Shown: positions 1-64,000 of the stretch, piece by piece
Layout: every line of letters starts with the position of its first letter
Position numbering within the stretch: position 1 is the stretch's first letter
Origin: a virus
Reading direction: 5' to 3' (one strand)
Length of the DNA stretch: 64,000 bases
Virus record (IMG/VR): IMGVR_UViG_3300045974_000067
Location: 5,714-69,713 of that record
Notes under the pieces: generated by a model
What the model saw: only the letters and a program-made list of their open reading frames with translations
What the model was told of the DNA's origin: nothing
Databases searched by the model: none
Program-made: the position numbers and the translations under genes

Positions 1-304
1 GGACAAATGGATTTCTTTTCTTTGGATCTGCATGACGATTAGCTTTATATTCTGGATAAATATCATTTCTAAAGTTACCATCACCTTTAACTGCCATACG
101 GTATTGATCAGTATAACTCTTTTCACAAAGATCTTTTACAATCTCTTGAAATCTAATCCAAGCTTTCTCTAAATAGATAGCATCTTCTTCAGGTGTAAAT
201 TCTAATGGCTCAGGAGAAATCATAGTATAGCCAGTAGCTGTTTTATATCTATTCTCGCAAGCCATGTACGCAACTACATCACCATCAATTATGCATATTG
301 TCAT
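1..304 (-). CDS. 5'-3' exonuclease (T7 gp6/PIN-like), N-terminal part; truncated by window edge
   Basis: Manual translation from ATG at 304: MTICIIDGDVVAY...GNFRNDIYPEYKANR, matching the IDGD and NFR..YP.YKANR motifs; GGAG RBS upstream. Confidence 0.85.
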   Translation of the reverse strand, partial: MTICIIDGDVVAYMACENRYKTATGYTMISPEPLEFTPEEDAIYLEKAWIRFQEIVKDLCEKSYTDQYRMAVKGDGNFRNDIYPEYKANRHADPKKRNPFV

Positions 305-462
305 TTAAATACTTCTCCTTTAAACACATTAGGAGTATATTGACTTTCAGGTATTGTATCAATTATACATCTTAATTTGTTCATATAATCAAACTGTGCA
401 TTCTCATTATGCACTTGAATTAAACGGTTATAAATCCAAGTTAAAAACTCTTTATCATTCAT
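301..462 (-). CDS. Small hypothetical protein (53 aa, MNDKEFLTWIYNRL...)
   Basis: Open frame filling the gap, with ATGA overlaps to both neighbours; below ORF-track cutoff. Confidence 0.55.
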   Translation of the reverse strand: MNDKEFLTWIYNRLIQVHNENAQFDYMNKLRCIIDTIPESQYTPNVFKGEVFK

Positions 463-716
463 AAGTTCCAACCTTTACAATGTATAAATACCTCCATTCG
501 AGCTTGTTCAATAAGCCCTAGAAGTTCTTTTGTTGTCATATCAGAATTCATGTAACGTGTCTTGCTGGTATCCTCAAAATCTTCCTCATAAATGATAACT
601 ACATTTTTGAATCTATTAGGGTACTTCCTAGCTACCATTGCAAACTCATGAAAGCGTTCTTCCATAGTGGCATCACGCTTCCAATTTGGCATTATCTCTA
701 AATTATCGTCACTCAT
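459..716 (-). CDS. Hypothetical protein
   Basis: ORF track; tightly packed with neighbours. Confidence 0.6.
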   Translation of the reverse strand: MSDDNLEIMPNWKRDATMEERFHEFAMVARKYPNRFKNVVIIYEEDFEDTSKTRYMNSDMTTKELLGLIEQARMEVFIHCKGWNL

Positions 717-993
717 CAAGTACACCCATTTTCTTTGATATTCCTGAAAAGTAATCTAATTTATTCATCTTCTCATCACTGAAAGTAGTATCAAATTCAA
801 TACCAATTTCATGTTCTAGTAGTGTAAGTATTGTAAAGAAATCTCTTAACTCAAACTCTAATTCATCTAAGTTAGTACGTTCCCTACTAGGATGATGATC
901 AGATGTAGTAAATCTAAGGCATTTAGTAATACACTGTATAACTTCTCCAGCTTCCTCTGCAAGGCATATTAAAAGATATTGTTCTTTATTCAT
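709..993 (-). CDS. MazG-like NTP pyrophosphohydrolase fold protein
   Basis: EEAGEVIQ ... ELEFELRD acidic helix pattern of MazG-like proteins. Confidence 0.65.
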   Translation of the reverse strand: MNKEQYLLICLAEEAGEVIQCITKCLRFTTSDHHPSRERTNLDELEFELRDFFTILTLLEHEIGIEFDTTFSDEKMNKLDYFSGISKKMGVLDE

Positions 994-1190
994 TTGAACA
1001 GATTCTCAAATTTAGTTTGAAGTAGTCTTAGTTGATGTGCTTTACCATCAATGAAAGACATATCTAATAATCTATTAATAAGAGTAAATGTTACAAAGTC
1101 ATCAAGTTCAACCTCATATGCTTCATTATCAAGTTCTACAACCATTATACCTCGTCTACTTGCTACACTACCTTTCCAACTAGTTTTCAT
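990..1190 (-). CDS. Hypothetical protein
   Basis: ORF track, overlapping neighbours. Confidence 0.55.
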   Translation of the reverse strand: MKTSWKGSVASRRGIMVVELDNEAYEVELDDFVTFTLINRLLDMSFIDGKAHQLRLLQTKFENLFK

Positions 1191-1377
1191 CGTAAACCCT
1201 TTTAATATCTCTTACGATATTATGAAGATAATAAGGACAAGAAGGAGACTTAGACATAGTAACCATTTTGCCATTAGGTGTTCGTAGCTTAAGATGCTTC
1301 TTACTATTCTCTAAAATACAGCCCTTATCAATGTATGGTTGGAGTGTTCGTCGAAGTTCTTTGTCAATATGTACCAT
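1180..1377 (-). CDS. HicA-like (dsRBD-fold) small protein
   Basis: 65 aa; G....K.KHLKL..PNG..VT.S.SPS pattern typical of phage HicA-like proteins; AAGGA RBS. Confidence 0.55.
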   Translation of the reverse strand: MVHIDKELRRTLQPYIDKGCILENSKKHLKLRTPNGKMVTMSKSPSCPYYLHNIVRDIKRVYDEN

Positions 1378-1393
1378 GGTTGATTCCTTTAAA

Positions 1394-1479
1394 TGGTCGG
1401 ACTGGAGGGATTCGAACCCTCATGCGATTAAGCGCTGGATTTTAAATCCAGAGTGTCTTACCAATTTCACCACAGTCCG
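1394..1479 (-). tRNA. tRNA-Leu (anticodon UAA) with encoded CCA
   Basis: Acceptor stem CGGACTG/CAGTCCG + A-CCA; anticodon arm CTGGA-TT TAA AA-TCCAG; long variable arm; T arm GAGGG-TTCGAAT-CCCTC. Confidence 0.95.
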
Positions 1480-1487
1480 TTTAAAAA

Positions 1488-2051
1488 TTAAGAATGTTTT
1501 CTTGTGCTACGAGAAATTCTATACGGTACATTTGTATAAGTTTTAGAATTTAACATCTGGACAACAGCTTTTACAAGCATACCTGTTTCTTTTATGATCT
1601 CTTGTTTAGATATTTGGTAGGTATCGTATAGAGTTCTATACTTTAAAACTTGTTCATCTGTTAACTTAGACATTCCATTATTAGCGCCTGAAACATCTAG
1701 TTCTTTTAGATGTTCTCCGTACTTAATACCTAAAACATCAACAGAATGCCTAGCATTTGCATGTTCAGTTATCGCCTCTAAATTCTCATAACGATTATTA
1801 AGTTTATCTCCATCAATATGATTAATAACGTAACCATCAGGAATATTGTAATCAATATGAACCATATAAACAAGTCTATGGACAGGATATGTTTTTCCAA
1901 ACATATTTATACGTTTATAGCCGCCTGTAATAAACCCTATTTCTTTTGCTGTTATATTATTAACTACAATACCGTCCTTAGATACATTGATAACACCTTC
2001 TACAACTAAGTCTAAGAAGAACTGATCTCTTTCAATTGTTGATTTAGCCAT
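1488..2051 (-). CDS. Free-standing HNH homing endonuclease
   Basis: VHRLVY...INHIDGDKLNNRYENLE HNH motif plus C-terminal SKLT HTH-like tail. Confidence 0.88.
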   Translation of the reverse strand: MAKSTIERDQFFLDLVVEGVINVSKDGIVVNNITAKEIGFITGGYKRINMFGKTYPVHRLVYMVHIDYNIPDGYVINHIDGDKLNNRYENLEAITEHANARHSVDVLGIKYGEHLKELDVSGANNGMSKLTDEQVLKYRTLYDTYQISKQEIIKETGMLVKAVVQMLNSKTYTNVPYRISRSTRKHS

Positions 2052-2060
2052 TTAATCCAC

Positions 2061-2504
2061 TTACTTAATTTGAGTACTTTCTAAAAGACTAACAGGTGAA
2101 GTTGTTGCATAAGAGCTGCCATTACAGTTTACAACACCGCCTGGCAAACTACCTGTAACTTCTCTTGTTACTATTGGACTTCTAAAGATTAATTTTACAA
2201 GTTCTAGTACAGAATCAGATCTCTTAGTAGCCTCTTCTAATCTAATTTTTAGAACAGTATTATCTAGAAGATCTTGATCACGTTCAAGTTTCTTACCTTT
2301 TAAATCTAACTCTCTACGCTCCTCATGCAAACTCTTATACTGCTCTTGTGCTTTAAGCAATTCTCTACTAATCAGCTTCTCTTTGTTTAACTGCTCTTCT
2401 ACACCTTTCAATCTATTAAGTTCTTTAAGTTCTTCAAGAATCATTTCACCTGCAATTGCTGGAAGATTCTTCTTAATTGTATCAAGGATATCTTGATTTA
2501 TCAT
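2061..2504 (-). CDS. Hypothetical coiled-coil protein
   Basis: ORF track; E/K/L-rich heptads; AGGA RBS. Confidence 0.65.
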   Translation of the reverse strand: MINQDILDTIKKNLPAIAGEMILEELKELNRLKGVEEQLNKEKLISRELLKAQEQYKSLHEERRELDLKGKKLERDQDLLDNTVLKIRLEEATKRSDSVLELVKLIFRSPIVTREVTGSLPGGVVNCNGSSYATTSPVSLLESTQIK

Positions 2505-2514
2505 TTAGGTTCCT

Positions 2515-4404
2515 TTAATGAACATCATACCATGTATTGCCAATTTTACCACTCCCATCCATAATATTAATTCCTAATAATTTAGGTCCATCAATAAATG
2601 CCTGCTTGCCAATTGCAGCAGCTTGTTCAGCAAATTCTTCAGGTACCATAAAATCAATTTCATCATGGTAGAATATTAGTGGTTGATATGGTATATTAGC
2701 ATCTTCAAGTCTTTCCATTGTAAGCATTAGAGCAGCACAACAAGTAGCCTTCTCACATGCTTGAAGCAGATACACTAACAACTTATGAAAGCTATCCACA
2801 TAAATCTTATTTCCAGCAATACCTGGGATATAGCCTGAACTATACTGACTAGTACTACCATAGATCTTTTGTAAAGCATCCATCAAAGCTTTAAATCCAG
2901 GTACAGCTTTAGTAAAGCCAGCTTTTAACTTTTTACCTTTAGTATCATCTACTGTATCAAAAATATAACTCCACATCTTTCCACCAGCAGCGCCAAATAG
3001 GAATGCGTATAGAATACGCTTAGCTCTAGCTCTAGGAACAGTGTGAATAATACCCATTTCTTTTAAAACTCTAGTCAACACATCAGCATTGTACTGATGG
3101 ATATCATCATGTAATAATTTATCAATATACTCAGGTGACTTTAAATAATGAGCTAAACCGCGTGCTTGATTGCCAGCACTATCACAACCAATGAGCTTCC
3201 ACCCAGGAGCACAAGTAAACAATGCTCGCATTTCTGGCCCCCAGACTGAATCAGCTGCTGGAATATTAACAATGATATTATGCCTAGCACGCATACTAGG
3301 GGTGCCGATAGTAAAACACTTGCCATGTACTCTGCCATTTTTATAAGCCTCTACAAGACCTTTAACCAGAGAATACCTAGACTTATTTGTTAAGAAGTCA
3401 CAATAAATCTTCCCATTACCTTCTAGAAATTCTAAACTATCTTCAGTAACTTTAGCTGAACTCTTAATCTTTTCACCATTTTTATCTTTTAAGTATTCAC
3501 CAGTAGTCTTGTCCTTTTTATAATTAAACATAGTAGGTTGCCAGCCATTTCGATACAGAAATATTTTGACATCGTCAACACTCTCTAAATCTAATGGTTC
3601 AAATAGCACTCTACTATAAGGGCCTTCTACCAGTCTATCTTCATCTTGTCCAGATAGCGGATTAATATTAAACCAATTTGCAACATGTGCATTATACAGA
3701 CCTACTTTTGTCCACTTGGGAACCTTAGGCTCTACTACACCTTTAGCAAGGTCTACAGCTACAGTCTTTATACCAAGTAATGGCACTAAAATTTCTCTAG
3801 TCTTGTTAAGTTCTATTTCAATAAGCTTCATTAATTCTACAGCTTTATCATAATTGAAAGGCCAGCCATGTAACTCTGCTTGAGCACACCATTTAGCAGC
3901 AGCATGCTCAGCCTTCATATATACTCTAATACGTTCATCTTTAGTAGCAGCATGTTTGAATTCATTAAGTACAGTATTGTAAACTCTTTCAGTTACTTCT
4001 AAGTCTTGTTTCCAATACTCAAGCATTTCTTCTGAATATTGTGAGAAATCCTTAAAGTCACCCTTATGAAAATTTAAGGCTTTACCCCATTCTTCCAAGC
4101 TATGTCCATCATTACCAAATCTTTTATAATTTAGTATTTGAGAGAATATCATAGTATCATGTACTACAACCTCTTTATGCAGCTTAAATCCAAACAATTT
4201 TTCTAAGCATGGTATATCGAAACCTAATACATTATGGCCTATGATAAGATTACCAGGCCTATTAATATAGTCTTGCCAACCAAGATCGCCATCTAACCAC
4301 CATTTAATGACTTTTGTATCTTTATCTTTAACACCTACAATCCATGCTTTAGTCACTGTATCTAGCAAACCATCTGTTTCAATATCTAAAATAAATTTAC
4401 TCAT
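2515..4404 (-). CDS. Family A (T7-like) DNA polymerase with 3'-5' exonuclease domain
   Basis: DIETDG, GHNVLGFD, YWKQD exo motifs; motif A GCDSAGNQAR, motif B RARAKRILYAFLFG, motif C YHDEI; start MSKF after AGGAG. Confidence 0.95.
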   Translation of the reverse strand: MSKFILDIETDGLLDTVTKAWIVGVKDKDTKVIKWWLDGDLGWQDYINRPGNLIIGHNVLGFDIPCLEKLFGFKLHKEVVVHDTMIFSQILNYKRFGNDGHSLEEWGKALNFHKGDFKDFSQYSEEMLEYWKQDLEVTERVYNTVLNEFKHAATKDERIRVYMKAEHAAAKWCAQAELHGWPFNYDKAVELMKLIEIELNKTREILVPLLGIKTVAVDLAKGVVEPKVPKWTKVGLYNAHVANWFNINPLSGQDEDRLVEGPYSRVLFEPLDLESVDDVKIFLYRNGWQPTMFNYKKDKTTGEYLKDKNGEKIKSSAKVTEDSLEFLEGNGKIYCDFLTNKSRYSLVKGLVEAYKNGRVHGKCFTIGTPSMRARHNIIVNIPAADSVWGPEMRALFTCAPGWKLIGCDSAGNQARGLAHYLKSPEYIDKLLHDDIHQYNADVLTRVLKEMGIIHTVPRARAKRILYAFLFGAAGGKMWSYIFDTVDDTKGKKLKAGFTKAVPGFKALMDALQKIYGSTSQYSSGYIPGIAGNKIYVDSFHKLLVYLLQACEKATCCAALMLTMERLEDANIPYQPLIFYHDEIDFMVPEEFAEQAAAIGKQAFIDGPKLLGINIMDGSGKIGNTWYDVH

Positions 4405-4449
4405 GATCGCTCCTAGCAGGACCACTCAATAGCAGTCCGGCAATTAATA

Positions 4450-5154
4450 TTAAATATGCTTCCAAGTTGATCCATCTATTACACAACGTATTGTAGTAGA
4501 ATCAACATCGAACATCTTAGCTATACTATAATTCGTAAAACCATCTGCATTTAATTTACGAATAATCGGTATATTGCTACTAGTTAATTTATTTGATAAA
4601 TTACCAATACTTACAGAATGCATTCTATTTTCTAAAGAAGAGACCCATTCTAGATTAATTAATTTATTATTTAATTTATTTGCGTCTATATGATTAACTT
4701 GTGGCCTATTTTCAGGATTCGGAATAAAAGCTAATGCAACTAATCTATGTATACCTGTTTGAATTTGACAGCCTTCAATCCAAACTTTAGTTTTTAAATA
4801 GCCATTCCCATCTATAGCACCATTTATAATGGTACCTTTTTCCAAATTAATCAATCTACCTAAATCAGATACAAGATAAAAATCTCCAACACTCTTCCAT
4901 AATTCATTGGAAATACCAATAGAATGATCCAAATTTCTTTTTCTTATTAATTCAGCATCTACAACTAAATTAATATTATCAAATAGTTCATACGCAATTT
5001 TTCTTAAATATATTGACTTTTGATTACTAGTTATTCTCAATGAACCTGAATTAGTAAATGTTGGAACAAGATAAGAGTTAGTTTTAAAACTAAAAACATA
5101 TCCTGTATTAGATAGAGAAAAGTTATCTCCAAAATCTTTCCAAATTTCATTCAT
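4450..5154 (-). CDS. Free-standing HNH homing endonuclease (NUMOD4-like N-terminal repeats)
   Basis: EIWK.../ELWK...YLVSDLGR repeats; IHRLVALAFIPNPENRPQVNHIDANKLNN..NLEW; C-terminal HTH. Confidence 0.9.
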   Translation of the reverse strand: MNEIWKDFGDNFSLSNTGYVFSFKTNSYLVPTFTNSGSLRITSNQKSIYLRKIAYELFDNINLVVDAELIRKRNLDHSIGISNELWKSVGDFYLVSDLGRLINLEKGTIINGAIDGNGYLKTKVWIEGCQIQTGIHRLVALAFIPNPENRPQVNHIDANKLNNKLINLEWVSSLENRMHSVSIGNLSNKLTSSNIPIIRKLNADGFTNYSIAKMFDVDSTTIRCVIDGSTWKHI

Positions 5155-5164
5155 TTATATTCCT

Positions 5165-5857
5165 TTAATTACCTAGTTTCTTATGAACATCAACAGCTTT
5201 AATTGGCATATTTCCATTTTCAATATACATAATTATATACATTAAATAAAATTGAGCCTTTTTAAGTTCTTGTAGTTCTTCGTCTTTTCCACCATTACGA
5301 TCTAAATATTTACGTAATTGTAATTCTAACGCTGCTTTAAACTTAGTTGGATCCCTTAGTGTAGGAATCCTAGACATAGCATCAATCCATTGTAATTCTT
5401 CGATATAATTTTTATAGTGTGATGGATTTATATGATCCTTTTTCAAGGGTTGAATAAATCTTTTAACTTTCTCAGTATAGTCTTCAGGCACAGCCTGTAC
5501 ATTATCTTTCATATGAATACCAGTTTCTTTCTCATTAAATGGATCCCAGACAGGATTACATTTTTCACAACCTGGACATTGCTTTGCTTTACAAATAGCT
5601 TTTGCTTCTAGTATCTCTTTATGCTTTTCTTTAGTCTCACCGTCTAGCCAAATATACCTTGCTAGCATTTCATACCATCCATCTAGATCATCAACATTCT
5701 TAAGGACAGCACAAGGTCTTCCAGTAAGATTATCAGTTACATTTATAATATAGTCACCACATTCATTCATATCTTGCAAGTACTCAGCCAATTCGTCTAA
5801 TTTAGTAGTTGTCTCTTGTCTAACACCATTCTGGATTAATTCGTAGGTATATCTCAT
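5165..5857 (-). CDS. DUF3310/SaV-like domain protein
   Basis: C-terminal DHINPSHY...KYL.R.G.K....QELKKAQFYL motif. Confidence 0.7.
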   Translation of the reverse strand: MRYTYELIQNGVRQETTTKLDELAEYLQDMNECGDYIINVTDNLTGRPCAVLKNVDDLDGWYEMLARYIWLDGETKEKHKEILEAKAICKAKQCPGCEKCNPVWDPFNEKETGIHMKDNVQAVPEDYTEKVKRFIQPLKKDHINPSHYKNYIEELQWIDAMSRIPTLRDPTKFKAALELQLRKYLDRNGGKDEELQELKKAQFYLMYIIMYIENGNMPIKAVDVHKKLGN

Positions 5858-6399
5858 TAGAATACCTTTCCGTCGTCTTCCTCTGTAGTTGGGGTAGCTT
5901 CAGGCATTACTGTCTCTGTATCAAATACATCTTCAAACTCTTCCATAGGCTTGCCTACCCAGACCACATGCTTGATCAACTGAATTCCAACAAGCATTGC
6001 TGAAATACCTTCTTTACCTTGGTATACGTAATCTTTTTCAAAGATACGGATATTAGCAATACTTCCGTTACCAACAGTATTTGGATCTACAGGATTGCCC
6101 CTACCATCTACCAACTCAACAGGCACAGATGGCTCATCAAATACACCTTTAACTTTTCCTTCTTTAAGACTCTTCTTCTTCAAACCAGCCTTGTAGTAAA
6201 GAATCTTACTCTCTTCATCAGATGGATCTTCACGTACAGCTTTTACCTTAATGTGATGTTGTTCCCATTCAATCTTTTGGGCTTTGTTAGTAGTCCTGAT
6301 CTGAACTTCCCAAGTAGGGTTTTCTGGATTAAATACTTTAGCAGGACGCTTTGGATCGAGTTTAGGGAACCAAATTTCCACATTTTTCAAAATAGCCAT
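5857..6399 (-). CDS. Single-stranded DNA-binding protein (T7 gp2.5-like)
   Basis: VGNGSIANI motif, L.GIQLI, acidic tail ending in Phe; replication-module context. Confidence 0.75.
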   Translation of the reverse strand: MAILKNVEIWFPKLDPKRPAKVFNPENPTWEVQIRTTNKAQKIEWEQHHIKVKAVREDPSDEESKILYYKAGLKKKSLKEGKVKGVFDEPSVPVELVDGRGNPVDPNTVGNGSIANIRIFEKDYVYQGKEGISAMLVGIQLIKHVVWVGKPMEEFEDVFDTETVMPEATPTTEEDDGKVF

Positions 6400-6450
6400 T
6401 GATGTATTCCTTTAGATTTTTAAACCCCATTACGGGGCGAGGGTGGTGAA

Positions 6451-6466
6451 TCATTAATTTAACGGG
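6451..6466 (-). promoter_or_regulatory. Putative phage RNAP promoter, class A (minus strand CCCGTTAAATTAATGA)
   Basis: Exact intergenic repeat of the 15-mer also at 19828, 48756 and 53960; precedes the SSB-DNA polymerase operon. Confidence 0.75.
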
Positions 6467-6480
6467 ACTTTATAACCGTT

Positions 6481-6804
6481 TTATATTTTTGCTTCTTCTA
6501 TGTCGAGCGCCTTAAGTTCCTGCTCAAGTTTGATACGGTACTCCGCTCTATGCTTGTCTTTGGCTTCTTTGGACTCACTGTAAGGTTTGATCAACTCTGT
6601 AGCTACAATACGAAGATCTAATTCGTCTTTAGAATATGTTAAAGATTGATTATAAATGTCTCCTTTCAATAGTTTAAGGTCATGTATTTTATGAATGAAA
6701 TAAATAGGTATCAACAACTTATCGCTATAGCCAATATTCAAGATTATAGAAAATTTATCAGCATCGCATCCTTTATCATAACTCATACTATTCACCTTTT
6801 CCAA
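6481..6804 (-). CDS. Hypothetical protein
   Basis: ORF track. Confidence 0.6.
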   Translation of the reverse strand: MEKVNSMSYDKGCDADKFSIILNIGYSDKLLIPIYFIHKIHDLKLLKGDIYNQSLTYSKDELDLRIVATELIKPYSESKEAKDKHRAEYRIKLEQELKALDIEEAKI

Positions 6805-6988
6805 TGTATGTATCCCATTCTTCAGCAGTTATCCCTGTCATAATAAACTCACGATCATCTGCAGATAGATTAGGGAATGCTAATTGTGCCAGTAAGCCAT
6901 CTGTCCACTGTTTCAATTGCTCTTCAGTTATATTAATATCAAGTGTGTTCTCGATACCTGTAAAAGGACTAGTTCGTGTTATCTTCAT
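6788..6988 (-). CDS. Conserved-type small phage protein (RTSPFTG...QLAFPNLSADDREFIMTGITAEEWD)
   Basis: Motif pattern typical of a small phage protein family; function unknown. Confidence 0.65.
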   Translation of the reverse strand: MKITRTSPFTGIENTLDINITEEQLKQWTDGLLAQLAFPNLSADDREFIMTGITAEEWDTYIGKGE

Positions 6989-7430
6989 TATCTTTTCTTT
7001 CCCAATAAGCATTTGTTAATTTAATAGAGTCTAGTACATTCTCTGTTACAAACTCTTTAGGTATAAAATAAAGAGGACCACCAGCATCATTCCAACACAT
7101 TACAACTTGAACAAAATCTTGATCTTTGTCTGTCCAATCACATACATCAAAACTTTCAGGAACTTCATAGAGAGTAAGCCATCTATCATTTGCAACTGAA
7201 GCAATGCCTGTAGAAATCTCTCTTAAATCTTCCTTTGATTCTACTAATTGAATCTTACCACCGAATAAATCGTAGTATGGTTGATCTGCAAATTCACTTT
7301 TAAGTATTTCATCTACCATAGTACTATAGAAATCAAATGTCTTAGTAATCAAAGCAAATAACTTATTCGGCATTTGATTTGTATGAAATAGATTAAAAGT
7401 ATCTCTATAGGTTGGACCTAAATCTTTCAT
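6969..7430 (-). CDS. Hypothetical protein
   Basis: ORF track; AGGTG RBS. Confidence 0.65.
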   Translation of the reverse strand: MKDLGPTYRDTFNLFHTNQMPNKLFALITKTFDFYSTMVDEILKSEFADQPYYDLFGGKIQLVESKEDLREISTGIASVANDRWLTLYEVPESFDVCDWTDKDQDFVQVVMCWNDAGGPLYFIPKEFVTENVLDSIKLTNAYWERKDNEDNTN

Positions 7431-7616
7431 TCAATCACCTTTCTATAGACTTCTAATTTAGAATTACCTTGAAAAAGATTCTCAGGCTCTTCTAGAAAAT
7501 TATCTATATCAGCTCTTAGCATAGCTTCTGGATTAGAAAATCCTTTATAATATTCTTCTTTTACTTCATACTCTCTTTCAACTATTGCTACAATTTTAAA
7601 TCTCATTTAGAACTCC

Positions 7617-9878
7617 TCATGAAAAAGCATATTCAGAATCAAGTACTAATGTAATATCTAAAGTACCTAATTCTATTCCACTTATATCAGCCTCTATATC
7701 TTTAACAATACTAGATAAAGGGTCTGATTGATATAGTTCTACAAATGTTTCTCTAATCACTCTAAATAGTTTAGGCATGTCAGCTAGTAAACAACCAAAT
7801 GAATCATGCACAGTAGTAATAGGAAAATCAGACCTATTAACAGCTAACATTAAATGTGCTGCATCAAGACTGTGTATAGCATTAGGACTAGCACCTTGGC
7901 TTTGTTTATTTTTACTTGGTTTACTATTCTCAATAAAGCATATAGCTAATTGTATTGTATTAGTATAATATCCAGTACTATTCCTTTCACCAGCAGGAGG
8001 TCCATATTGAATCCAAATCTTTTTAATGACACCTTCTGTATAATGCTGTACTACTGGAAAGTTAGTAATAGGCACATGCCAAGATAGAAACTTATTATTC
8101 TCTTCAGCTTTCTTACCAGCATTCTCAAACACTGATAATAATTGCATTGGACGCTTTAGCGAGAACTTACAATCCTCATATACTAATTTACCTAAATAAG
8201 CACCCCAACGATGTTCCATTGAGAATAGCTGCTCTATGCCATGTTTCCTAGAGTCATCTATAATTTGCTGTCCACAACCAAAAGCTGTAGAGCCATATGA
8301 TAATGTCATTACATTTCGTTTTGATATTTTTCTTCTATCTCTGGACTCTTTAATTCTATGCCAATATACACATGAGCATATTGTCATTAATAAATCATTA
8401 TCATTTTTGAATTTAATAATATTCTTAATAAGTTCTTTTCTACGATCTGATTTTAGTGGTGCTTCAGAGATTTGATGTTTAAGATCAGCTAATGTATCTA
8501 TTAGATTTTCACAGTCTTTTAAAGTTTCTTTATCTAATTGATCAACATCAAAATCAATAGCTTTCCAGACATGTTCAGCCACATACAAATAAAGATCACC
8601 AGGAGAATCTAACGGTACAAGATTAACGTATGGTGCTGTTATTTCATCTCTAGTTAATGCTGCTAAGTGTTGTTGTCCATTAGTAGAACCATCAACATAG
8701 GCTTCTAAATGTGATTCATACTCATACGGATCAATTACACCTGAGATAATATGTTCAGCATTCTGATACTGCCAGTATCTAAACTTAGATAATTCAACGC
8801 ATGCTGCTAAGAATTGCCAAGGTTTGTCTGCCTTCATCCATCCCTGATTTACTTTAGGACTCTCAGCATAACTTATTAATATCTCTTCATTATCTAGGCT
8901 CCAAAGCACTCTATCAGATAACGGTATTTTATCAGTCTTAACTCCTTCAATATTAGAATTACCAGCCCAATTAGATGCAATAGAAATTAATAGCCAATCA
9001 AAGCCTTCTTTAGTAATTGGTTTAGAATCAGCTCTAAGTAGTAATCCCTTGGCTAGGTCTGAGCCTTGATTATGTAAGTATGCTGTAGCTGGATATACTC
9101 TTGCACGAAAGTCTAGTGTGTATAAGTGATAGAAAGTTTTACCAATAAATCTTTTAGCAATATCTCCTATAGCTTTTGCTTCACGTATCTTCGATTGTTT
9201 TGCTTCAGGATTGTGCATTTCCCATATATCAGCAAATGCATCAGTCTTATTCCTTAACGCCCAAGCATAAATAGGATAGATTTCTTCATTAATAGTCCAG
9301 CCAACTTTCTGTAATTTATTAAGTGTATTGAATACTAAAGGATGAGTCTCAGGAGTGAGCTCTTTAAGAACATCTCTATCAGCAGTCTTTACCATCATTA
9401 CGCCTGTTTCATGCCTAGTAGTAATCCAAGGTGCGTAAGGAAATAGTGATGGTAACTTTTCAGTCTTGTCTAAACTTAGAGAATCCCATAGTGTACTGAT
9501 CTTATCTTCATTAAGAACCTCTATGACATAGGTTGCATGTCCATTTCCAGCTCTACCAAGAAGTACTTTAATTAGGTCTATTTCTTCAAATGAGTATAGG
9601 AGAAATGCACCAGCTTTAGCAGCCAGCGCACTATCTCTTTTCATCTTATTTTTATTACGAATATTATGTCCAATAGCGCTTATAACTTCTGTCATTAATA
9701 CAGTCTTACGGGCCACACTACGACCTACCCTTGTGTATAAGTAGAGTACTGAGATAGTGTGGTCTACTAGGTCTTCTGGATCTAAATCCTTTAAAAACTT
9801 AACAGGATTTTGGTGTGAGATCTCAAACTTTAACCTATTGTTTATTGAAGCAACTAATTTTTGTTTCGTTGGCTCCAT
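7617..9878 (-). CDS. Single-subunit (T7/T3-type) DNA-directed RNA polymerase, stand-alone copy, 753 aa
   Basis: DFRARVY, KPWQFLAAC, motif A DGSTNGQQH, DLY..VA, motif B RK.SKRNVMTLSYG, PNAIHSLDAAH, motif C VHDSF. Confidence 0.95.
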   Translation of the reverse strand: MEPTKQKLVASINNRLKFEISHQNPVKFLKDLDPEDLVDHTISVLYLYTRVGRSVARKTVLMTEVISAIGHNIRNKNKMKRDSALAAKAGAFLLYSFEEIDLIKVLLGRAGNGHATYVIEVLNEDKISTLWDSLSLDKTEKLPSLFPYAPWITTRHETGVMMVKTADRDVLKELTPETHPLVFNTLNKLQKVGWTINEEIYPIYAWALRNKTDAFADIWEMHNPEAKQSKIREAKAIGDIAKRFIGKTFYHLYTLDFRARVYPATAYLHNQGSDLAKGLLLRADSKPITKEGFDWLLISIASNWAGNSNIEGVKTDKIPLSDRVLWSLDNEEILISYAESPKVNQGWMKADKPWQFLAACVELSKFRYWQYQNAEHIISGVIDPYEYESHLEAYVDGSTNGQQHLAALTRDEITAPYVNLVPLDSPGDLYLYVAEHVWKAIDFDVDQLDKETLKDCENLIDTLADLKHQISEAPLKSDRRKELIKNIIKFKNDNDLLMTICSCVYWHRIKESRDRRKISKRNVMTLSYGSTAFGCGQQIIDDSRKHGIEQLFSMEHRWGAYLGKLVYEDCKFSLKRPMQLLSVFENAGKKAEENNKFLSWHVPITNFPVVQHYTEGVIKKIWIQYGPPAGERNSTGYYTNTIQLAICFIENSKPSKNKQSQGASPNAIHSLDAAHLMLAVNRSDFPITTVHDSFGCLLADMPKLFRVIRETFVELYQSDPLSSIVKDIEADISGIELGTLDITLVLDSEYAFS

Positions 9879-9889
9879 AGATACCTCTA

Positions 9890-9994
9890 TTAACTAATTA
9901 ATAAAACAAACATTTTAATTAGAATACTATATAATATCAAACTTACAATACTTAGTAAAGGTATTGTTATCATAAACTTAAATAATTTTCTCAT
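9890..9994 (-). CDS. Small hydrophobic membrane peptide (34 aa)
   Basis: Manual translation MRKLFKFMITIPLLSIVSLILYSILIKMFVLLIS; ATGA overlap with upstream ORF. Confidence 0.45.
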   Translation of the reverse strand: MRKLFKFMITIPLLSIVSLILYSILIKMFVLLIS

Positions 9995-10110
9995 AAGAAG
10001 AAATACGGCATTACTTTAAATATTAAAAAGCCTAGAGATATATACAAAATGGTTGTTATAATTATACGCATAAAAAATAACCATAATGTAAATATCCAGC
10101 TTAGTAACAT
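9991..10110 (-). CDS. Small hydrophobic membrane peptide (39 aa)
   Basis: MLLSWIFTLWLFFMRIIITTILYISLGFLIFKVMPYFFL after GGAG RBS. Confidence 0.5.
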   Translation of the reverse strand: MLLSWIFTLWLFFMRIIITTILYISLGFLIFKVMPYFFL

Positions 10111-10148
10111 ATTAACTCCAAATGAAAAAATAACGCGATGAGAAATAC

Positions 10149-10184
10149 CCAACTACTAACACCCCGAAGGATATTAGTAGTTGG
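10149..10184 (-). terminator. Long RNA hairpin with C(UUCG)G loop (terminator or RNase III-type site)
   Basis: Minus strand CCAACUACUAAUAUCC-UUCG-GGGUGUUAGUAGUUGG, fully paired with G-U. Confidence 0.7.
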
Positions 10185-10190
10185 TATATT

Positions 10191-10412
10191 TTAAAACCGA
10201 TTTAAAAACTTTAGGATTTTTATTTTCAGGGGTACTTTTCGTACTACACCTGGGTTTTCATACTTAAATATTATTGCTTCACATCTATCTATTGATAAAG
10301 TACTTTCAATATGCAATGGAACAGTTTTGAAAGGGTCGAATCCTTCATAATATGTTACAACATGTACTATGCTTTCAACGACCCCTCTTCCTTTCTTTTT
10401 AGTTTTTAGCAT
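10191..10412 (-). CDS. Hypothetical protein
   Basis: ORF track. Confidence 0.55.
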   Translation of the reverse strand: MLKTKKKGRGVVESIVHVVTYYEGFDPFKTVPLHIESTLSIDRCEAIIFKYENPGVVRKVPLKIKILKFLNRF

Positions 10413-10866
10413 ATCTTACAGCAGAGTTATAGGCATCATTTAGATAAGTCTGAGCCTCCTTTGAAGTATCTACTACTGTAGTAGCCACAGTCTCATACAT
10501 TGCAGACGAGCGACCCTTAACAGCATCAATAACATTATCTTCTGGAACTAGTGCATTTGAGTATTTAGTTGAAATAACTTTGTAATTAGTTTGAAGTGTT
10601 GCCACTTGTGCATTCAAAACTACTACTTTAGCTTTTTCAATATTCAACGCAGAACGTTCTTCTGGTGTTTGAAGATTATAAATTGCATTAGTTCGAAGAC
10701 TACTTATAACGTGTCCTAGGTAAATTGGATCCTGGTAATAAAGAGTAATAGTTGCACTTGCAATCATTACCATTGTAAATGTCAAGCCAATCAACAAATA
10801 CTTATTAAGTGAATCAAAGAATTCGTTAATCTTAGACATTGTCGAGTTGTATGTAGTAAAGTTCAT
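10399..10866 (-). CDS. Membrane-anchored coiled-coil protein (spanin-like topology, unassigned)
   Basis: TM segment YLLIGLTFTMVMIASATITLYY followed by helical region; AAGGAG RBS before ATG 10866. Confidence 0.6.
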   Translation of the reverse strand: MNFTTYNSTMSKINEFFDSLNKYLLIGLTFTMVMIASATITLYYQDPIYLGHVISSLRTNAIYNLQTPEERSALNIEKAKVVVLNAQVATLQTNYKVISTKYSNALVPEDNVIDAVKGRSSAMYETVATTVVDTSKEAQTYLNDAYNSAVRYAKN

Positions 10867-10876
10867 TTGTAGCTCC

Positions 10877-10951
10877 TTAAAGTTTAAGTGTAATTGCAAT
10901 TAAAATAAGTACGATTGAGTATGTAACAATTTGACTAATTAACCTTAACAT
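10877..10951 (-). CDS. Small hydrophobic peptide (24 aa)
   Basis: MLRLISQIVTYSIVLILIAITLKL after strong GAAGGAG RBS, directly downstream of a class B motif. Confidence 0.5.
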   Translation of the reverse strand: MLRLISQIVTYSIVLILIAITLKL

Positions 10952-10971
10952 TAATATCTCCTTCTATATCA

Positions 10972-10992
10972 TATAAGATACCATTATTTGCG
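10972..10992 (-). promoter_or_regulatory. Putative phage RNAP promoter, class B (minus CGCAAATAATGGTATCTTATA)
   Basis: 21-mer repeated at 11613, 51962, 53880 (near-identical) and 53055, 58586 (degenerate); followed by RBS. Confidence 0.75.
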
Positions 10993-11125
10993 AATATTAG
11001 AAACTTTTAATAATTGATTAGTCTCATGTGTAATTTCTAAAATACTCTTAAATATTTTTAATTCGTAATTAAAATGTAGTGTAATAATCAATAAAATAAA
11101 AAGCAAAGCTATTTGTAACAAAATA

Positions 11126-11587
11126 TCACCCCTTATAAAAGATATGATTGCCAATAGTTTTAGTGTACTTCAGTTGATGCGCCCACTCTGGATCTACATA
11201 TACAGCATGAAAATGAGTACTACCATTTGTAATATCTTTTAATTTATTATCTAAAGCCTCACTAGCTATTTCTTTAGCCTTGTTAAACGAATCGTAATCA
11301 TCTATAGCATGCTTATAGAGTGTCCAAGAAAATTGATACGGTTGATAAACTATAGTACAAACAGAATTTCCAGTTCTTCGTACCCTATTCATAACTACGT
11401 TTGCGACTGCTTGCATACCTTTAAGACTTTCGCCCCTAGCTTCAAAATAGATATTTTTAGCTAAGCACTCAACTTCACTTTCTGGGAAAGTATTTTCAAT
11501 TGAAAGTGATTCAGTTTTTTCAATTAAGTCAGTTACAACAAATACAAGCATCATTGTAATACTTAGCAATACAATACTTTTAAACAT
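11126..11587 (-). CDS. SleB/CwlJ-like cell wall hydrolase (Hydrolase_2) with N-terminal signal/TM segment
   Basis: CLAKNIYFEARGES...AVANVVMNRV...QFSW...GSTHFHA.YV.P.W...IGNHIFY; start MFKS after AGGAG. Confidence 0.9.
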   Translation of the reverse strand: MFKSIVLLSITMMLVFVVTDLIEKTESLSIENTFPESEVECLAKNIYFEARGESLKGMQAVANVVMNRVRRTGNSVCTIVYQPYQFSWTLYKHAIDDYDSFNKAKEIASEALDNKLKDITNGSTHFHAVYVDPEWAHQLKYTKTIGNHIFYKG

Positions 11588-11612
11588 AATGGCTCCTATA
11601 TGTTGTCTTTCA

Positions 11613-11633
11613 TATAAGATACCCTTATTTGCG
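11613..11633 (-). promoter_or_regulatory. Putative phage RNAP promoter, class B (minus CGCAAATAAGGGTATCTTATA)
   Basis: Consensus copy, between a terminator and the hydrolase RBS. Confidence 0.8.
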
Positions 11634-11642
11634 CTCAATTTT

Positions 11643-11666
11643 TAGCCCCACCGTTAGGCAGGGCTA
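11643..11666 (-). terminator. Hairpin terminator at end of tail/holin operon
   Basis: Minus UAGCCCUGCC-UAAC-GGUGGGGCUA right after holin stop. Confidence 0.6.
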
Positions 11667-11670
11667 TAGC

Positions 11671-12180
11671 TTATTTAGAAGGTACAGATTGAGCAAGCAA
11701 TATGTCTTTACGTGCAGATCCACTTGTAGTACCAAACCAATAACTAACACAGGCAGTCCAGGCAGTACCTAGAGAGCCAAGCATTACAAGTAGTGGTGGT
11801 GAGTTAATTACACTATCATCTGCAAGCATCCAAATTAGTATTCCAAAGAATCCACCAGTGATTAAATAAGTAAGTATAGATGGTGTATTAGATTGTGTAA
11901 CTATTTGCATTTGACGTGCAGAATCTTTATCTTTGAATTCTAAGTCTGCGTATTTAAACTCACGTTCTTTTTCATGATCTTGATATTCTAATTCTAATTT
12001 CTTAATCTCAGCTAATTGATCAGGAGTGATCTTACCATCTTCAAATTGTTTACTAATAGTCGCAATAGTAGCATCTTTAATTCCAAATACACTACCTAAT
12101 GCTGCAACTGCTGCACCACCTAATGGGCCTAATAGTGCAGAGGCTAATGTTGGTGCTAGTGTTTTTAGGAAATCATTCAT
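11671..12180 (-). CDS. Putative holin (3TM gene-transfer-release holin type)
   Basis: LAPTLASALLGPLGGAA N-terminus, D.DSARQMQ, two TM helices, YWFGTTSGS.RKD C-terminus; GGAG RBS. Confidence 0.75.
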   Translation of the reverse strand: MNDFLKTLAPTLASALLGPLGGAAVAALGSVFGIKDATIATISKQFEDGKITPDQLAEIKKLELEYQDHEKEREFKYADLEFKDKDSARQMQIVTQSNTPSILTYLITGGFFGILIWMLADDSVINSPPLLVMLGSLGTAWTACVSYWFGTTSGSARKDILLAQSVPSK

Positions 12181-12320
12181 CAAGGTTTCTCCGTCTTTCT
12201 TCCGGATATAATATTGGTTCTTTTCTTCGTTCATACTCTGCAGGAGGATTCTTTCGAAATTTACCTTTAGCATTCTTCCAATATTCTATAATTTCAGCTA
12301 CTGTTAATAGCTCACCAATT

Positions 12321-12644
12321 TTACGTTCCATTGTCTATCCTTCTCTCGACTAATCTTCGTTCATGCTCTTTAGGCCATGGACTTAGAACTTCTCTGCGAT
12401 TAACTGGACAACGTGTACAAATAGAACTATTTCCATCTTTGCATACAAGTGCACCATTACGATCTAATCGTACACCTTCTACAACTATATAATCATGTAA
12501 TTTCCATGATGCATCAAAACAAGGGTCGCTTGTATTTAGAAAAGCGCCTTTGCCTATTAATGTACCACAATGTGGGCAGGAAACAAAGGTAAGTTGTGGT
12601 AACACTAATTCATTACCACATTTTGCAAGTTTATGTTTTGGCAT
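12321..12644 (-). CDS. Hypothetical Cys-rich (Zn-binding) protein
   Basis: CPHC and CTRC motifs; AGGAG RBS. Confidence 0.6.
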   Translation of the reverse strand: MPKHKLAKCGNELVLPQLTFVSCPHCGTLIGKGAFLNTSDPCFDASWKLHDYIVVEGVRLDRNGALVCKDGNSSICTRCPVNRREVLSPWPKEHERRLVERRIDNGT

Positions 12645-12686
12645 ACTGCTCCTTTAAATCCCCTTAATATTTATCATAAAATTATT

Positions 12687-13058
12687 TTAATGAGTACCAT
12701 AATTATATCCTATACTTTGCCCGTAGTTCGGCCCCGATGTCCCTGCTGCTGCGCTGGCGTCAGTTTGAACGCGGAACAGAATGGCGAATCTGCCATTCAA
12801 CTTCCAACCGATCCCCGTTTGAAATAGGTACTGGTTGGTAAAACGGAGGTGGAAGAACACCCCGAATGGGAATGCCACTCGGATGAAGAAAAGTGCGTTG
12901 TAGAACAGGCTCTTGTTCTCCGTGATCCGTGGTGTGAAGTTCCATTTATCCTTTTCCTTGAATATCCAAGCGATACCAATAGACTTGATGCTGTCGGTGT
13001 CGAGCAGCAACGGCCACTTGTTGAGGGGCGATGCCGGATCGCCTTCGATATTAAGCAT
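12687..13058 (-). CDS. Tail fibre-associated protein
   Basis: Coupled to fibre stop (TGATG); shares the fibre tip's higher GC. Confidence 0.55.
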   Translation of the reverse strand: MLNIEGDPASPLNKWPLLLDTDSIKSIGIAWIFKEKDKWNFTPRITENKSLFYNALFFIRVAFPFGVFFHLRFTNQYLFQTGIGWKLNGRFAILFRVQTDASAAAGTSGPNYGQSIGYNYGTH

Positions 13059-16000
13059 CAGGCGGTCACCGCTTTGATGACGGCGAAGTTGATTATCACT
13101 GCTTCGGATAGCGACCCGGCAGTCACATTTTCAAGCTCAAAAATGATTAGTCCAGCAGCCCATACCAAAGCTCTAAGCCGATAACTAGCGCCATTTGCCA
13201 TGCCTACCCCAGTAATGTTGCAAACAAAGCAATCCGTTGCAGCTACAGTGCTGTTGTTAAACGAAAATTGGACATTGGTAGTTGCCGCCAGCGCAGCGTT
13301 ATTCATCACAATCTGCCCATTGGTCTTGTTCAGCGTCACTGCGGTACTCTTACTCGTCGCCTGCGTGACCGTACCACCACTGCCGGTGCCGTAGCCGAGT
13401 CCTCCGGTGCTGACGTTGAGGATATTGCCGCTGGCATCTACACGGAGTCGTTCAGTACCATTTGTCCCGATATAGGCGTTTTTTGAATCAGTAGTGGTTA
13501 TCTTCAGCACACCACCAGCACTAATAATTCCACCTTCTCCAGCAGCGGTTGCAGTGCTGGTCTTCTGTAAGCGAATCGACCCGGCATTAGAGGTTACATA
13601 CAGGTCCGTTTCTGCTGTGGCTCCAGCGTTGGTGTTGCTGACTTCCAGCTTTAGAAGCCCGTTGACACTGGTGGATTGCGTGATATTCCCACTGGAGTCG
13701 ATACGCATGCGTTCGATTGGCGCTATGTTTGCTCCGCTAGTCAGGAACAATAAATTACCAGTCGGATACTGCGCATTCGTTCTCGCACCATTAACCGCTT
13801 GAATCATGGCGCTGGTGAAATAGTTGGCATTTGCCCCAGTGATCGCAGCGAAGTTGAGAGAGGTAAGGTTGTTGGTTGTAGTGTCAGTGTTTACAAGAGT
13901 AAGCCCCGCCGTTCCAGTACCAACGGCGGTTGCCGTTGAACTACCTGCTATCGTATGTCTAGCTGATGCTGTTTGGTCATAGGTTGAAGCTCCAGCAGTC
14001 GATACATTCAAATATCCACTCGCATCCAGCGTCATCGCCTGCGTAAATGTGATCGGGTTGCCTGCGGTGCCGCTGGGAGCGGTGTACCAAGTGTGACCCG
14101 TGCCAATCTCGTATTTATTAGCAGCCGCGCCGACGATGTATGTGTCTGCTGTGCCGTTGTAGTAGGTATTGTTTCCGAGTGAGAGTCCGATTGCATTGCT
14201 ACCCTCTATGGAATTTGAACCGGGTAGTTGAATTGCTTTTCTATTTGCTCCACTCCAAGCCGAAGGCACAACCCCCAAGCCAAGGTTGCCGGAGGAGTCT
14301 AGCGTCATCGCCTGAGTGAAAGTGATCGGGTTGCCTGCGGTGCCGGAGGGTGCGTTGTACCAAGTGTGAGCGCCTGCGTTTTGGTTGTAATAACTTGCGG
14401 CGTTTGTGGACTTATATGTATATGCAGACCCATTCCAATAGCTATTAAGCCCAATCTGCATTTGAGTACTGTAGGAACATACAAAGCCAAGAGTGCCACA
14501 ATCCATTACTTTGAATCCTGAACCCCATGCACTCGGCGTCACCCCAAGGCCGAGGTTGCCGGAGGCGTCGAGGGTGGCAACTGTTATGTTATTGGTTCTG
14601 AATAATATGGGTTTGTTTGCATACGCCGCCACATAGACATTCGTAGCGTCTGCGCTAAAGTACGCTTGCATTGCATTTCCTATGTTCACTTCATAGGCAG
14701 CATTCCCCGATGCGGTATTAAGTGAGTAGGCGCAGTTCCAAGCACCGACGTTTAATGTGGTAGTTCCATTTCCTGCACTCCCCGTCGCACTCAACGTCCC
14801 CGTGACGGCGAGGCCGGTGGAGGTTATATTGGCGATATTAGTTCCACCAATATAATTCTGAATTGCAGTTCCGTGATAAATCTGGAAATTTGGCGCATTG
14901 CCTGTTAGCTGCGAAGTTCCCCCAATAGTTACTATCCCACTCGCACTCAGCGCCCCGGTGACGGCGAGGCCGGTGGAGGAGACTGTTGTAACTTTTGACC
15001 CGTTAATGTAGGTATCAAGAGGAAAATTGTTGTTGCTTGAAACGTAGGTATTCCCGCTTCCCAATAATCCAAGTTCTGCCGTATTTTGTGTCTGGACTAC
15101 CTTGAAGTAGCTTTGGTTATTTGCTCCGTTAGCAATAACGACTGAGCCAAGACTGTTTGTAGCCGTCACCGTAGTAAAACTCCCCGTCCCGGTGACGGCG
15201 AGACCGGTGGAGGTCGTGTCAGTAACCGTTGTCGAACCAATGCGACCAAGAATATGGCCCCCATAAGTGCCACTTGTACTTCCACCTACAATAATATTGC
15301 CGCCATCGGTCACGGTATTCCCGCCGCCGAGAACCATTGACCCGCCCGTTGCGGTATTTAACAAGGCTCCCTGCGTAGCGGAAGATACATAGTTTCCCGT
15401 CGCACTCAGCGTCCCCGTTACCGCCACCCCCGTACTCGTCACATCGGTGACTGTGGTGCTATTTATCGCTTGAATAACGTGTTGGCCAGTCGGAGCATTA
15501 GTGGTATGATTCGTGGCAGCAGGAGCTGTAACCGTCGTGATTGTCTGTGTACCAGTAAAAGTATTTGCCGCATCTGTTCTAGCTATAGTTGCGTTAGTTG
15601 TTGGGAAAGTCATTGTAGTACTGTCAGTACCAGCCAGAGTCATAGAATTACTAATAGTTAATGACTTACCACTTGCAGCCTTGGCAGAACTATAATCCTT
15701 TTCCCAGGTACCTGCAGCACTACCAATATTAGTACATGTAGCAAGTATATCACAGCCAGGTGCAATAGTCCAGAATGCTCCACCCCCGTTTGCTTGAACA
15801 ACTATTGCTTGAGTTGAATCATTATCAATTTCAAACTTCCAACCTACTTTAAGTGTTGTAGCATTAGGTAATACAACAGTCTGACCTTGAGTACCTGTAA
15901 AGATAGTATAGTAAGGTGTAGTATTAGTGAATGTAGTAGTACTACCAGCAGTAGCAATACTCTGCATACCTAAACTTAAAGTATTAGCAATTAGGCTATC

Positions 16001-16363
16001 AGTCCAACTAGCGCTTGTGCCATTAGTAGTTAGAAGTTTATTTGCATTACTTGTTTGACTAGGCAAAGTAACAGGAGGATCTTGCCAAGTAGGTGCGCCA
16101 CTACCATTAGCAGTAAGTAATTGTCCAGCAGTGTTAGATCTAGTAATTGTATAGACTACACCACTAATAAGCTCAATAATCCCACTCGCTGCAGATCTCT
16201 TTAATATTTTACCAGTAGTACTCGAAAACAATGGTAATTCAGAATCTACAGATACACTCGCAGTACTCTCAAGTTTATCTGAGTTTAAGTTATTAAAATT
16301 AGCATCAACTTCATTGTTAGTTAAAGGAGAACCTTTACCTGCACGAGTAACAATAGTAGACAT
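13058..16363 (-). CDS. Long tail fibre / receptor-binding protein, mosaic
   Basis: N-terminal TRAGKGSPLTNNEVDANF anchor; G/T/S-rich repeats (STGLAVTG, TLD.SGNLGLGV.PSAW, ERMRIDSSGN); C-terminal GGTVTQATSKSTAVTLNK...LSEAVIINFAVIK tip. Confidence 0.88.
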   Translation of the reverse strand: MSTIVTRAGKGSPLTNNEVDANFNNLNSDKLESTASVSVDSELPLFSSTTGKILKRSAASGIIELISGVVYTITRSNTAGQLLTANGSGAPTWQDPPVTLPSQTSNANKLLTTNGTSASWTDSLIANTLSLGMQSIATAGSTTTFTNTTPYYTIFTGTQGQTVVLPNATTLKVGWKFEIDNDSTQAIVVQANGGGAFWTIAPGCDILATCTNIGSAAGTWEKDYSSAKAASGKSLTISNSMTLAGTDSTTMTFPTTNATIARTDAANTFTGTQTITTVTAPAATNHTTNAPTGQHVIQAINSTTVTDVTSTGVAVTGTLSATGNYVSSATQGALLNTATGGSMVLGGGNTVTDGGNIIVGGSTSGTYGGHILGRIGSTTVTDTTSTGLAVTGTGSFTTVTATNSLGSVVIANGANNQSYFKVVQTQNTAELGLLGSGNTYVSSNNNFPLDTYINGSKVTTVSSTGLAVTGALSASGIVTIGGTSQLTGNAPNFQIYHGTAIQNYIGGTNIANITSTGLAVTGTLSATGSAGNGTTTLNVGAWNCAYSLNTASGNAAYEVNIGNAMQAYFSADATNVYVAAYANKPILFRTNNITVATLDASGNLGLGVTPSAWGSGFKVMDCGTLGFVCSYSTQMQIGLNSYWNGSAYTYKSTNAASYYNQNAGAHTWYNAPSGTAGNPITFTQAMTLDSSGNLGLGVVPSAWSGANRKAIQLPGSNSIEGSNAIGLSLGNNTYYNGTADTYIVGAAANKYEIGTGHTWYTAPSGTAGNPITFTQAMTLDASGYLNVSTAGASTYDQTASARHTIAGSSTATAVGTGTAGLTLVNTDTTTNNLTSLNFAAITGANANYFTSAMIQAVNGARTNAQYPTGNLLFLTSGANIAPIERMRIDSSGNITQSTSVNGLLKLEVSNTNAGATAETDLYVTSNAGSIRLQKTSTATAAGEGGIISAGGVLKITTTDSKNAYIGTNGTERLRVDASGNILNVSTGGLGYGTGSGGTVTQATSKSTAVTLNKTNGQIVMNNAALAATTNVQFSFNNSTVAATDCFVCNITGVGMANGASYRLRALVWAAGLIIFELENVTAGSLSEAVIINFAVIKAVTA
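14023..15438 (-). repeat. Internal DNA-level repeat cassettes in tail fibre
   Basis: ~70-bp duplicate near 14030-14095 and 14300-14368 (HTWY.APSGTAGNPITFTQAMTLD); four STG(L/V)AVTG cassettes near 14780, 14940, 15182, 15396. Confidence 0.8.
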
Positions 16364-16382
16364 AATACACCTTTTTAGAAAT

Positions 16383-16408
16383 GGAGGATCACGGAGGAGT
16401 AATCCTCC
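16383..16408 (-). terminator. Intergenic hairpin
   Basis: GGAGGAUUAC/GUGAUCCUCC stem followed by AUUUCU. Confidence 0.55.
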
Positions 16409-16416
16409 TCTCTAAC

Positions 16417-16869
16417 TTACGCCAGAGTAATTTTCCAGGTAATTGCCAATGTATCATTGACACCCTTATTAATTACACTAAACACAGTACGTGCAATCAT
16501 AGTTCCTGCAGTGGAAGCATTGAAGATACCTGCTTCAGTCAATGCACCAGTACCATTACCAGCGGCAAACGTTGCAACAGCTTGCAGTGTATCATTGGCA
16601 AGAGTAGTCGTCACCTGCGTGACAGTGGCAGCGGAACGAGTACCAATTTCAGTACCTAAAGCAGTATCAGCAGCAGCAGCAGCAGTAGCACCAGTACCAA
16701 CACCTAGATGAGAAATCGCACCTGCAGTAGCGTCTTTCATACGGCTAGTAATATAACCTAAACCAGTAGTAACAACTAGATTGTGTTGTTGCTGCTCTTT
16801 AATATTGCCAAACTCATCAGTCAGAACTAATTGTACAAGGCCCTTAGCCTTAATAAATTCATGTGTCAT
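16417..16869 (-). CDS. Minor tail/fibre-hinge structural protein
   Basis: HNLVVTTG...GVGTG...DTAL.TE...TEAGIFNA...G.MIARTVF..INK...L.ITW.I phage structural family pattern. Confidence 0.75.
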   Translation of the reverse strand: MTHEFIKAKGLVQLVLTDEFGNIKEQQQHNLVVTTGLGYITSRMKDATAGAISHLGVGTGATAAAAADTALGTEIGTRSAATVTQVTTTLANDTLQAVATFAAGNGTGALTEAGIFNASTAGTMIARTVFSVINKGVNDTLAITWKITLA

Positions 16870-16885
16870 GATTAACCTTTACTTA

Positions 16886-19084
16886 TTAAAATGTGGAGGA
16901 TGTACCAACGTAGTCCTGGCTAAAATAATCGGTGCCAGCGTAGGAGTACAAGAATGTATAACCAGATGTTGCGATAGAAACAGTTTCTGTAGAAACTTTA
17001 CTAATTGTTAAGAGTTTAATATCACTCTTAGTAAGACTATCTTGTAATGCATCTGAATAAGTTTTAAGAATAATATCAGAAGTTACTTTACTCTCTGTGA
17101 GAGATTTAGTAAAATCTCTCTTTAAACTCTCAGAAGCAATAACTAATTCAGTAGGCTTGTCACCATATGTAAAATATACACTATCTGATTTACTAACAGT
17201 ATTGCTAAAGCCTGTCGAGAATGTTAAGTAGATATTATCCCAATATGTCGTAGTATCAAGATATTTATCTCCCATTACCCAACTTAATCTGTCATAAGTA
17301 CTAATTGGTTCTACTAGGTTTCTACTATAAACATTAAGTAAGTTAATTGTCTCACTATAATGCACTGTTTCAGTTTTTAGATTATTGGAAGCTTTAGTAA
17401 TTATTTCACTAGTGGTAATTGAATCTAAGAATGTCTTTAGTGTAAATAATAATAAACTAATATTATCAGATAGTCCTACTAATTCTGTTTTAATAGAACT
17501 ACTAGTTTTAGCAATAGTATCAGTTGATGTAGTTAGTTCTGATAGATTCTTGTTAGTAAGTAACACTATAGAATCTACTTTACTAATTGTTTCAACAGGC
17601 GTCTTGGCTAAACTTAATTGAACTAACTCTGATACAAACTTAAGATCACTCTTTAAAGTACTAGTATCAAAGAATAATATAGAATTAGTAGCTAAATTCT
17701 CTATATTACCTTTACCAACAGTCTTGATATTAGAATCACTAGTTACTTTACTTTCAGAAAATGGTTTAGTTGTTAACTTAAGTATTGTATCGATAGATGA
17801 AAATGTATCACTAAACTTAGTAGAGAGATTGATAGCTACATAGTCGTCCCATACACCTAATGCATCTAGATACTTATCTCCCATTACCCAGCTTAAGAGA
17901 TCAAAAGTAGAAGTAGTCTCTACTATAGCTCTATTGAAAGATACTAATAGATTTAAGTACTCAGTTAACGCTATATTTTCTTTCTTATTTAAACCCTGTA
18001 CTTTAGATAACAGCTCAGTTGCATGAATGCTATCAACACTAATTTTACTAACTATCTTTGCATTGAATTCAACTAAAGCTAAATTCTCCTGTTTGATAGT
18101 TATTAAAGCCTTATTGATTGCATCTGATGTAGCTAGTGCTTCAATCTTATTGACTACAATACTCTTTAACAAATTATCTGAAGATACAACAGATTCAATC
18201 TTATTAGTTGCAGTTTGCTTAAGTACTTGCTCAGCTGAAGCTAAACTTTCTTGTTTGATAGTTGTTAGGATTTTATTAATCACAGTTGACGTAGTTAACG
18301 GCTCAACTTTATTAGCTGCAATTCCTTTAAATACACTATCTGAAGATACAATAGCATCAAACTTATTAGCTGTAGTTTGCTTAAGTACTTGTTCAACGAG
18401 TGACTTAGTATCCACTGTAGTTTTACTAACAGTTTTTCTAATAACCTCAGTACATATAGTATTCTCATACAAAGAATAAAACATATTTCTAAGGAAATAT
18501 ACAGTATCACTAAGACCTAATGACTCTTGTACAACCTTAGTGGGTTTCTTAGAAACATTATCTGTAACAGTAGCATTATCTTTAAACTTAGAATCAATAT
18601 ATTTTGAAATTAATTCATACAACGCAGGATGATCTGTTAGAGCTTTATATGCATAGAATTGTAACTGTTGACTACTATGCACTAACTCTCTAACTTCAGG
18701 CCTAACATTAAGCCCAATAGTATCCCAGAAAGTAGAGACATCATTAAACTTATCAGTCTCATTATAGGATAAGAAGTCAAATACAGATTGATAATCATGT
18801 GGCCATAAGTATTGGTGCACATCGTAGTTGTCTTCTTCAACTATTTCTGAAGATACTATATTGATCTCATTATAGTCTTCGGTAGCAATTACTTGTTGTA
18901 ATGGCTCTGTAGCTGAAACTCCACTAACAATTTCCTTTGCTTGTATTTCTACATCTTTCTCAGAAACTACTAATACACTAGGTTGAGCATTACTACCAAT
19001 ACTAGGCACAGTATAATTAACAGTAATACCTTTAATAGTTTCTTTTGCATTGATATTTAGTTCTTTTTCAGAGGGTATCCTCAT
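16886..19084 (-). CDS. Repetitive virion (tail-associated) protein
   Basis: Short S/T/K/D-rich repeats; duplicated D.LSWVMGDKYLD and EQVLKQT..NK blocks; tail gene context. Confidence 0.7.
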   Translation of the reverse strand: MRIPSEKELNINAKETIKGITVNYTVPSIGSNAQPSVLVVSEKDVEIQAKEIVSGVSATEPLQQVIATEDYNEINIVSSEIVEEDNYDVHQYLWPHDYQSVFDFLSYNETDKFNDVSTFWDTIGLNVRPEVRELVHSSQQLQFYAYKALTDHPALYELISKYIDSKFKDNATVTDNVSKKPTKVVQESLGLSDTVYFLRNMFYSLYENTICTEVIRKTVSKTTVDTKSLVEQVLKQTTANKFDAIVSSDSVFKGIAANKVEPLTTSTVINKILTTIKQESLASAEQVLKQTATNKIESVVSSDNLLKSIVVNKIEALATSDAINKALITIKQENLALVEFNAKIVSKISVDSIHATELLSKVQGLNKKENIALTEYLNLLVSFNRAIVETTSTFDLLSWVMGDKYLDALGVWDDYVAINLSTKFSDTFSSIDTILKLTTKPFSESKVTSDSNIKTVGKGNIENLATNSILFFDTSTLKSDLKFVSELVQLSLAKTPVETISKVDSIVLLTNKNLSELTTSTDTIAKTSSSIKTELVGLSDNISLLLFTLKTFLDSITTSEIITKASNNLKTETVHYSETINLLNVYSRNLVEPISTYDRLSWVMGDKYLDTTTYWDNIYLTFSTGFSNTVSKSDSVYFTYGDKPTELVIASESLKRDFTKSLTESKVTSDIILKTYSDALQDSLTKSDIKLLTISKVSTETVSIATSGYTFLYSYAGTDYFSQDYVGTSSTF

Positions 19085-19093
19085 AACGCCTCC

Positions 19094-19687
19094 TTAGACG
19101 TCTGGAACATCCTCTGTTGGGCTATACATAATCTTTACTAGACCACGTACAGGTTTCCAGGTTTTTCTGAAGATGCCACCAGTAGGTTCTGTAATACGTA
19201 ATTCAAAGAAACCATAAACTGCTGTGGTAGCTGTTGGTAGAACACTCCATACAGGAGATATAGACAATGCTGCTGGAAACTGTACATATACAACATTAGG
19301 GATATAAATTTCCCAATTAGGATCTAGATTAGGAGTAGTACTGCTAATATAAGAAGTTTGATTACCTAACTTATAATAAACATTACTATATCGAATTACA
19401 TCTTCTCTATCATAAGAATTAGTAGCTACCCAAATATTACGATAATTAGGTACTCTAACATTTAAGGTTACTTGATCACCACTTGGCTTAGCAATAGAAG
19501 GTATTTCACCAGCTACATTTAATCCTTCTACAACTACAGCTTCATATGTATAACCAGCACCTACATTCTCTATGAAAGATAATGTAATTGGGAACTCTAA
19601 TTGTTCACCTCTAACCATGCTCCATAGTACACTTCCACCATCACTTTGTAAATCAACTGTAGGGCTAGTTATATCTGATCTCGCCAT
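19094..19687 (-). CDS. Virion structural protein with small carbohydrate-binding-like insert
   Basis: WVATNSYDREDVIRYSNVYY CBM5/12-like motif; tail context. Confidence 0.65.
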   Translation of the reverse strand: MARSDITSPTVDLQSDGGSVLWSMVRGEQLEFPITLSFIENVGAGYTYEAVVVEGLNVAGEIPSIAKPSGDQVTLNVRVPNYRNIWVATNSYDREDVIRYSNVYYKLGNQTSYISSTTPNLDPNWEIYIPNVVYVQFPAALSISPVWSVLPTATTAVYGFFELRITEPTGGIFRKTWKPVRGLVKIMYSPTEDVPDV

Positions 19688-19823
19688 AATTGATACCTTT
19701 ATTCTAGATTAATGTATACACTAATACTTATCTTACTTAATATTCTTATCTATACTTACTTAATAACATACACAACTAAGGGACAGCTAACGGCTCCCCT
19801 TATAATAACTCAGGGGAGCCAGC

Positions 19824-19849
19824 CTTATCATTAATTTAACGGTCTTGAG
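19824..19849 (-). promoter_or_regulatory. Putative phage RNAP promoter, class A
   Basis: CTTATCATTAATTTAACGGTCTTGAG, 25/26 identical to 48752-48777; followed by hairpin GGCUCCCCU/AGGGGAGCC. Confidence 0.8.
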
Positions 19850-19860
19850 TACAGCCAATG

Positions 19861-20046
19861 CTATGTAAGTGTTAGTGACTTGATTTGGTTTATACTAATC
19901 ATATTTAGAATGCCAGTATTTGTAATTGCTATTAAAAGACCTTCGTCAAGAATTACACTAGGAACATCTTGGATAGATAGTTGAGTATCATTTACTAAAA
20001 TGACTTCTAATGTACTATTAAGATTACTAGAGCGATATGTGTTCAT
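19861..20046 (-). CDS. Small hypothetical tail-region protein
   Basis: ATGA overlap with tail tip gene stop. Confidence 0.5.
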   Translation of the reverse strand: MNTYRSSNLNSTLEVILVNDTQLSIQDVPSVILDEGLLIAITNTGILNMISINQIKSLTLT

Positions 20047-23000
20047 AATACTGCCATCCAATTTAATGTACCGGTTGCAAGAACTTGCGCTGTTGATAAA
20101 GTAAAGCCGAAATTATTAATATAACTATTATTAGTAGGTGTTGTAGTATTTACAACTGGTACTCTGCGTTTAATAACTACAGATCCACTCTTAAGTCTAG
20201 AAACTAATGAAGCACCTAATGAAAGATTTGGTGTACTATTTACGGAAATATAAAACGCATTAGTGATATATGTAAGACTACTGCCTATGCGACTATATGT
20301 GTAAGTTGAGTAATTAGTACTACTAGGACCAGGATGGTATAATGTTGCACCATTTTGGTTAGTGGCACTAATATGGTCGACTGTTAGAGTTCCATTTAAA
20401 GGCGCATAGATATAGGCATCCCATGTACCTACTCCTGGCGTATAACAATCTATTTCCCATTGCATCGTGTAGTCCATCTGGTAGATCTCGCCTGTACCAG
20501 TGGCGGCACCTAAAGCATAATAAGCACTTGTAGTAGATGGGTTAGCAGCATTACATGTATATGTAAGTGGAGTAGGAGCAGTAACAGTAGTTTGACTATA
20601 AGTATAAGAAATAGCCCCGAATAATGCAGTGCTAGTATCATAAGCTTGGGTATAAATACGCCAAGACCATGTCCCTGCAGATGGGAATGTAAAAGTGTAC
20701 GAATCAGTGACTGTAGAAGTTGTATCACCAGGCATGTTAAGAGTACGTAGTGTATCTAGTACCCAAGAACTACCATTCCAGTACTCTACACGCCATTGGA
20801 CTGTTCTATACAGGTATTGACTAGCACCATTACCTCTTTGGCTCTTTACACTTACAGATGGAGTAATATTAGCACAGTTAGCTGCAGTAGTATAAGTAGC
20901 AGATGTCCAATTAGCAGCAGAAGTATCACCTGAACCAGTATTAATTGCAGTACTGCCTGTTGCAGCAGCAAGATTTAGTGTAGCTGTTGGTGTAAATTGC
21001 CACTGCATAGTTCCAGTGCCAGTTTCAGTAATAGCATTAGGTGTACAATTAATTGTTTGATTTTGAGCAGCGTAAGCAACAGAATATAATTGTAATGAAT
21101 TTGGACTAACAATAACTTTAGGTTGAGTCTTCCAATACCCAGGTAAAACTACATTAGTTGCATTAGTGCATACGCCAGTTTCAATACGTGATAAAGTAGA
21201 GTATTGAACAGCGTATCCTAATGAGCCTACATATTTATATAAAGAAACTTGTCCAGAGTCTATCCTGGCATAATCATTAACATGTGATCCAGCTACTGAA
21301 TAAGATTCTATCCAGCCATCTGAATGCATTGCTACTAAAGAACCTACATTAATTTGTACACCAGCTTGCAATGTGCCTGTTAATATTTTATCGGCTGTTA
21401 GATTACCAATCATTGCATTGGCAATAGCGCCATTTTGTATAGCAGCTGTACCTACAGCAATACTATTAGCTGATAGATGATTAGCATTAATAGCATCAGC
21501 GGCAATTTCAGTAGCAGTTATAGCATTAGCAGCGATATTTGCAGTAGTAATAGTATCAGCAGCTATTTCAGTCGTAGTAATAGTTCCGGCAAATATTTGA
21601 GTAGCAGTGATAGTATTTGCAGCAATCTTGGCAGCAGTAATAGCATTAGCAACTATTTTACCAGTACTAATTGAATTATCTGCAATCTCAGTAGTTGTAA
21701 CTGCATCTGCAGCAATAAGAGCAGTAGTAATAGAATCTAAAGCTATCTTAGCAGTAGTAACAGCATTAGCAGCTAGAGTAGTTGTAGTAACATTTCCTGC
21801 AAGTATCTTAGCTGTAGTTACAGAACCATCTGCTAAATTACCAGCCTCAATAATTAACGGATTAAGGTCGCTATTACCAATCTTACCAGTAGTAGCATCA
21901 GCACCATTAGTACCACCATAAGGCGTAGTAGAAATAACATTATCGACAGAATGATTCTTAAACCAAAGCTTAAGTGCCCTACCTAAAGATGAAGCAATAG
22001 TCGTACTTGTACCTTTAAATCTTTGTATTTCAACTGCATCACTAAATATAGGTGTTGCGCCTACTGCACCATAAACAATTGTGTCTTGATGACCATGTCC
22101 TTCAGTATATGCTTGATCACCAGTAGTATTAATAAATACAGTGCTTAGACCAGTTATAATAGTGATATTTGAAGGTGTAGGCGGTGGAGTAACATCTCGT
22201 ACATATGCTTGCTTAACAGCATACACATTTACTCTAAGATCATATGATACAAATTTATACTCCACATGTAATACAAAGTAACCTATGTCACCTGTCAATG
22301 CAGTAACAATATAATTACCTTTAGTACTACCAGTCGTTGTAACTAAAGAAACAGTACAACTATCTTGTGCACCTATACTATATGCCACACTTGCATCTCT
22401 AGACTTATCTTGAGTACCATCTATGACATTAATATTACCAGCTGTATTACTAAAGCCATAATTATAGCCTGTGTAGTCCTGCAGTACACCTACATTATCT
22501 ACTGAAAGACTAACACTAATAGGCGCTGGCCTTATTAAAGAAGGTGTCTCCCAAGTAAACCCTGTTACTATATCGTCTCCTGTATCGCTAGAGGCAATAG
22601 TTCGGCTCGCATAGAGGTCGTCTATACCACTCGGCACCGTGGCTGACCATCCAGTCGGGACAACCGTCAAGGCACTCACAGGGAAACTATACGTACCACC
22701 TGTGGGCGTTCCTGGGGCAGAAGTCCCTCTGTAGTAAACACTCAAGGCTTGGAAAAATTTTGGCCCAAAAGATATAGGATCAATTGCTGTAGAAATCAGT
22801 GGCCAATTGTCTCTATTAGCAATAGCTTTGTTAGAGCTAGCAACAATAGCAAATACATATGGCCCTGTAGTTTTAAGAGCAGGTACTTCAAATGTATTGC
22901 CTGAAGTAGTGCCAATATCAACCCATACAGTTGCATCGTCAATAGATGCAACAGGCGTCGTAGTATACTTAATAATATAATTATTTACTCTGATATCATC

Positions 23001-25130
23001 TGCTTTATTCCAAGTTAATGTACCTACAGATGTTGCTACTTCTTTAGTTCCTGCAAAAGTAATTGAAGCAGCCTGATCAAGACTTATAGTAGAAACTGAG
23101 TGAGGAACAACTATTTCTGTATCTTTAGCATTCCATGCAAGAATACTAGCATCAAACGCATTAGTAGTAAGTTCTATTTCTCCATTATCGCCAGGTTTAA
23201 CTTCAGTAACACGCATAAGAATACTTGGTATTCCTAATATTTCGCTGTTAACTGAGACATAATCACCTGGCTCTAAGTCAAAGAATTCATTAGTAACTTT
23301 AAAGTTATAAACAGTATTATACCTGGAACCTCGAACTCTTTGTTCAGCTTTAGCAAGTGCATGATAATAATCAGAAATTCCAGTTTCAAAGAATTCTGAT
23401 TCTAGTAATACTCCGCTATCTTCTGTTAAATAAGTTTGATAAACAGTATCATTAGAGTAGAAAACCCAACGAGTGTTAACAGCAGGATCCTCATAACCAA
23501 TATGTAACCAAGTAGCGGTATCAGTAGGTACATTAGTATTAGATGCAATTTTACTTTTATAGACATTACCACCTTGAATTACTACATCTCCTAAATTATA
23601 AGGAACAGTACCGCCTGCAGTATTCCAAGTTGGATATTGTTGTCTAAGAATATAATTTAAACCATTATAAACAACTGTGTCATTTACTGCATAGAAATTA
23701 CTACTACTAAAAGCACCTCTATTATTACCTGTAGTAATTGCAGTAGTCTTAGGCGGCCAACTTACAGAGTCTTCAGCGAATTCTTTAGCTTCATTAAGAA
23801 ATCTAATAGTTACAAAATTAAAGCGTGCTTGAGCGTTAGGCCAGGCTGTAGCATTGTTATTACCTCTAACAATATGTTCATCACCAATTGTTCTAACCAT
23901 CAATGACCAGCTAGAACTTGTAGGCAATGAAGTGTTGCTACTAATTAAACTTTTATAAATATTAATATTATAGCCATCATCATATTGAACTTCTTGCCCT
24001 ATAGCATATGAATGACCACTTTGGTAAAGGACAGGATAAGATAAGCAAAGTTTATATTTACCAGCTGACCATAAAAGTTCAGCGTTATGCATTGTATCTA
24101 AAATAAGTTCAATATTATCTCTAATTGTCTTAGCAGTATCAATAGTGATATTACATTCAAATAATTTAAGGTCTCTTTGTGCTGTGTTAGAAGTCCAAAC
24201 ATAACCATCTTTAGAGATATTGGTCATCACAACCATATCACAAATTACTGAAGCGTCATAAAAAGAATCTAAGTCTATCTGAGCAGTTGATAAACTTTTC
24301 CCATATGATGTATTAGTTAAATAGTCTAATAAGCATAAAGCAGGATTGTTTGAATAAGTTATCGTAGTAGATAATGTCCTAGATCCAGTAGAGCCAGTAA
24401 TAGAGTGTACTTTAGCACCAGTTACAAAGAATTTAACATTAGGTACTCCATGGTATTGTGGCTCATCTCTATTTAATTTAAATACACAAGTAGAATATGG
24501 GGTATTTGTAAATACTGCATTTGCGCGAGTACTATCATTAGCTACGATAAGAGGGTCAACTACACCACCTTCTGGAAATATATTAATCTTTAAACCATAA
24601 TTAAAATCTTTATCTGTATGTAATCTATCATCAATTGTTACATTAAAACATCCAGAAATATTTCCAGTGCAAAGTGCTTGTTGTACAAATAAAAATTGAT
24701 GCTTTTCTCCTGACTGAGTGTAAGTCATTGGTCCGCCTAAAAGAGACCAAAGGATTCTGATGCTAAGCCAGCCACCAGCCATAGCATCAATATTACTATT
24801 AGCAGGGATACCAGTGCCTGAATTATAAGTTACAGTACTATAGCCTGCCGGCGGTGCAGCATAATAATAGTTATTAGTAGTTAAGTGGTATACCCTAGTC
24901 CCAGCAATACAATTACGGCCATACAAAACAGCTAATGTTTTAGACTCGCCTTCTGTGGAAATTTGAAAACCTTTAGCAGCATCAGCACGAGCGGCAGCTT
25001 CTTCCTGCGCCTTTTTAAGTTTATCAGCTTGCCTTTGTTGCATTACTGTACTAATGATAAACATTGCAGCTGTTGCCCAACTTATTACGCCTACTGCCGC
25101 ACCTATTACAGCACATACTACAGCTGACAT
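20043..25130 (-). CDS. Tail tip / host-specificity (central fibre, GpJ-like) protein
   Basis: VLYGR, YSNNPALCLLDYL...YG, IDLDSF..A...CD, LEPGD motifs; FN3-like region; (I/V)TTAKI pentapeptide repeats; CBM-like inserts. Confidence 0.88.
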   Translation of the reverse strand: MSAVVCAVIGAAVGVISWATAAMFIISTVMQQRQADKLKKAQEEAAARADAAKGFQISTEGESKTLAVLYGRNCIAGTRVYHLTTNNYYYAAPPAGYSTVTYNSGTGIPANSNIDAMAGGWLSIRILWSLLGGPMTYTQSGEKHQFLFVQQALCTGNISGCFNVTIDDRLHTDKDFNYGLKINIFPEGGVVDPLIVANDSTRANAVFTNTPYSTCVFKLNRDEPQYHGVPNVKFFVTGAKVHSITGSTGSRTLSTTITYSNNPALCLLDYLTNTSYGKSLSTAQIDLDSFYDASVICDMVVMTNISKDGYVWTSNTAQRDLKLFECNITIDTAKTIRDNIELILDTMHNAELLWSAGKYKLCLSYPVLYQSGHSYAIGQEVQYDDGYNINIYKSLISSNTSLPTSSSWSLMVRTIGDEHIVRGNNNATAWPNAQARFNFVTIRFLNEAKEFAEDSVSWPPKTTAITTGNNRGAFSSSNFYAVNDTVVYNGLNYILRQQYPTWNTAGGTVPYNLGDVVIQGGNVYKSKIASNTNVPTDTATWLHIGYEDPAVNTRWVFYSNDTVYQTYLTEDSGVLLESEFFETGISDYYHALAKAEQRVRGSRYNTVYNFKVTNEFFDLEPGDYVSVNSEILGIPSILMRVTEVKPGDNGEIELTTNAFDASILAWNAKDTEIVVPHSVSTISLDQAASITFAGTKEVATSVGTLTWNKADDIRVNNYIIKYTTTPVASIDDATVWVDIGTTSGNTFEVPALKTTGPYVFAIVASSNKAIANRDNWPLISTAIDPISFGPKFFQALSVYYRGTSAPGTPTGGTYSFPVSALTVVPTGWSATVPSGIDDLYASRTIASSDTGDDIVTGFTWETPSLIRPAPISVSLSVDNVGVLQDYTGYNYGFSNTAGNINVIDGTQDKSRDASVAYSIGAQDSCTVSLVTTTGSTKGNYIVTALTGDIGYFVLHVEYKFVSYDLRVNVYAVKQAYVRDVTPPPTPSNITIITGLSTVFINTTGDQAYTEGHGHQDTIVYGAVGATPIFSDAVEIQRFKGTSTTIASSLGRALKLWFKNHSVDNVISTTPYGGTNGADATTGKIGNSDLNPLIIEAGNLADGSVTTAKILAGNVTTTTLAANAVTTAKIALDSITTALIAADAVTTTEIADNSISTGKIVANAITAAKIAANTITATQIFAGTITTTEIAADTITTANIAANAITATEIAADAINANHLSANSIAVGTAAIQNGAIANAMIGNLTADKILTGTLQAGVQINVGSLVAMHSDGWIESYSVAGSHVNDYARIDSGQVSLYKYVGSLGYAVQYSTLSRIETGVCTNATNVVLPGYWKTQPKVIVSPNSLQLYSVAYAAQNQTINCTPNAITETGTGTMQWQFTPTATLNLAAATGSTAINTGSGDTSAANWTSATYTTAANCANITPSVSVKSQRGNGASQYLYRTVQWRVEYWNGSSWVLDTLRTLNMPGDTTSTVTDSYTFTFPSAGTWSWRIYTQAYDTSTALFGAISYTYSQTTVTAPTPLTYTCNAANPSTTSAYYALGAATGTGEIYQMDYTMQWEIDCYTPGVGTWDAYIYAPLNGTLTVDHISATNQNGATLYHPGPSSTNYSTYTYSRIGSSLTYITNAFYISVNSTPNLSLGASLVSRLKSGSVVIKRRVPVVNTTTPTNNSYINNFGFTLSTAQVLATGTLNWMAVL

Positions 25131-25141
25131 TTTATACTCCT

Positions 25142-25744
25142 TTATGCTTTACCCCATAAGAAGTTAACTGCTTTAGCACCTACGAATACCTGATCAAAAG
25201 CGGTATCATTAGGGTTAACTTGTCGTATAGAATCTTGAGATGTAAAAATAGCCTTAGTCATGTTTAAATTAGCCATTGGAGATGAACATTCTAATGCCAT
25301 AATAACTTCATTATCTTGTGTCGTAGAATATCCATGCGAATCAACTATTCCAATATAAATTGGTATAATATCTTCAAAATCTAATAGAGGTTCTCCAGGC
25401 AGAGCACTACCTAAAATAGTATCAGTGCTATTATAAAAGCCAATATAGATTTCTATAGAAGAACCTACTAATCCATTATCAAATAAACCTCTAAAACTAA
25501 AATCAGGATCAGTATAGGATACTTTGTAAGTAGACCTGTCTACGATATTAGAAAGTTTAGGTGCTTCAACACTAATAAGGTTATTATTAGAAATAAATGT
25601 ACCTAATCCAGAAATATTAATATCAAATGGTGCAGAAGTATGGTAATAAGTAATTGAGGGAGTAATTAATTTTAATAAAAGAAATCCACCAACACCACCA
25701 CCAGATAATATAGTTTTAATATTACTACTAGTTTTTCGCATCAA
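25142..25744 (-). CDS. Minor tail (hub/baseplate) protein
   Basis: Position before tail tip; C-terminal SQ....P.DT.F....WGK pattern. Confidence 0.7.
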   Translation of the reverse strand: MMRKTSSNIKTILSGGGVGGFLLLKLITPSITYYHTSAPFDINISGLGTFISNNNLISVEAPKLSNIVDRSTYKVSYTDPDFSFRGLFDNGLVGSSIEIYIGFYNSTDTILGSALPGEPLLDFEDIIPIYIGIVDSHGYSTTQDNEVIMALECSSPMANLNMTKAIFTSQDSIRQVNPNDTAFDQVFVGAKAVNFLWGKA

Positions 25745-26252
25745 TTAATCTCCTATTCCAATTATTTTTATTACCGTAGAGATCATCTAACTTTACTGTA
25801 GTAAATTCTTCAATAACCTCTTCTATTGAAGTTTTATCAGTAGGAAAGATAGTAGTAAAAACTGTATCCTCTACTGCATAAGCTGATTTTCTATCTCCAA
25901 CTCTTGTAATCAATTGCATTGGAGCATATATTTCTTTTGCTCCATCAGGACTCCAAATAATCAATCTACCTTTAGAAATAATATTAAAAGTCTCTTTAAT
26001 ATATTCAGTGCCTGTTAGAAATGTACCTTTACTAATTTGTATTTCTCTAGCACATAAATGTCCGACAAATGTATTCTTAACCGGTATTTCAACTTCAGGC
26101 ATTCCTACAGATAATCTTTCAATTTTATCCAACAACTCCATATACTTACTTATATTATAGTTACCTTTAACTAGTTGCCTTAATGCCATTTCTAGTTCAC
26201 TAGGCCTAGTAGCCCAAGTATTAGGTTTAGTAACTGGCATTAAATAGTTCAT
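25728..26252 (-). CDS. Cupin-fold protein, metal-binding His apparently absent
   Basis: F.G.L.AREI.I.KG..LTG...IISKG...AP....G.RK..YA.EDTVFTT. Confidence 0.6.
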   Translation of the reverse strand: MNYLMPVTKPNTWATRPSELEMALRQLVKGNYNISKYMELLDKIERLSVGMPEVEIPVKNTFVGHLCAREIQISKGTFLTGTEYIKETFNIISKGRLIIWSPDGAKEIYAPMQLITRVGDRKSAYAVEDTVFTTIFPTDKTSIEEVIEEFTTVKLDDLYGNKNNWNRRLIDAKN

Positions 26253-26878
26253 TATAATGCCTCTACAAACTTTACAGAACCAGGATTAATTAGAATACCA
26301 TCTGAATACGTCATACCTAAAGCCACATCTATATCATACCTAGCAGATAACGTTACCTTATCACCATAGATAATTTGAGTACCTGCAGAAACACCTTGCC
26401 TTAATGAGGGTGAAATTTTAACACCAGCATTACCTATACCTGAGTCTATTACTAAATATACTTTGCTATGGCCTACAAAAGAAATAAACTCACCAACAGC
26501 TAAGGGCTGTATAGTATCTTCAGTAATATTAAAAGTATCTGTACCAGCTGATACTGAATTAGACATAGTAAAAATTAAACCTTTCCTAGTCTTATTACTA
26601 TCAGGTCGAAATACTTGTGGCATACGTATATAAATAACATTGGTATGACCATTCATTACGCTGTGCACTAAGTAGTTAACAGAATCATTTGTTGGTACTA
26701 TATTAGCCTGTAACTCCCATCGTTGTACATTCTGAGAATGTGCTTTACGACGAAGACTCATAGTATCACTAATATACGCTGGCTGATTACTAACTAAGCT
26801 TAATGGAGTAGAAAATACGCATGCTAATTCTGAATCTAATCCTGTATTGTAATTACTTTTTAAAATACCATATCTCAT
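26252..26878 (-). CDS. Distal tail protein-like
   Basis: Directly after tape measure; QRWEL, GEFI.F.GHSKVY, ends F.EAL. Confidence 0.7.
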   Translation of the reverse strand: MRYGILKSNYNTGLDSELACVFSTPLSLVSNQPAYISDTMSLRRKAHSQNVQRWELQANIVPTNDSVNYLVHSVMNGHTNVIYIRMPQVFRPDSNKTRKGLIFTMSNSVSAGTDTFNITEDTIQPLAVGEFISFVGHSKVYLVIDSGIGNAGVKISPSLRQGVSAGTQIIYGDKVTLSARYDIDVALGMTYSDGILINPGSVKFVEAL

Positions 26879-26928
26879 TATAAACTCCTAAAGAAGGATT
26901 AATGGCCGTATTTCTACGGCCATCTTTC

Positions 26929-29900
26929 CTATCGCCTATTACCTCTCTCGTAATTATGTGTATTGACTCCACCTGCAATTTCAGGTATCATCTTCTGGAT
27001 CTCACTACGAGTTTGTCTACTAACATCACCTGTAATATTAATATTAAAAGTAGATTGAGTTTGTGTTTTCTTAGCTGTAGGGATAGCTTTCAATGTATTT
27101 AAGGAAGGTGTCATAGGAGAGTAGTTTCCAACAATGCCACCATCAGCAAACTTAGGCATTGCTCCTGAATTAATACTATGAAGTAACTTGCCATATTTCT
27201 TGGTAGAATCTGCATTAACTACAAATTCACCATTGGAAAGTGCCGCCATAATACTATCAGAAGTACCTGTGCCTGGGCCATTCACTAGCCCACCACTAGC
27301 AAAACCAAGCCATGATGTAAAACTACTCCAACCAGAACTTATAGAATTGCCAATTCCTCCAAGACTAATTCCTCCAGTGCCACCAGAACCTCCAGAGAAT
27401 AGTCCTGTTAGACCTTTCCAGGCTGAACTTAATACATCACCTAAATTACTCCAGCCTTTAGAAAGTACGTCTGATAGACTAGTTTTAGCACTAGTATCCA
27501 TTGCATCACCAACAGATTTAGCACCAGTTGCAGAGCCATCTTCAATACCTTGCTTAATAGAAGTAGCAATATCTACACCATTCCCATTGTCAGAATATAA
27601 AGGATTATCAGTAGTAAGTTTGTTTTGGAATGGAGCAGTAACTTTAGCACCAATGCCTGTACCTACTTTTTCAAATCCACCAAAAGCACTTGACATATAT
27701 TTTTGAAGATCTTTATCCCAGCCTGTTTGTGTCATTAGACCATTTACAAATCCTGTAATAGCATTATCAAGAAAAGTAGACGTAAATTTATTAAACATAT
27801 CTTTAATAACATTGCCAGTAGTTGTCGTTCCAGTTATAATTCCTCTAATTCCAGAGATCATATCTGTCTTAACACTCTTTGCAAAATCAGTACCAGCTTG
27901 CATAGCTTCAGCAGATAGTGCTGGTTCAGACAATGCAGCAAACGCTTCCTTAGCAGCAAAGTTAATATTCTTAACAAAGGTACCCAAGTGCGTTTTAGCT
28001 TCAACTACCGTACTATCTAAAATACGTTGCGCTAATGCACCTTCTGCTGTGGTATTCTTAGCCTTATCAATGTCATCTAAAAATTTAAGAGTCTGTTGTA
28101 AATCCTCTGCCTTAATGTTTTTAAAGACGTCCATTGCTATTGTTTCTGCATTAGCGCCTTTAAGTGCATTATTTAATATTGACAAGGCTTCGGCATCTGT
28201 CTTAGCTTTAGAGACTCTATCAGTGAAAGGAGTAGTAGACGCTATTTGTGGTATTTCCGGCATTTTAAAAGAAGAAGTTGCAGCAATCTTTTCTGGTGTG
28301 AGTCTCTCGGCAATAGCCTTCATTACTTTATCTATAGCTACTTCATTTTCACCAGAGCCAGGTATAATCTTTGCCTTAGCTAAAGCAATAGGGTCTTTAG
28401 CAGCACGTAATGTATCAATATACTCAGCCATTGCAATAAGTTCTTCTTTAGACATTTTATTAAGTAAGTCTAAATTTTCAGTTATACCATTCTTCTTTAA
28501 CTCATCTGCAAGATAATTAGCAGTAGCATCTACAGTCATTACACTTGTACGTATTTGTTTAGCTAGTGTTCCATCCTTATCTACAGTAATTCCAAACATA
28601 GTCTTTAATTTCTCTAACCATGGAGAAACTAATGTAGTTATTTGTTCAAATGCTGTTGTGAATGTTCCAGTTACGTCATCTGTAGCAGCTTTTACTTCTG
28701 GAACATTAAACACTTCTTTGAATTTAGGAACATTTTTAGCTACATAATTTTTAGTTTCATCTGGGAGACTAGCAACATTTAATACACCTTTCTTTAATAC
28801 GTCAAAAGAAGGAATATGCGGATTAGCTTTCTTTAATAATTTGTCTAGGTTACCTTCACCCCAATTATAGGCTGCAGCAACTTTATCATAAGCTTCGGAA
28901 CCATACTTATCGAATAAATGTTTAAGATGTTCTATAGAGACTTTAATATTAGTATATGGATTAAATCTTTCATCTAAGAAATCGGCAGGTTTAGGACCAA
29001 CTGCTTCAATTGCCTTAGCTAGATCTTTAGTTCTTCCACCAAGTTCATTGTACAAGGTTACTACTTTTTCTTCCCAGACTTTTGCTGAATCAGAGATTTT
29101 AAGTTTTGCATCAGAAGCTACACCTAAGCCTAACTGCCCTACACCAATATTCCCAGTACGACTTATAGCTTCAGGATTAAAGCCTGATTCAGAATGTAGT
29201 AATTGTGATACAAAATCTGGATTAAGTTTATTCTTAGTAGCAATATCTCTAGCTGTTGCAATATAATTAGCAGTATTCGGAGATGCAGCATGGGCAGAGC
29301 CGATAGGGTTCATATTAGCAAAACTACTATTATACGCTTTTCCAAAGAACTCTTTAATAGCGCCTGCTGTATCTTTAGTCCAACCTTTAATTGTTTCTAA
29401 GATATGTTTTCCATTAGTATCAGATAACTCGTAAAGTTGTGCATCTATAACATCTCTTTGGGCTTTCAACTCGTCTATTCTATCACCATATGCTTGAGCT
29501 TGCGTTCCAGTAGCTGTTAAAGACTTAAACATTAATTTGTCTATTTGAGACTGAACATTACTTCTTTCTTCTTGTTTAGCTTCTATCTTTGGACTAGGTC
29601 TAATTCCAAGCAAGTCCTGTATCCAGATTTTACCTAGATGACTCCATTTTTCAAGCTGTGGAGAAAACCAATCCCAGTTCTTCCAAAGTGTATAGCCTGT
29701 CACAATAGCTGCACTAATACCTATAATAGCTAAACCAATAGGATTAGTAAAAGCAAACAATATCATAGAACTAATAGCTGCACCAACAGAGCTTCCAAGA
29801 AGTTGGCCTAACAAGGAAGAACCCATTACAACACCTATCTGTGCCCAACCTGGATAACCAACCATATCTTCTGCTATCTTAGATCCAATGTTAAAACCAC

Positions 29901-32490
29901 CGAGTGCTCCAAAGATACCACCTATACCAGCACCTGCAGTCATAACTCCTGACCTAAAAGCTTCTTTTGCTTCTCCAAGTTTCTTGCCTATATTAGAACT
30001 AACCTCTTTAAGACCATCTGTAGTTTTACTTAGATTCTTTATTTCACTACCAAGTGCTTGAGCATCTAATTTACGATCTCTAGCTGCTTGTACAGCAGAT
30101 GTCACGCTATCTCTAGCTGATTGAATGTCTGCACGAGAAGATAAAGTATTCGCTTGTGTAGCCCTTAGATTATTTAAGGCAGATGTTACATTACTATTTG
30201 CAGACTGTAACATATCCTTTTGTTTAGTTTGGAACAGGTCTAATTTAGTAGTATTTTCTGCAATTTTCTTGTCCATCATCCCTTTCGTAAATGCTTGAAC
30301 AATATTGCTACCAAATTTTGTTGGGAATGTAGCAAGAGTTGTAGCACCTTCAAGCATAAACTTTCTGCCACTTTCAAACAGAAGTGACATCTTAGCAATT
30401 AGTGCTAGTGTTCCACCAAAGCCTCTATCTCCAAAAATACCTGATCCAAATAACATATCAGTACTAAACTTAATAATTCTAAGCATACCTATCTGCAATG
30501 TACTCGTAATTTTATTTAAAGTTTCATCACTAATAATATTACCCGCAGATATACCAAAGGCAGTTGTAAGTAAACCAAATAGTGCACTCCTGACTGGACC
30601 TGCATCAATAGCCATAGTAATACCTTTAGCTACTACTAGAGCTACAGCACCAATAGCTGGTAATTGCAGCATTGGAGGTAGTGCATTTATAAAGTCATGA
30701 CCCATAATCCTCTGGCCAGATGATCTTTGAGGTCCACGTGCGACATTAGCTTCTGTATCATACGCTTGATTAGGTATTGTAGCTAAGAAACCAGGTACAG
30801 TACCTGGAGTAGTGTCTTTAATACTAAGCATTTGCTTAACAGTATGCGCTAGTGTAGACGCAGGATTTGTTAAAGTTTTTATTGCAGTATATGCTGCACC
30901 AACTGCTAATGCTAGTAGCTTAAATGAGCCTGTTAAACTACTAGAGAATAATAGTAGAATAGGCCCAACTGTCATTATAGTATCAAAGAAACCACCTAAT
31001 CCTATATTCTTAAACGCATCACTAATAAAGGTAGTAAACTCTTTAATATAGGCAATAGGCGTACCTAATAGCTTACCAATCCACATTATAATACCTTCTA
31101 CTAAATCTGGTATCCAAGAGTGTCCTATTACCCTGTCATATAACCAAAAGAAAGCTCTCTCGACTGTATTTACCCAGTCTAAAACTATTTTCTTCATTGG
31201 TTCTAAATGTGGTATAAACTTAGAGACATCAATTGTTTTAAAATTAAACCCAGTGAAGTTATTAATAACGTCAGAAACTTTAGATAACCCACTAAGCAAC
31301 ATAGATGGTAATCTAGTAAAGAAATTTAGTATATCTACTTCTAGGAATGCAATCTTAGTCTTAATATTATATACAATAACATCGAGCCTATCAGCAAATC
31401 TTGCAATAGCTAGCGCTGCATCATTAATCATCTCTGGCAAACCGAAGCCTTTCTTTCGATTAGCACCAAAGATTACACTATTAATAGAATTGAATAAAAG
31501 AAATACTGAATTATGTAAGTTAATAAATGCTTGAGCGAATGTAAGCCCTACGCTCTTGAACTTTTCATTGACTTCAGCAGAACCTTTAAGTAGTGCACCA
31601 AATACTTCTTTAGATGTTAATTGACCAGCAGCGCCCATTGCACGCAATTGTCCAGTAGTAACTCCTAAACTATCAGAAATTACTTTACCTAGAGCAGGAG
31701 CATCTTCAAGAACAGCTTTAAGATCTTGTCCTTGTAATGTACCAGCACTAAGACCTTGTCCTAGCTGTAAAATTGCCATACTAGCCATTTGTGCACTAGC
31801 ACCAGACATCGCAAGAGCTTTAGCTACTGTTTGTGTAACTACAGCTACATCATTCTGTGAAGTGCCAAGTGTAGATGAAGCGTTAGATAACTTTTGATAA
31901 AGTTCTGCAACATCTGCAATTTGCATTCTAGTAGATAATGCAACATTTCTAATATTATCAAATGCGAACTCAGCAGCTGGTGCTGTCTTAGTTACTAAAG
32001 CAATACGTGTATTAAGTCCTGTTAACGCATCAGATAGAGAAGTGATAGCAGCAGCAGTTCCTACTAATGCTGTTGCACTGCCTAAAAATACCATTAAATT
32101 ACCAAAACTATCTTTAGCAGACTCAATATTAGATTTAACAGTTGTTAATGAACTATTTATTGAAGCTAAAGAACTCTTATCTAAGGAAACATCACCTATA
32201 ATATTAGCTTTAGTGGGTTTTGAAATAGCTGTTTTAATTGAGGCAACTGTTTTGTCTAAAGTAGCAACAGATTTATTATTGTCTACAAAATCAATTTTAA
32301 TGCTTGAATTCTTTTTTACATCGGTAAGATTTTTATTAGCATTACTTAATACAGTGTTTACATCCACTCCTGATGTTTTAAAAACAATATCTGCTCTATT
32401 ACTGTTCAACGTATTTATTTTAGCTCGTAACCTATCAATTACGTTGTCTACAGCAGAGCCGTCAGCTACTAGTTGTAGTTCAATAGACAT
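26929..32490 (-). CDS. Tape measure protein with lytic transglycosylase (SLT) domain
   Basis: Tape-measure N-domain (QLGQGLSAGTLQGQDLKAVLE); SLT motifs ESGFNPEAIS, GVGQL, AAYNWGEG, ETKNYV; C-terminal FASGG..GPGTGTSDSI.A.LSNGEFV. Confidence 0.93.
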   Translation of the reverse strand: MSIELQLVADGSAVDNVIDRLRAKINTLNSNRADIVFKTSGVDVNTVLSNANKNLTDVKKNSSIKIDFVDNNKSVATLDKTVASIKTAISKPTKANIIGDVSLDKSSLASINSSLTTVKSNIESAKDSFGNLMVFLGSATALVGTAAAITSLSDALTGLNTRIALVTKTAPAAEFAFDNIRNVALSTRMQIADVAELYQKLSNASSTLGTSQNDVAVVTQTVAKALAMSGASAQMASMAILQLGQGLSAGTLQGQDLKAVLEDAPALGKVISDSLGVTTGQLRAMGAAGQLTSKEVFGALLKGSAEVNEKFKSVGLTFAQAFINLHNSVFLLFNSINSVIFGANRKKGFGLPEMINDAALAIARFADRLDVIVYNIKTKIAFLEVDILNFFTRLPSMLLSGLSKVSDVINNFTGFNFKTIDVSKFIPHLEPMKKIVLDWVNTVERAFFWLYDRVIGHSWIPDLVEGIIMWIGKLLGTPIAYIKEFTTFISDAFKNIGLGGFFDTIMTVGPILLLFSSSLTGSFKLLALAVGAAYTAIKTLTNPASTLAHTVKQMLSIKDTTPGTVPGFLATIPNQAYDTEANVARGPQRSSGQRIMGHDFINALPPMLQLPAIGAVALVVAKGITMAIDAGPVRSALFGLLTTAFGISAGNIISDETLNKITSTLQIGMLRIIKFSTDMLFGSGIFGDRGFGGTLALIAKMSLLFESGRKFMLEGATTLATFPTKFGSNIVQAFTKGMMDKKIAENTTKLDLFQTKQKDMLQSANSNVTSALNNLRATQANTLSSRADIQSARDSVTSAVQAARDRKLDAQALGSEIKNLSKTTDGLKEVSSNIGKKLGEAKEAFRSGVMTAGAGIGGIFGALGGFNIGSKIAEDMVGYPGWAQIGVVMGSSLLGQLLGSSVGAAISSMILFAFTNPIGLAIIGISAAIVTGYTLWKNWDWFSPQLEKWSHLGKIWIQDLLGIRPSPKIEAKQEERSNVQSQIDKLMFKSLTATGTQAQAYGDRIDELKAQRDVIDAQLYELSDTNGKHILETIKGWTKDTAGAIKEFFGKAYNSSFANMNPIGSAHAASPNTANYIATARDIATKNKLNPDFVSQLLHSESGFNPEAISRTGNIGVGQLGLGVASDAKLKISDSAKVWEEKVVTLYNELGGRTKDLAKAIEAVGPKPADFLDERFNPYTNIKVSIEHLKHLFDKYGSEAYDKVAAAYNWGEGNLDKLLKKANPHIPSFDVLKKGVLNVASLPDETKNYVAKNVPKFKEVFNVPEVKAATDDVTGTFTTAFEQITTLVSPWLEKLKTMFGITVDKDGTLAKQIRTSVMTVDATANYLADELKKNGITENLDLLNKMSKEELIAMAEYIDTLRAAKDPIALAKAKIIPGSGENEVAIDKVMKAIAERLTPEKIAATSSFKMPEIPQIASTTPFTDRVSKAKTDAEALSILNNALKGANAETIAMDVFKNIKAEDLQQTLKFLDDIDKAKNTTAEGALAQRILDSTVVEAKTHLGTFVKNINFAAKEAFAALSEPALSAEAMQAGTDFAKSVKTDMISGIRGIITGTTTTGNVIKDMFNKFTSTFLDNAITGFVNGLMTQTGWDKDLQKYMSSAFGGFEKVGTGIGAKVTAPFQNKLTTDNPLYSDNGNGVDIATSIKQGIEDGSATGAKSVGDAMDTSAKTSLSDVLSKGWSNLGDVLSSAWKGLTGLFSGGSGGTGGISLGGIGNSISSGWSSFTSWLGFASGGLVNGPGTGTSDSIMAALSNGEFVVNADSTKKYGKLLHSINSGAMPKFADGGIVGNYSPMTPSLNTLKAIPTAKKTQTQSTFNINITGDVSRQTRSEIQKMIPEIAGGVNTHNYERGNRR

Positions 32491-32536
32491 ATAAAATCCT
32501 TTGTAAAAAACCCTGACAAAATCCTAGAAGGATTTA

Positions 32537-32854
32537 TCAGGGTCGTCTTACTGTTATGATACTACCTAATGGTTTACCATATTTTAATGCAGTTCTTTCT
32601 ACAAAGTGTGCTGAAGCTTGCTTAGAGGAGCCATTATTAAGTCTTTCAATATAAACTACATTGTTACTTATAACAGCTTCATCTTTATTAAGTCGGACTA
32701 GATTCCAACCAGACCTTGCTTTACCTGTTTTAATTGGAGTAGCTGCTCTTAATTCGTTTAGCATAGTTTGAGTAGCTTTGAAAATCTCCAATTCTAACTT
32801 ATCTTTAATTTTATTACGTAAGTTATTTAATGTAGAATCAATATTTTTAATCAT
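32537..32854 (-). CDS. HK97 gp10-like tail completion protein
   Basis: TPIKTGKARSGW...NNVVYIERLNNGSSKQA. Confidence 0.85.
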   Translation of the reverse strand: MIKNIDSTLNNLRNKIKDKLELEIFKATQTMLNELRAATPIKTGKARSGWNLVRLNKDEAVISNNVVYIERLNNGSSKQASAHFVERTALKYGKPLGSIITVRRP

Positions 32855-33171
32855 ACGATTTTGTCTCCATCAACAGCCTTCTGCATCATTGTAAACATAA
32901 CAGAACCAGTAAGACCTTTTATGCCTATTGTAGATACTTCTTGTATATGCCTTAGCGATGGAAATACATCTTCTGGTTTAATTTCAGCACCAAAAGAACG
33001 CATAATAAGAGATGTCCTATAATCTTCTTGCCAGCCTGGTGGTTGCTTATCAAAGTAAGCTATCCATCCTAAGAATTCTTCATAGGACATCTCGTCCATA
33101 ATTATGTAAACTGGCAGATGAAGTTTATATGCAATATCGAATATTTGCATCTCTTCATCTGTTAATTTCAT
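32851..33171 (-). CDS. Tail assembly chaperone, second part (gpT-like)
   Basis: MSYEEFLGWIAYF motif; position before tape measure. Confidence 0.75.
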   Translation of the reverse strand: MKLTDEEMQIFDIAYKLHLPVYIIMDEMSYEEFLGWIAYFDKQPPGWQEDYRTSLIMRSFGAEIKPEDVFPSLRHIQEVSTIGIKGLTGSVMFTMMQKAVDGDKIV

Positions 33172-33494
33172 TTCTTAGTGTCTGGCTGAACTAAACCTGA
33201 ATGCTTCATAATTTCATTAGATAACTTAGCTAACTCATCGATAGGAAAATCATACATCTCATCTTCTGTTAGATCAGCTAATTCAGGTGCACCTAATTGA
33301 ATTACATGAACAATAGTTTTAATATTATCCATTTCAGAGGGTGATTCTTCAAATGATTTTACAAGCTTCTGTACATCAATAACTTGAGCAACCGTTAATT
33401 TTTGGATATCAATTTGCTCGCCCATAAATTTAACTTTAACAGGAGCTTTAGATCCAACAAAACGATTCTTTTCACCTGGCACTTTAATACCCAT
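33168..33494 (-). CDS. Tail assembly chaperone (gpG-like)
   Basis: Position after major tail gene; ELAKLSNEIMKHSGL terminus. Confidence 0.7.
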   Translation of the reverse strand: MGIKVPGEKNRFVGSKAPVKVKFMGEQIDIQKLTVAQVIDVQKLVKSFEESPSEMDNIKTIVHVIQLGAPELADLTEDEMYDFPIDELAKLSNEIMKHSGLVQPDTKK

Positions 33495-33496
33495 TT

Positions 33497-33733
33497 TTAA
33501 GTCCCTAAAATAGATTTACAAATTGGCAAATCATCTATCTGCTTCTTTAAAGCATGTAATGCAGTTAATGTTTTAAAGATCTCAGAAGCTCTTTCCTGAT
33601 CATCTGCAGTTTCAGCAATTCTTTCAGATGTTTTAAAAATACTAACATCAACTTCTCTGCGCATCCTTCTTACAGTAGCTTGCATAATAAAGTCCATGCG
33701 AAGAGGTTTGCTATTTAAGTTTCTATGATCCAT
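33497..33733 (-). CDS. Hypothetical protein
   Basis: ORF track. Confidence 0.6.
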   Translation of the reverse strand: MDHRNLNSKPLRMDFIMQATVRRMRREVDVSIFKTSERIAETADDQERASEIFKTLTALHALKKQIDDLPICKSILGT

Positions 33734-33812
33734 ATGTTCTCTTATCGTAATGATTAGGGACGCCCTATCTTGTCATTTAATATCGAGCATCTGCTGATAT
33801 CCCTTAGTTCAC

Positions 33813-34409
33813 TTAAACAGTGTAAGCACCATAAAAGTCAGACTGAATAGACAGCGTCAAAACTGCTGTCATAGAGTCTTTCAGATCAGGCTTCACAAGC
33901 ATAGCTTCCAACTTACCATTCCAGTAGTACTCAGAATTACCCACAGTACCAAGTTCGCCAGCAACACTGCCAAAACCAGCCGGTTCAGCAGTCAACAACG
34001 AAAAGCGCCAGGCACGCAGGATACCATCACCTACCATGTTACCTAAAGCCTGGGCAACAGTGGCACCCTTAGCCCAGTCAACTGGGATAAAGTTGATAGT
34101 AACTTGCAAAGAAGGTGCATCTGCCTGACCTTGAATAGTCTTAGCTTGTTTAGTTCCGAATTCAGGAACATTAACAATGTTAGCAGGTGTACCAATTTCT
34201 GGGAACGTACGAACATTTTTAATACGATGGAAAGAACCAGAAGCACCAGCAGTGCCAAGATTTTCAGTTGCAAACAACGCTACAAAAGCAGACTCACTAG
34301 GACTTGCTAAAGCAGTAGCAGCACCTAAGTAAGTAGTAGAACTTACTGTACCAGTGGCAACAGACAGATCTGAATAGATCGCTGCACCGAGATTGTTGAT
34401 ATGTGGCAT
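33813..34409 (-). CDS. Major tail tube protein
   Basis: I.NV..FPEIG.PANIVNVP.FG...IQGQADAP.L..TINF; synteny. Confidence 0.85.
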   Translation of the reverse strand: MPHINNLGAAIYSDLSVATGTVSSTTYLGAATALASPSESAFVALFATENLGTAGASGSFHRIKNVRTFPEIGTPANIVNVPEFGTKQAKTIQGQADAPSLQVTINFIPVDWAKGATVAQALGNMVGDGILRAWRFSLLTAEPAGFGSVAGELGTVGNSEYYWNGKLEAMLVKPDLKDSMTAVLTLSIQSDFYGAYTV

Positions 34410-34420
34410 CTTATTTACCT

Positions 34421-34834
34421 TTACAAGTTATTACTGCAATATGAAAAATTTATTGAGTAATTAGTCCTAAACAAGGTAGGATCATCGGGATCACCGCCTA
34501 CTGTAGACAAACTACTTGAGAAAAATTGAGTAGCGCCGTTAGTATTAGGTATTATTTTTCCTACTAGATAATCATCCAATTTATCAGCAATGATATTAGC
34601 ACGCTTTGGAGTAGCACCTGCAGGAATAAAAATATCAATAATGACCTGTCCACTGATAGATCTTAAAGGATTTGTTGGATTGTACTGACCAGCTAAAATG
34701 GCAACTCTTATAAATTCTTCACCAGTGTTAACTGCTGAAAAATTTTCAGGAAAAGTCTTAATACCTTCAGACTTCCATTGAGTAGTACCAAATATAGAAT
34801 ATATATCTTGCTCTGTTTGTGCATATTTACCCAT
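34421..34834 (-). CDS. Tail terminator protein
   Basis: G.VIIDIFIPAG...A..IAD.L pattern; synteny. Confidence 0.75.
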   Translation of the reverse strand: MGKYAQTEQDIYSIFGTTQWKSEGIKTFPENFSAVNTGEEFIRVAILAGQYNPTNPLRSISGQVIIDIFIPAGATPKRANIIADKLDDYLVGKIIPNTNGATQFFSSSLSTVGGDPDDPTLFRTNYSINFSYCSNNL

Positions 34835-35217
34835 TATGCTTCCTTAACTATATTGACAGTCATTAAAAAACCATCATTTTCATAAGGAGGAATTAAATGC
34901 CATACATTACCATTTATTACAATATCATCATAGTCAGAGATATCAGAAATATCAGTAGCTTTGAGTAATAATTGCTTGTGTAATGCATGACTATTTACAG
35001 GTTTTGCGCTTCCACTTATCCTGCCGGTTCTCGTATTATTAACAATAATCCCTTTAATAGTTTTGTTAATAGTTGGTGTAGGTTTAGGTAGATTATCACT
35101 TGTAGTGAAGTCATATCCTTCAACCGTTCTTTGAATCAATTGAACATTAACAGCTAAATCTCCAACTGACTTGAAAGCTTTATTAACCTGAGCTGTAACA
35201 TTTCCATGTAGCCCCAT
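34834..35217 (-). CDS. Head-tail joining (stopper) protein
   Basis: Synteny between adaptor and tail terminator. Confidence 0.65.
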   Translation of the reverse strand: MGLHGNVTAQVNKAFKSVGDLAVNVQLIQRTVEGYDFTTSDNLPKPTPTINKTIKGIIVNNTRTGRISGSAKPVNSHALHKQLLLKATDISDISDYDDIVINGNVWHLIPPYENDGFLMTVNIVKEA

Positions 35218-35693
35218 TAATTAGCCCTCCACCAACTACTAGCACCACCATTTTGTAGCAAAGGTTTTATAATACGCCTAACAGTACTAGGAACTGTACT
35301 TGGAGGTAGTATTTTAGACATGCTAATACTACCAACATTAAGCCCTATAGTTCTGCCAGTATCGTCAAGAATACCATCATTATTAAGTAAGTGATAAGCA
35401 AGTTCAAATGTAGCTTCTAATATCCTAGTAGGCAATGTATCTTGTAAACGAATATTACTTCCAACACGCGGATCAAAATAAAAACCTATCCTTGGAAATG
35501 CTAACGGTTGGGATTCACTTACAGCTACTCCATTCCAGGACATATCATTAAAAATCTTTGTAGCCGTGACTAATGCCTGCGCCTTTTGTGTATCTGTAGC
35601 AGCTGTCCAAGCAGCTACATCAATACGATCCGCAAAATACGTATTGGCTTCATCGACAGTCACATATGAATTAGTTCCCTTAGTAAGTGCCAT
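35217..35693 (-). CDS. Head-tail adaptor protein
   Basis: NSYVTVDEA..YF...W......K.QAL..AT...Q.LAFPR. Confidence 0.85.
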   Translation of the reverse strand: MALTKGTNSYVTVDEANTYFADRIDVAAWTAATDTQKAQALVTATKIFNDMSWNGVAVSESQPLAFPRIGFYFDPRVGSNIRLQDTLPTRILEATFELAYHLLNNDGILDDTGRTIGLNVGSISMSKILPPSTVPSTVRRIIKPLLQNGGASSWWRAN

Positions 35694-35710
35694 AAGTGTC
35701 ACCTTTTGTC

Positions 35711-36895
35711 TTAGGAGTGAAACACAGGTAAAATCCCAAGAGACAAGGCTGAAGTAGCCTTACGCTTCCAGACACCCTTTGTAGTTGCATCAAGAGTGGT
35801 GTCAACCAGCGCTTCTTGAGTAGTGCCAGTAATCACGGCTTGATAGTCAACATCTGACGGGAACTTGGTAGCATCGCCAGTCCAATCATAACCAGCCGGA
35901 TGAGCAACATATCCCCAACGGTACCAAATATCAGTAGAACCGCCACCCTTGTATGCACGTGCATCACGGTAGATTTCAGTCGGGGTAGGAACTGCCAGAG
36001 CTTGCATGGCAACAGAGCCAGGAAGCACAACAAAGGAAGTCTTAGTACCAACGATATCTACACCTGCACCGCCGTTAAGAGCAGCAAGTTGTGCACTGCT
36101 AAAACCTTGTGAGGCACGAGTTTGAATCAGACGGAATTTACCACCAAAGATAGTAGTAAATGTGATATTACCATCTACAACACCAACATCATCCGTCAAA
36201 TTAGCTGAACGGAAAGATGCAACAGTCTCAGGTGATACGACCAAATAAGCATACTCAGGTTCGTAATCCTTCCATGCAGCACCAATAGCCTTCAGGAAGC
36301 CTTCAGCACGAGCAGCACCTTGAATAGCAGTAGTAGCTGCAATAACAGGAGCAGCACTCCCCAGATCCACATAGAATCCATAACGAGCACTAGTAGGATC
36401 ATTATCAAAGGTCTGACCACCAAGACCAGCAGAGCCAGAGCCAGTAGCCGCACCATTCAGAGCTTCACTAATAGCAACACCTTTCAGAACTGCAAGAATA
36501 GCATTATGCTCATCTTGTGCACGAGTTTCTGAGAAGTCACGACCAATCTTAGCCAGACCGTCTTGCTGTGTAACGATTTGCTGCATATTAACAGAAGTAG
36601 CACCATGCGTACGAACAGTCTTAATATAAGTACTATAGTCAGACGCAAAGGTAGTACCAGTGCCATTAGTAGAGTCAGTCAGAGAAGCAACATTGATAGT
36701 CGGGTTCAAAGGTTTGAACCAACGGACTTGACCAATGAAAGTTTCAGTAGACGTATCGATGTTGGGATTAGTTCCAACAATACCCGTTCCAGATAATTTC
36801 TTAGCACTAGTATATGCTTCGTCAGAGTAAGCAGTAATAGCAGCTTGTAGTACAAAATTTGATGCACCAGCCAAATCAGTTGTAGGCGTACCCAT
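35711..36895 (-). CDS. Major capsid protein
   Basis: 394 aa after scaffold, biased codon usage, R....GGG.TDIWYRWGYV.HP.GY.W C-terminal pattern. Confidence 0.85.
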   Translation of the reverse strand: MGTPTTDLAGASNFVLQAAITAYSDEAYTSAKKLSGTGIVGTNPNIDTSTETFIGQVRWFKPLNPTINVASLTDSTNGTGTTFASDYSTYIKTVRTHGATSVNMQQIVTQQDGLAKIGRDFSETRAQDEHNAILAVLKGVAISEALNGAATGSGSAGLGGQTFDNDPTSARYGFYVDLGSAAPVIAATTAIQGAARAEGFLKAIGAAWKDYEPEYAYLVVSPETVASFRSANLTDDVGVVDGNITFTTIFGGKFRLIQTRASQGFSSAQLAALNGGAGVDIVGTKTSFVVLPGSVAMQALAVPTPTEIYRDARAYKGGGSTDIWYRWGYVAHPAGYDWTGDATKFPSDVDYQAVITGTTQEALVDTTLDATTKGVWKRKATSALSLGILPVFHS

Positions 36896-36913
36896 TTACT
36901 TATCCTTAATAGA

Positions 36914-37612
36914 TTATCTCTTCCCAATTTTCCCTTCCGCTGCTAATTTAATAACCTCGGCTTGAGACATTGAGAATAACGATTTATTTTCCCCGGAACC
37001 ACTTCCTCCACCACCATTATTACTAGAGTTCTGAGTTCCAGCGCCAGATGATGCTTTGACTTTAAACAAAAAAGATTGTTCTTCAGCAGAAGCAAAGGCA
37101 GTAACAAAGTCGTTAATAGAGATTCCGCTACGATGTACCCATTGGTTCTTATCGTTCTGAATTAATTGATCGACAATTTCCTTTTGAGCCATCTCAAAAG
37201 CTTTAGCATTCCTAAAATCTAGACCCTTAAGTGCATCACGCACAGCAACGTCCCTACTTAATTCGGTATTTTGCTTCTCAAGAGCTGCTAATTTAGCATT
37301 AGCTTCTGCAAGTTTCAATTCAGCAATTTCTTTATGCTTTCCTTGTTCTTCCAGACGTTTTAGTTCAGCTTCTTTTTCTTTGCGTTCAATCTCAGCCTGT
37401 TTAGCTAATGCTTCATCACGTTGCTTGTAAGCATTATCTAATAGCTTCTTTGTATCCTTTAATTGCTCTGCAACTTTCTCTTGAACAAGCTTGGCAATCA
37501 GATCCTTATCTTTGTCTTCAACAGACTTCTTAGCATCAGCTTCAGCTTGAGCTAAACGTTCTGCTTCTAACTCTTCAGCAGTTTTCTGATTGTTGTTTTC
37601 ATCACTCATCAT
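36914..37612 (-). CDS. Capsid scaffolding protein
   Basis: E/K/A coiled coil, FLFK...SGAG linker, short C-terminal helix; precedes capsid. Confidence 0.85.
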   Translation of the reverse strand: MMSDENNNQKTAEELEAERLAQAEADAKKSVEDKDKDLIAKLVQEKVAEQLKDTKKLLDNAYKQRDEALAKQAEIERKEKEAELKRLEEQGKHKEIAELKLAEANAKLAALEKQNTELSRDVAVRDALKGLDFRNAKAFEMAQKEIVDQLIQNDKNQWVHRSGISINDFVTAFASAEEQSFLFKVKASSGAGTQNSSNNGGGGSGSGENKSLFSMSQAEVIKLAAEGKIGKR

Positions 37613-37660
37613 GTATTCCTTCTATGGGTACGACCCATTTAAATTAAAATTAGCACAGCT

Positions 37661-39035
37661 TTATCCTATACCATAAAAGTAACGATTATCTTTAAAGTTC
37701 TCTTGAACTGTTGCAAGAATATCGCTCTTTGTTAGTATATCTTCCTTAGTAAGTATTTTACCACCTACTCTTGACCTTCCAGCCACAGGTATCAGGCCAA
37801 TATCAATTGCTTCATTTAAGTATTTATCATAAAGGTCTCTTGGGAAACCTCTTGCTAACATCTCATCTAAAGTCGACTTGATAGAGTCCTTTTCTACAGC
37901 ATTGGCATAGATGATCCTTAAAGCTTTTCGTGCATCTAGCATATCAGCTGCATTTGTAAAGAATGCGTCATGTATCGTCGAAGTTTGTATATTACTTTTC
38001 TTACCCCATAAATGAAATTGTTTAACAAGAGTGGCATCATTAGAGTGATTACCATTAACACCAAAAGCTGTACGTGCTCTTGTAGCATCAGCAATGTCAT
38101 TTATTTTACCAGGTTTATTTCTAAACTCTTCCCACCAATTAGGTTCAGTTCTTTGTGGTATTTGAAGTATGTTATTTACCCAATTACCATTAGCATCTTT
38201 ATAAGCTAATTTTTCTTCAAAGTTTTGAGTATAATTTTGTTCTAATATTTTGCCATCAAAATTAACCCATGGAATATTAGACCAATTCTTATCTAATTTA
38301 TTAGGATAGCCAACTTCGAAACCTTTAGTAATATCCTCAGAAAACAAAGAATAATTACCTATCTTAAATCCTGTTCTACGTCTTGTTGGTGTTTTAACAC
38401 CTGTAATTAATTCAGATGTAAAACTACCAGGCACATAACCAGGAATACGATTTAAAAGTTTCTCACGCAGCGCTTCATCTTTAATACCCATGATATTATT
38501 AAGCCATGTAGGTAATTTAACACCTTTCTTATAGCTACTTAATAAACTCTGCTTTAATATTGATTGAATATCAAAAGCACTTTGTGAAGGTTTAGAATTT
38601 ATTAAAAAGTCTTGTGCTAATCTACCAAAATACTTAGTAAAATCTTTTAAAATAGGAGTAGATGACTCTAAATTTTCGCTCATTATATTAGCTATTAATT
38701 TAAAGTCTTCAGGTGTTACTATTTTATTATAAGCTCTACTAAGTTTATCTACATAGTCTTTAGTCTTACTATCTAGGAAATATAATTGATCTATTAACTC
38801 AGCACCAGGATCTAATCCTTTGTTAAAGACGTCTTTAATATCTTGTCTAAGTGCTTTTAATTCATTATAAGTCTCAGGATCAAAACTTTCATAGCGTGCC
38901 ATACGAGCGCTAATCTCACTTAATACAGCATCTCGCTCAGCAGCTTTAACAACAAGTGTTTCAGATTCTTTTCCTAATACCTTAGATAGTTTAGCTTCAA
39001 CACTGAAGATACCAGTGCGTTCACCTGCACCATAC
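37661..39035 (-). CDS. MuF-RNA polymerase fusion, exon 2 (YGAG..., NGNHSNDA, motif C IHDAF)
   Basis: Continues motif B after intron removal; carries second catalytic Asp. Confidence 0.9.
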
Positions 39036-39329
39036 CGATTTGTTAAACAGAATTCGTTAGATTCTGTCAATTTACTACAAAGCAAATATAGTTCATTTAA
39101 GTTTCCTATATTTGCTTTGTATAAATTCTGCATATTCCTATGCAGTCCAGACTATATCATCATCCCTAAGGATGTCGGGCGCTTCCACTGGACTCCCAGT
39201 GTACTCCTTTCGGATAGTCGTTGCACCTTACTGTTTTCACAGTCTTGGCTCAGGATTGACCGTTCTGGTTTTTCCCTGAGTTCACCCGATTGTCATTTAG
39301 ACATTACTGTCTAAAGCCTCTAATAAATA
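39036..39329 (-). ncRNA. Group I self-splicing intron, ORF-less, 294 nt
   Basis: P1: exon CCUU pairs with IGS GAGG (U-G at splice site); P7 AACGACUAU (39214-39222); S element GAUGAUAUAGUCUGG; P9 hairpins; terminal G; removal restores KQQNMVTL-YGAG in frame. Boundary could shift by 1 nt (Phe instead of Leu). Confidence 0.9.
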
Positions 39330-42300
39330 AAGGTCACCATGTTCTGCTGTTTGGCAGCTTTACGTAAATCTTTCTCAGTAAGTCCTAACTTTTGATTTAA
39401 TTTAATAAATCTAGGATCATTAAAAGTAGCATTAGCAATTTCATCGTATAGACGCTTCTTTTGGTCAGTAGGTACTACATTACTTAGGCTAGCTAACTGC
39501 TTATTTTTAGTAGTTAAAGCAATAATCTGTGCGCCACTACTAGAAGCATCTTGCTCAAGAGCAATATTAATACGATAGTTAGCAAGTCTACCCAGGCTTG
39601 CGGCACTGTAATCCCCTCCTAAGAATTCGTCTATTTTAGCTGTTTCTAATGCAAGTCTTAATAACTTTCCTTGTTCTTCTCCATCAATTTGTGCAAGAAG
39701 CTTATTCTCCAAGATAAATCGTATATCATTAGGTTTAGCTCTACGAATAGCATTACCAATAGCAATAAGATCTTTACGATGATCCATTGCTATTTGTTGT
39801 CTACCTAGAATAGATAATGAATTATGGCTACCTTCTAAAGCATCAGATAGTCCACCTATAAATCCACCTATTTGGTCTTGTAGATTATAAAAACCTAATT
39901 CACTAAAAGGCTTAGCTTGTGCAGTATTAAGAAATGGTCTGAATGTTTCACCTGATTGTGGCCCTATAAAGCCACGCTCGTATATACGGCCACGATGATC
40001 AATAAAAGGAGTATTACTAAATGACATATCTTTTTCACGTAGCCAGGACATAGCCTTAAGACGTTCATATGCATCTCCTCTTTCAACCATGTATTGTCTG
40101 TATATATTTAGATCATTATAATATTGTGCTTTACCTTTATCATCTTGAAAAGTAATTAATTTATTTATAAAGTCATGAAATTCAGGATCTACTTTATATT
40201 GTGCTTGTGAAGCCCAATTAAGAGCATCAGTCATATTCTTGTCGATAAGTTCTACAGGTAAGTCATTAAAGCTAGAAGTTGAAGTAATAGGTATACGAGT
40301 GTCTGTAAGTCCAAATATACCATCATCTATAAAATATGTCTTATAGCCTTCTTTAACTAATAATCTATTCTTATCTGTAGTAACACCTACACGTAAGCCT
40401 ACTTCTACTTTCCGTGTGAGTCTTGCATAATTTTGTATTCTAGGATCAGTTATCCTAAGATTAACACTAAAAGTATCATAGTAAGGGCCGAAGTATTGTC
40501 CACTCATACGACTCTTCATACGTCTTTTCTGTACACCAAAAGTCTCTAGCTCATAGAAACCTTTGTCTTTAGCATCATCTAACAACTTGACACCTAAAGT
40601 ATACCATTCATTCCTACTACCTCGATAGTTAGCAAGATTATATAAGTCACGTCCTAATGCTACAGCAAGTTGATCTCTATCAGGACTATCTGCTAATGAG
40701 AGTCTCTTAGCAAACTTTAAATAAAAATCTTTTAGATTCTGGTCTGTGAGTCTTATCTTTAATTTAACGGGTATCTTGTAATCTAAAATATTACGAAGCT
40801 GATTAGCTATTTTAGGTAAAGTTTTATCTTCCCATTTGTTTACAGCTTTAATATTAGCAATAAATGTATCATGTAGTTCTTGTAATTGTACAGGTCCAAG
40901 AACAGGATCAATATAATTAGCTTGTTTTAATTTAAATAGTAGATTAGCATCTTTACGTAACTGTGTTTCCATATAATCTGAAACATTCATTACATCAAAC
41001 TTAATCTGACCATTTAAAACAGCTTTTAAATTAGTCCATGCTTCATCATTTTCTCTAAATCTTCCAAATGTTATTCTTAAGTTATCTGCTATAGCAGCTC
41101 TTTCATTAATACTCATTGTATCTGCTAAGTCATTTACAAACTTAGTAATAAATTCTTTATCTTTTTGTTTAAGAACTATACTCTCATTAACTAATCTAAG
41201 ATTATTATTAAGTACACTAGGATTAGGTGCAAACATCCTAGTATCTTCATAACGACTAGTAATAGGATTGAACTTTAAGTTAGCTTCAGTAGGTGGTGTA
41301 TTTAGCACACGCGTCTTAGCAGCTTTCTTAGTACCTATTAAATTACCACGATAGTTTGTTAATGATAAAGTACCATCAAGTTCTTGTGTTTGCAATAAGT
41401 AGTATTGTTTAAGAGCAGCAGTCATTTCTGCATCACCAATAATTTCATCTGGTCTAGCAGCACCTAACTTAAGTGTATCTAACTTATCTTTAGCAAAAGC
41501 AAATCTACGAGTATCACCAGGTAAACTACCAAAGTCACTAGTAGTCATTTGATTAAGTTGTTTAATTCCTACATTAGCACCTGATGGTGTTATAAATTTA
41601 TCTAGTTGTAATTGACCACTTTGAAATTTCTGTAATCTATTAAGATCGCCAATATGCTTTATTTGTACTTCTTGTGGTTGTCTAAGTAGCCAGTCATTAT
41701 AGCTTTCTTTTAATGGTGATTGTCCATCATAAAAGGCTATTTCTTTATCAGTAAGTCCTGCAAGATTCCTTTTGCGTATCTGAGCAATACCTTCATTAGT
41801 ACCTAATTGATCATAGGACTTAGTAATAGGTATAGTTGTAGAACGGCAATACCAATGAGCAGGTGGCAAGTGTGCAGTATCTCCGACAGGATAAATATGT
41901 CCATCTCTGCTTGCACATAATGGTGTTGTACGAGAGTCTAATACTGCTACATATTGATAGCCATTTAAAATTTTTTCATTAGCTTTATAAACTTGATGAT
42001 CTGCTTGAGCATATACTGAAGTCATAGATGTTACAGTTAAACCATTAGCTTGATTTTTAGTAATATTAAAAGTACTCGATACAGTTTTAGCAATAGAAGT
42101 CTCATTGAGACCATCTGCAATACCTTTACGTATAATAGCTTCAATACGTATTCTTTCATTCTTGCCTATACCTACCCAACCTTCTTGCAATACTACATTA
42201 TTATATAAAGGTTGCTTAAGTACTACATTCTCTGCAATGCTTCTTGGAGGTTGCTTAGTACGCCAAATATTACCAACAGCTTTATCAATATTGTTAGTTG

Positions 42301-42571
42301 TGAAAGACACTTGATCTTTAAATAAATCTAATAAAGATCTCGAATGCACATTATACGTATTACTAATTGTCTTTTCTATTTCAGTATTTAACTTAACTTT
42401 AAATTGATCAAAAGTATCACCTTGTAGCTTAGATGAACGGATTAATCCATCTACTCTAACAGCATGACCATCAATAATTAACTCTAACTTGCCTTTTGTA
42501 TTGTCAGTATAGAGTCTAATCATTGCTGCTCTATCTACAGCTTTATCATAAATTTGTGTGTTGGCATTCAT
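39330..42571 (-). CDS. MuF (SPP1 gp7-like head morphogenesis)-T7-type RNA polymerase fusion, exon 1; spliced product 1538 aa
   Basis: N-terminal MuF motifs YVAVLDSRTTPLCASRDG..Y, PPAHWYCRST, SYNDWLLRQ; polymerase motifs IDHRGRIY, EQDASSSGAQ, LYDEIA, RKAAKQQNMVT. Confidence 0.9.
40753..40771 (-). promoter_or_regulatory. Class A promoter-like motif inside the MuF-RNAP gene
   Basis: TTATCTTTAATTTAACGGG, one mismatch to TTATCATTAATTTAACGGG. Confidence 0.5.
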
Positions 42572-42618
42572 AGCAACCTCTGACGGTCATTAGTTTAACT
42601 TAATAGAGACCGAATCTA

Positions 42619-44247
42619 TTAAGCTGCTTTAAGATTTGAGACATTATTCATCATACTATTCATTTGATTTACTTTATCAGCATAATTAGGATCAGAATTA
42701 GGCTTATTAACTACTTCGTCTTGAGTCATTTCAACTTGGCCTTCTTCATCGTCATAATCAGCAGGTACCATATCGTTCTGCTTGAGTAGCATAAGCCACA
42801 ATGTACGAGGAATAAGACCATTCTGATACCACTCTGTAGCGAGCCTAAGCCAATCGGCACCTAGAGGCACAGGATTAAAGTCAGCAGATAACTGAAATTC
42901 CACATCTGTAGATTTAAACTGTGTACCATAGCGCCAATTTAACATAAATGCAATAATATCAGCCATTTGATTAGAGACTTTAATATTAAGTGTTCCTAAT
43001 TGTGCTGTCTGGGCTGCATTACGAATTTCTAATGCTACACCTGATTGCATATTCTCAGGGCTAAGCATACGAATACCTAATCTAGCTAATTCTTCTATAG
43101 TTGCCAATATAGCTCTGTCCATGTCTTGTAAAGCAGCTGTAGGTGTATCCAAGACAGAAGCTGAATCACCTTGTCTAAGCTTAATCCAAGAACCAAGCCC
43201 AGCGTCAACAATAGCACCGAATTCTTCATCTGTAATATCTGCCGCAATAACAGGTGTATAAGTAGCTGCACCTAAGAGTAAATGATTACGACGACTAACT
43301 TTATTATACAATGCAACTTCACGGTCAATAAGCGGTGTAAGCATAGGCTCAATAATATCAATACTACCATTAAGAGGCCACGCTGGTATAACTTTTAGAC
43401 GCTCACCATTAGAAGTAATATTTTCAATAGTCTCTATTAACTCAAATCCACCATTACCACTTGGAGATGGGCCATTAGAAGCACCTACTGTATATTTCTG
43501 TTGAATAACACCATTGACTACTGGTATAGCTACATTTTGAGTAGGCTTTTGATACTTACGAATACGATAGTATCCATCTACTATTTCATGTACCCATACT
43601 GTATCTAATAGTGTAGGGTGAAACTCATTAACACCATATGTTTCTTCATAATTTCTAACAATAACTCGTTCAAGTATTTGTGAACCATCTACAGAGGCAA
43701 CGCTAAGTTTCCAATTAATAACTGACTCAGCATTCCATAATACAGGATATGGTTTAATTGCTAATACATCTTCTCTAGTCATTCCTTCAGTATTTTCTAC
43801 TTTAGGATAATCTACGTATACCCAAGCACGGCTAGTCTGCATCTCTTCCCACAATGCGCGATCTAAGAATGATACTAAAGGAGAACTATCTTGTGCAAAT
43901 GCATCCATAATCCATTGGTAAGCATCTGCAGGTGCTGTATCAGGTAATTTAAGTTGTGGTTGCTTCCTAAGTAGTCCACCAATAATTATTCGTGCATATT
44001 GTGTTACAATACCAGGTAGCTCAGCTTCTGCTTTAAAGAAATTATACTGTGTTTGTGTCATTGATTGAGAGAAAGGAATAAGCAAATTTGAGAAGAATAG
44101 ATTGTCAAGAATACCGTCAAAGTCTTTAACGAATCTTTCTCCATTACAAACTGCACGACTCTTTTCCCATAATTGGTTTATTGATTCGTAAGATGGACAA
44201 GGATCACATACAGTACGTCCTTGTTGAGCGGCATTCACAACACTCAT
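42619..44247 (-). CDS. Portal protein (DUF4055 type)
   Basis: 542 aa after terminase; WVYVDYP, AESVINW, IPAW, SGVAL motifs. Confidence 0.88.
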   Translation of the reverse strand: MSVVNAAQQGRTVCDPCPSYESINQLWEKSRAVCNGERFVKDFDGILDNLFFSNLLIPFSQSMTQTQYNFFKAEAELPGIVTQYARIIIGGLLRKQPQLKLPDTAPADAYQWIMDAFAQDSSPLVSFLDRALWEEMQTSRAWVYVDYPKVENTEGMTREDVLAIKPYPVLWNAESVINWKLSVASVDGSQILERVIVRNYEETYGVNEFHPTLLDTVWVHEIVDGYYRIRKYQKPTQNVAIPVVNGVIQQKYTVGASNGPSPSGNGGFELIETIENITSNGERLKVIPAWPLNGSIDIIEPMLTPLIDREVALYNKVSRRNHLLLGAATYTPVIAADITDEEFGAIVDAGLGSWIKLRQGDSASVLDTPTAALQDMDRAILATIEELARLGIRMLSPENMQSGVALEIRNAAQTAQLGTLNIKVSNQMADIIAFMLNWRYGTQFKSTDVEFQLSADFNPVPLGADWLRLATEWYQNGLIPRTLWLMLLKQNDMVPADYDDEEGQVEMTQDEVVNKPNSDPNYADKVNQMNSMMNNVSNLKAA

Positions 44248-44249
44248 GA

Positions 44250-44483
44250 TTAACCTTTCCGTTTAAGCATTGCACTAAATTCAGATTGAGTACCTTCAAA
44301 TACTTTACCTGTAGAGTTATTAGTGGCTTTAATACCTGTGTTAGTAGGTATAATATACCAATCAAAAGGATTAGATTCTGCATTAGTAAGAGTAGTAGCT
44401 GTCTTGAGTTTGTTTGTATCAAGAATAACATGCTCTGGTGCAGGCTTAACCTTTTCTTTAACATCTAACTTAAAATTTGCCAT
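44250..44483 (-). CDS. Hypothetical protein
   Basis: ORF track; W.I...GIKATN..TG.VFEG...EF. Confidence 0.65.
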   Translation of the reverse strand: MANFKLDVKEKVKPAPEHVILDTNKLKTATTLTNAESNPFDWYIIPTNTGIKATNNSTGKVFEGTQSEFSAMLKRKG

Positions 44484-44492
44484 ATAATTGCC

Positions 44493-44588
44493 TTATAATA
44501 ATAAACCAAGAAACACAATAATTAGTCCTATAATTATTGTCCAGAATGCAACAGGATTCTCTTCAATATACTTCAAGACAGGCTTCAA
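44493..44588 (-). CDS. Small membrane peptide (31 aa, TTG start)
   Basis: AAGGAG RBS; MKPVLKYIEENPVAFWTIIIGLIIVFLGLLL. Confidence 0.45.
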   Translation of the reverse strand: MKPVLKYIEENPVAFWTIIIGLIIVFLGLLL

Positions 44589-44602
44589 TCAAAACTCCTT
44601 AC

Positions 44603-44776
44603 TTAATTAGAGAATTCCTTATCTTTTGCTTTAGCAATCTTAAAAGAAGTAGCGGCTAACTGCCCATTATGACGTATTTCTTCAAATATAAGTGTGCAAT
44701 TATATTTTGTTAATGCATGCTTAACTTCTTGTTCACATGCATGTACAGCCATTTGCTCTAAGGATTCTATCTTCAT
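44603..44776 (-). CDS. Small hypothetical protein (57 aa)
   Basis: TAATG coupling to upstream micro-ORF; MKIESLEQMAVHACEQEVK... Confidence 0.55.
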   Translation of the reverse strand: MKIESLEQMAVHACEQEVKHALTKYNCTLIFEEIRHNGQLAATSFKIAKAKDKEFSN

Positions 44777-44820
44777 TACTTCTTAGGTGGCTTTCCACCA
44801 CCGCCCTTTTTACAAGCCAT
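44776..44820 (-). CDS. 14-aa Lys/Gly-rich micropeptide MACKKGGGGKPPKK
   Basis: TAATG stop-start overlaps at both ends and GAGG RBS 9 nt upstream. Confidence 0.55.
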   Translation of the reverse strand: MACKKGGGGKPPKK

Positions 44821-45191
44821 TATCTTGACCTCAAGTAGTTTAAATAATAATTTGAAGTTAATTCTTCTCCTTCAAATATATCTCTTGTAGCATAAAAATA
44901 GTAATTATTACCTATGAAATATAATACCATATTAGGCAATCTAGCATGATTACTATATCGTCCGCCTGGAGTACGCTTTTTGCCTATTCTAGCAGAGCAT
45001 ACTTCTTCACCTGCTTTAAAGCTAGCTTTAGCAAACAATCCTTTGCCTTCAATAGGAGAATCTGCTACATATACATTATATTCTTTCTCAAAAGGTATTT
45101 GATCATATGTTTGTTCAGCTATTGAACGTGCTTCTTTATCAGTAATCCCAATTGCAGCAAGACACGAAATGTAACTTTCATAATCTGTCAT
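44820..45191 (-). CDS. SET-domain protein-lysine methyltransferase
   Basis: SPIEGKGLFA....GE, RYSNHA..PN, ATRDI.EGEELTSNY. Confidence 0.88.
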   Translation of the reverse strand: MTDYESYISCLAAIGITDKEARSIAEQTYDQIPFEKEYNVYVADSPIEGKGLFAKASFKAGEEVCSARIGKKRTPGGRYSNHARLPNMVLYFIGNNYYFYATRDIFEGEELTSNYYLNYLRSR

Positions 45192-46582
45192 TATATTAGC
45201 CTATTAGTTCTCTTAACGGCTACAGAACTCTTGTTAATTGGATATAAATACTCAATACCATATCTTACACCATCAGAGTAATGCTCAATACTTTCAGTCT
45301 TATCAATTGTAGCAGTGTCTTGATTATTATCAACCCATTTAGTACGCTCTAAGGATGTGATTAAGCCTTGACATTTAGAAGATACATATAAATTAACTTC
45401 ACCAGCTGCTGTCATAAGTCTAGCATTAACAGCATTAACACTATCAACAATAGGAGGAGATTTACTTCTTGCTCTGACGATAAAGCCATGGCGTTCTAGT
45501 ATAGTAAAGTCTGTTTGGCCTACAGGTGCAGATGTTTTATGTGCTCTGCCTGTAGGATCTGGATATACAAATATTTTACATACTTTAAGTTTATAATCAT
45601 CATGTCCTTGCCTCTCGTAATTAGGCCAGAACTTAGCTCTAATTGCAATAGCTAAAGTTTCTGTATCAGGATGACCTTTAAATTCATCTATGAAATGTAC
45701 TTGAGCGCCTCTGACAGCAAAAGCAGCAGAGCACTGTAAATTAACGTTAAAGTCAATACACACATGAACATCCTCACCAGGCTCATCTCTGCTACCTTGT
45801 CTAAACCATTCCAAATCATTTCTAACATGCACTTTACGCTTAAAACAATAAAAGATTGAATTGCCTGAATCTTCGAAAGTAGCTTTGTACTCTCTGTTAT
45901 ACTTAAGAGGATCAATAGTATGCCTGATCTTTTCAATTTCATCAGGGTCTAGATAAGGACTAGAGTGATAATCATAATGATAAGCTTTCCATTCGTTGTC
46001 TAGCTCCTGTCTGTTGTACATATCAAAGAAATAGTCATAACCTTTAGGCGTACTAATTGTTAATGATCTACCAGGACTTTTAGCATTATAAATCTTAGCC
46101 ATCTTAGGAGACCAGCGGGTAGATATACATGGCTGTATAATACCTTCCCAAGCTTCTTTAAGTCCATCACCTTTAGTCCAGTCACGTACTTCGTCATTAA
46201 CAACAAAGTAAGCACCTTTACCACGTAGCCTTCCTACAGCCTCGTAAGAAACAAGACTAAGTATTACATTAAAAGGAAACCATAAACGACCCATTTCTTT
46301 AGAATGCTTTATTACATAATTTTCCATACCTAATTCATACATAAGTAATGGAAAATAAATATCAGTTACCTGTGTGTAGGTAGGTGCTATAATAAATACT
46401 TGTTTATTAGGCACTGAAGGTTCTAATTGCATAAGTTCATTGCAAGCAGCACTTGCAGCTACAGCAGCAAAATAACTTTTACCCCAACCTCGACTAGCAG
46501 CTACTACAGCATTTCTAATGTTACGTGTAACAAATAGATCAGCAAATACTTCAGATTGTCCTGGGTGCAGTTCTATTGTCAT
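45191..46582 (-). CDS. terL: Terminase large subunit
   Basis: Walker A ASRGWGKS, LRG, Walker B VVNDE, ISTPKG, REY.A.F, IDFN, YPDPTG, HYSDGVRY. Confidence 0.95.
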   Translation of the reverse strand: MTIELHPGQSEVFADLFVTRNIRNAVVAASRGWGKSYFAAVAASAACNELMQLEPSVPNKQVFIIAPTYTQVTDIYFPLLMYELGMENYVIKHSKEMGRLWFPFNVILSLVSYEAVGRLRGKGAYFVVNDEVRDWTKGDGLKEAWEGIIQPCISTRWSPKMAKIYNAKSPGRSLTISTPKGYDYFFDMYNRQELDNEWKAYHYDYHSSPYLDPDEIEKIRHTIDPLKYNREYKATFEDSGNSIFYCFKRKVHVRNDLEWFRQGSRDEPGEDVHVCIDFNVNLQCSAAFAVRGAQVHFIDEFKGHPDTETLAIAIRAKFWPNYERQGHDDYKLKVCKIFVYPDPTGRAHKTSAPVGQTDFTILERHGFIVRARSKSPPIVDSVNAVNARLMTAAGEVNLYVSSKCQGLITSLERTKWVDNNQDTATIDKTESIEHYSDGVRYGIEYLYPINKSSVAVKRTNRLI

Positions 46583-47121
46583 TCTCCTACACCTTTATAG
46601 GCTGGTTCTTCTTCATCAGGTAAATTAAAAATAGACTTGTTTTTAACTTCTGCTAATTGAGCGCCTATCTCAGACAATGTTTGCATCTCTAAAGATTCTT
46701 CTTTGCTAGGCAAATAAACAGTATCAGCTTCAGGTACTTCTATTTTATCAAATTCTTTTAATGTTTCTTGATTTATAGTTAAGCCATTCAATCTAATTTC
46801 CATTGGTCTAATAGCTGTAGCACTAATTTCAACTGATTCAGGTGCTCTTGCATAACCATACCTAAGTAAGTCTGTAATAAGCTTTTGTTTGGTACTCAAT
46901 AATGCTGCATATTTGACAGAAGAATAATTATCTCTTTGAATACCACTAGGGTAATACTGGAGATCATAAATATCTTTCTCTAACTTGTCAAACATTTTAA
47001 CCATTTCTTCAATAGGATCGAATCCTAGCTCTTGAAGCTTCTTATAAGCCGCTTTGGAGACTATCGTCTTATTGCCGACATTGACTCGCCTAATAATTGG
47101 CTGGCTAATATTGTCTGTCAT
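46579..47121 (-). CDS. terS: Terminase small subunit (putative)
   Basis: Directly upstream of TerL with ATGA overlap; LGFDPIEEM...LLRYGY pattern. Confidence 0.7.
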   Translation of the reverse strand: MTDNISQPIIRRVNVGNKTIVSKAAYKKLQELGFDPIEEMVKMFDKLEKDIYDLQYYPSGIQRDNYSSVKYAALLSTKQKLITDLLRYGYARAPESVEISATAIRPMEIRLNGLTINQETLKEFDKIEVPEADTVYLPSKEESLEMQTLSEIGAQLAEVKNKSIFNLPDEEEPAYKGVGE

Positions 47122-47332
47122 AATGTTCTCCTACGAACTTCTTCTGATCATCCGGAAAATGTCACCCACAAAGCGTCTCTAAATAGACACCATTTTAAAA
47201 TTCTAAACAGTGACCTAAGAAACATCTCAAATTAAAATAACCAAAGATTAGTCTACATGATCACTTTCATTTACTTCAATAAATAAATCCTTTTAATTGA
47301 ATATATTAAAGAGACCAACTAAAAGTACATTT

Positions 47333-47806
47333 TTATTGACCTTCATTTATCTCAACACACAAATCCTTTAGTTCAACATGATGAGACTTTAAAGAAAATC
47401 TATACTTATACACGATATCTTCATCTATACACCAAAAACCTTGCAAATCCTTGGGTAATAAATATGTATAGTTAAACACTTCACCTTTTTGTAGCAAAGC
47501 ACTTGGTAAACTTATTGTAGCTTTTGTTTTCTTATTTATAAAGATGCCACTAATTGTTGCAATATTATCATTATTCTTTTTAAATTGTCGATTAACAACT
47601 AAGATAAGAGAATTATTAGTACGTTCTAAATGTAATTGTCCTGTAACTTCAGAATACGGTGGCTCTAGAGTTACACTATCTAGAATAATCATAAACACAA
47701 TAGACATAAACATAAATGTTATTACGCCTAAAGTAGTCACTAATAATTTAGTACGTTGTCTATACATATCTAACGATGACATCTGCTCGGTATACATAAG
47801 TAGCAC
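47333..47806 (-). CDS. Membrane protein (N-terminal TM)
   Basis: LLVTTLGVITFMFMSIVFMIIL hydrophobic helix. Confidence 0.6.
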   Translation of the reverse strand: MLLMYTEQMSSLDMYRQRTKLLVTTLGVITFMFMSIVFMIILDSVTLEPPYSEVTGQLHLERTNNSLILVVNRQFKKNNDNIATISGIFINKKTKATISLPSALLQKGEVFNYTYLLPKDLQGFWCIDEDIVYKYRFSLKSHHVELKDLCVEINEGQ

Positions 47807-47832
47807 CCCTTTAAGCTATTACAAGTCCATAA

Positions 47833-48372
47833 TCATTCTCCTTTTATATTAGCTTTAATGAAGAACCATATAGCTACACCAATCACTGCTAATGCAGCCC
47901 AAATGGTATTCTTTATTACAAAAGTTATTATTTCATTAAATCTAGTCTTTCTTTCATTAACTTCATGAATAACTTCTGTATGGTATTTTGCATGACTTAT
48001 TGGATCTTGATTTGGGAAAGCAGACATAACTTTCTCAGACAACTCTTTTACCAATATAAAGAGAGTATTCTTAATTATTTCAGCTTGACTTGTTATATGC
48101 TTTTCAAGCGTTCTATCAGACATATAGTTATTTAATTTTTGTATAATATCTTTAACATCTACTGTTAAGACTTTGTGGCTTTCATTCACACTGTCCAGTT
48201 TCGATACTGTATTTTTGATATCAGATATTAAAGATTTATATAATTCATTTTGTGATTCTAATTTAGTGTTTTGTGTTTCAATCTTATTATGCATTACTTC
48301 TAGTTGCTTTATAATGCCATTATACTCCTCTTTAATACGGCTAAAAGAGGTGTCTTCTTTTCTGACTACCAT
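47833..48372 (-). CDS. Coiled-coil protein with C-terminal TM helix
   Basis: AFPNQDP..H..YH motif, terminal TM; AGGAG RBS; first gene of late operon. Confidence 0.65.
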   Translation of the reverse strand: MVVRKEDTSFSRIKEEYNGIIKQLEVMHNKIETQNTKLESQNELYKSLISDIKNTVSKLDSVNESHKVLTVDVKDIIQKLNNYMSDRTLEKHITSQAEIIKNTLFILVKELSEKVMSAFPNQDPISHAKYHTEVIHEVNERKTRFNEIITFVIKNTIWAALAVIGVAIWFFIKANIKGE

Positions 48373-48419
48373 TGCTTCTCCTTTAGCTATACTAAAGATT
48401 CCTCTTATTTGTATTAATA

Positions 48420-48740
48420 ATCGTTATAAATAAATAATCATCAATACAATTAGTTATTTATAGATATTATAAAACTAACTATAAATTATTAATATTTATT
48501 ATATAATAAATAATCATTAATACATTATATACTTATAGATATTAATATTTATTATATAATAAACATTATCAATACTTAATATACTTATAGCTAGCTTTAT
48601 AACTACTCTATATAGCTACTCTTTAATAATACTCTTAATTATATATAATAATAATACCCATCTATACATGGTATACTTATAGCTAGCTTTATAGCTATAC
48701 TTATAAGTACTCTTATAGCTAGCTATATAGCTATACTAAG
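48420..48740. repeat. Extremely AT-rich repeat/palindrome region (possible origin or packaging site)
   Basis: TATTAATATTTATTATATAATAAA at 48487 and 48540; TATACTTATAGCTAGCTTTATA at 48580 and 48672; palindrome TATAGCTAGCTATA at 48714. Confidence 0.7.
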
Positions 48741-48751
48741 GGGGCGGACCA

Positions 48752-48777
48752 CTTATCATTAATTTAACGGGCTTGAG
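48752..48777 (-). promoter_or_regulatory. Putative phage RNAP promoter, class A (late operon)
   Basis: CTTATCATTAATTTAACGGGCTTGAG, immediately after strong terminator, heading the packaging/structural block. Confidence 0.8.
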
Positions 48778-48797
48778 GTAATGTGGAATAGTAGTTA

Positions 48798-48890
48798 AGA
48801 AAATAAAAGAAAAAATAAAAAAATAAATGCCACCCAACCTACTCCTTATAACACCCAATTAAGGGCATTATAAGAAGTAAGTTGGGTGGC
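48798..48890 (-). terminator. Strong terminator: 28-bp stem plus long U tract
   Basis: GCCACCCAACUUACUUCUUAUAAUGCCC-UUAAUU-GGGUGUUAUAAGGAGUAGGUUGGGUGGC then AUUUAUUUUUU. Confidence 0.85.
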
Positions 48891-48939
48891 TATCTTTAAA
48901 TTTTTATCTTATTAAAGTACACTAATAACTCTTATTTAA

Positions 48940-49203
48940 TTAAATTATATATTTTTTATCAGAACCATCTCTGGCTTTAATAACTACTGTATTCAAGTCG
49001 TGATCCCAAACAGCATAGAATCGACGTCCACTACGATCTTCAAACCAAGCAGAGCTAGCATACTGATCTTTATATTCACGCGGAACTAGATTAGTAATGA
49101 TACCTGCTTCGAGTAAAGCGTTTAGTGTATTAATTACTTGTACAGCTGATGTGGCATGATGCTCAGCTTTACTTATTACATGGTTATAGAACGATTTATC
49201 CAT
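48940..49203 (-). CDS. Hypothetical protein
   Basis: ORF track. Confidence 0.6.
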   Translation of the reverse strand: MDKSFYNHVISKAEHHATSAVQVINTLNALLEAGIITNLVPREYKDQYASSAWFEDRSGRRFYAVWDHDLNTVVIKARDGSDKKYII

Positions 49204-49204
49204 A

Positions 49205-49501
49205 TTAAGCGGCTTTCTTCTGATGACTCTTTTTACTCAAGATACTTGCAGCCTTTGTTGCACATGCATCAGAAACTAATGTTGGTTTTTCTACAATTTT
49301 TTCAGGAATAATATCATCAAAGATAGATACATAATTTTCAGTCTTTTTGAACTTATTATGTTGACTGACAAGGGCAGCAACTGCAAAAGTATCCCTAAAA
49401 TTTTGAATCTGAATTTGTGCTGCTTGAAGACTGGCCTTAGAACGACCACCCTTATAGCAAAGCTTCAACATATCATTTAGTGCTTTATCTGAGACTTTCA
49501 T
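49205..49501 (-). CDS. Hypothetical protein
   Basis: ORF track; AAGGAG RBS. Confidence 0.6.
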   Translation of the reverse strand: MKVSDKALNDMLKLCYKGGRSKASLQAAQIQIQNFRDTFAVAALVSQHNKFKKTENYVSIFDDIIPEKIVEKPTLVSDACATKAASILSKKSHQKKAA

Positions 49502-50156
49502 TTTTTAACTCCTTAAGTTGACGTTTGATTAAGATTAAACAACGTTGTGCTACAATTAACTCCTTAGAAAAAGATATAAAAGGAGCAAATCTATTTTTCT
49601 TTAGCGAATTTATTACATAAAAATCTGGAAGTGCTGCTGCAACTTTATCAGAAGCTTCTTTAGTTTTCTTTTTGTAGCAAGGTGTACAAATTAAATCCTT
49701 CTTATTTAATGCTGTTGAAAGAAGTTCATTACATACTGTACATTTAAAAAATCCTTTCTTTTTTAATTTGCGTATTGCTACCCTTTCATTTGTATACCTA
49801 GGATCTTTCCTAGGCCTTCTTGGAGATACAAATTCCTTATATCTATTTAATCTATATAGCCTTTCACAATCTTTACAATAATGTCTTGCATACGTATATT
49901 TAACTTCTTTTACACTACAAGTATAAGTATTAAATAAGTTAATTGGTTTTAATATTTTACATTCAAAGCATTCTTTTTCTTCAGGGATAGCCTTTCTAGG
50001 CTTCTTAGGATTTTTAGGTTTTTGGGCATTTTCTTTTTTAATGCATTCTTTGCATCTACATACATGCCCTGTTATGCTTCTTTTATTTTTATGATAATTT
50101 TCCCAGGTTTTTGTTTCACCACATTTTGAACATTTTTTATAACGTGTAATCTCCAT
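49485..50156 (-). CDS. Basic multi-Zn-finger protein (repeated CxxC pairs)
   Basis: CSKC, CKEC, CFEC, CKDC, CTVC, CTPC; no recognisable HNH core. Confidence 0.7.
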   Translation of the reverse strand: MEITRYKKCSKCGETKTWENYHKNKRSITGHVCRCKECIKKENAQKPKNPKKPRKAIPEEKECFECKILKPINLFNTYTCSVKEVKYTYARHYCKDCERLYRLNRYKEFVSPRRPRKDPRYTNERVAIRKLKKKGFFKCTVCNELLSTALNKKDLICTPCYKKKTKEASDKVAAALPDFYVINSLKKNRFAPFISFSKELIVAQRCLILIKRQLKELKNESLR

Positions 50157-50177
50157 AATTAATCCTTAAAATTTTAA

Positions 50178-50211
50178 GCCCTCCAACCATCCCGAAGGAT
50201 AGCTGGAGGGC
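50178..50211 (-). terminator. Hairpin with C(UUCG)G loop
   Basis: GCCCUCCAGCUAUCC-UUCG-GGAUGGUUGGAGGGC. Confidence 0.7.
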
Positions 50212-50383
50212 GATTTGATTAAGGCAAAGGTGTAACCATTACATTACCAGTATTATACAAGGTCTTCCATGCAACACGCGCAGACTCAATATCCTGACAG
50301 ACTCGCTGGTTATAGATTTGAGTTTGTGCACTAGTACGGTAAATAATTATGATCATGATAAGTCCTTATGAGTTTTGAAGCTT

Positions 50384-50608
50384 TTATCGAAATAGGCTGG
50401 AGTGTAATGTTACAATTTGAAGCTTAGTATCGTACTCGTCTATATGAGGGCTATACTTACCATTCCAAGCCTTTTTATTTTCGAGTACAATAACTTCTCT
50501 TTCATCTACAGCAATAATGTCATTATACCCGTCTTCATAACCGGGTATAGCTACGATTGCATCTTGTGGCATTTTAAGCAAGTGTGATATAAGCTCAAGG
50601 ACTTTCAT
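50384..50608 (-). CDS. Small conserved-type phage protein
   Basis: MKV.ELI..L...PQD..V...GYE.GY.D pattern. Confidence 0.7.
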   Translation of the reverse strand: MKVLELISHLLKMPQDAIVAIPGYEDGYNDIIAVDEREVIVLENKKAWNGKYSPHIDEYDTKLQIVTLHSSLFR

Positions 50609-50811
50609 AATTATAACCTTTATTATCCCCTAAATTAAAGAAGCACTCAATTATATACCACGGTTGAAACTCTACTACTTTGTAATCGTACTCATTCATT
50701 TAATGTCTCCTCATTAAATAATTACAATCAATACTGCAATAGTTAAATTAATCATAGTTACTACTTTATCAATAGTCTTCATAATAGTGTCCTTATTAAA
50801 AGATTGTAAAT

Positions 50812-51270
50812 TTGTCACATATTCCTGCTCTACAGTGCAGTTTTTGGAGGCATACCTAGAATATGCAGACGCTCATACCCATGTGACCTGCGGTTGTTGG
50901 ACGTCTTGTCTTAATGTCTTTCTCTAGGATTAATACATTCTCCATGCAACTAAGTATGTGGCCTCTGTCTACTATCGATTCTTACCCATACTAGGGCGGT
51001 GCTACCGATAGAATAACAACAGCATACTTAATTGCACAGGCAATGTACTAGCTAAGTCAGATCACACCAATATACATGGTAGTGAACCATCACTTCGAGT
51101 TACTTGCGTCTCGCCCATAACAAACGTTATGTAGGTGGACATGAAGCAGCATGTCTAATATCCACTCGTCTATCTGCCTATAGACTCCTGATAATCTTTG
51201 GTAGCTAACCAATATCATATCGCCAGGTGGCTGCTGGATTTCTGCTTGTCGTATTTGAAATACTCCATCT
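50812..51270 (-). ncRNA. Candidate large structured non-coding RNA (~460 nt), class unknown
   Basis: No ORF of 60 aa or more; about 10 helices and several loop-loop complementarities read by eye. Confidence 0.65.
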
Positions 51271-51275
51271 ACTAT

Positions 51276-51590
51276 TTAACCTTCTCCTCGATACAAACAA
51301 CGCTCGTATACTTCAACAGGAGAGTAACCACCATTTCCATATACAAGCTTTACAAGTCGTCCTGCACGTAATGTAAGATGCTCAATTAAAGCACCATGAT
51401 CTTTATTAACATAGTTCTTAATAATATAATCATAGGCTTCATTTGCTGTAAGATTATTTGCATACATTCTATTAATCTGTACAGTATAGTCATAAGCACT
51501 TGAACAGATATGTTGATGTACAGCTTCATCTGCATGACAAGAAAATACAATAAACATTGAAGCTAAAAGTCCAATTAAGTATTTGCACAT
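51276..51590 (-). CDS. Exported protein, paralog of 51603-51932
   Basis: Signal peptide; QH.C.SA..Y...NY...G...R...VY...P..VYE.C shared. Confidence 0.7.
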   Translation of the reverse strand: MCKYLIGLLASMFIVFSCHADEAVHQHICSSAYDYTVQINRMYANNLTANEAYDYIIKNYVNKDHGALIEHLTLRAGRLVKLVYGNGGYSPVEVYERCLYRGEG

Positions 51591-51602
51591 GATTAGTATC
51601 CT

Positions 51603-51932
51603 TTATAGTTTAAATTGCCAAGTACATAGTTCGTAAACTTGTTGTGGTGTAGCATTAGTTTCATATACATAATTACCAATTCGAGGTGCATGCTCAGACA
51701 TTACATCTACCATACGACCTTGCTCAAGTAGTGCATAATTATTAACTACATAATTTACAGCAAGGTCTAATGGAACATCTTTAGACTTAAGTTCTGAAAA
51801 TACTGTAGCATAGTTAGCAGCACTAATACACATATGCTGCGTATCTGCGTCTACGACATCAACTGGTGCTACTGGAGTCATTGCTGTTGAAACTACAGTA
51901 TACGAAATAAAGCCAATTAGAAATTCTAACAT
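51603..51932 (-). CDS. Exported protein, paralog of 51276-51590
   Basis: Hydrophobic N-terminus; same two-Cys pattern; GGAG RBS. Confidence 0.7.
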   Translation of the reverse strand: MLEFLIGFISYTVVSTAMTPVAPVDVVDADTQHMCISAANYATVFSELKSKDVPLDLAVNYVVNNYALLEQGRMVDVMSEHAPRIGNYVYETNATPQQVYELCTWQFKL

Positions 51933-51961
51933 AATAGTCTCCGTAATAGTTTAGTATTTCG

Positions 51962-51982
51962 TATAAGATACTCTTATTTGCG
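51962..51982 (-). promoter_or_regulatory. Putative phage RNAP promoter, class B
   Basis: TATAAGATACTCTTATTTGCG, 1 mismatch to the 11613 copy. Confidence 0.8.
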
Positions 51983-52113
51983 CTATTGTCCAAGCACACG
52001 AACACAGTAAAAGAAACTGTTAGTTTGTCTACATTCAGTCCAAAGAGAATACTCAAAATAAACTACTAACCCTATTGCAAATAAAATAATAGTTACAGGT
52101 AGTATATAGTCTT

Positions 52114-52392
52114 TCATTTAACAACTTTCAAATGAGCCTCTTTGACAAGCTTAACAGAGTCAGTTGCTTCAATGAAGTATGTAGAACCAGTACGCATATT
52201 AACAATTAATGGTTTTCCAGCATTAAGACTATCTGATACAGTCTTTGAATTAAGGAGAAAATTAGCAGCTTTAACTCGCATATAAATATCACCATCATTA
52301 CGTCGAGTAAATATTTGCATTGTTTGTAAATCGCTTGCATTAATTCTTCCATCATCTACATCTTTACTGGTTTCAATTATTAATATGCTCAT
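52114..52392 (-). CDS. Hypothetical protein
   Basis: ORF track; AAGGA RBS. Confidence 0.65.
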   Translation of the reverse strand: MSILIIETSKDVDDGRINASDLQTMQIFTRRNDGDIYMRVKAANFLLNSKTVSDSLNAGKPLIVNMRTGSTYFIEATDSVKLVKEAHLKVVK

Positions 52393-52410
52393 GATTATTT
52401 ATCCTTTAAA

Positions 52411-52605
52411 TTACTTATCCCAGTTAATGTCAGGTTTAATATTAGGTATATTACGAACTTCCATAAACTCTTTTATAGCTTCTACAAGAGGTGCAGCATT
52501 ATGCTTATGTGACAATACTAATTTTCTCTTACGTGTAGTTAAGAATGCAGCAAAGTCATAGATTGCACCTAATGCTATTTGATAATCCTCTACTTTAGCT
52601 CTCAT
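52411..52605 (-). CDS. Hypothetical protein
   Basis: ORF track. Confidence 0.6.
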   Translation of the reverse strand: MRAKVEDYQIALGAIYDFAAFLTTRKRKLVLSHKHNAAPLVEAIKEFMEVRNIPNIKPDINWDK

Positions 52606-52892
52606 ACTTTTACTGCCTTAATGTGTCTAGTTTGAATTTCATGTTGAAAACTTTCCCAATCATTTCTATCTTCATAACTCCCAACAAGTAGTAAACGAAT
52701 ACCTGTTACACCTTTTAATTGGTATGGATAGTTTACAATTATTGTTTGTGCTCTTGATAATTCTCGAGATCGCATATATTCATAAGCTTCTTCATAATTT
52801 CCGCCTAATATGTAATTCATTTCTTCCTCATTTGAGTAATTAAATATACTTTTTAAAGTATACTTATTGCAATTTAATTTAATTAAATACAC
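52602..52892 (-). CDS. Hypothetical protein (start uncertain, possibly 52821)
   Basis: ORF track; internal GAGG RBS before MNYIL. Confidence 0.55.
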   Translation of the reverse strand: MYLIKLNCNKYTLKSIFNYSNEEEMNYILGGNYEEAYEYMRSRELSRAQTIIVNYPYQLKGVTGIRLLLVGSYEDRNDWESFQHEIQTRHIKAVKV

Positions 52893-52916
52893 TCCTCTTG
52901 AATGTACTTAATTAAT

Positions 52917-53053
52917 AACCCTACTCATAGAGTAGGGCTAGTAATCCGTGCCTCTTTTGAAAGTCTAAGCAATTGTGCGCACAATCGGTTAGGCTGTTTA
53001 AGGCCATCACGGTAGCCTTATTGGGTGGGCGGGTAGTTTACTAGCGCGAACGC
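52917..53053 (-). ncRNA. Candidate small pseudoknotted RNA with own promoter and 3' hairpin
   Basis: Starts at predicted +1 G of class B motif; GCG-UUCG-CGC hairpin; closing stem GCUAGUAA/UUACUAGC; loop CCGUG complementary to CACGG; 3' hairpin AGCCCUACUC/GAGUAGGGUU. Confidence 0.6.
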
Positions 53054-53054
53054 T

Positions 53055-53075
53055 TATAAGATACCCCGTTTAAAA
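53055..53075 (-). promoter_or_regulatory. Class B promoter, degenerate copy
   Basis: TATAAGATACCC core intact, distal half divergent. Confidence 0.55.
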
Positions 53076-53273
53076 TAAGCTTCTTAGGCTTTATTCCCAA
53101 AATCGTGTACGTTTATATAGATACTATATAGGCCGAGGAGTTAGCCATACCTATGGGCAGAAACGTACAAACCCTGATGAACCTCTAATAGTCTTTGATA
53201 ATAGAATTCGGTAATAGTATAGTAGAGCCATGCTCACTATAATAGAGGACAGGAGCATAGCTCGACTGTTCTA

Positions 53274-53834
53274 TTAAGCGGCCTTTGGTTCTGCAGCTGC
53301 CTTGTTTGCAGCACGTTCAGCTTGATACTTGGCAAGTGCTTCTGCCGCCTTCGGATTAACAGCACGCTTCTCGATACCAGCATTATAAGCAGCAAGAATA
53401 GCTTCTTGATTCTTAATAATCCATTTAGCTGCATTGTCATCGGCAAGCTTTGCCAGTGCTGCTTGAGTGGCTGCGGTCTTTTCTTCTTCAGTCATACGCT
53501 TAACACTAGGCCAACGGAATGAATCCATAATGGCTTGATGATTATCTTGCACAAACTTAAAGTTAATATCAGTGGATGCAACAATAGCGTCCAGAGCCTT
53601 TTGCAACTTCTTACGATCAGCTTTAGTAACACGAGCAACTACGCCAGCTTCAAATGCCTTGCAAATCTCATCCTCGTTCTCATACAAGAATTGTGCAAGG
53701 TTTGCATCACCACCAGAAATCTTACGCAAGGCAGCTTCAATTTGCGGCTTACGAAGATAGTCCCTAGCTTCAGCAGCAGTACGGAACACGGAACCATCCG
53801 GGGTAATAAAGCCAGATTGAATAACATTTGCCAT
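53274..53834 (-). CDS. Probably highly expressed conserved phage protein, function unknown
   Basis: F.TPDG.VF.T..EA.DY N-terminus; biased codons; preceded by both class A and class B motifs. Confidence 0.75.
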   Translation of the reverse strand: MANVIQSGFITPDGSVFRTAAEARDYLRKPQIEAALRKISGGDANLAQFLYENEDEICKAFEAGVVARVTKADRKKLQKALDAIVASTDINFKFVQDNHQAIMDSFRWPSVKRMTEEEKTAATQAALAKLADDNAAKWIIKNQEAILAAYNAGIEKRAVNPKAAEALAKYQAERAANKAAAEPKAA

Positions 53835-53879
53835 TTAAAATATCCTCAATAAAATGAAGGAATACATCATTGTATTCCT

Positions 53880-53900
53880 TATAAGATACCCTTATTTACG
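53880..53900 (-). promoter_or_regulatory. Putative phage RNAP promoter, class B
   Basis: TATAAGATACCCTTATTTACG; predicted +1 G (53878) opens hairpin GGAAUACA-AUGA-UGUAUUCC. Confidence 0.8.
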
Positions 53901-53957
53901 CAAAGGGATTTCGCAAGGTCTTCTTGGCTGACCTTGATAGCCTACTAACCAACGTGA

Positions 53958-53975
53958 TATCATTAATTTAACGGG
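53958..53975 (-). promoter_or_regulatory. Putative phage RNAP promoter, class A
   Basis: TATCATTAATTTAACGGG exact copy. Confidence 0.75.
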
Positions 53976-54089
53976 CTAGCCGACCTGCCAGGTTGCCATA
54001 TAGCGCAACGAAACAGGCCGACTGACACGCCACCCTAGACCAACCTACGGCCTCACAGCAGCCAAACGGCGACTACTGTGGCTAATCAA

Positions 54090-54479
54090 CTAAGCAAATA
54101 AAACATCCATTTTATGAGCTTGAGCAGATTGTAGCAGTTTTATTAGTAACACAAGTCGATCTTCTACGTACTCAGGTGATCTTCCAAACTCAATGAAATT
54201 ACCACTAGTTACAGTATTCTTTTGCAATTTTTTAGACAAAGATATTTTGTTCAGTATTGTAATAGCTCTCCTCAATACTATATCTACTTTTAGACAATCC
54301 CAACTACCGTATAATTCGTTGGCTTCTTTATGGCATCCTAACATTTCTAAAAAGTCTTTGGCATTTACATTTGACATATTTAATGAATAGAAGCCATCTG
54401 CAGGTACTGTTTCAAATTCACCTGGAGCGTATTCCTCTATTACTGTTGGTGCACCTACTATACTAAATGTTACAGACAT
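54090..54479 (-). CDS. Hypothetical protein
   Basis: LNMSNVNA...L..LG pattern; ORF track. Confidence 0.65.
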   Translation of the reverse strand: MSVTFSIVGAPTVIEEYAPGEFETVPADGFYSLNMSNVNAKDFLEMLGCHKEANELYGSWDCLKVDIVLRRAITILNKISLSKKLQKNTVTSGNFIEFGRSPEYVEDRLVLLIKLLQSAQAHKMDVLFA

Positions 54480-54664
54480 TACTCATCCTCCCTTAGCGGT
54501 ATTACTTCAATCATACCACTATCAAGAAATAATGACTGTCTGCCCTTACTAAGATTACAAAAATGAATACTTAGTAATTGGAAAGCTTCATCCAAATCAT
54601 CTGCTTCAAATACTGCATTTGCAATTATTCTAAAACGAATCTTGTTTATAGTCTTAGAAATCAT
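54479..54664 (-). CDS. Hypothetical protein
   Basis: ORF track; GGGAG RBS. Confidence 0.55.
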   Translation of the reverse strand: MISKTINKIRFRIIANAVFEADDLDEAFQLLSIHFCNLSKGRQSLFLDSGMIEVIPLREDE

Positions 54665-54675
54665 GATATACTCCC

Positions 54676-55518
54676 TTATATCATTGCTAATGGATGAGTT
54701 CTGGGTACAGTAAATCCAGATGCATGAAAATGACCACCACCTCCAAATTGTTCTGCAATCTTACTTACATCTACAGCATCAGGATTAAATCTATTAGATC
54801 TAAGACTAAAGATTCTACCATTAGGGCCATCACTATAACATGCAGCAAATGGTTCTTTTTCAGACATTATATTTCCTGCATCACTGGACATTGTATAAGG
54901 TAGACTCGCTACAGGGACAGTGTATCCAGCTACATCAATATAACGCTTGGTAGACTTTAGAAGCTCATGAATATCTTTAAAATGCTTTTTATCTATCATT
55001 GCACCGATAGAAATCATCTTATCAATATCACGCCTATTAGACTTTAGTAGTTTATCCCATATCTTAAAATCATACTCATATGTGAATAAATATGTACTAA
55101 TTTCCCTAGTGCCTTCTAACTCAAATCTCCATAGATCTCTATCTTGAATATGTTGCAACATCCTAGGAATAGCTTTATCACCATTCAAGAACTTCCAGGC
55201 AAGTACTGCACTTGAATGAAATAGATTACTATGAGAAATATTAAGACCATCTACTTCTAAGTCCCATAGATCTTCTAAAGCACTCTTATGATGATCTATT
55301 AGGATTACTGAATTAGCAGCTAATAGCATGCCTTTAACAATATCACGTTTGTAACTAAAGTCTACTAGATATACATCTCTACCAAGTACATCTGGAACAA
55401 CTCCTTGGTATGTACCTGGATAGTATTCGTATTCATCTTTAAATATTCTCCAGAAGACCCATGCACTTGAAAAACCATCTGCACAATTACTATGAAAGAT
55501 CACCAACGGCTTGCTCAT
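54676..55518 (-). CDS. DHH/DHHA1 family phosphoesterase
   Basis: H.NCADG, LVDFS, IDHHKS, DRDLW, FSLRS, DVSKIA..FGGGGH..ASGF. Confidence 0.92.
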   Translation of the reverse strand: MSKPLVIFHSNCADGFSSAWVFWRIFKDEYEYYPGTYQGVVPDVLGRDVYLVDFSYKRDIVKGMLLAANSVILIDHHKSALEDLWDLEVDGLNISHSNLFHSSAVLAWKFLNGDKAIPRMLQHIQDRDLWRFELEGTREISTYLFTYEYDFKIWDKLLKSNRRDIDKMISIGAMIDKKHFKDIHELLKSTKRYIDVAGYTVPVASLPYTMSSDAGNIMSEKEPFAACYSDGPNGRIFSLRSNRFNPDAVDVSKIAEQFGGGGHFHASGFTVPRTHPLAMI

Positions 55519-55810
55519 TACTTACCTCCCTCAAAGAAAGCCAACGATCCAACTTCTCTTTACTACCCCAACAATCACTTGGTGCATAATTATAAAAGAA
55601 AGCAGTATAGACAGGTATTAGCCATAAATTAGTATCATCTGCTGCTTGACATGCTCTTTTCAAATCATTACTAATAATAGCTGAAAGAAAGTCTCCTGGT
55701 GGAATATGCTTTTCAAGATACCTCATAATTCCACCATGCATAGACATTGGAATATACTTACCTTGAAAAGTAAATCTAATTAGCTTAGTATGCATGTCAT
55801 TAATGCTCAT
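55490..55810 (-). CDS. Hypothetical conserved-type phage protein
   Basis: RY....PGDFL.A..SNDL..A...AD..N....P..CWGS. Confidence 0.7.
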   Translation of the reverse strand: MSINDMHTKLIRFTFQGKYIPMSMHGGIMRYLEKHIPPGDFLSAIISNDLKRACQAADDTNLWLIPVYTAFFYNYAPSDCWGSKEKLDRWLSLREVSNEQAVGDLS

Positions 55811-56018
55811 ATTGTTTCTTTAATCTTTCTTGAATGTCAATAGCAATTTTATGCCAAATGCTTGGGTTAATAAATTGAGTAGCATCGTCTTTAGGTTCAG
55901 GTGTAGCTGCAACTTTTTCAGCATAGTACCTAATTGCTTCAATAATAAATGCTTGCTGAAGTGCTCCATACGGCGAAAACTTCATTAAATCAGCTACAAA
56001 CTCTTCATTATGTTTCAT
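55800..56018 (-). CDS. Hypothetical protein
   Basis: LM.FSPYGAL.QAFIIEAIR.Y pattern. Confidence 0.65.
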   Translation of the reverse strand: MKHNEEFVADLMKFSPYGALQQAFIIEAIRYYAEKVAATPEPKDDATQFINPSIWHKIAIDIQERLKKQYEH

Positions 56019-56239
56019 AGCTTCCTCTCATGTAGATGACAAATGCATAATGGATTTATTACTTTTTTCTTCATCATACATTTGCATATATTCCATCTGC
56101 CTATCCTAATGTATTTGCATGTGTTACAGCTAGCCCCGTTGTTTCTCTTTTCTATTAATTGAATGTATTTCTTAGCAGTCTCCTCTTGAACAATTAATTG
56201 GGTTGTATAACGATGCAAACCATCAAGAAACTTCCTCAT
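56015..56239 (-). CDS. Small Cys-rich hypothetical protein
   Basis: C.TC...C...C..H; start MRKF. Confidence 0.55.
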   Translation of the reverse strand: MRKFLDGLHRYTTQLIVQEETAKKYIQLIEKRNNGASCNTCKYIRIGRWNICKCMMKKKVINPLCICHLHERKL

Positions 56240-57017
56240 TATCTTCATCCAGGTAGCTATTGAGTTGTTCAAAGACATCAGCAAGGAATTCACCAAAGTC
56301 TACAGGTAATGCATCGTCATACTTTTCAGTATTTAGTAGATTTTTAAGATACATGGTATCAATACCCATCAATTGTTCTTTGAGATCCTTATATGTCTTG
56401 ATTTCAAGGCGAACAATGCTGAGTGCAATATGCATAATTGTACTGCCAGGAAGTTTGTAGCCACGATCACGGTACTTATTTGTTCTATATAATGCACATA
56501 TTGGATAGTGACTTTTTCCAAGGTATGTAAGTCGTTTCTTGGCAAGGTCTTGAAAGAATCTTTCACCAAATACAAACTCGTCATTTTGGAAGTCATATAA
56601 TCCTTGAGTAATTGTATAATCGAATGTGTCTAGAATATACTCTGGTTCTCCACAAAACTTAGTGATAAGTTGTACTGTCCAGATTTTACGACCATGCTTA
56701 CTTTGACGCTTAAAAGTTAAAGCATTAATAGACTTAAATGGTGGCTCTGATGGAAACCATCTAGCTAAAAATGTTGTTGCTGCAGGAATATCATTAACAT
56801 TCTTAATATAAAAATCTAGATCATTAATACGATTGTCTGTAAAGATACTATTAATAGCACCACCAGCAAGCATTAGACCTAGACTTTGTAGATCATGTAG
56901 AATACTACCTAGGTCTTCTTTCTCACCAAAGAGTTCTTTAATAAAGCCTCTCTTTTCAGGCCCAAAGAAAGTTTCTACTGTATCAATTACTTTTTGCTTC
57001 TCAATCAAATTATTCAT
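56223..57017 (-). CDS. Nucleotidyltransferase-superfamily protein (poly(A) polymerase/CCA-enzyme head-like)
   Basis: LAGGAI......INDLDFY and FDYTI motifs; R..KY..RGY. Confidence 0.75.
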   Translation of the reverse strand: MNNLIEKQKVIDTVETFFGPEKRGFIKELFGEKEDLGSILHDLQSLGLMLAGGAINSIFTDNRINDLDFYIKNVNDIPAATTFLARWFPSEPPFKSINALTFKRQSKHGRKIWTVQLITKFCGEPEYILDTFDYTITQGLYDFQNDEFVFGERFFQDLAKKRLTYLGKSHYPICALYRTNKYRDRGYKLPGSTIMHIALSIVRLEIKTYKDLKEQLMGIDTMYLKNLLNTEKYDDALPVDFGEFLADVFEQLNSYLDEDNEEVS

Positions 57018-57261
57018 CTATCTCATCCTCATCAAAATTGGAATAATCATCATCTGAATCACCATCTATCTTATAGGTCTTTACTAGTTCTTTTTCTGCA
57101 TGCTCACGAAGAATACTGTTCATACGATTTTCTGCATAGTGCTGTAAATTATGTTTTCTTAAGTTATAAAAGTCTACTTCAATTTCATTTAGTTTAGAGA
57201 GTATAGAAGCAGTACTTTCATTATCTCTGATGAGTCTACGTATTGCTTTGAAATTATTCAT
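57010..57261 (-). CDS. Hypothetical protein, acidic tail
   Basis: ORF track. Confidence 0.6.
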   Translation of the reverse strand: MNNFKAIRRLIRDNESTASILSKLNEIEVDFYNLRKHNLQHYAENRMNSILREHAEKELVKTYKIDGDSDDDYSNFDEDEIDE

Positions 57262-57478
57262 CTAAATTAATCTCCAATTGTTTTTCACGAAATTTAATAT
57301 ACTCTTCAAGTTGCTTTAAAACCCTTGCTTTGCTACCTTTAAAACCAAACTCTTCTTTTACAATACTATACGTAGATCTGCCATGACGCTGCATACCTGC
57401 TATTTCTAATTTCAATGCACCTTTTAATACATACAACCTAGCATGCCTTATATTTTCCTCACCTTCAATAACTGTCAT
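57254..57478 (-). CDS. Hypothetical conserved-type phage protein
   Basis: ALKLEI.GM...GRS.YSIVK.EFG.KGSK. Confidence 0.7.
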   Translation of the reverse strand: MTVIEGEENIRHARLYVLKGALKLEIAGMQRHGRSTYSIVKEEFGFKGSKARVLKQLEEYIKFREKQLEINLDE

Positions 57479-57479
57479 A

Positions 57480-58406
57480 TTACATACTCCTGAAATCTAT
57501 AGGATCACGCCAACCTACAAATCTAGGGAATCTCGGCATCTCTTTCACACCGTGGGTAAAGTGTCTAAACTTTAAAATCTTACCATAGTAGTCTTCATGA
57601 TTCTGCCACACGTGCAATCTTTCATCATGCTTCATACATCCTGGCGCGATCTCTAATAGTTGACCTTTATAGTCAGCTAAAATTTTACCCATAGTACCAG
57701 CTGATACCATTCCAGATTTCATTGTAGAACGCTTAGCCATACCTAGATTACTTCTGACGTCTAGATTCATATTCTCTAATTGTTCACCAAAGCCTACAAC
57801 TACAGCTTCGTCATCTTGAAATCTTTTAAGCTTGTAAATTAGACCTTCTTTAAATGTTCCTCTACCATGCTTATATCTACCAAAAGGAGCTCGCATGATA
57901 AGACCTTCATAGCCTTGCTTTAGTACAACTTCTTCATAGAACAATAACTCGTCTAGATCTCTACATAATTGATGCTCTACAATTGTTACATTTGAAAATG
58001 GATATTCTTTTTTATAGTCATCTACTAAGAATCGAGCTGCTTCAAAACGCTCATAAAAAGGTTTATCTGCTAGACTTAAATCAGCACAATCAAATACTCT
58101 AAACTGAAAATCTGGAGTTGGTTTATCTTCAGACATTACAAATGATTGTGTACGATTATATACATCAAAGTCTGATTCGTTACCTACAATAATCTCACCG
58201 TCTAACTCAGCAAATCCACTGAATAGATTCTGTACATATTTTGAAGGTAGATCTATATAACTCCTACTCTTGCATGCATTATCTTTTACTATGCAACGAA
58301 TACCATCAAGCTTAACAGAACACAGTAATGGAAATCTTAGATTTTTAAAGTAATCTGGATCCCTAAGCGGATCTGTATTTGGGCAAAGCATCGGCTTGAA
58401 TTGCAT
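57480..58406 (-). CDS. ATP-dependent DNA ligase
   Basis: KLDGIR (motif I), LDGEI, F.VFD, EGLIMR, KLK, PRFP. Confidence 0.93.
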   Translation of the reverse strand: MQFKPMLCPNTDPLRDPDYFKNLRFPLLCSVKLDGIRCIVKDNACKSRSYIDLPSKYVQNLFSGFAELDGEIIVGNESDFDVYNRTQSFVMSEDKPTPDFQFRVFDCADLSLADKPFYERFEAARFLVDDYKKEYPFSNVTIVEHQLCRDLDELLFYEEVVLKQGYEGLIMRAPFGRYKHGRGTFKEGLIYKLKRFQDDEAVVVGFGEQLENMNLDVRSNLGMAKRSTMKSGMVSAGTMGKILADYKGQLLEIAPGCMKHDERLHVWQNHEDYYGKILKFRHFTHGVKEMPRFPRFVGWRDPIDFRSM

Positions 58407-58635
58407 CTTTAGCTTCCTCCTCATTCAAAAACCAATCTTGACAATTGAATTCATTAATATAAAAGTTTTCATAAAGGCCATATTTAACTGGCTGTTTAAA
58501 AGCTAATTGATCAATCTTCCAAGTACAACATTTACCTGTTAAACGAACGCTAACAGGATTACCTCTGTAATCTGTTCGTTTACCATATAAGATACCACTT
58601 CCTGCGAGTTCCAATAATTGGTCTTTAGATATCAT
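58363..58635 (-). CDS. Hypothetical protein
   Basis: R.TGK..TWK....F..PVKYGL pattern. Confidence 0.6.
   Translation of the reverse strand: MISKDQLLELAGSGILYGKRTDYRGNPVSVRLTGKCCTWKIDQLAFKQPVKYGLYENFYINEFNCQDWFLNEEEAKDAIQADALPKYRSA
58586..58606 (-). promoter_or_regulatory. Class B-like motif within coding sequence, upstream of ligase
   Basis: TATAAGATACCACTTCCTGCG keeps core and terminal TGCG spacing. Confidence 0.45.
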
Positions 58636-59025
58636 CTATTTGCCATCCATCTAATTTAGCACGTTGCATCCATAAGTCTGATAATTTATAATATCGTTCA
58701 GCCTCTTTAAGATCTCCATCTAAAGCCGCTAAGGAACCTAACTCTGAATACTGATTTGATTTAGTAATACATTCTTCTATACTATAGAATTTACTCATTT
58801 TAGTATCAGCCTACAAAATAAAATAATATAAGAATTATCCATAAATGAATCATTTCATAATTACTCATTTATTTTCTGCATCCATTTCAATTTTCAACAT
58901 CTCTAAAACACCAATCAATTCACAGACCCTTAAATCGTTGTAGCAGGGTTTGTATATGACGGCACGAATTTCCTGTATTAGCTTCTCCGCTGGCCCATCA
59001 GCGAACTTGAATCGGATTATGTTGC

Positions 59026-59223
59026 TCATGATTTCGCCTCCCGATACAGTTCAATGAATTGCCCCATTTCATTACGCCCATAGCTTCGCGGCTCCTTCTC
59101 GCAGAGCGTGTAGTTCTGCTTGATGTGGGCGATAGCGGCTTGCCAGATATCTCGTTCTGATACACCGGGCAAGTGCTTTGTCTTGTTGCGCCACGCTTCG
59201 AATGCCTCTTGATCTGCGCTCAT
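59026..59223 (-). CDS. Hypothetical protein in higher-GC block
   Basis: Start MSADQ with ATGA overlap; EAFEAW...IWQAA pattern. Confidence 0.6.
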   Translation of the reverse strand: MSADQEAFEAWRNKTKHLPGVSERDIWQAAIAHIKQNYTLCEKEPRSYGRNEMGQFIELYREAKS

Positions 59224-59927
59224 TTCCCGTTCCTCCATTTTCCCCCTCGGTAGTCCAATACCCCAAGCGTTACATCGTCCAACTGTTGTCCGGTCATCCA
59301 ACTTCCGGGGCATTCGGTTGGCATCGCAGCTTCTGCGCCTCCGCACACTTTGCAAAGGTCTAGGACAACTATGCCATTCCTGTCGACAATCGCTTCAGGC
59401 ACGCCTTGATCTTCGGTCATATAAAGATTATGTTCCGCGCTCATTTCCCCCGGCTCCTTGACAGCTTCCGCCGCCCTGTTGATCGCCTTGATCGTGGCGG
59501 CGAGGGGGTCGCCTCCCATGTCGTAAGCAGCAACCGTTAAGAACCCATCAAGCAGGTCTAATTGCACCGCAGTCTTGAGGGCTTCGGCAGCGGGGCGCAG
59601 GGCCATTACGTCGCTACAATGTAGCTGCGTAAGTGCAGTGATCGCACCTTTCAGTTTCTCGTTCTCTTGACGCAAGGACTCCAACTCATCCATCGCCATC
59701 ATCTTCATCTCGACCTGCGCTGAGTAAGCGGCTTTGAGGGAGGCGAGTTCCTTCCGCAGCTTCAGCACTTCCAGCACATGCCCTTGTATCTGCTGCTCAA
59801 GGGACTTGGTGATCTGGAACTGGAACATTTCGCCGTCTACGAAACCTATCTCGTAGTAGTCCTTGCAATGCTGCGGCAGATTCTCGCCGTCAGGGTAACG
59901 CTTTAGGAATGCTTCTAGGGCGCTCAT
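59220..59927 (-). CDS. Coiled-coil protein with C-terminal Cys motif (CKVCGGAE...TECPG)
   Basis: Start MSALE after AGGAG; GC-rich codons. Confidence 0.65.
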   Translation of the reverse strand: MSALEAFLKRYPDGENLPQHCKDYYEIGFVDGEMFQFQITKSLEQQIQGHVLEVLKLRKELASLKAAYSAQVEMKMMAMDELESLRQENEKLKGAITALTQLHCSDVMALRPAAEALKTAVQLDLLDGFLTVAAYDMGGDPLAATIKAINRAAEAVKEPGEMSAEHNLYMTEDQGVPEAIVDRNGIVVLDLCKVCGGAEAAMPTECPGSWMTGQQLDDVTLGVLDYRGGKWRNGK

Positions 59928-60182
59928 TTCATTCTCTCCTTGATATTCCTTAGTTGATCGGCAATACACATCAAGGCGTTATTGACACCCAGTAGGGAAC
60001 ATGAAATCGCTAATGAGCAAACAGCAATAATGAGACAGAGTTCAATCATTTTCCCTTCTCCACACAGATAGTTTTCCTATCATAAACCGCCATGATCCTC
60101 ACCCTTGCTGCTTCGCAGGCTGCTTGGGAGTTGAATTCAATTAGGGCCAGTAAGGGTTGTTGCAGAAATAATAGGTACCAGA

Positions 60183-60512
60183 TCATTTTAACATTTCCTT
60201 TAATTTATCACGCTCAACAATAACCTCCATTAGCCGCTTATGAATATTCTTTCGTTTCTCCTCTACATCAACTAATTGCTCAGCCATTCTTGCAGCATGT
60301 GATTCATGTTCTCGAACTTCAGCTTCTAATACAGTAAGTCTATCCAGCAAGTGATCAGTAGGTGGAATTAACGAATTACTTTTTAGCTGTTCACGTTCAC
60401 CTATTAACAAATTCATTTTAATAGTTAAATCATCAACTACTGATTTCCAAAATTCAGATTTAGCATTAGCTGCAGCTATCTCTGCATTTTCTTCTTGCTG
60501 TATAGTAGGCAT
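60183..60512 (-). CDS. Hypothetical coiled-coil protein
   Basis: ORF track; AGGAG RBS. Confidence 0.6.
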   Translation of the reverse strand: MPTIQQEENAEIAAANAKSEFWKSVVDDLTIKMNLLIGEREQLKSNSLIPPTDHLLDRLTVLEAEVREHESHAARMAEQLVDVEEKRKNIHKRLMEVIVERDKLKEMLK

Positions 60513-60761
60513 TTATTTCTCCTGTTTAAGAAGATTTAATTCCTTAGTCAATTTCCTAACCTTCAAACGTTCTCTTTCAATTGCCTCTTGTGCTTCTTTA
60601 TTATACCATTGCAGCATTTTAATTGTTTCTCTTAATTTAGAATTCTCGTCATAATAGTTTTCACGTTGTTCTTTACGCAACATATCTGCTTGTTCATATG
60701 CTCTTTCAGCATATCCTTCTCTCTTGTGTGGTGGTAAATCTTCATTTTCAAACATGCTCAT
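60513..60761 (-). CDS. Hypothetical protein
   Basis: Start after GGAGGAG. Confidence 0.6.
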   Translation of the reverse strand: MSMFENEDLPPHKREGYAERAYEQADMLRKEQRENYYDENSKLRETIKMLQWYNKEAQEAIERERLKVRKLTKELNLLKQEK

Positions 60762-61083
60762 CTCCTCCGCCATAGTTTTCATCAGTACCAAATCCAGCAC
60801 TAGTCATAGCACTATCAAAATCACCATCCATAGAATCATCATAATTATCATCTAGGACTGGTACAGATCTTTCTAGCTTCAATTCCATAAATGCTGAAGA
60901 TAACTCATTAAGTGTACACTCAACTTCTTCTTGTGTTACATACCCATTAATCATATCATCATTTTCTAGTGCACGAAGCATAGCATCAATCAATACAAAA
61001 GCACTTCCAATAGCTATCTCTTTATCAGTGCACTCTCCGCATTGCTTTTCACAATTTAACTTAGTGCATAGTGAGATACTCAT
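60748..61083 (-). CDS. Hypothetical protein with acidic DGDFDSAM.SAGFGTDE.YG tail
   Basis: Start MSIS after GGAGGAG. Confidence 0.6.
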   Translation of the reverse strand: MSISLCTKLNCEKQCGECTDKEIAIGSAFVLIDAMLRALENDDMINGYVTQEEVECTLNELSSAFMELKLERSVPVLDDNYDDSMDGDFDSAMTSAGFGTDENYGGGDEHV

Positions 61084-61099
61084 AACTCCTCCAAAAGAA

Positions 61100-61127
61100 T
61101 TAAAAAGCCCCATTTACTCGGGGCTTT
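61100..61127 (-). terminator. Rho-independent terminator
   Basis: AAAGCCCC/GGGGCUUU stem then UU. Confidence 0.7.
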
Positions 61128-61135
61128 ATTGTTGA

Positions 61136-61642
61136 TCATTTATCTCTAAAGAACTCACCATGTATTTCTTTTGCTACGTCACACCATGCTAAATGCGCTG
61201 AATACTCATCTTTAAAATTACCAATGTATTTAACTCTTTCATTTATTCTAATAGATGCTCTCCAACTATTACTTTGTTTATTCCAATGTACACCCTTATA
61301 AATACTAGATTTGTTTTCTCTTTTGCTAGAATTAAGAAGATTTTGAGAATGTGTTGCTAACCTTAAATTTGAGATTCTATTATTTAAAGGATCATTATCA
61401 ATATGGTCTACTATGAAATTTTCAGGAATATTATTTCCAAATAGTATCCAAACTAAATTATGAATTCTATATAATTTTTCATTTATTTGAACAACCCAAT
61501 GACCTTTCTTATTAGGACTTCCAGCTAGAGTACCAGCAATTCTATTAGAAACAGTATTTTTCCATAGTAATCCACCGGTTACTTCGCTATATACAAATAA
61601 GCTATCTATTTCATCTTTATTTAATAAATTAATTATCTTCAT
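61136..61642 (-). CDS. HNH endonuclease with AP2 domain
   Basis: IHNLVW...VDHIDNDPLNNRISNLRLAT..QN; SIYKGVHW...WRASI...IG.F.....A; ATGA overlap with nrdJ stop. Confidence 0.9.
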   Translation of the reverse strand: MKIINLLNKDEIDSLFVYSEVTGGLLWKNTVSNRIAGTLAGSPNKKGHWVVQINEKLYRIHNLVWILFGNNIPENFIVDHIDNDPLNNRISNLRLATHSQNLLNSSKRENKSSIYKGVHWNKQSNSWRASIRINERVKYIGNFKDEYSAHLAWCDVAKEIHGEFFRDK

Positions 61643-62522
61643 TTTACAGGACACGTCCCCGATACACATTCATCTGCACCTTCAAATTCAGCATTTAATA
61701 CAGTTGTTATAATACGAGTCTTTTTCACAAGATTATCATACTTTTCTTTAGTAATAGTTTCATAAGGAGCTTGAGCAAAACCATGTTCAGAGTGCAGTAA
61801 GAAAGATAAACTCTTATGATTCTTACTATAATGTCTGGACAAGTAGTCCTTAATAGCAGGTAATTCTTCTTTCTTATAATACACTGTGCATGATACAGCA
61901 TTATCAGACCAAACTTCTTGCATTTGTTTAACTACTTTTAATTGTTCCAAAGCAGTCATATCTTTAGCAAGTACTGTGCCCTCTGGATATGCAAATGGGA
62001 ATGTTACAACTACTGTACCATAGTCTTCTGTGCCATCAAAGTTCTTCTGGTACTCTACTGGATATCCATGATCTTTGCATACTTTAACTAACGAATGATC
62101 TGCAGAAATCCGTATTCTACGATACATATACTGAGCGTAGCCAGGGTGTATACCAGCAGTAACCCCAGGCAATAGAGAAAGAGTCCCGCTAGGTTGGATT
62201 GTTGTGAGTTTGATTGATTTGTTGAATCCATGGATTTCACTATACCTATTATCAAAGTCTCTGAGATATTTATAGCATTCATCTAGCCAACTTAGTTGTT
62301 CCTTAGAGCATTGAAGAATGCCGCTTAATGAGATACCCATACGCTGGTTCTTCTTGACAACTGCATCAGTTTCAGGATGGTGTGCTGATAATTGTAATGA
62401 GTGTTTATTTATACGATATAATAGTGTTGCAACATCAAATAGTTCTTCTTTAGATTTAATATTAGGTAGAAAGATTGTAGCTAAACAGCATGTCTCGTAT
62501 GGCTCTAATGATTGTTCTGCAC
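61639..62522 (-). CDS. nrdJ: Class II (B12-dependent) ribonucleotide reductase, exon 2
   Basis: (C)AEQSLEPYETCCL, RMGIS.SG, TTIQPSGTLS, WSDNAVSCTV, QAPYE, C-terminal CVSGTCP. Confidence 0.9.
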
Positions 62523-63331
62523 CGTTATTGTTAAAAATGATTGGTCATTTCTGCCAATCTCTATATGTTACCATATAGACCAGACTATATCATCATCCAA
62601 TTTCTTGGAGCTTATCGTCCGATTTTGTACTGAAATGATGGAAGAATAAATGGACTTATAATATCTTCAAACATTGAAGAGAAAGAATTAGGTACTGCTA
62701 AATCAAACCTTGCACCTTTCTTTCTTGTATTAATTTCAAGTCCAAATGTATCTTTTAGGCTATCTTTAATCAACATTAGATCACCATAGCTAAGATTATT
62801 AAAATGTAATCTGTAACTAGGTTTAGAATTTTCCCAACGTTTATCTTGATACCTACTACCATCAGCCATAAATGCTATTGCAAGAAACTCAGCATCCATA
62901 AATGTTAACATATGCGGATCTACAACCTTATGACCCTCAATATACATTCTTTCATGAATCTTAGTAAATATTGGATGGTTGAAGCTTTGAAGTCTTATTT
63001 GCTGTTGACGATTAAATCCGTCTTTCGTATAGATTGTTGGAAGAGATTTTTTATAACCTAGTGGAATCTCGTTTAAACTCTCTATTACTTTATCAATATA
63101 ATCTTCATTCTTCTCAATCATATTTACGACCAGACATCCATTTATTGAATCTCCAGGAAACATAACATGACCATCAAACATTGCAAAAGCATACAAGCGT
63201 TTATTCAGATCTTTAATCATAGTCGTTACACCTCTCATAGCGAGTTGGTACGGTATTGACCCTAAGGTTATTCACCGTGTTTAGATAAGTTAAATTCGAT
63301 TTACATTACTGTAAAAAGCCGCTAGCAATTA
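62523..63331 (-). ncRNA. Group I intron (809 nt) in nrdJ, carrying a homing endonuclease
   Basis: Exon AAUCCGU pairs with IGS GCGG (U-G); P7 AACGACUAU; S element GAUGAUAUAGUCUGG; terminal G; splicing restores T|GT of the NPCAEQ catalytic Cys. Confidence 0.92.
62612..63220 (-). CDS. Intron-encoded LAGLIDADG homing endonuclease (two-motif)
   Basis: LYAFAMFDG and LAIAFMADG motifs; lies between P7 and S element (P8 loop). Confidence 0.85.
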   Translation of the reverse strand: MIKDLNKRLYAFAMFDGHVMFPGDSINGCLVVNMIEKNEDYIDKVIESLNEIPLGYKKSLPTIYTKDGFNRQQQIRLQSFNHPIFTKIHERMYIEGHKVVDPHMLTFMDAEFLAIAFMADGSRYQDKRWENSKPSYRLHFNNLSYGDLMLIKDSLKDTFGLEINTRKKGARFDLAVPNSFSSMFEDIISPFILPSFQYKIGR

Positions 63332-64000
63332 ACGGATTATAACCCTGTACATCTGGATCAGGATACTCAGTTTCACCTAATCTTCCCACTCGTCTTGATA
63401 ATTTGAGGTTGATAAGTCCGAATGGCTCGCCCTTACCCTCGTAACCATGCCAGAAGTATTCGTGAAGATCTCTAATGTCATCGCAGACAACACTATTGTT
63501 CGACATAGCTCTCCAGGATGGTATGTTGCCAAGATCCCAGCACTTACTAAGCAAGAATTCAACGTCATCACAATCTCCAATGGCTATCTGGGCTGAACGT
63601 CTAACATTACCTGCTACAATAATTGCTCCAATGATGTTCATAATATCTAAACAATCAATTGGTCTTACTTTCTTTCCACTCCTCCTGATAAGGATTTCAC
63701 TAATTTTTCCAATTCCCCAACACAAGTCCTCTGGCCCTGAAGCAACTCCTCCGAAGCCTTTAATAGGAGTTCCTTTGCCCCTGACGACTTGAGTTGAATA
63801 AGTAAAGCTTCCCTTCTCTTTTCGCTCGCTAAGGAATGCTGCTTTAAGAGTCTTAGCAAGGAACCTAACCCAACCTTCTCTTGAATCAGGTATGATGAAA
63901 TCAGCTCCACCGTTATCAACTCTTGTTGGAGCTGTAAACCACTCTCGGACTTCAGGTAGCTTATCGACATGTTTCCTTTGGATATTATATCCAACTCCAG
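63332..64000 (-). CDS. nrdJ: Class II ribonucleotide reductase, exon 1 (5' end outside window)
   Basis: GVGYN...IPDSREGWV...G.PIKGFGGVASGP...IVAGNVRRSA...SNNSV...GEP...GYNP. Confidence 0.9.

What the first reader, a model, noticed from the sequence alone, without database searches (positions are those of the whole stretch)
50812..51270. ~460-nt ORF-free element folding into an ornate multi-pseudoknot RNA
Seen (plus coordinates), nested helices: 50945-58/51023-36 extended by 50934-39/51042-47, inner 50972-77/51006-11, and 50814-20/50881-87. Seen, hairpins: 50850-66, 51062-85, 51116-31, 51138-55, 51168-85 and 51189-217. Several hairpin loops are complementary to distant segments: loop CUGCUU (51144-49) with AAGCAG (51242-47); loop UCUAGG (50855-60) with CCUAGA (50923-28); loop AGGCA (51175-79) with UGCCU (51038-42 or 50848-52); plus AGACGC/GCGUCU (51106-11/50867-72) and GUUGUU/AACAAC. 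The genome is otherwise gene-dense. I see no group I/II intron, tmRNA or RNase P signature. Known: phages encode large structured RNAs of unknown function (ROOL, GOLLD). Inference: a large ncRNA, possibly a new class, transcribed from the class B promoter at 51962.
Basis: partly seen in the sequence, partly recalled or inferred. Interest (0 to 1): 0.85.

Follow-up and report, generated by a model that had tools for sequence, protein, structure and literature searches.

The report
One long RNA hairpin, not ornate
The gene-free 460 bases of this uncultured phage hold one real, very stable 121-base hairpin on the transcribed strand, probably an ordinary message-processing or stabilising signal, and nothing supports a large ornate RNA.

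Summary
The stretch 50812-51275 is real non-coding DNA. It has no convincing ORF, no alternative code opens it, its codon usage is unlike the neighbouring genes, and its GC (0.41) is above the window's 0.36. All genes lie on the minus strand, so any RNA is minus-sense.

Only one is beyond chance: a 121-nt, 45-bp irregular hairpin at 50930-51050. On the minus strand it folds at -49.5 kcal/mol, z -7.2 (0 of 200 shuffles). On the plus strand z is -2.5.

The other three quarters fold like shuffled sequence (z -0.06 to -1.55). The proposed loop-to-distant-segment "pseudoknot" pairings are no more frequent than in shuffles. The whole-element z of -3.15 sits inside the genome's own background.

There is no Rfam family, tRNA/tmRNA or reverse transcriptase. 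No homologue turned up in 80 related loci, 40 related phage records or five collection scans, so covariation cannot be tested.

A near-identical wetland strain keeps the hairpin's outer stems and swaps its tip for a shorter block that still pairs.

Best reading: a cis-acting mRNA hairpin (RNase III-type processing or stabiliser) in an untranslated spacer. A new large ncRNA class is unlikely (about 0.1).

The parts
50812..51275 (-). ORF-poor, untranslated stretch between the 104-aa gene (stop at 51276-51278) and the small downstream ORFs. GC is 0.41-0.425.
   Evidence: ORF list. No alternative stop-codon code opens it. Codon log-likelihood of its ORFs is -0.10 to -0.62, against +0.13 to +0.58 for ten neighbouring small genes. 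GC profile. Single copy in the 69.7-kb genome.
50930..51050 (-). Long irregular hairpin of 121 nt and 45 base pairs: stems of 9, 16+3, 5, 8 and 4 bp separated by small internal loops. This is the only structure beyond chance.
   Evidence: Minus strand -49.5 kcal/mol, z -7.21, 0 of 200 shuffles, MFE equals centroid. Plus strand -29.8 kcal/mol, z -2.49. The minus-strand fold has 9 G.U pairs against 1 C.A juxtaposition. Inverted repeat I1. Ranked 16th of 3195 120-nt windows by GC-corrected MFE.
50961..51027 (-). Apical block of the hairpin. It is replaced by a block 27 nt shorter in the related strain of run X2, while both flanks are identical.
   Evidence: read laying record 5: all 9 listed substitutions and 11 deletions (27 letters) fall in 50961-51027. 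The rebuilt X2 hairpin (94 nt) keeps the outer stems and folds at -33.6 kcal/mol. Shuffling the apical block reaches the observed energy in 1 of 500 shuffles (window) and 38 of 500 (X2).
51116..51131 (-). Small 6-bp hairpin with a 4-nt loop. Its inner 13 nt are replaced by 15 unrelated letters in run X2.
   Evidence: Perfect hairpin. Overlapping loose ends of X2 records 5 and 6 at 51117 and 51131. That the new letters can again form a 4-bp, 4-nt-loop hairpin is my reading by eye, not a computation.
51138..51185 (-). Two further perfect 6-bp hairpins (51138-51155 and 51168-51185). Their number is not above the genome background.
   Evidence: 139 of 1096 windows have at least 3 such hairpins. 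Domain z is -1.18 on the minus strand and -2.32 on the plus strand.
51962..51972 (-). It is the nearest candidate start of the transcript that would run into the element.
   Evidence: GTATCTTATA occurs 6 times on the minus strand. The exact 11-mer occurs 5 times and this copy has 1 mismatch. There is no copy inside the element. Promoter function is inferred, not shown.
51276..51932 (-). Two paralogous small genes (104 aa at 51276-51590, 109 aa at 51603-51932) upstream of the element.
   Evidence: BLASTP of p104 against p109 gives E 1.5e-13. The 104-aa protein has no relative among 5.8 billion proteins. No PHROG match.
50781..50810 (-). Sigma-70-like promoter match (TTTACA, 18 nt, TATTAT; 10 of 12) at the 3' edge of the element, ahead of a 22-aa ORF (50714-50782) that has an AGGA ribosome-binding site.
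   Evidence: best of 11 matches, with 9.5 +/- 3.0 expected by chance, so weak..

Best explanation
The 460 bases are an untranslated part of the sense (minus-strand) transcript. That transcript most likely starts at the promoter-like motif at 51972 and runs through the two small paralogous genes. The stretch carries one real structure, a 121-nt, 45-bp rod-like hairpin at 50930-51050. I read this hairpin as a cis-acting mRNA element: a double-stranded processing site of the RNase III type and/or a 3' stabiliser. It would separate the upstream two-gene message from the downstream small-ORF unit. The remaining ~340 nt are spacer with a few short hairpins of no demonstrable significance.

Shown: non-coding, strand-specific, an exceptional hairpin, outer stems kept in a variant strain, and no known family.

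Inferred: that it is transcribed, that it is cleaved or stabilising, and which enzyme acts on it.
For: Non-coding. The X2 block replacements change length by +2 and -27 letters.

Only one domain is structured. The hairpin has z -7.21 on the minus strand (0 of 200 shuffles) and -2.49 on the plus strand. The three other domains give -1.18, -1.55 and -0.06, and the sliding scan agrees.

Sense-strand RNA is favoured. There are 9 G.U pairs against 1 C.A juxtaposition in 45 pairs. Energies are -49.5 against -29.8 kcal/mol. A covariance model of the hairpin scores 145.8 bits on the minus strand and 33.1 on the plus strand.

Shape fits a double-strand-specific nuclease. Stems of 9 and 16(+3) bp stack across a 2x2 internal loop, giving more than two helical turns.

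It is not an intrinsic terminator. The scan found 0 terminator-like sites in 50300-52300. The genome's real terminator-like hairpins are perfect stems with UUCG-type loops followed by U runs, and this hairpin lacks those features.

Variant strain X2 has flanks 50931-50960 and 51028-51117 with no listed difference. Its apical block is replaced and still pairs.

All genes are on the minus strand, and a promoter-like motif lies upstream with none inside the element.
Against: There is no RNA evidence at all. No covariation test is possible, because no homologue was found in any search.

The hairpin lies 225 nt after the upstream stop codon, not directly after it as a 3' stabiliser usually would.

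The one point substitution in a paired stem position of X2 (51027) makes an A.C mismatch on the minus strand and a G.U pair on the plus strand. That goes against minus-strand selection.

The X2 data are single contigs at depth 2-4, and warns these may contain errors. The X2 apical block is only marginally better than shuffles (38 of 500).

The G.U excess is partly expected, because the minus strand is G-rich and the fold was optimised on that strand. GC is raised over the whole 460 nt, which a single hairpin does not explain. RNase III recognition rules of the unknown host cannot be tested.
Confidence: 0.4

Rival explanations
1. Non-functional leftover. The stretch would be debris of illegitimate recombination or a decayed insertion in a hypervariable 'small-gene' region. 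The hairpin would be a palindromic mini-insertion (MITE-like inverted repeat) with no RNA role.
For: Among terL relatives, only the genes bordering this region recur in any number of loci (the 186-aa gene in 16 loci, the gene next to terL in 61). No ORF between 48940 and 52892 has a relative in the 80 loci, apart from one weak hit for 52114-52392 (E 9e-05, one locus). The adjacent 104-aa gene is an ORFan. The element has no homologue anywhere. Three quarters of it fold like shuffled sequence. Block replacements between near-identical strains fit recombinational patchwork.
Against: Non-coding DNA elsewhere in this AT-rich genome can be very AT-rich (48373-48939, GC 0.23), whereas this stretch is at 0.41. 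The 9:1 excess of G.U over C.A in the hairpin points to a single-stranded sense-strand structure rather than a DNA palindrome. Both strains keep a pairing tip. I saw no target-site duplication when reading the flanks; this was by eye.
Confidence: 0.24
2. A stand-alone small RNA of about 120 nt. The hairpin would be released from the longer transcript and act in trans, for example as a decoy for a host double-strand RNA-binding or defence protein, or as an antisense regulator.
For: The hairpin is a self-contained, well-defined fold (MFE frequency 0.12, centroid equal to MFE). Its tip varies between strains while the stems stay constant.
Against: No promoter motif lies directly upstream and no terminator follows. 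The phage genome holds no complementary target of 15 nt or more (blastn-short; longest non-self matches 14 nt). No Rfam family matches, 6S and Y-like RNAs included.
Confidence: 0.12
3. One reading: the whole ~460 nt folds into one large, ornate, multi-pseudoknot ncRNA of a new class, comparable in scale to ROOL or GOLLD.
For: The gap is ORF-free and GC-raised over its whole length in a dense genome. The whole-element minus-strand z is -3.15 against -0.57 for the plus strand. Perfect hairpins of 5 bp or more run at 19.4 per kb against 8.5 per kb in the window. Two hairpin tips are replaced in a near-identical strain with pairing retained.
Against: Domains outside the hairpin are indistinguishable from shuffles. 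The pseudoknot complementarities are at or below chance. The whole-element z lies within the genome's own background. There is no homologue, so no covariation. The stretch has no promoter or terminator of its own. Energy models do not score tertiary structure, so this reading is weakened rather than excluded.
Confidence: 0.1
4. Coding after all: one or more micro-ORFs, or a recently broken gene. For example, the 61-codon open stretch that continues in frame past the TAA of the 104-aa gene.
For: The frame that continues the upstream gene stays open for 61 codons. A 17-codon ORF with an AAGG motif starts at 51268. The neighbourhood contains real ORFs of 22-34 aa. One library protein (P0122) matched the 61-aa stretch at E 8.2e-08.
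Against: P0122 is a protein of about nine sigma-70-region-4-like repeats, so the same weak similarity is summed over repeats. The best single alignment is 26.9 bits, with E 5e-05 for that one pair only, and no other protein out of 1.84 billion matched. Codon log-likelihoods are -0.10 to -0.62, against +0.13 to +0.58 for ten neighbouring small genes. tblastx found nothing in 88 related loci or in the phage's own genome, and nothing matched the two paralogues. The paralogue ends at the same place as the 104-aa gene. The X2 replacements are not multiples of three taken together.
Confidence: 0.07
5. A DNA-level signal. Candidates are a single-strand initiation or origin hairpin, or a hairpin promoter for the phage's own MuF-fused single-subunit RNA polymerase, by analogy with the N4 virion polymerase (the N4 facts are recalled).
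For: The phage encodes a MuF-domain protein and a T7-type RNA polymerase domain in adjacent ORFs, with a group I intron match between them. Long strand-specific hairpins are typical of single-strand origins (recalled).
Against: There are no iterons or direct repeats beyond 10-16-nt chance pairs. The candidate promoter motifs of this genome are short repeated sequences that are absent from the element. The hairpin is far longer than the 5-7-bp N4-type promoters (recalled).
Confidence: 0.07

Closest known systems
RNase III processing hairpins in the polycistronic mRNAs of phage T7 and lambda (recalled; the paper search gave listings only)
   Same: An irregular double-stranded stem of more than two helical turns with small internal loops. 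It lies on the sense strand, in an untranslated intercistronic position, in a phage with its own RNA polymerase.
   Different: It is longer (121 nt, 45 bp) than the classical ~50-60-nt sites. It lies 225 nt from the upstream stop codon. Cleavage is untested and the host is unknown. The tip varies between strains.
Intrinsic terminator hairpins of this same genome (e.g. 48830-48896, 50170-50210, 10150-10190)
   Same: Very stable sense-strand hairpins in intergenic DNA.
   Different: Those are perfect GC-rich stems with tetraloops followed by U runs. This one is imperfect and multi-looped, and no U run follows it.
ROOL and GOLLD large ornate RNAs of phages and prophages (Rfam families; bioRxiv 10.1101/2024.12.08.627333 and PMC5737381, seen only as search listings with the start of the abstract)
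   Same: Phage-borne and several hundred nucleotides long without an ORF.
   Different: Their covariance models do not match. There is no multi-domain fold beyond chance. No family of homologues exists and no tRNA lies within 50000-52000.
Group I introns of the same phage (39128-39339)
   Same: A structured, GC-raised, ORF-less RNA in the same genome.
   Different: The Rfam Intron_gpI model finds the resident intron at 95.8 bits but finds nothing in the element, even at E up to 10. The element shares no sequence blocks with the rest of the genome. It does not interrupt a gene.

Membership tests
RNase III-type mRNA processing/stability hairpin | Quasi-continuous double-stranded RNA of about 20 bp or more on the transcribed strand | tested here: met
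   Stems of 9 and 16(+3) bp stack across a 2x2 loop; 45 pairs in all on the minus strand.
RNase III-type mRNA processing/stability hairpin | Staggered cleavage in the stem in vivo or in vitro, dependent on RNase III | not testable with these tools
   No RNA run holds the sequence, and the host is unknown.
Intrinsic (Rho-independent) terminator | GC-rich stem directly followed by a U tract | tested here: not met
   0 terminator-like sites in 50300-52300. The 3' flank of the hairpin is not U-rich.
ROOL / GOLLD / other Rfam large ncRNAs (OLE, HEARO, raiA, 6S, RNase P, tmRNA) | Match to the family covariance model | tested here: not met
   No gathering-level hit in the element. At E up to 10 only two chance matches appeared, to unrelated families. 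ARAGORN found no tRNA or tmRNA in 50000-52000.
Group I intron | Match to Intron_gpI (P3-P9 core) and insertion within a gene | tested here: not met
   The model detects the resident intron at 39128-39339 (95.8 bits), which serves as a positive control, but detects nothing in 50500-51600. The flanking ORFs are complete and unrelated.
Retron msr-msd or DGR template | An adjacent or genome-encoded reverse transcriptase; for a DGR, a second near-copy | tested here: not met
   PF00078 has no match in the 69.7-kb genome, while the control search matched in 3 of 14 control genomes. The element is single-copy.
   No homologue to test. On thermodynamics, only one of four domains exceeds shuffles.

The most novel reading that the evidence does not exclude
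The whole 460 nt, or at least the hairpin together with the neighbouring run of small hairpins, is a lineage-specific functional RNA whose hairpin tips are exchangeable cassettes. Two tips are swapped between strains that are otherwise about 99% identical, and pairing is kept. On this reading the tips carry specificity, for example as a decoy or guide against a variable host factor, rather than serving as passive mRNA punctuation.
Probability: 0.1. Interest if true: 0.6.

Novelty: new member of a known kind. Interest (0 to 1): 0.25.

Why it matters
If the hairpin is an RNase III-type or stabiliser element, it is ordinary phage mRNA punctuation. Its main use would be in annotating transcription units of an uncultured freshwater phage group that carries a MuF-fused RNA polymerase.

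The wider value of this check is negative. A list of 5-6-nt loop complementarities in 460 nt is expected by chance, and a whole-region z near -3 is normal for this genome. Findings of this type therefore need domain-wise shuffles and a genome background before they are called ornate RNAs.

The tip-swapping between near-identical strains is the one feature worth a second look if more alleles become available.

Tried and rejected
Homologue hunting, all negative:
- blastn against 50,697 phage records.
- Neighbour proteins against phage records. Only the 186-aa protein hit one record, at 47% identity.
- The search for related loci with the 104-aa, 74-aa and terL proteins in viral contigs, and with the 104-aa protein in metagenome contigs.
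- A terL alignment gave 80 related loci. In these, blastn returned only 14-35-nt chance hits (best E 0.12) and nhmmer returned nothing.
- Whole records of 40 relatives were searched; 5 of the 45 handles given were not held. By DNA, 14 of 40 had 14-35-nt matches, best E 0.016, none syntenic or extended. By a covariance model of the hairpin, 0 of 40 matched. The model found itself in the window, which served as the positive control.
- Five exact-pattern scans found nothing: two in viral contigs, one in metagenome contigs and two in genome contigs.
- The scan's earlier findings, by sequence and by relatives, gave nothing.

Sequencing runs: no RNA holder is listed. Parts of the stretch have no cover in X2 (50749-50930) and X3 (50608-51186). 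With contigs at depth 2-4, this says nothing either way.

Pseudogene and coding tests:
- tblastx against the related loci found only E 0.58 hits. Against the phage's own genome the best non-self hit was E 0.052. That call's filter hid hits within 700 nt, so the paralogues were re-tested separately and nothing was found.
- Alternative stop-codon codes were tried.
- The 61-aa open stretch was searched against 1.84 billion representatives and gave a single hit, to a repeat protein, which I judged spurious.

Rejected ideas: retron or DGR (no reverse transcriptase); tRNA or tmRNA; a third decayed paralogue; iterons or an origin.

Correction: an earlier count said 4 of 20 background windows were at or below -2.96. 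The output shows 3 of 20.

Papers: searches were read as listings and abstract starts only. No paper was opened and no supplement was seen. The statements about T7, lambda and N4 are recalled.

Full report
Setting.
The window is bases 5714-69713 of a 69.7-kb IMG/VR virus record that CheckV rates as complete. Of its 44 ORFs of 150 aa or more, 39 lie on the minus strand. The five on the plus strand all sit inside larger minus-strand ORFs.

The phage has a terminase and portal module just downstream. A MuF-domain ORF and a T7-type RNA polymerase-domain ORF lie on either side of a group I intron match. DNA ligase and DHH-type genes lie upstream.

Two short motifs recur on the minus strand ahead of genes. 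GGTATCTTATA occurs exactly at 10982, 11623, 53065, 53890 and 58596, and with one mismatch at 51972. CCGTTAAATTAAT occurs exactly at 6465, 19842, 48770 and 53974. They are plausible phage promoters, but that is inference. Neither occurs inside the element.

The stretch is non-coding.
- The longest minus-strand ORFs inside it are 42, 31, 29 and 26 aa.
- Only a 17-codon and a 12-codon ORF have any Shine-Dalgarno-like motif. The real small genes next door have AGGA or AGGAG motifs.
- Reading TGA, TAG or TAA singly as sense leaves the longest open run at 99 codons or fewer on either strand.
- A codon log-likelihood trained on the long genes gives +0.13 to +0.58 for ten neighbouring small genes and -0.10 to -0.62 for the element's ORFs.
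- The frame that continues the upstream 104-aa gene stays open for 61 codons. Its paralogue, the 109-aa gene (BLASTP E 1.5e-13), ends at the same point, so this is not a lost C-terminus.
- A search of that 61-aa stretch against 1.84 billion representatives gave one hit (E 8.2e-08). The hit is a protein of about nine sigma-70-region-4-like repeats. The score is the same weak similarity summed over repeats: the best single alignment is 26.9 bits, with E 5e-05 for that one pair only. I count it as spurious.
- tblastx found nothing in the related loci or in the phage's own genome, and nothing matched the paralogues.

Checking the observation.
The question is whether they exceed chance.
- Complementary k-mer pairs in the element number 111, 23, 4 and 1 for k = 5 to 8. 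Shuffle means are 119.5, 31.4, 7.8 and 2.0. The loop-to-distant-segment 'pseudoknots' are what any 460-nt sequence offers.
- The element has three perfect hairpins of 6 bp or more, and 139 of 1096 windows of the same size in this genome have at least three. Hairpins of 5 bp or more are about twice as dense as the window average (19.4 against 8.5 per kb). That enrichment is mild.
- The whole element folds at -136.8 kcal/mol on the minus strand, z -3.15. On the plus strand it folds at -114.6 kcal/mol, z -0.57.
- Twenty arbitrary 464-nt minus-strand windows of this genome gave z from +1.80 to -3.67, with mean about -1.25. Three of 20 were at or below -2.9. The whole-element value is therefore unremarkable here.

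What is really there.
A 120-nt sliding scan and domain-wise folding with 200 shuffles show a single outlier, 50930-51050 on the minus strand. It folds at -49.5 kcal/mol with z -7.21 (0 of 200 shuffles), and the MFE equals the centroid. The same bases on the plus strand give -29.8 kcal/mol and z -2.49.

The three other domains give minus-strand z of -1.18, -1.55 and -0.06. Their plus-strand values are -2.32, -2.18 and +0.14.

The hairpin has 45 pairs in stems of 9, 16+3, 5, 8 and 4 bp. Nine pairs are G.U, against one C.A juxtaposition. This explains the strand asymmetry and argues for a sense-strand RNA rather than a DNA palindrome. The argument is softened by two facts: the minus strand is G-rich, and the fold was optimised on that strand.

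In a genome-wide scan it ranks 16th of 3195 windows, which is about the eighth or ninth distinct locus. The stronger loci are the group I intron and a set of terminator-like hairpins, which are perfect stems with tetraloops followed by U runs. This hairpin is imperfect and has no U run, and the terminator scan found none in 50300-52300.

Relatives.
The region is an orphan.
- The closest terL relatives are 69% identical or less.
- In 80 related loci, none of the element's immediate neighbours has a relative. The genes bordering the region recur most widely: the 186-aa gene in 16 loci and the gene next to terL in 61. A few others recur in one to three loci. Apart from one weak hit for 52114-52392, no ORF between 48940 and 52892 has a relative.
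- The adjacent 104-aa protein has no relative among 5.8 billion proteins.
- The element has no match by blastn or nhmmer, in 40 whole related records, by a covariance model of the hairpin (0 of 40 records; it found itself in the window), or in five exact-pattern collection scans.
Covariation, the decisive test, is therefore not possible with what I could reach.

Strain variation.
Two wetland runs hold fragments of a strain about 97-99% identical in the flanking genes.

In X2, one contig covers 50931-51117. All of its listed differences (9 substitutions and 27 deleted letters) fall in 50961-51027, the apical part of the hairpin. The regions 50931-60 and 51028-117 are unchanged.

Rebuilt by script, the X2 hairpin is 94 nt. 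It keeps the 9-bp and lower stems and folds at -33.6 kcal/mol. Shuffling only the apical block reaches the observed energy in 1 of 500 trials for the window and 38 of 500 for X2.

A second replacement swaps the inner 13 nt of the small hairpin at 51116-51131 for 15 unrelated letters. By my reading they again form a short hairpin (loose ends).

These two tip swaps in an otherwise near-identical background are the best hint of selection on structure. They rest on single contigs at depth 2-4. One stem substitution (51027) breaks a minus-strand pair and would be a G.U pair on the plus strand.

Mechanism.
My best reading is that the stretch is untranslated mRNA. The hairpin, a rod of more than two helical turns, would serve as an RNase III-type processing site and/or a stabiliser. 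It would sit between the two-gene unit upstream and the small-ORF unit downstream. That downstream unit has a sigma-70-like promoter match at 50810-50781, and that match is weak evidence.

The steps shown are: non-coding, strand-specific, an exceptional hairpin, and a variable tip. Transcription, cleavage and the enzyme are inferred. I put this reading at 0.4.

The rivals are:
- a non-functional recombinational leftover (0.24);
- a released small RNA (0.12);
- hidden coding (0.07);
- a DNA-level signal (0.07).

Comparison with known families.
The element is not a member of any Rfam family. It is not a tRNA or tmRNA, not a group I intron (the model finds the resident intron but not this stretch), and not a retron or DGR part (no reverse transcriptase). 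It resembles phage intercistronic RNase III hairpins in shape and position (recalled knowledge; one search gave listings only). ROOL and GOLLD (listings only) share only the phage setting and the absence of an ORF.

Verdict.
Interest is low to moderate (0.25): this is one more orphan structured hairpin in a phage message. The tip-swapping between strains is the single feature that could make it more than that.

Noticed in passing
window 48781-48940 (minus strand): The most stable local structure of the whole window is here: -57.5 kcal/mol in 120 nt at GC 0.28. It is a near-perfect hairpin of about 35 bp followed by a long U run. It lies just upstream of an exact copy of the CCGTTAAATTAAT motif at 48770, inside a 567-nt AT-rich ORF-free gap. 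It looks like a strong terminator followed by a promoter.
   Followed up: partly
window 10982, 11623, 51972, 53065, 53890, 58596 and 6465, 19842, 48770, 53974 (minus strand): Two repeated short motifs sit ahead of genes: GGTATCTTATA, and CCGTTAAATTAAT (10 matches with up to 2 mismatches, against 3.0 expected). They are candidate promoter classes for the phage's or the host's polymerase. The first contains a short palindrome (TAT-CTT-ATA), which recalls the hairpin promoters of N4-type virion polymerases; the N4 comparison is recalled and untested.
   Followed up: partly
window 52800-53080 and 53900-54090 (minus strand): Two further GC-raised ORF-free gaps (52893-53236 at GC 0.41, 53835-54089 at GC 0.45) hold very stable sense-strand hairpins. 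One is -54.8 kcal/mol at 53961-54080.
   Followed up: no
window 50170-50210, 10150-10190, 16380-16410 (minus strand): Terminator-like hairpins: perfect stems, followed by U-rich tracts. Those at 50170-50210 and 10150-10190 have UUCG tetraloops. The simple terminator scan did not report the one at 50170-50210, which lay inside its scanned range.
   Followed up: no
window 51276-51932 (minus strand): Two tandem paralogous ORFan genes (104 and 109 aa, E 1.5e-13 to each other) have hydrophobic N-termini that look like signal peptides; this was read by eye. They have no PHROG match, and the 104-aa protein has no relative among 5.8 billion proteins.
   Followed up: partly
window 47122-53273 compared with loci L002-L081: The segment between the conserved 186-aa gene and the gene next to terL is hypervariable among relatives. 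Its length ranges from about 2 to 8.7 kb and its gene content is almost wholly different.
   Followed up: partly
window 49485-50156 (minus strand): A 223-aa Cys-rich protein has weak PHROG matches to a Lar-like restriction alleviation protein (E 2.6e-07), HNH endonuclease and endonuclease VII families. It may be a free-standing nuclease about 650 nt downstream of the element.
   Followed up: no
The Rfam gathering scan of the whole window reported only the intron at 39128-39339, so the second one, if real, falls below the Intron_gpI threshold.
   Followed up: no

Follow-up and report, generated by a model that had tools for sequence, protein, structure and literature searches.

A pseudoknot-containing RNA domain next to a terminator-like hairpin, conserved downstream of a 186-aa protein gene in a group of uncultured phages

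The window analyzed here, that is, the whole stretch of 64,000 nt, comprises bases 5714 to 69713 of a 69,713-nt virus record (IMG/VR record IMGVR_UViG_3300045974_000067) that is rated complete. The genome has a GC content of ~35%, carries every long open reading frame (ORF) on the minus strand, and encodes a T7-type single-subunit RNA polymerase (7617 to 9878, minus strand; Pfam RNA_pol, E = 9e-66), a family-A DNA polymerase, a large terminase, and a Mu-F-like large protein whose gene is split by a group I intron. Among cultured phages, the roseophages DSS3_PM1 and DSS3_VP1 come nearest, with identities of 34% for the polymerase and 53% for the terminase. The intron (39128 to 39339, minus strand; Rfam, 95.8 bits) lies between an ORF with the Mu-F-like N terminus (39320 to 42571) and an ORF with a weak RNA_pol match (37661 to 39133), and the two may be parts of a single split gene that encodes a polymerase-like protein associated with the virion. 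Elsewhere on the minus strand, a 1101-aa ORF with no Pfam match (13058 to 16363) has a local GC content of 46 to 48%, compared with 35% for the genome, and this region may have been acquired by transfer.

The RNA of interest sits in a 453-nt ORF-free gap (52821 to 53273) that separates a gene for a 186-aa protein (53274 to 53834, minus strand) from the next gene, which has its ATG at 52820. The 186-aa gene is conserved, with at least 119 homologs; among the matches listed, one is a 99% copy and all others have ≤65% identity. Its product had no significant match in Pfam or PHROGs, and an AF2 model of the protein (pLDDT, 84.6) had no match in the PDB at E ≤0.001, the best E value being 0.72. A tblastx search of the gap for a decayed gene found nothing. 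The gap folds better than shuffled versions of itself (z, −6.35; 0 of 100 shuffles as good), and the folded RNA region has a GC content of 0.50 against a genome mean of ~0.36, which corresponds to the 95th percentile of the genome.

Five exact copies of the 11-nt sequence GGTATCTTATA occur in this phage, all on the minus strand, compared with a mean of 0.1 and a maximum of 2 in 300 shuffles. Four of them precede genes and are accompanied by the upstream sequence GCAAATAAG, in full in three cases and with one difference in the fourth, and the contiguous motif of ~20 nt would most simply be the promoter of the T7-type polymerase that the genome encodes. A full-consensus copy lies before the 186-aa gene (53880 to 53890, minus strand) and is found in the same place in L052, L053, L056, L054, L120, and L126; indeed, a full promoter 5′ of this gene is kept in every relative where sequence is available. 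This copy is the likely source of transcripts running into the pseudoknot domain described below. The remaining copy lies within the gap (53055 to 53065, minus strand; predicted start at 53054 or 53053), where the initial annotation had placed the promoter core of a small RNA gene. It is an exact copy of the repeated motif on the coding strand, identical to the others, and it lacks the upstream consensus GCAAATAAG. A term search of the Naomiviridae paper (PMC8323127) found no mention of such promoters, intergenic RNAs, or origins.

A second ORF-free stretch (53892 to 54089, minus strand; GC content, ~0.45) lies immediately 5′ of the full promoter that precedes the 186-aa gene. Its predicted fold (−73.3 kcal/mol) has a z score of −3.08 and was equaled by 1 of 200 shuffles; it had no match in Rfam and, outside the promoter region, no blastn similarity in the relatives. 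A AAATTAATGATA(T) motif common to this phage and three relatives lies ~70 to 230 nt 5′ of the conserved promoter (~53955 to 53967 in the window, minus strand; ~2331 to 2345 in L052; ~2321 to 2335 in L053; ~2191 to 2205 in L056) and may represent a promoter of another type or a site recognized by a protein.

We numbered the putative RNA from the G at 53053 (index 1) along the minus strand. All of the helices previously named are present and made up of standard pairs, and the MFE fold contains every one of them. A 5′ leader (53021 to 53053) with a UAGUAAAC motif and a C-rich stretch would begin the putative separate RNA. An 8-bp closing stem, P1, pairs index 9 to 16 with 110 to 117 (53045 to 53038 with 52944 to 52937). 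Within it lie hairpin P2 (52999 to 53020), with 8 bp (index 34 to 41 with 48 to 55) and the 6-nt loop CCGUGA, and hairpin P3 (52965 to 52992), in which index 62 to 65 and 67 to 73 pair with 78 to 84 and 86 to 89 around a 1×1 internal loop beneath a GCGC loop. Five bases of the P2 loop (53012 to 53008; index 42 to 46) are complementary to the strand CACGG at 52946 to 52950 (index 104 to 108), with which they can form five Watson-Crick pairs. The A-rich linker AAAAGA (52953 to 52958) stands between P3 and this pseudoknot 3′ strand, and the 6-nt A/U spacer AUUACU (52940 to 52945) separates the pseudoknot from a terminator-like 3′ hairpin of 10 bp with a UAU loop (52917 to 52939; index 115 to 124 with 128 to 137) and a U/A-rich tail (52905 to 52916).

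The closing stem shares two bases with the GCG-UUCG-CGC mini-hairpin that opens the putative transcript and three (AGC) with the 3′ hairpin, so that all of the helices cannot form simultaneously at full length. The earlier statement that the locus lacks a ribosome-binding site with an ATG holds in substance, because the AUG at index 47 to 49 opens a 28-codon frame that has no Shine-Dalgarno sequence. The 137-nt fold has a z score of −2.54 (3 of 200 shuffles as good) and the fold of the opposite strand one of −3.0. Shuffling yields a pseudoknot in 2.4% of trials when the RNA's own loop and tail are considered and in 17% when any loop and any single strand are allowed, and a closing stem of at least 8 bp arises in 0.34%. 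These single-sequence chance levels are modest; the case that the structure is more than chance rests on comparison with relatives.

Between the 3′ hairpin and the next gene lies a 96-nt stretch of 20% GC (52821 to 52916, minus strand) in which the MFE fold places two A/U-rich hairpins, of 16 bp and 11 bp, and which also has UUAAAUUAAAUU-type repeats. Further upstream in the gap, CUCCUC(CC) loops resembling anti-Shine-Dalgarno sequences appear by eye to be exposed on hairpins (53131 to 53146, minus strand), and the central hairpins of the 3′ untranslated region (3′UTR) elements of L052, L053, L056, and L126 also appear by eye to have such loops; these might base-pair to a ribosome-binding site, perhaps the one on the very mRNA that carries them.

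The initial annotation could assign the RNA to no family by eye, and a cmscan-type comparison agrees, since no Rfam family matches. At the gathering thresholds of Rfam 15, the matches in the whole window are limited to a group I intron and a tRNA, neither of which lies in this region, and ARAGORN, applied to the window for tRNAs and tmRNAs, reports only a tRNA-Leu at 1394 to 1479. Relaxing the threshold to E ≤10 for the region gave RsaF as the best match, at 21.6 bits versus the 60 needed, and eight homolog loci had 0 Rfam matches at E ≤1. The suggestions of a ribozyme, a pRNA-like element, or a decoy gained nothing from these comparisons: self-cleaving ribozymes and phi29-type pRNA are without an Rfam match in the region, even at E ≤10, and nothing found points to any of the three.

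Direct searches with the sequence of the region recovered little beyond the phage itself. By blastn against 50,697 phage records, the region had no match; blastn and nhmmer searches with the 453-nt gap against 61 IMG/VR loci gave nothing meaningful; and a single-sequence covariance model of the annotated structure (R1) returned its self-match alone in 66 sources and nothing in five whole related records. In public collections, a gapped junction pattern had 0 matches and the sole match to a 3′-end pattern was L053's own contig. We rejected the 26 loci that matched a 16-mer from P2 in public collections as chance occurrences, together with three matches to a 5′-motif pattern in genomes, where no homolog adjoins; the ten matches to the latter pattern in viral contigs were two known members and eight chance matches in coding regions.

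Relatives were instead reached through the upstream gene. Alignments of homologs of the 186-aa protein led us to 61 IMG/VR loci and 80 metagenome loci, with some contigs in both sets. The stretch 3′ of the gene varies among them, and many relatives (e.g., G001 and L051) have a plain terminator there; in G001 (69,732 nt; 45% identity in the neighboring gene), the gap is merely 60 nt long. One subgroup has a noncoding element of 250 to 300 nt after the gene, which in L053, L056, and L052 can be aligned by blastn at ~62 to 63% identity. Reading these elements alongside the gap of the present phage revealed a common 3′ architecture, in which a hairpin with a 5- to 8-nt loop is followed by a second hairpin, an AAAGA-like linker, the complement of the first loop, an A/U spacer of 6 to 9 nt, and, last, a GCCCU...AGGGC hairpin whose tail is U-rich.

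RNAalifold applied to five relatives (alignment A9) produced a consensus with P2, P3, and the terminator. From these five sequences, with the present phage left out, we built a covariance model (R2) and searched 397,108 bases. R2 finds the held-out L144 (E = 4.8e-6) and a new member, L122 (E = 8.6e-7), in which the domain begins right at the stop codon. In the present phage, R2 gives a full-length match at 52912 to 53026 on the minus strand (28.8 bits), which we take as the extent of the conserved domain, with an E value of only ~0.001 and under a rough calibration. The model also gives a partial match in L128, and its next matches in the window have E values of ≥0.67. The domain is thus common to eight distinct sequences, this phage and seven uncultured relatives (L052, L053, L056, L120, L125, L144, and L122), and it lies 3′ of the 186-aa gene in 8/8 members. 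A crude scan for the architecture (hairpin, loop complement, and terminator) marked 10 of 142 sequences on the gene strand versus 6 of 142 on the opposite strand; six of the ten gene-strand matches are family members, all directly 3′ of the gene. The first ORF downstream of the domain is not conserved among members, so the domain's link is to the upstream gene and the terminator.

Other features of the same intergenic slot were noted along the way. A strongly conserved, RNA-like 5′ motif, GGAACCACU ... CCUGUGUCAUCC, forming a hairpin with internal loops, directly follows the stop codon of the 186-aa homolog in nine distinct relatives (L052, 3092 to 3150; L053, 3092 to 3190; L056, 3077 to 3160; L120, 730 to 803; L125, 769 to 852; L126, 746 to 842; L144, 522 to 604; L054, 3087 to 3131; L139, 2136 to 2186). 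Some relatives have it together with the pseudoknot domain and others have it alone, so it is a separate module; nhmmer does not detect it in this phage, and the idea that the phage's first 60 nt after the stop codon correspond to it was not borne out. The relatives also have, 5′ of the domain, a hairpin with a CUCCUC-type loop and a UAGAAAAC motif where this phage has UAGUAAAC; by eye, motifs of the UAGAAAAC/UAGUAAAC type precede the domain or terminator in L052, L053, L056, L054, L126, and L144. More distant relatives have a tRNA gene 230 to 300 nt after the 186-aa gene (Met in L063, 3296 to 3372; Thr in L067, 3297 to 3370; Ser in L068, 3339 to 3426; Thr in L073, 3297 to 3370), and downstream tRNAs are present in 8 of 60 loci scanned. 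The slot after the 186-aa gene is a hotspot for small RNA genes in this phage group. In the equivalent gap of L058, L062, L063, and L071, GTCTTTAAA(C)-type motifs are repeated, up to five times in L071, and are probably the promoters of those phages' own polymerases; short ORF-free units with a strong terminator at their end come after such motifs in L058, L062, and L068.

For covariation, pairs were counted by script on hand-set coordinates in seven sequences (this phage, L052, L053, L056, L120, L125, and L144), because the MAFFT alignments (A6 and A7) failed to bring the pseudoknot strands into register. The six loop-proximal pairs of P2 are standard in 42 of 42 cells, with two to four pair types per position, and the second pair of P2 retains in five of the seven sequences a U·G wobble that is compatible with the gene strand only. 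At the position of P3, a hairpin of variable length and sequence occurs in 7/7 folded sequences and in L122. The five-pair core of the pseudoknot is standard in 34 of 35 cells, compared with 8 to 14 of 35 when the partner is slid by 1 to 3 nt, and four of its five positions show two or three pair types.

As the pseudoknot coordinates had been chosen by complementarity, we allowed for that choice with a permutation test, comparing each loop with the 25 nt before each terminator by the longest Watson-Crick run. The mean run was 5.14 for a loop and its own partner versus 3.10 for foreign partners, and the observed total of complementarity was reached by 2 of 5040 partner permutations and by 0 of 2000 shuffles; with L122 added as the eighth member of the covariation set, it was reached by 22 of 40320 permutations. 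One mismatch each occurs in the pseudoknots of L122 and L056. Loss of the pseudoknot in relatives had been named beforehand as an outcome that would count against the structure; the comparison instead indicates that an H-type pseudoknot between the P2 loop and the downstream strand is kept through compensatory changes. The closing stem fares differently as an enclosing element, for it is specific to this phage: the mean run is 4.86 with the sequence's own partner and 4.40 across partners, and no relative has more than 6 bp. An AAAGA-like stretch lies 5′ of the pseudoknot 3′ strand in this phage, L052, L053, L120, L125, L144, and L122. No conserved single-stranded seed is apparent among the members, whose loops and linkers vary except for the AAAGA stretch and the UUAAU-like spacer, and 10 of 155 alignment columns are invariant.

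The distance from the pseudoknot to the terminator hairpin is 6 to 9 nt in all members, and the spacer is mostly UUAAU-like in the relatives. The G+C-rich hairpin of this phage (52917 to 52939) is homologous to the GCCCU...AGGGC hairpins of the relatives. Its own tail, AUUAAUUA, is U-poor and was missed by a simple terminator scan, so termination here is an assumption; the relatives have four or five U residues at this point. The next promoter-like copy downstream of the hairpin is at 51962, which means that the hairpin must be read through for three genes, and with no promoter copy of their own near the downstream genes, the hairpin is probably leaky. As in 3′UTR-derived RNAs, a terminator is shared with the upstream mRNA in 8/8 members, as judged by position.

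The four sequencing runs that contain this stretch are all DNA. The contigs assembled from two of them (X2, covering 52766 to 53136, and X3, covering 52967 to 53154) have zero substitutions in 52917 to 53053 and hence give no covariation information. Both contigs carry an A-to-G change on the plus strand (T to C on the minus strand) at 53058, inside the promoter core, and are identical across the domain; this substitution argues against a strongly constrained promoter. Elsewhere, the X2 contig shows high microdiversity at 51952 to 52437 (17 differences in 486 nt), compared with 0 to 1 difference per 270 to 370 nt in the flanking segments, the RNA among them. In front of the domain, the promoter core is found in 0/7 relatives at up to two mismatches, and the description of the locus as a self-contained gene does not extend to any of these 7/7 relatives: without the core, the domain there closes the upstream gene's transcription unit at its 3′ end. 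In this phage, the copy at 53055 to 53065 together with the closing stem may yield a separate RNA of ~137 nt. That the internal promoter and closing stem are both private to this phage would fit a domain that has recently been made separately transcribable.

We therefore favor, at a probability of roughly 0.6, the reading that 52912 to 53026 on the minus strand is a conserved, previously undescribed structured RNA domain whose shape lets it work in cis together with the terminator or the 3′ end. The structure, conservation, and position of the domain are shown, and the cis-acting role is inferred. In its general form, the domain appears from the relatives to be the 3′-terminal part of the upstream gene's transcript, fused 6 to 9 nt before the terminator. 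The P2 loop would pair with a strand ~55 nt downstream to give an H-type pseudoknot into which P3 and the A-rich linker are inserted, and the A/U spacer, of a fixed length of 6 to 9 nt, would then lead to a hairpin resembling an intrinsic terminator. Across the phage group, the domain would form the 3′ end of the transcription unit of the 186-aa gene. In this phage only, a promoter core stands 33 nt upstream, and an 8-bp stem would tie a new 5′ end to the spacer, so that the domain can probably also be made as a separate ~137-nt RNA. Possible effects of the domain are control of termination efficiency, protection or insulation of the 3′ end, and the persistence of a stable 3′ fragment.

We favor such a structural role at the terminator or 3′ end over base-pairing or ligand sensing. 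Sequence changes freely in the loop, in the pseudoknot strands, and in P3, but the fold and the 6- to 9-nt distance are kept, which points to a shape-dependent role rather than to a regulator that pairs through a seed, and the differences in the first downstream ORFs between members argue against control of one particular gene. The small number of invariant bases and the lack of conservation of the closing stem, as a pairing that overlaps the base of the terminator, argue against a riboswitch, though not decisively. A bolder form of the cis-acting reading, which we consider unlikely, holds that the domain is the cis RNA partner of a T7-type polymerase terminator, folding at a fixed 6 to 9 nt from the terminator hairpin, setting the balance of stop and read-through, and leaving a stable, pseudoknot-capped 3′ fragment that this phage began to make from its own promoter. 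If true, such a terminator partner would define a class of RNA elements new among those associated with terminators.

The strongest competitor, which strikes us as possible if somewhat improbable, is a self-contained ncRNA gene of ~137 nt that extends from its own promoter at 53055 to 53065 to the 3′ hairpin, with a trans-acting role such as that of a decoy or regulator. An exact copy of the 11-nt core does stand directly upstream, but this copy lacks the upstream consensus of the others, is missing in 7/7 domain-carrying relatives, and is substituted within the core in the X2 and X3 contigs, which are identical across the domain. The phage-specific 8-bp stem, which joins transcript bases 9 to 16 to the 3′ region and is expected by chance in 0.34% of shuffles, and the hairpin at the end of the domain both suit a discrete transcript, and short promoter-to-terminator units are reported to make small RNAs in other phages (PMC11512511). 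Against a trans-acting RNA stands the absence of a conserved single-stranded seed, the loops and pseudoknot strands being different between members.

A riboswitch-like or protein-dependent attenuator, in which folding of the pseudoknot decides between stopping and read-through into the downstream small genes, is in our view quite improbable. Small pseudoknot aptamers resemble the arrangement of a pseudoknot and A-rich linker next to a terminator, and here these elements stand at a fixed 6 to 9 nt before the terminator, with three genes in need of read-through before the next promoter-like copy at 51962. Such an attenuator is at odds with the empty Rfam comparison at E ≤1 for the eight homolog loci and this phage's region, with the few invariant bases (10 of 155 alignment columns), and with the differences in downstream genes between members. 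The only pairing that overlaps the base of the terminator is the closing stem, which is not conserved, and the 5′ strand of P2 pairs well by eye with the 5′ strand of the terminator in L052 only.

That the locus has no RNA function, being a chance fold or acting as DNA, for example, as a T7-style replication origin of promoter plus AT-rich stretch, we regard as extremely unlikely: modest fold scores that are alike on both strands (z, −2.5 and −3.0) and the adjoining 96-nt stretch of 20% GC (52821 to 52916) would suit it, but compensatory changes in P2 and the pseudoknot across seven to eight sequences, a strand-specific U·G wobble that is kept, recognition of the site by a model built from relatives, and the lack of both the promoter and a comparable AT-rich stretch at this place in the relatives all speak against it.

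Structured RNAs of phages are poorly cataloged, and most candidates cannot be checked for want of relatives that carry them. The element described here has a pseudoknot supported by covariation, its architecture is defined, its position with respect to the terminator is constant, and it is absent from Rfam; it is a new RNA motif for widespread uncultured phages of freshwater type related to the Naomiviridae roseophages. The presence of the polymerase gene in the same genome makes the motif amenable to bench testing. The locus also illustrates how a separate small RNA gene might arise, once a 3′-terminal domain of an mRNA has acquired a promoter.

Phages that encode T7-type polymerases are known to have leaky intrinsic terminators within operons, such as T7 T-phi, which follows the capsid gene. 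Like them, the element described here has a G+C-rich hairpin with a U/A-rich tail after a conserved gene, and the genes downstream need read-through; unlike them, it has a conserved pseudoknot domain (P2, P3, linker, and pseudoknot helix) 6 to 9 nt before the hairpin, and we know of no pseudoknot-domain companion of leaky T7-type phage terminators. The preQ1-I and SAM-II/V aptamers are small H-type pseudoknots that lie beside terminators. The domain shares with these aptamers the pairing of a hairpin loop to a downstream strand, the A-rich linker, and an adjoining terminator-like hairpin; it differs in the inserted P3 and in having no conserved pocket bases, no conserved pairing that overlaps the terminator base, and no Rfam match, and whereas the aptamers lead a gene, the domain follows one. 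It may also bear a resemblance to nuclease-resistant pseudoknots.

Among RNAs derived from 3′UTRs, the bacterial small RNAs (sRNAs) MicL, GlnZ, and UhpU are reported to share the mRNA terminator and to arise by processing or, in some cases, from an internal promoter. The likeness lies in sharing a terminator with the mRNA and in a promoter copy that would here allow an internal start, and the difference lies in their use of conserved single-stranded seeds, often with Hfq, where the present element has a conserved pseudoknot fold and no seed. In phage 201phi2-1, ONT-cappable-seq identified 11 sRNAs, 3 of them intergenic and 8 formed by premature termination in 5′UTRs (PMC11512511). The RNA considered here would similarly be a short ORF-less unit from promoter to terminator, provided that this phage's promoter works; the 201phi2-1 sRNAs were mapped from RNA and lie mostly in 5′UTRs (PMC11512511), whereas the present structure comes from structural comparison and is 3′-terminal in the relatives. 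By analogy with these systems, the domain appears most like a terminator-associated 3′UTR element or a 3′UTR-derived small RNA.
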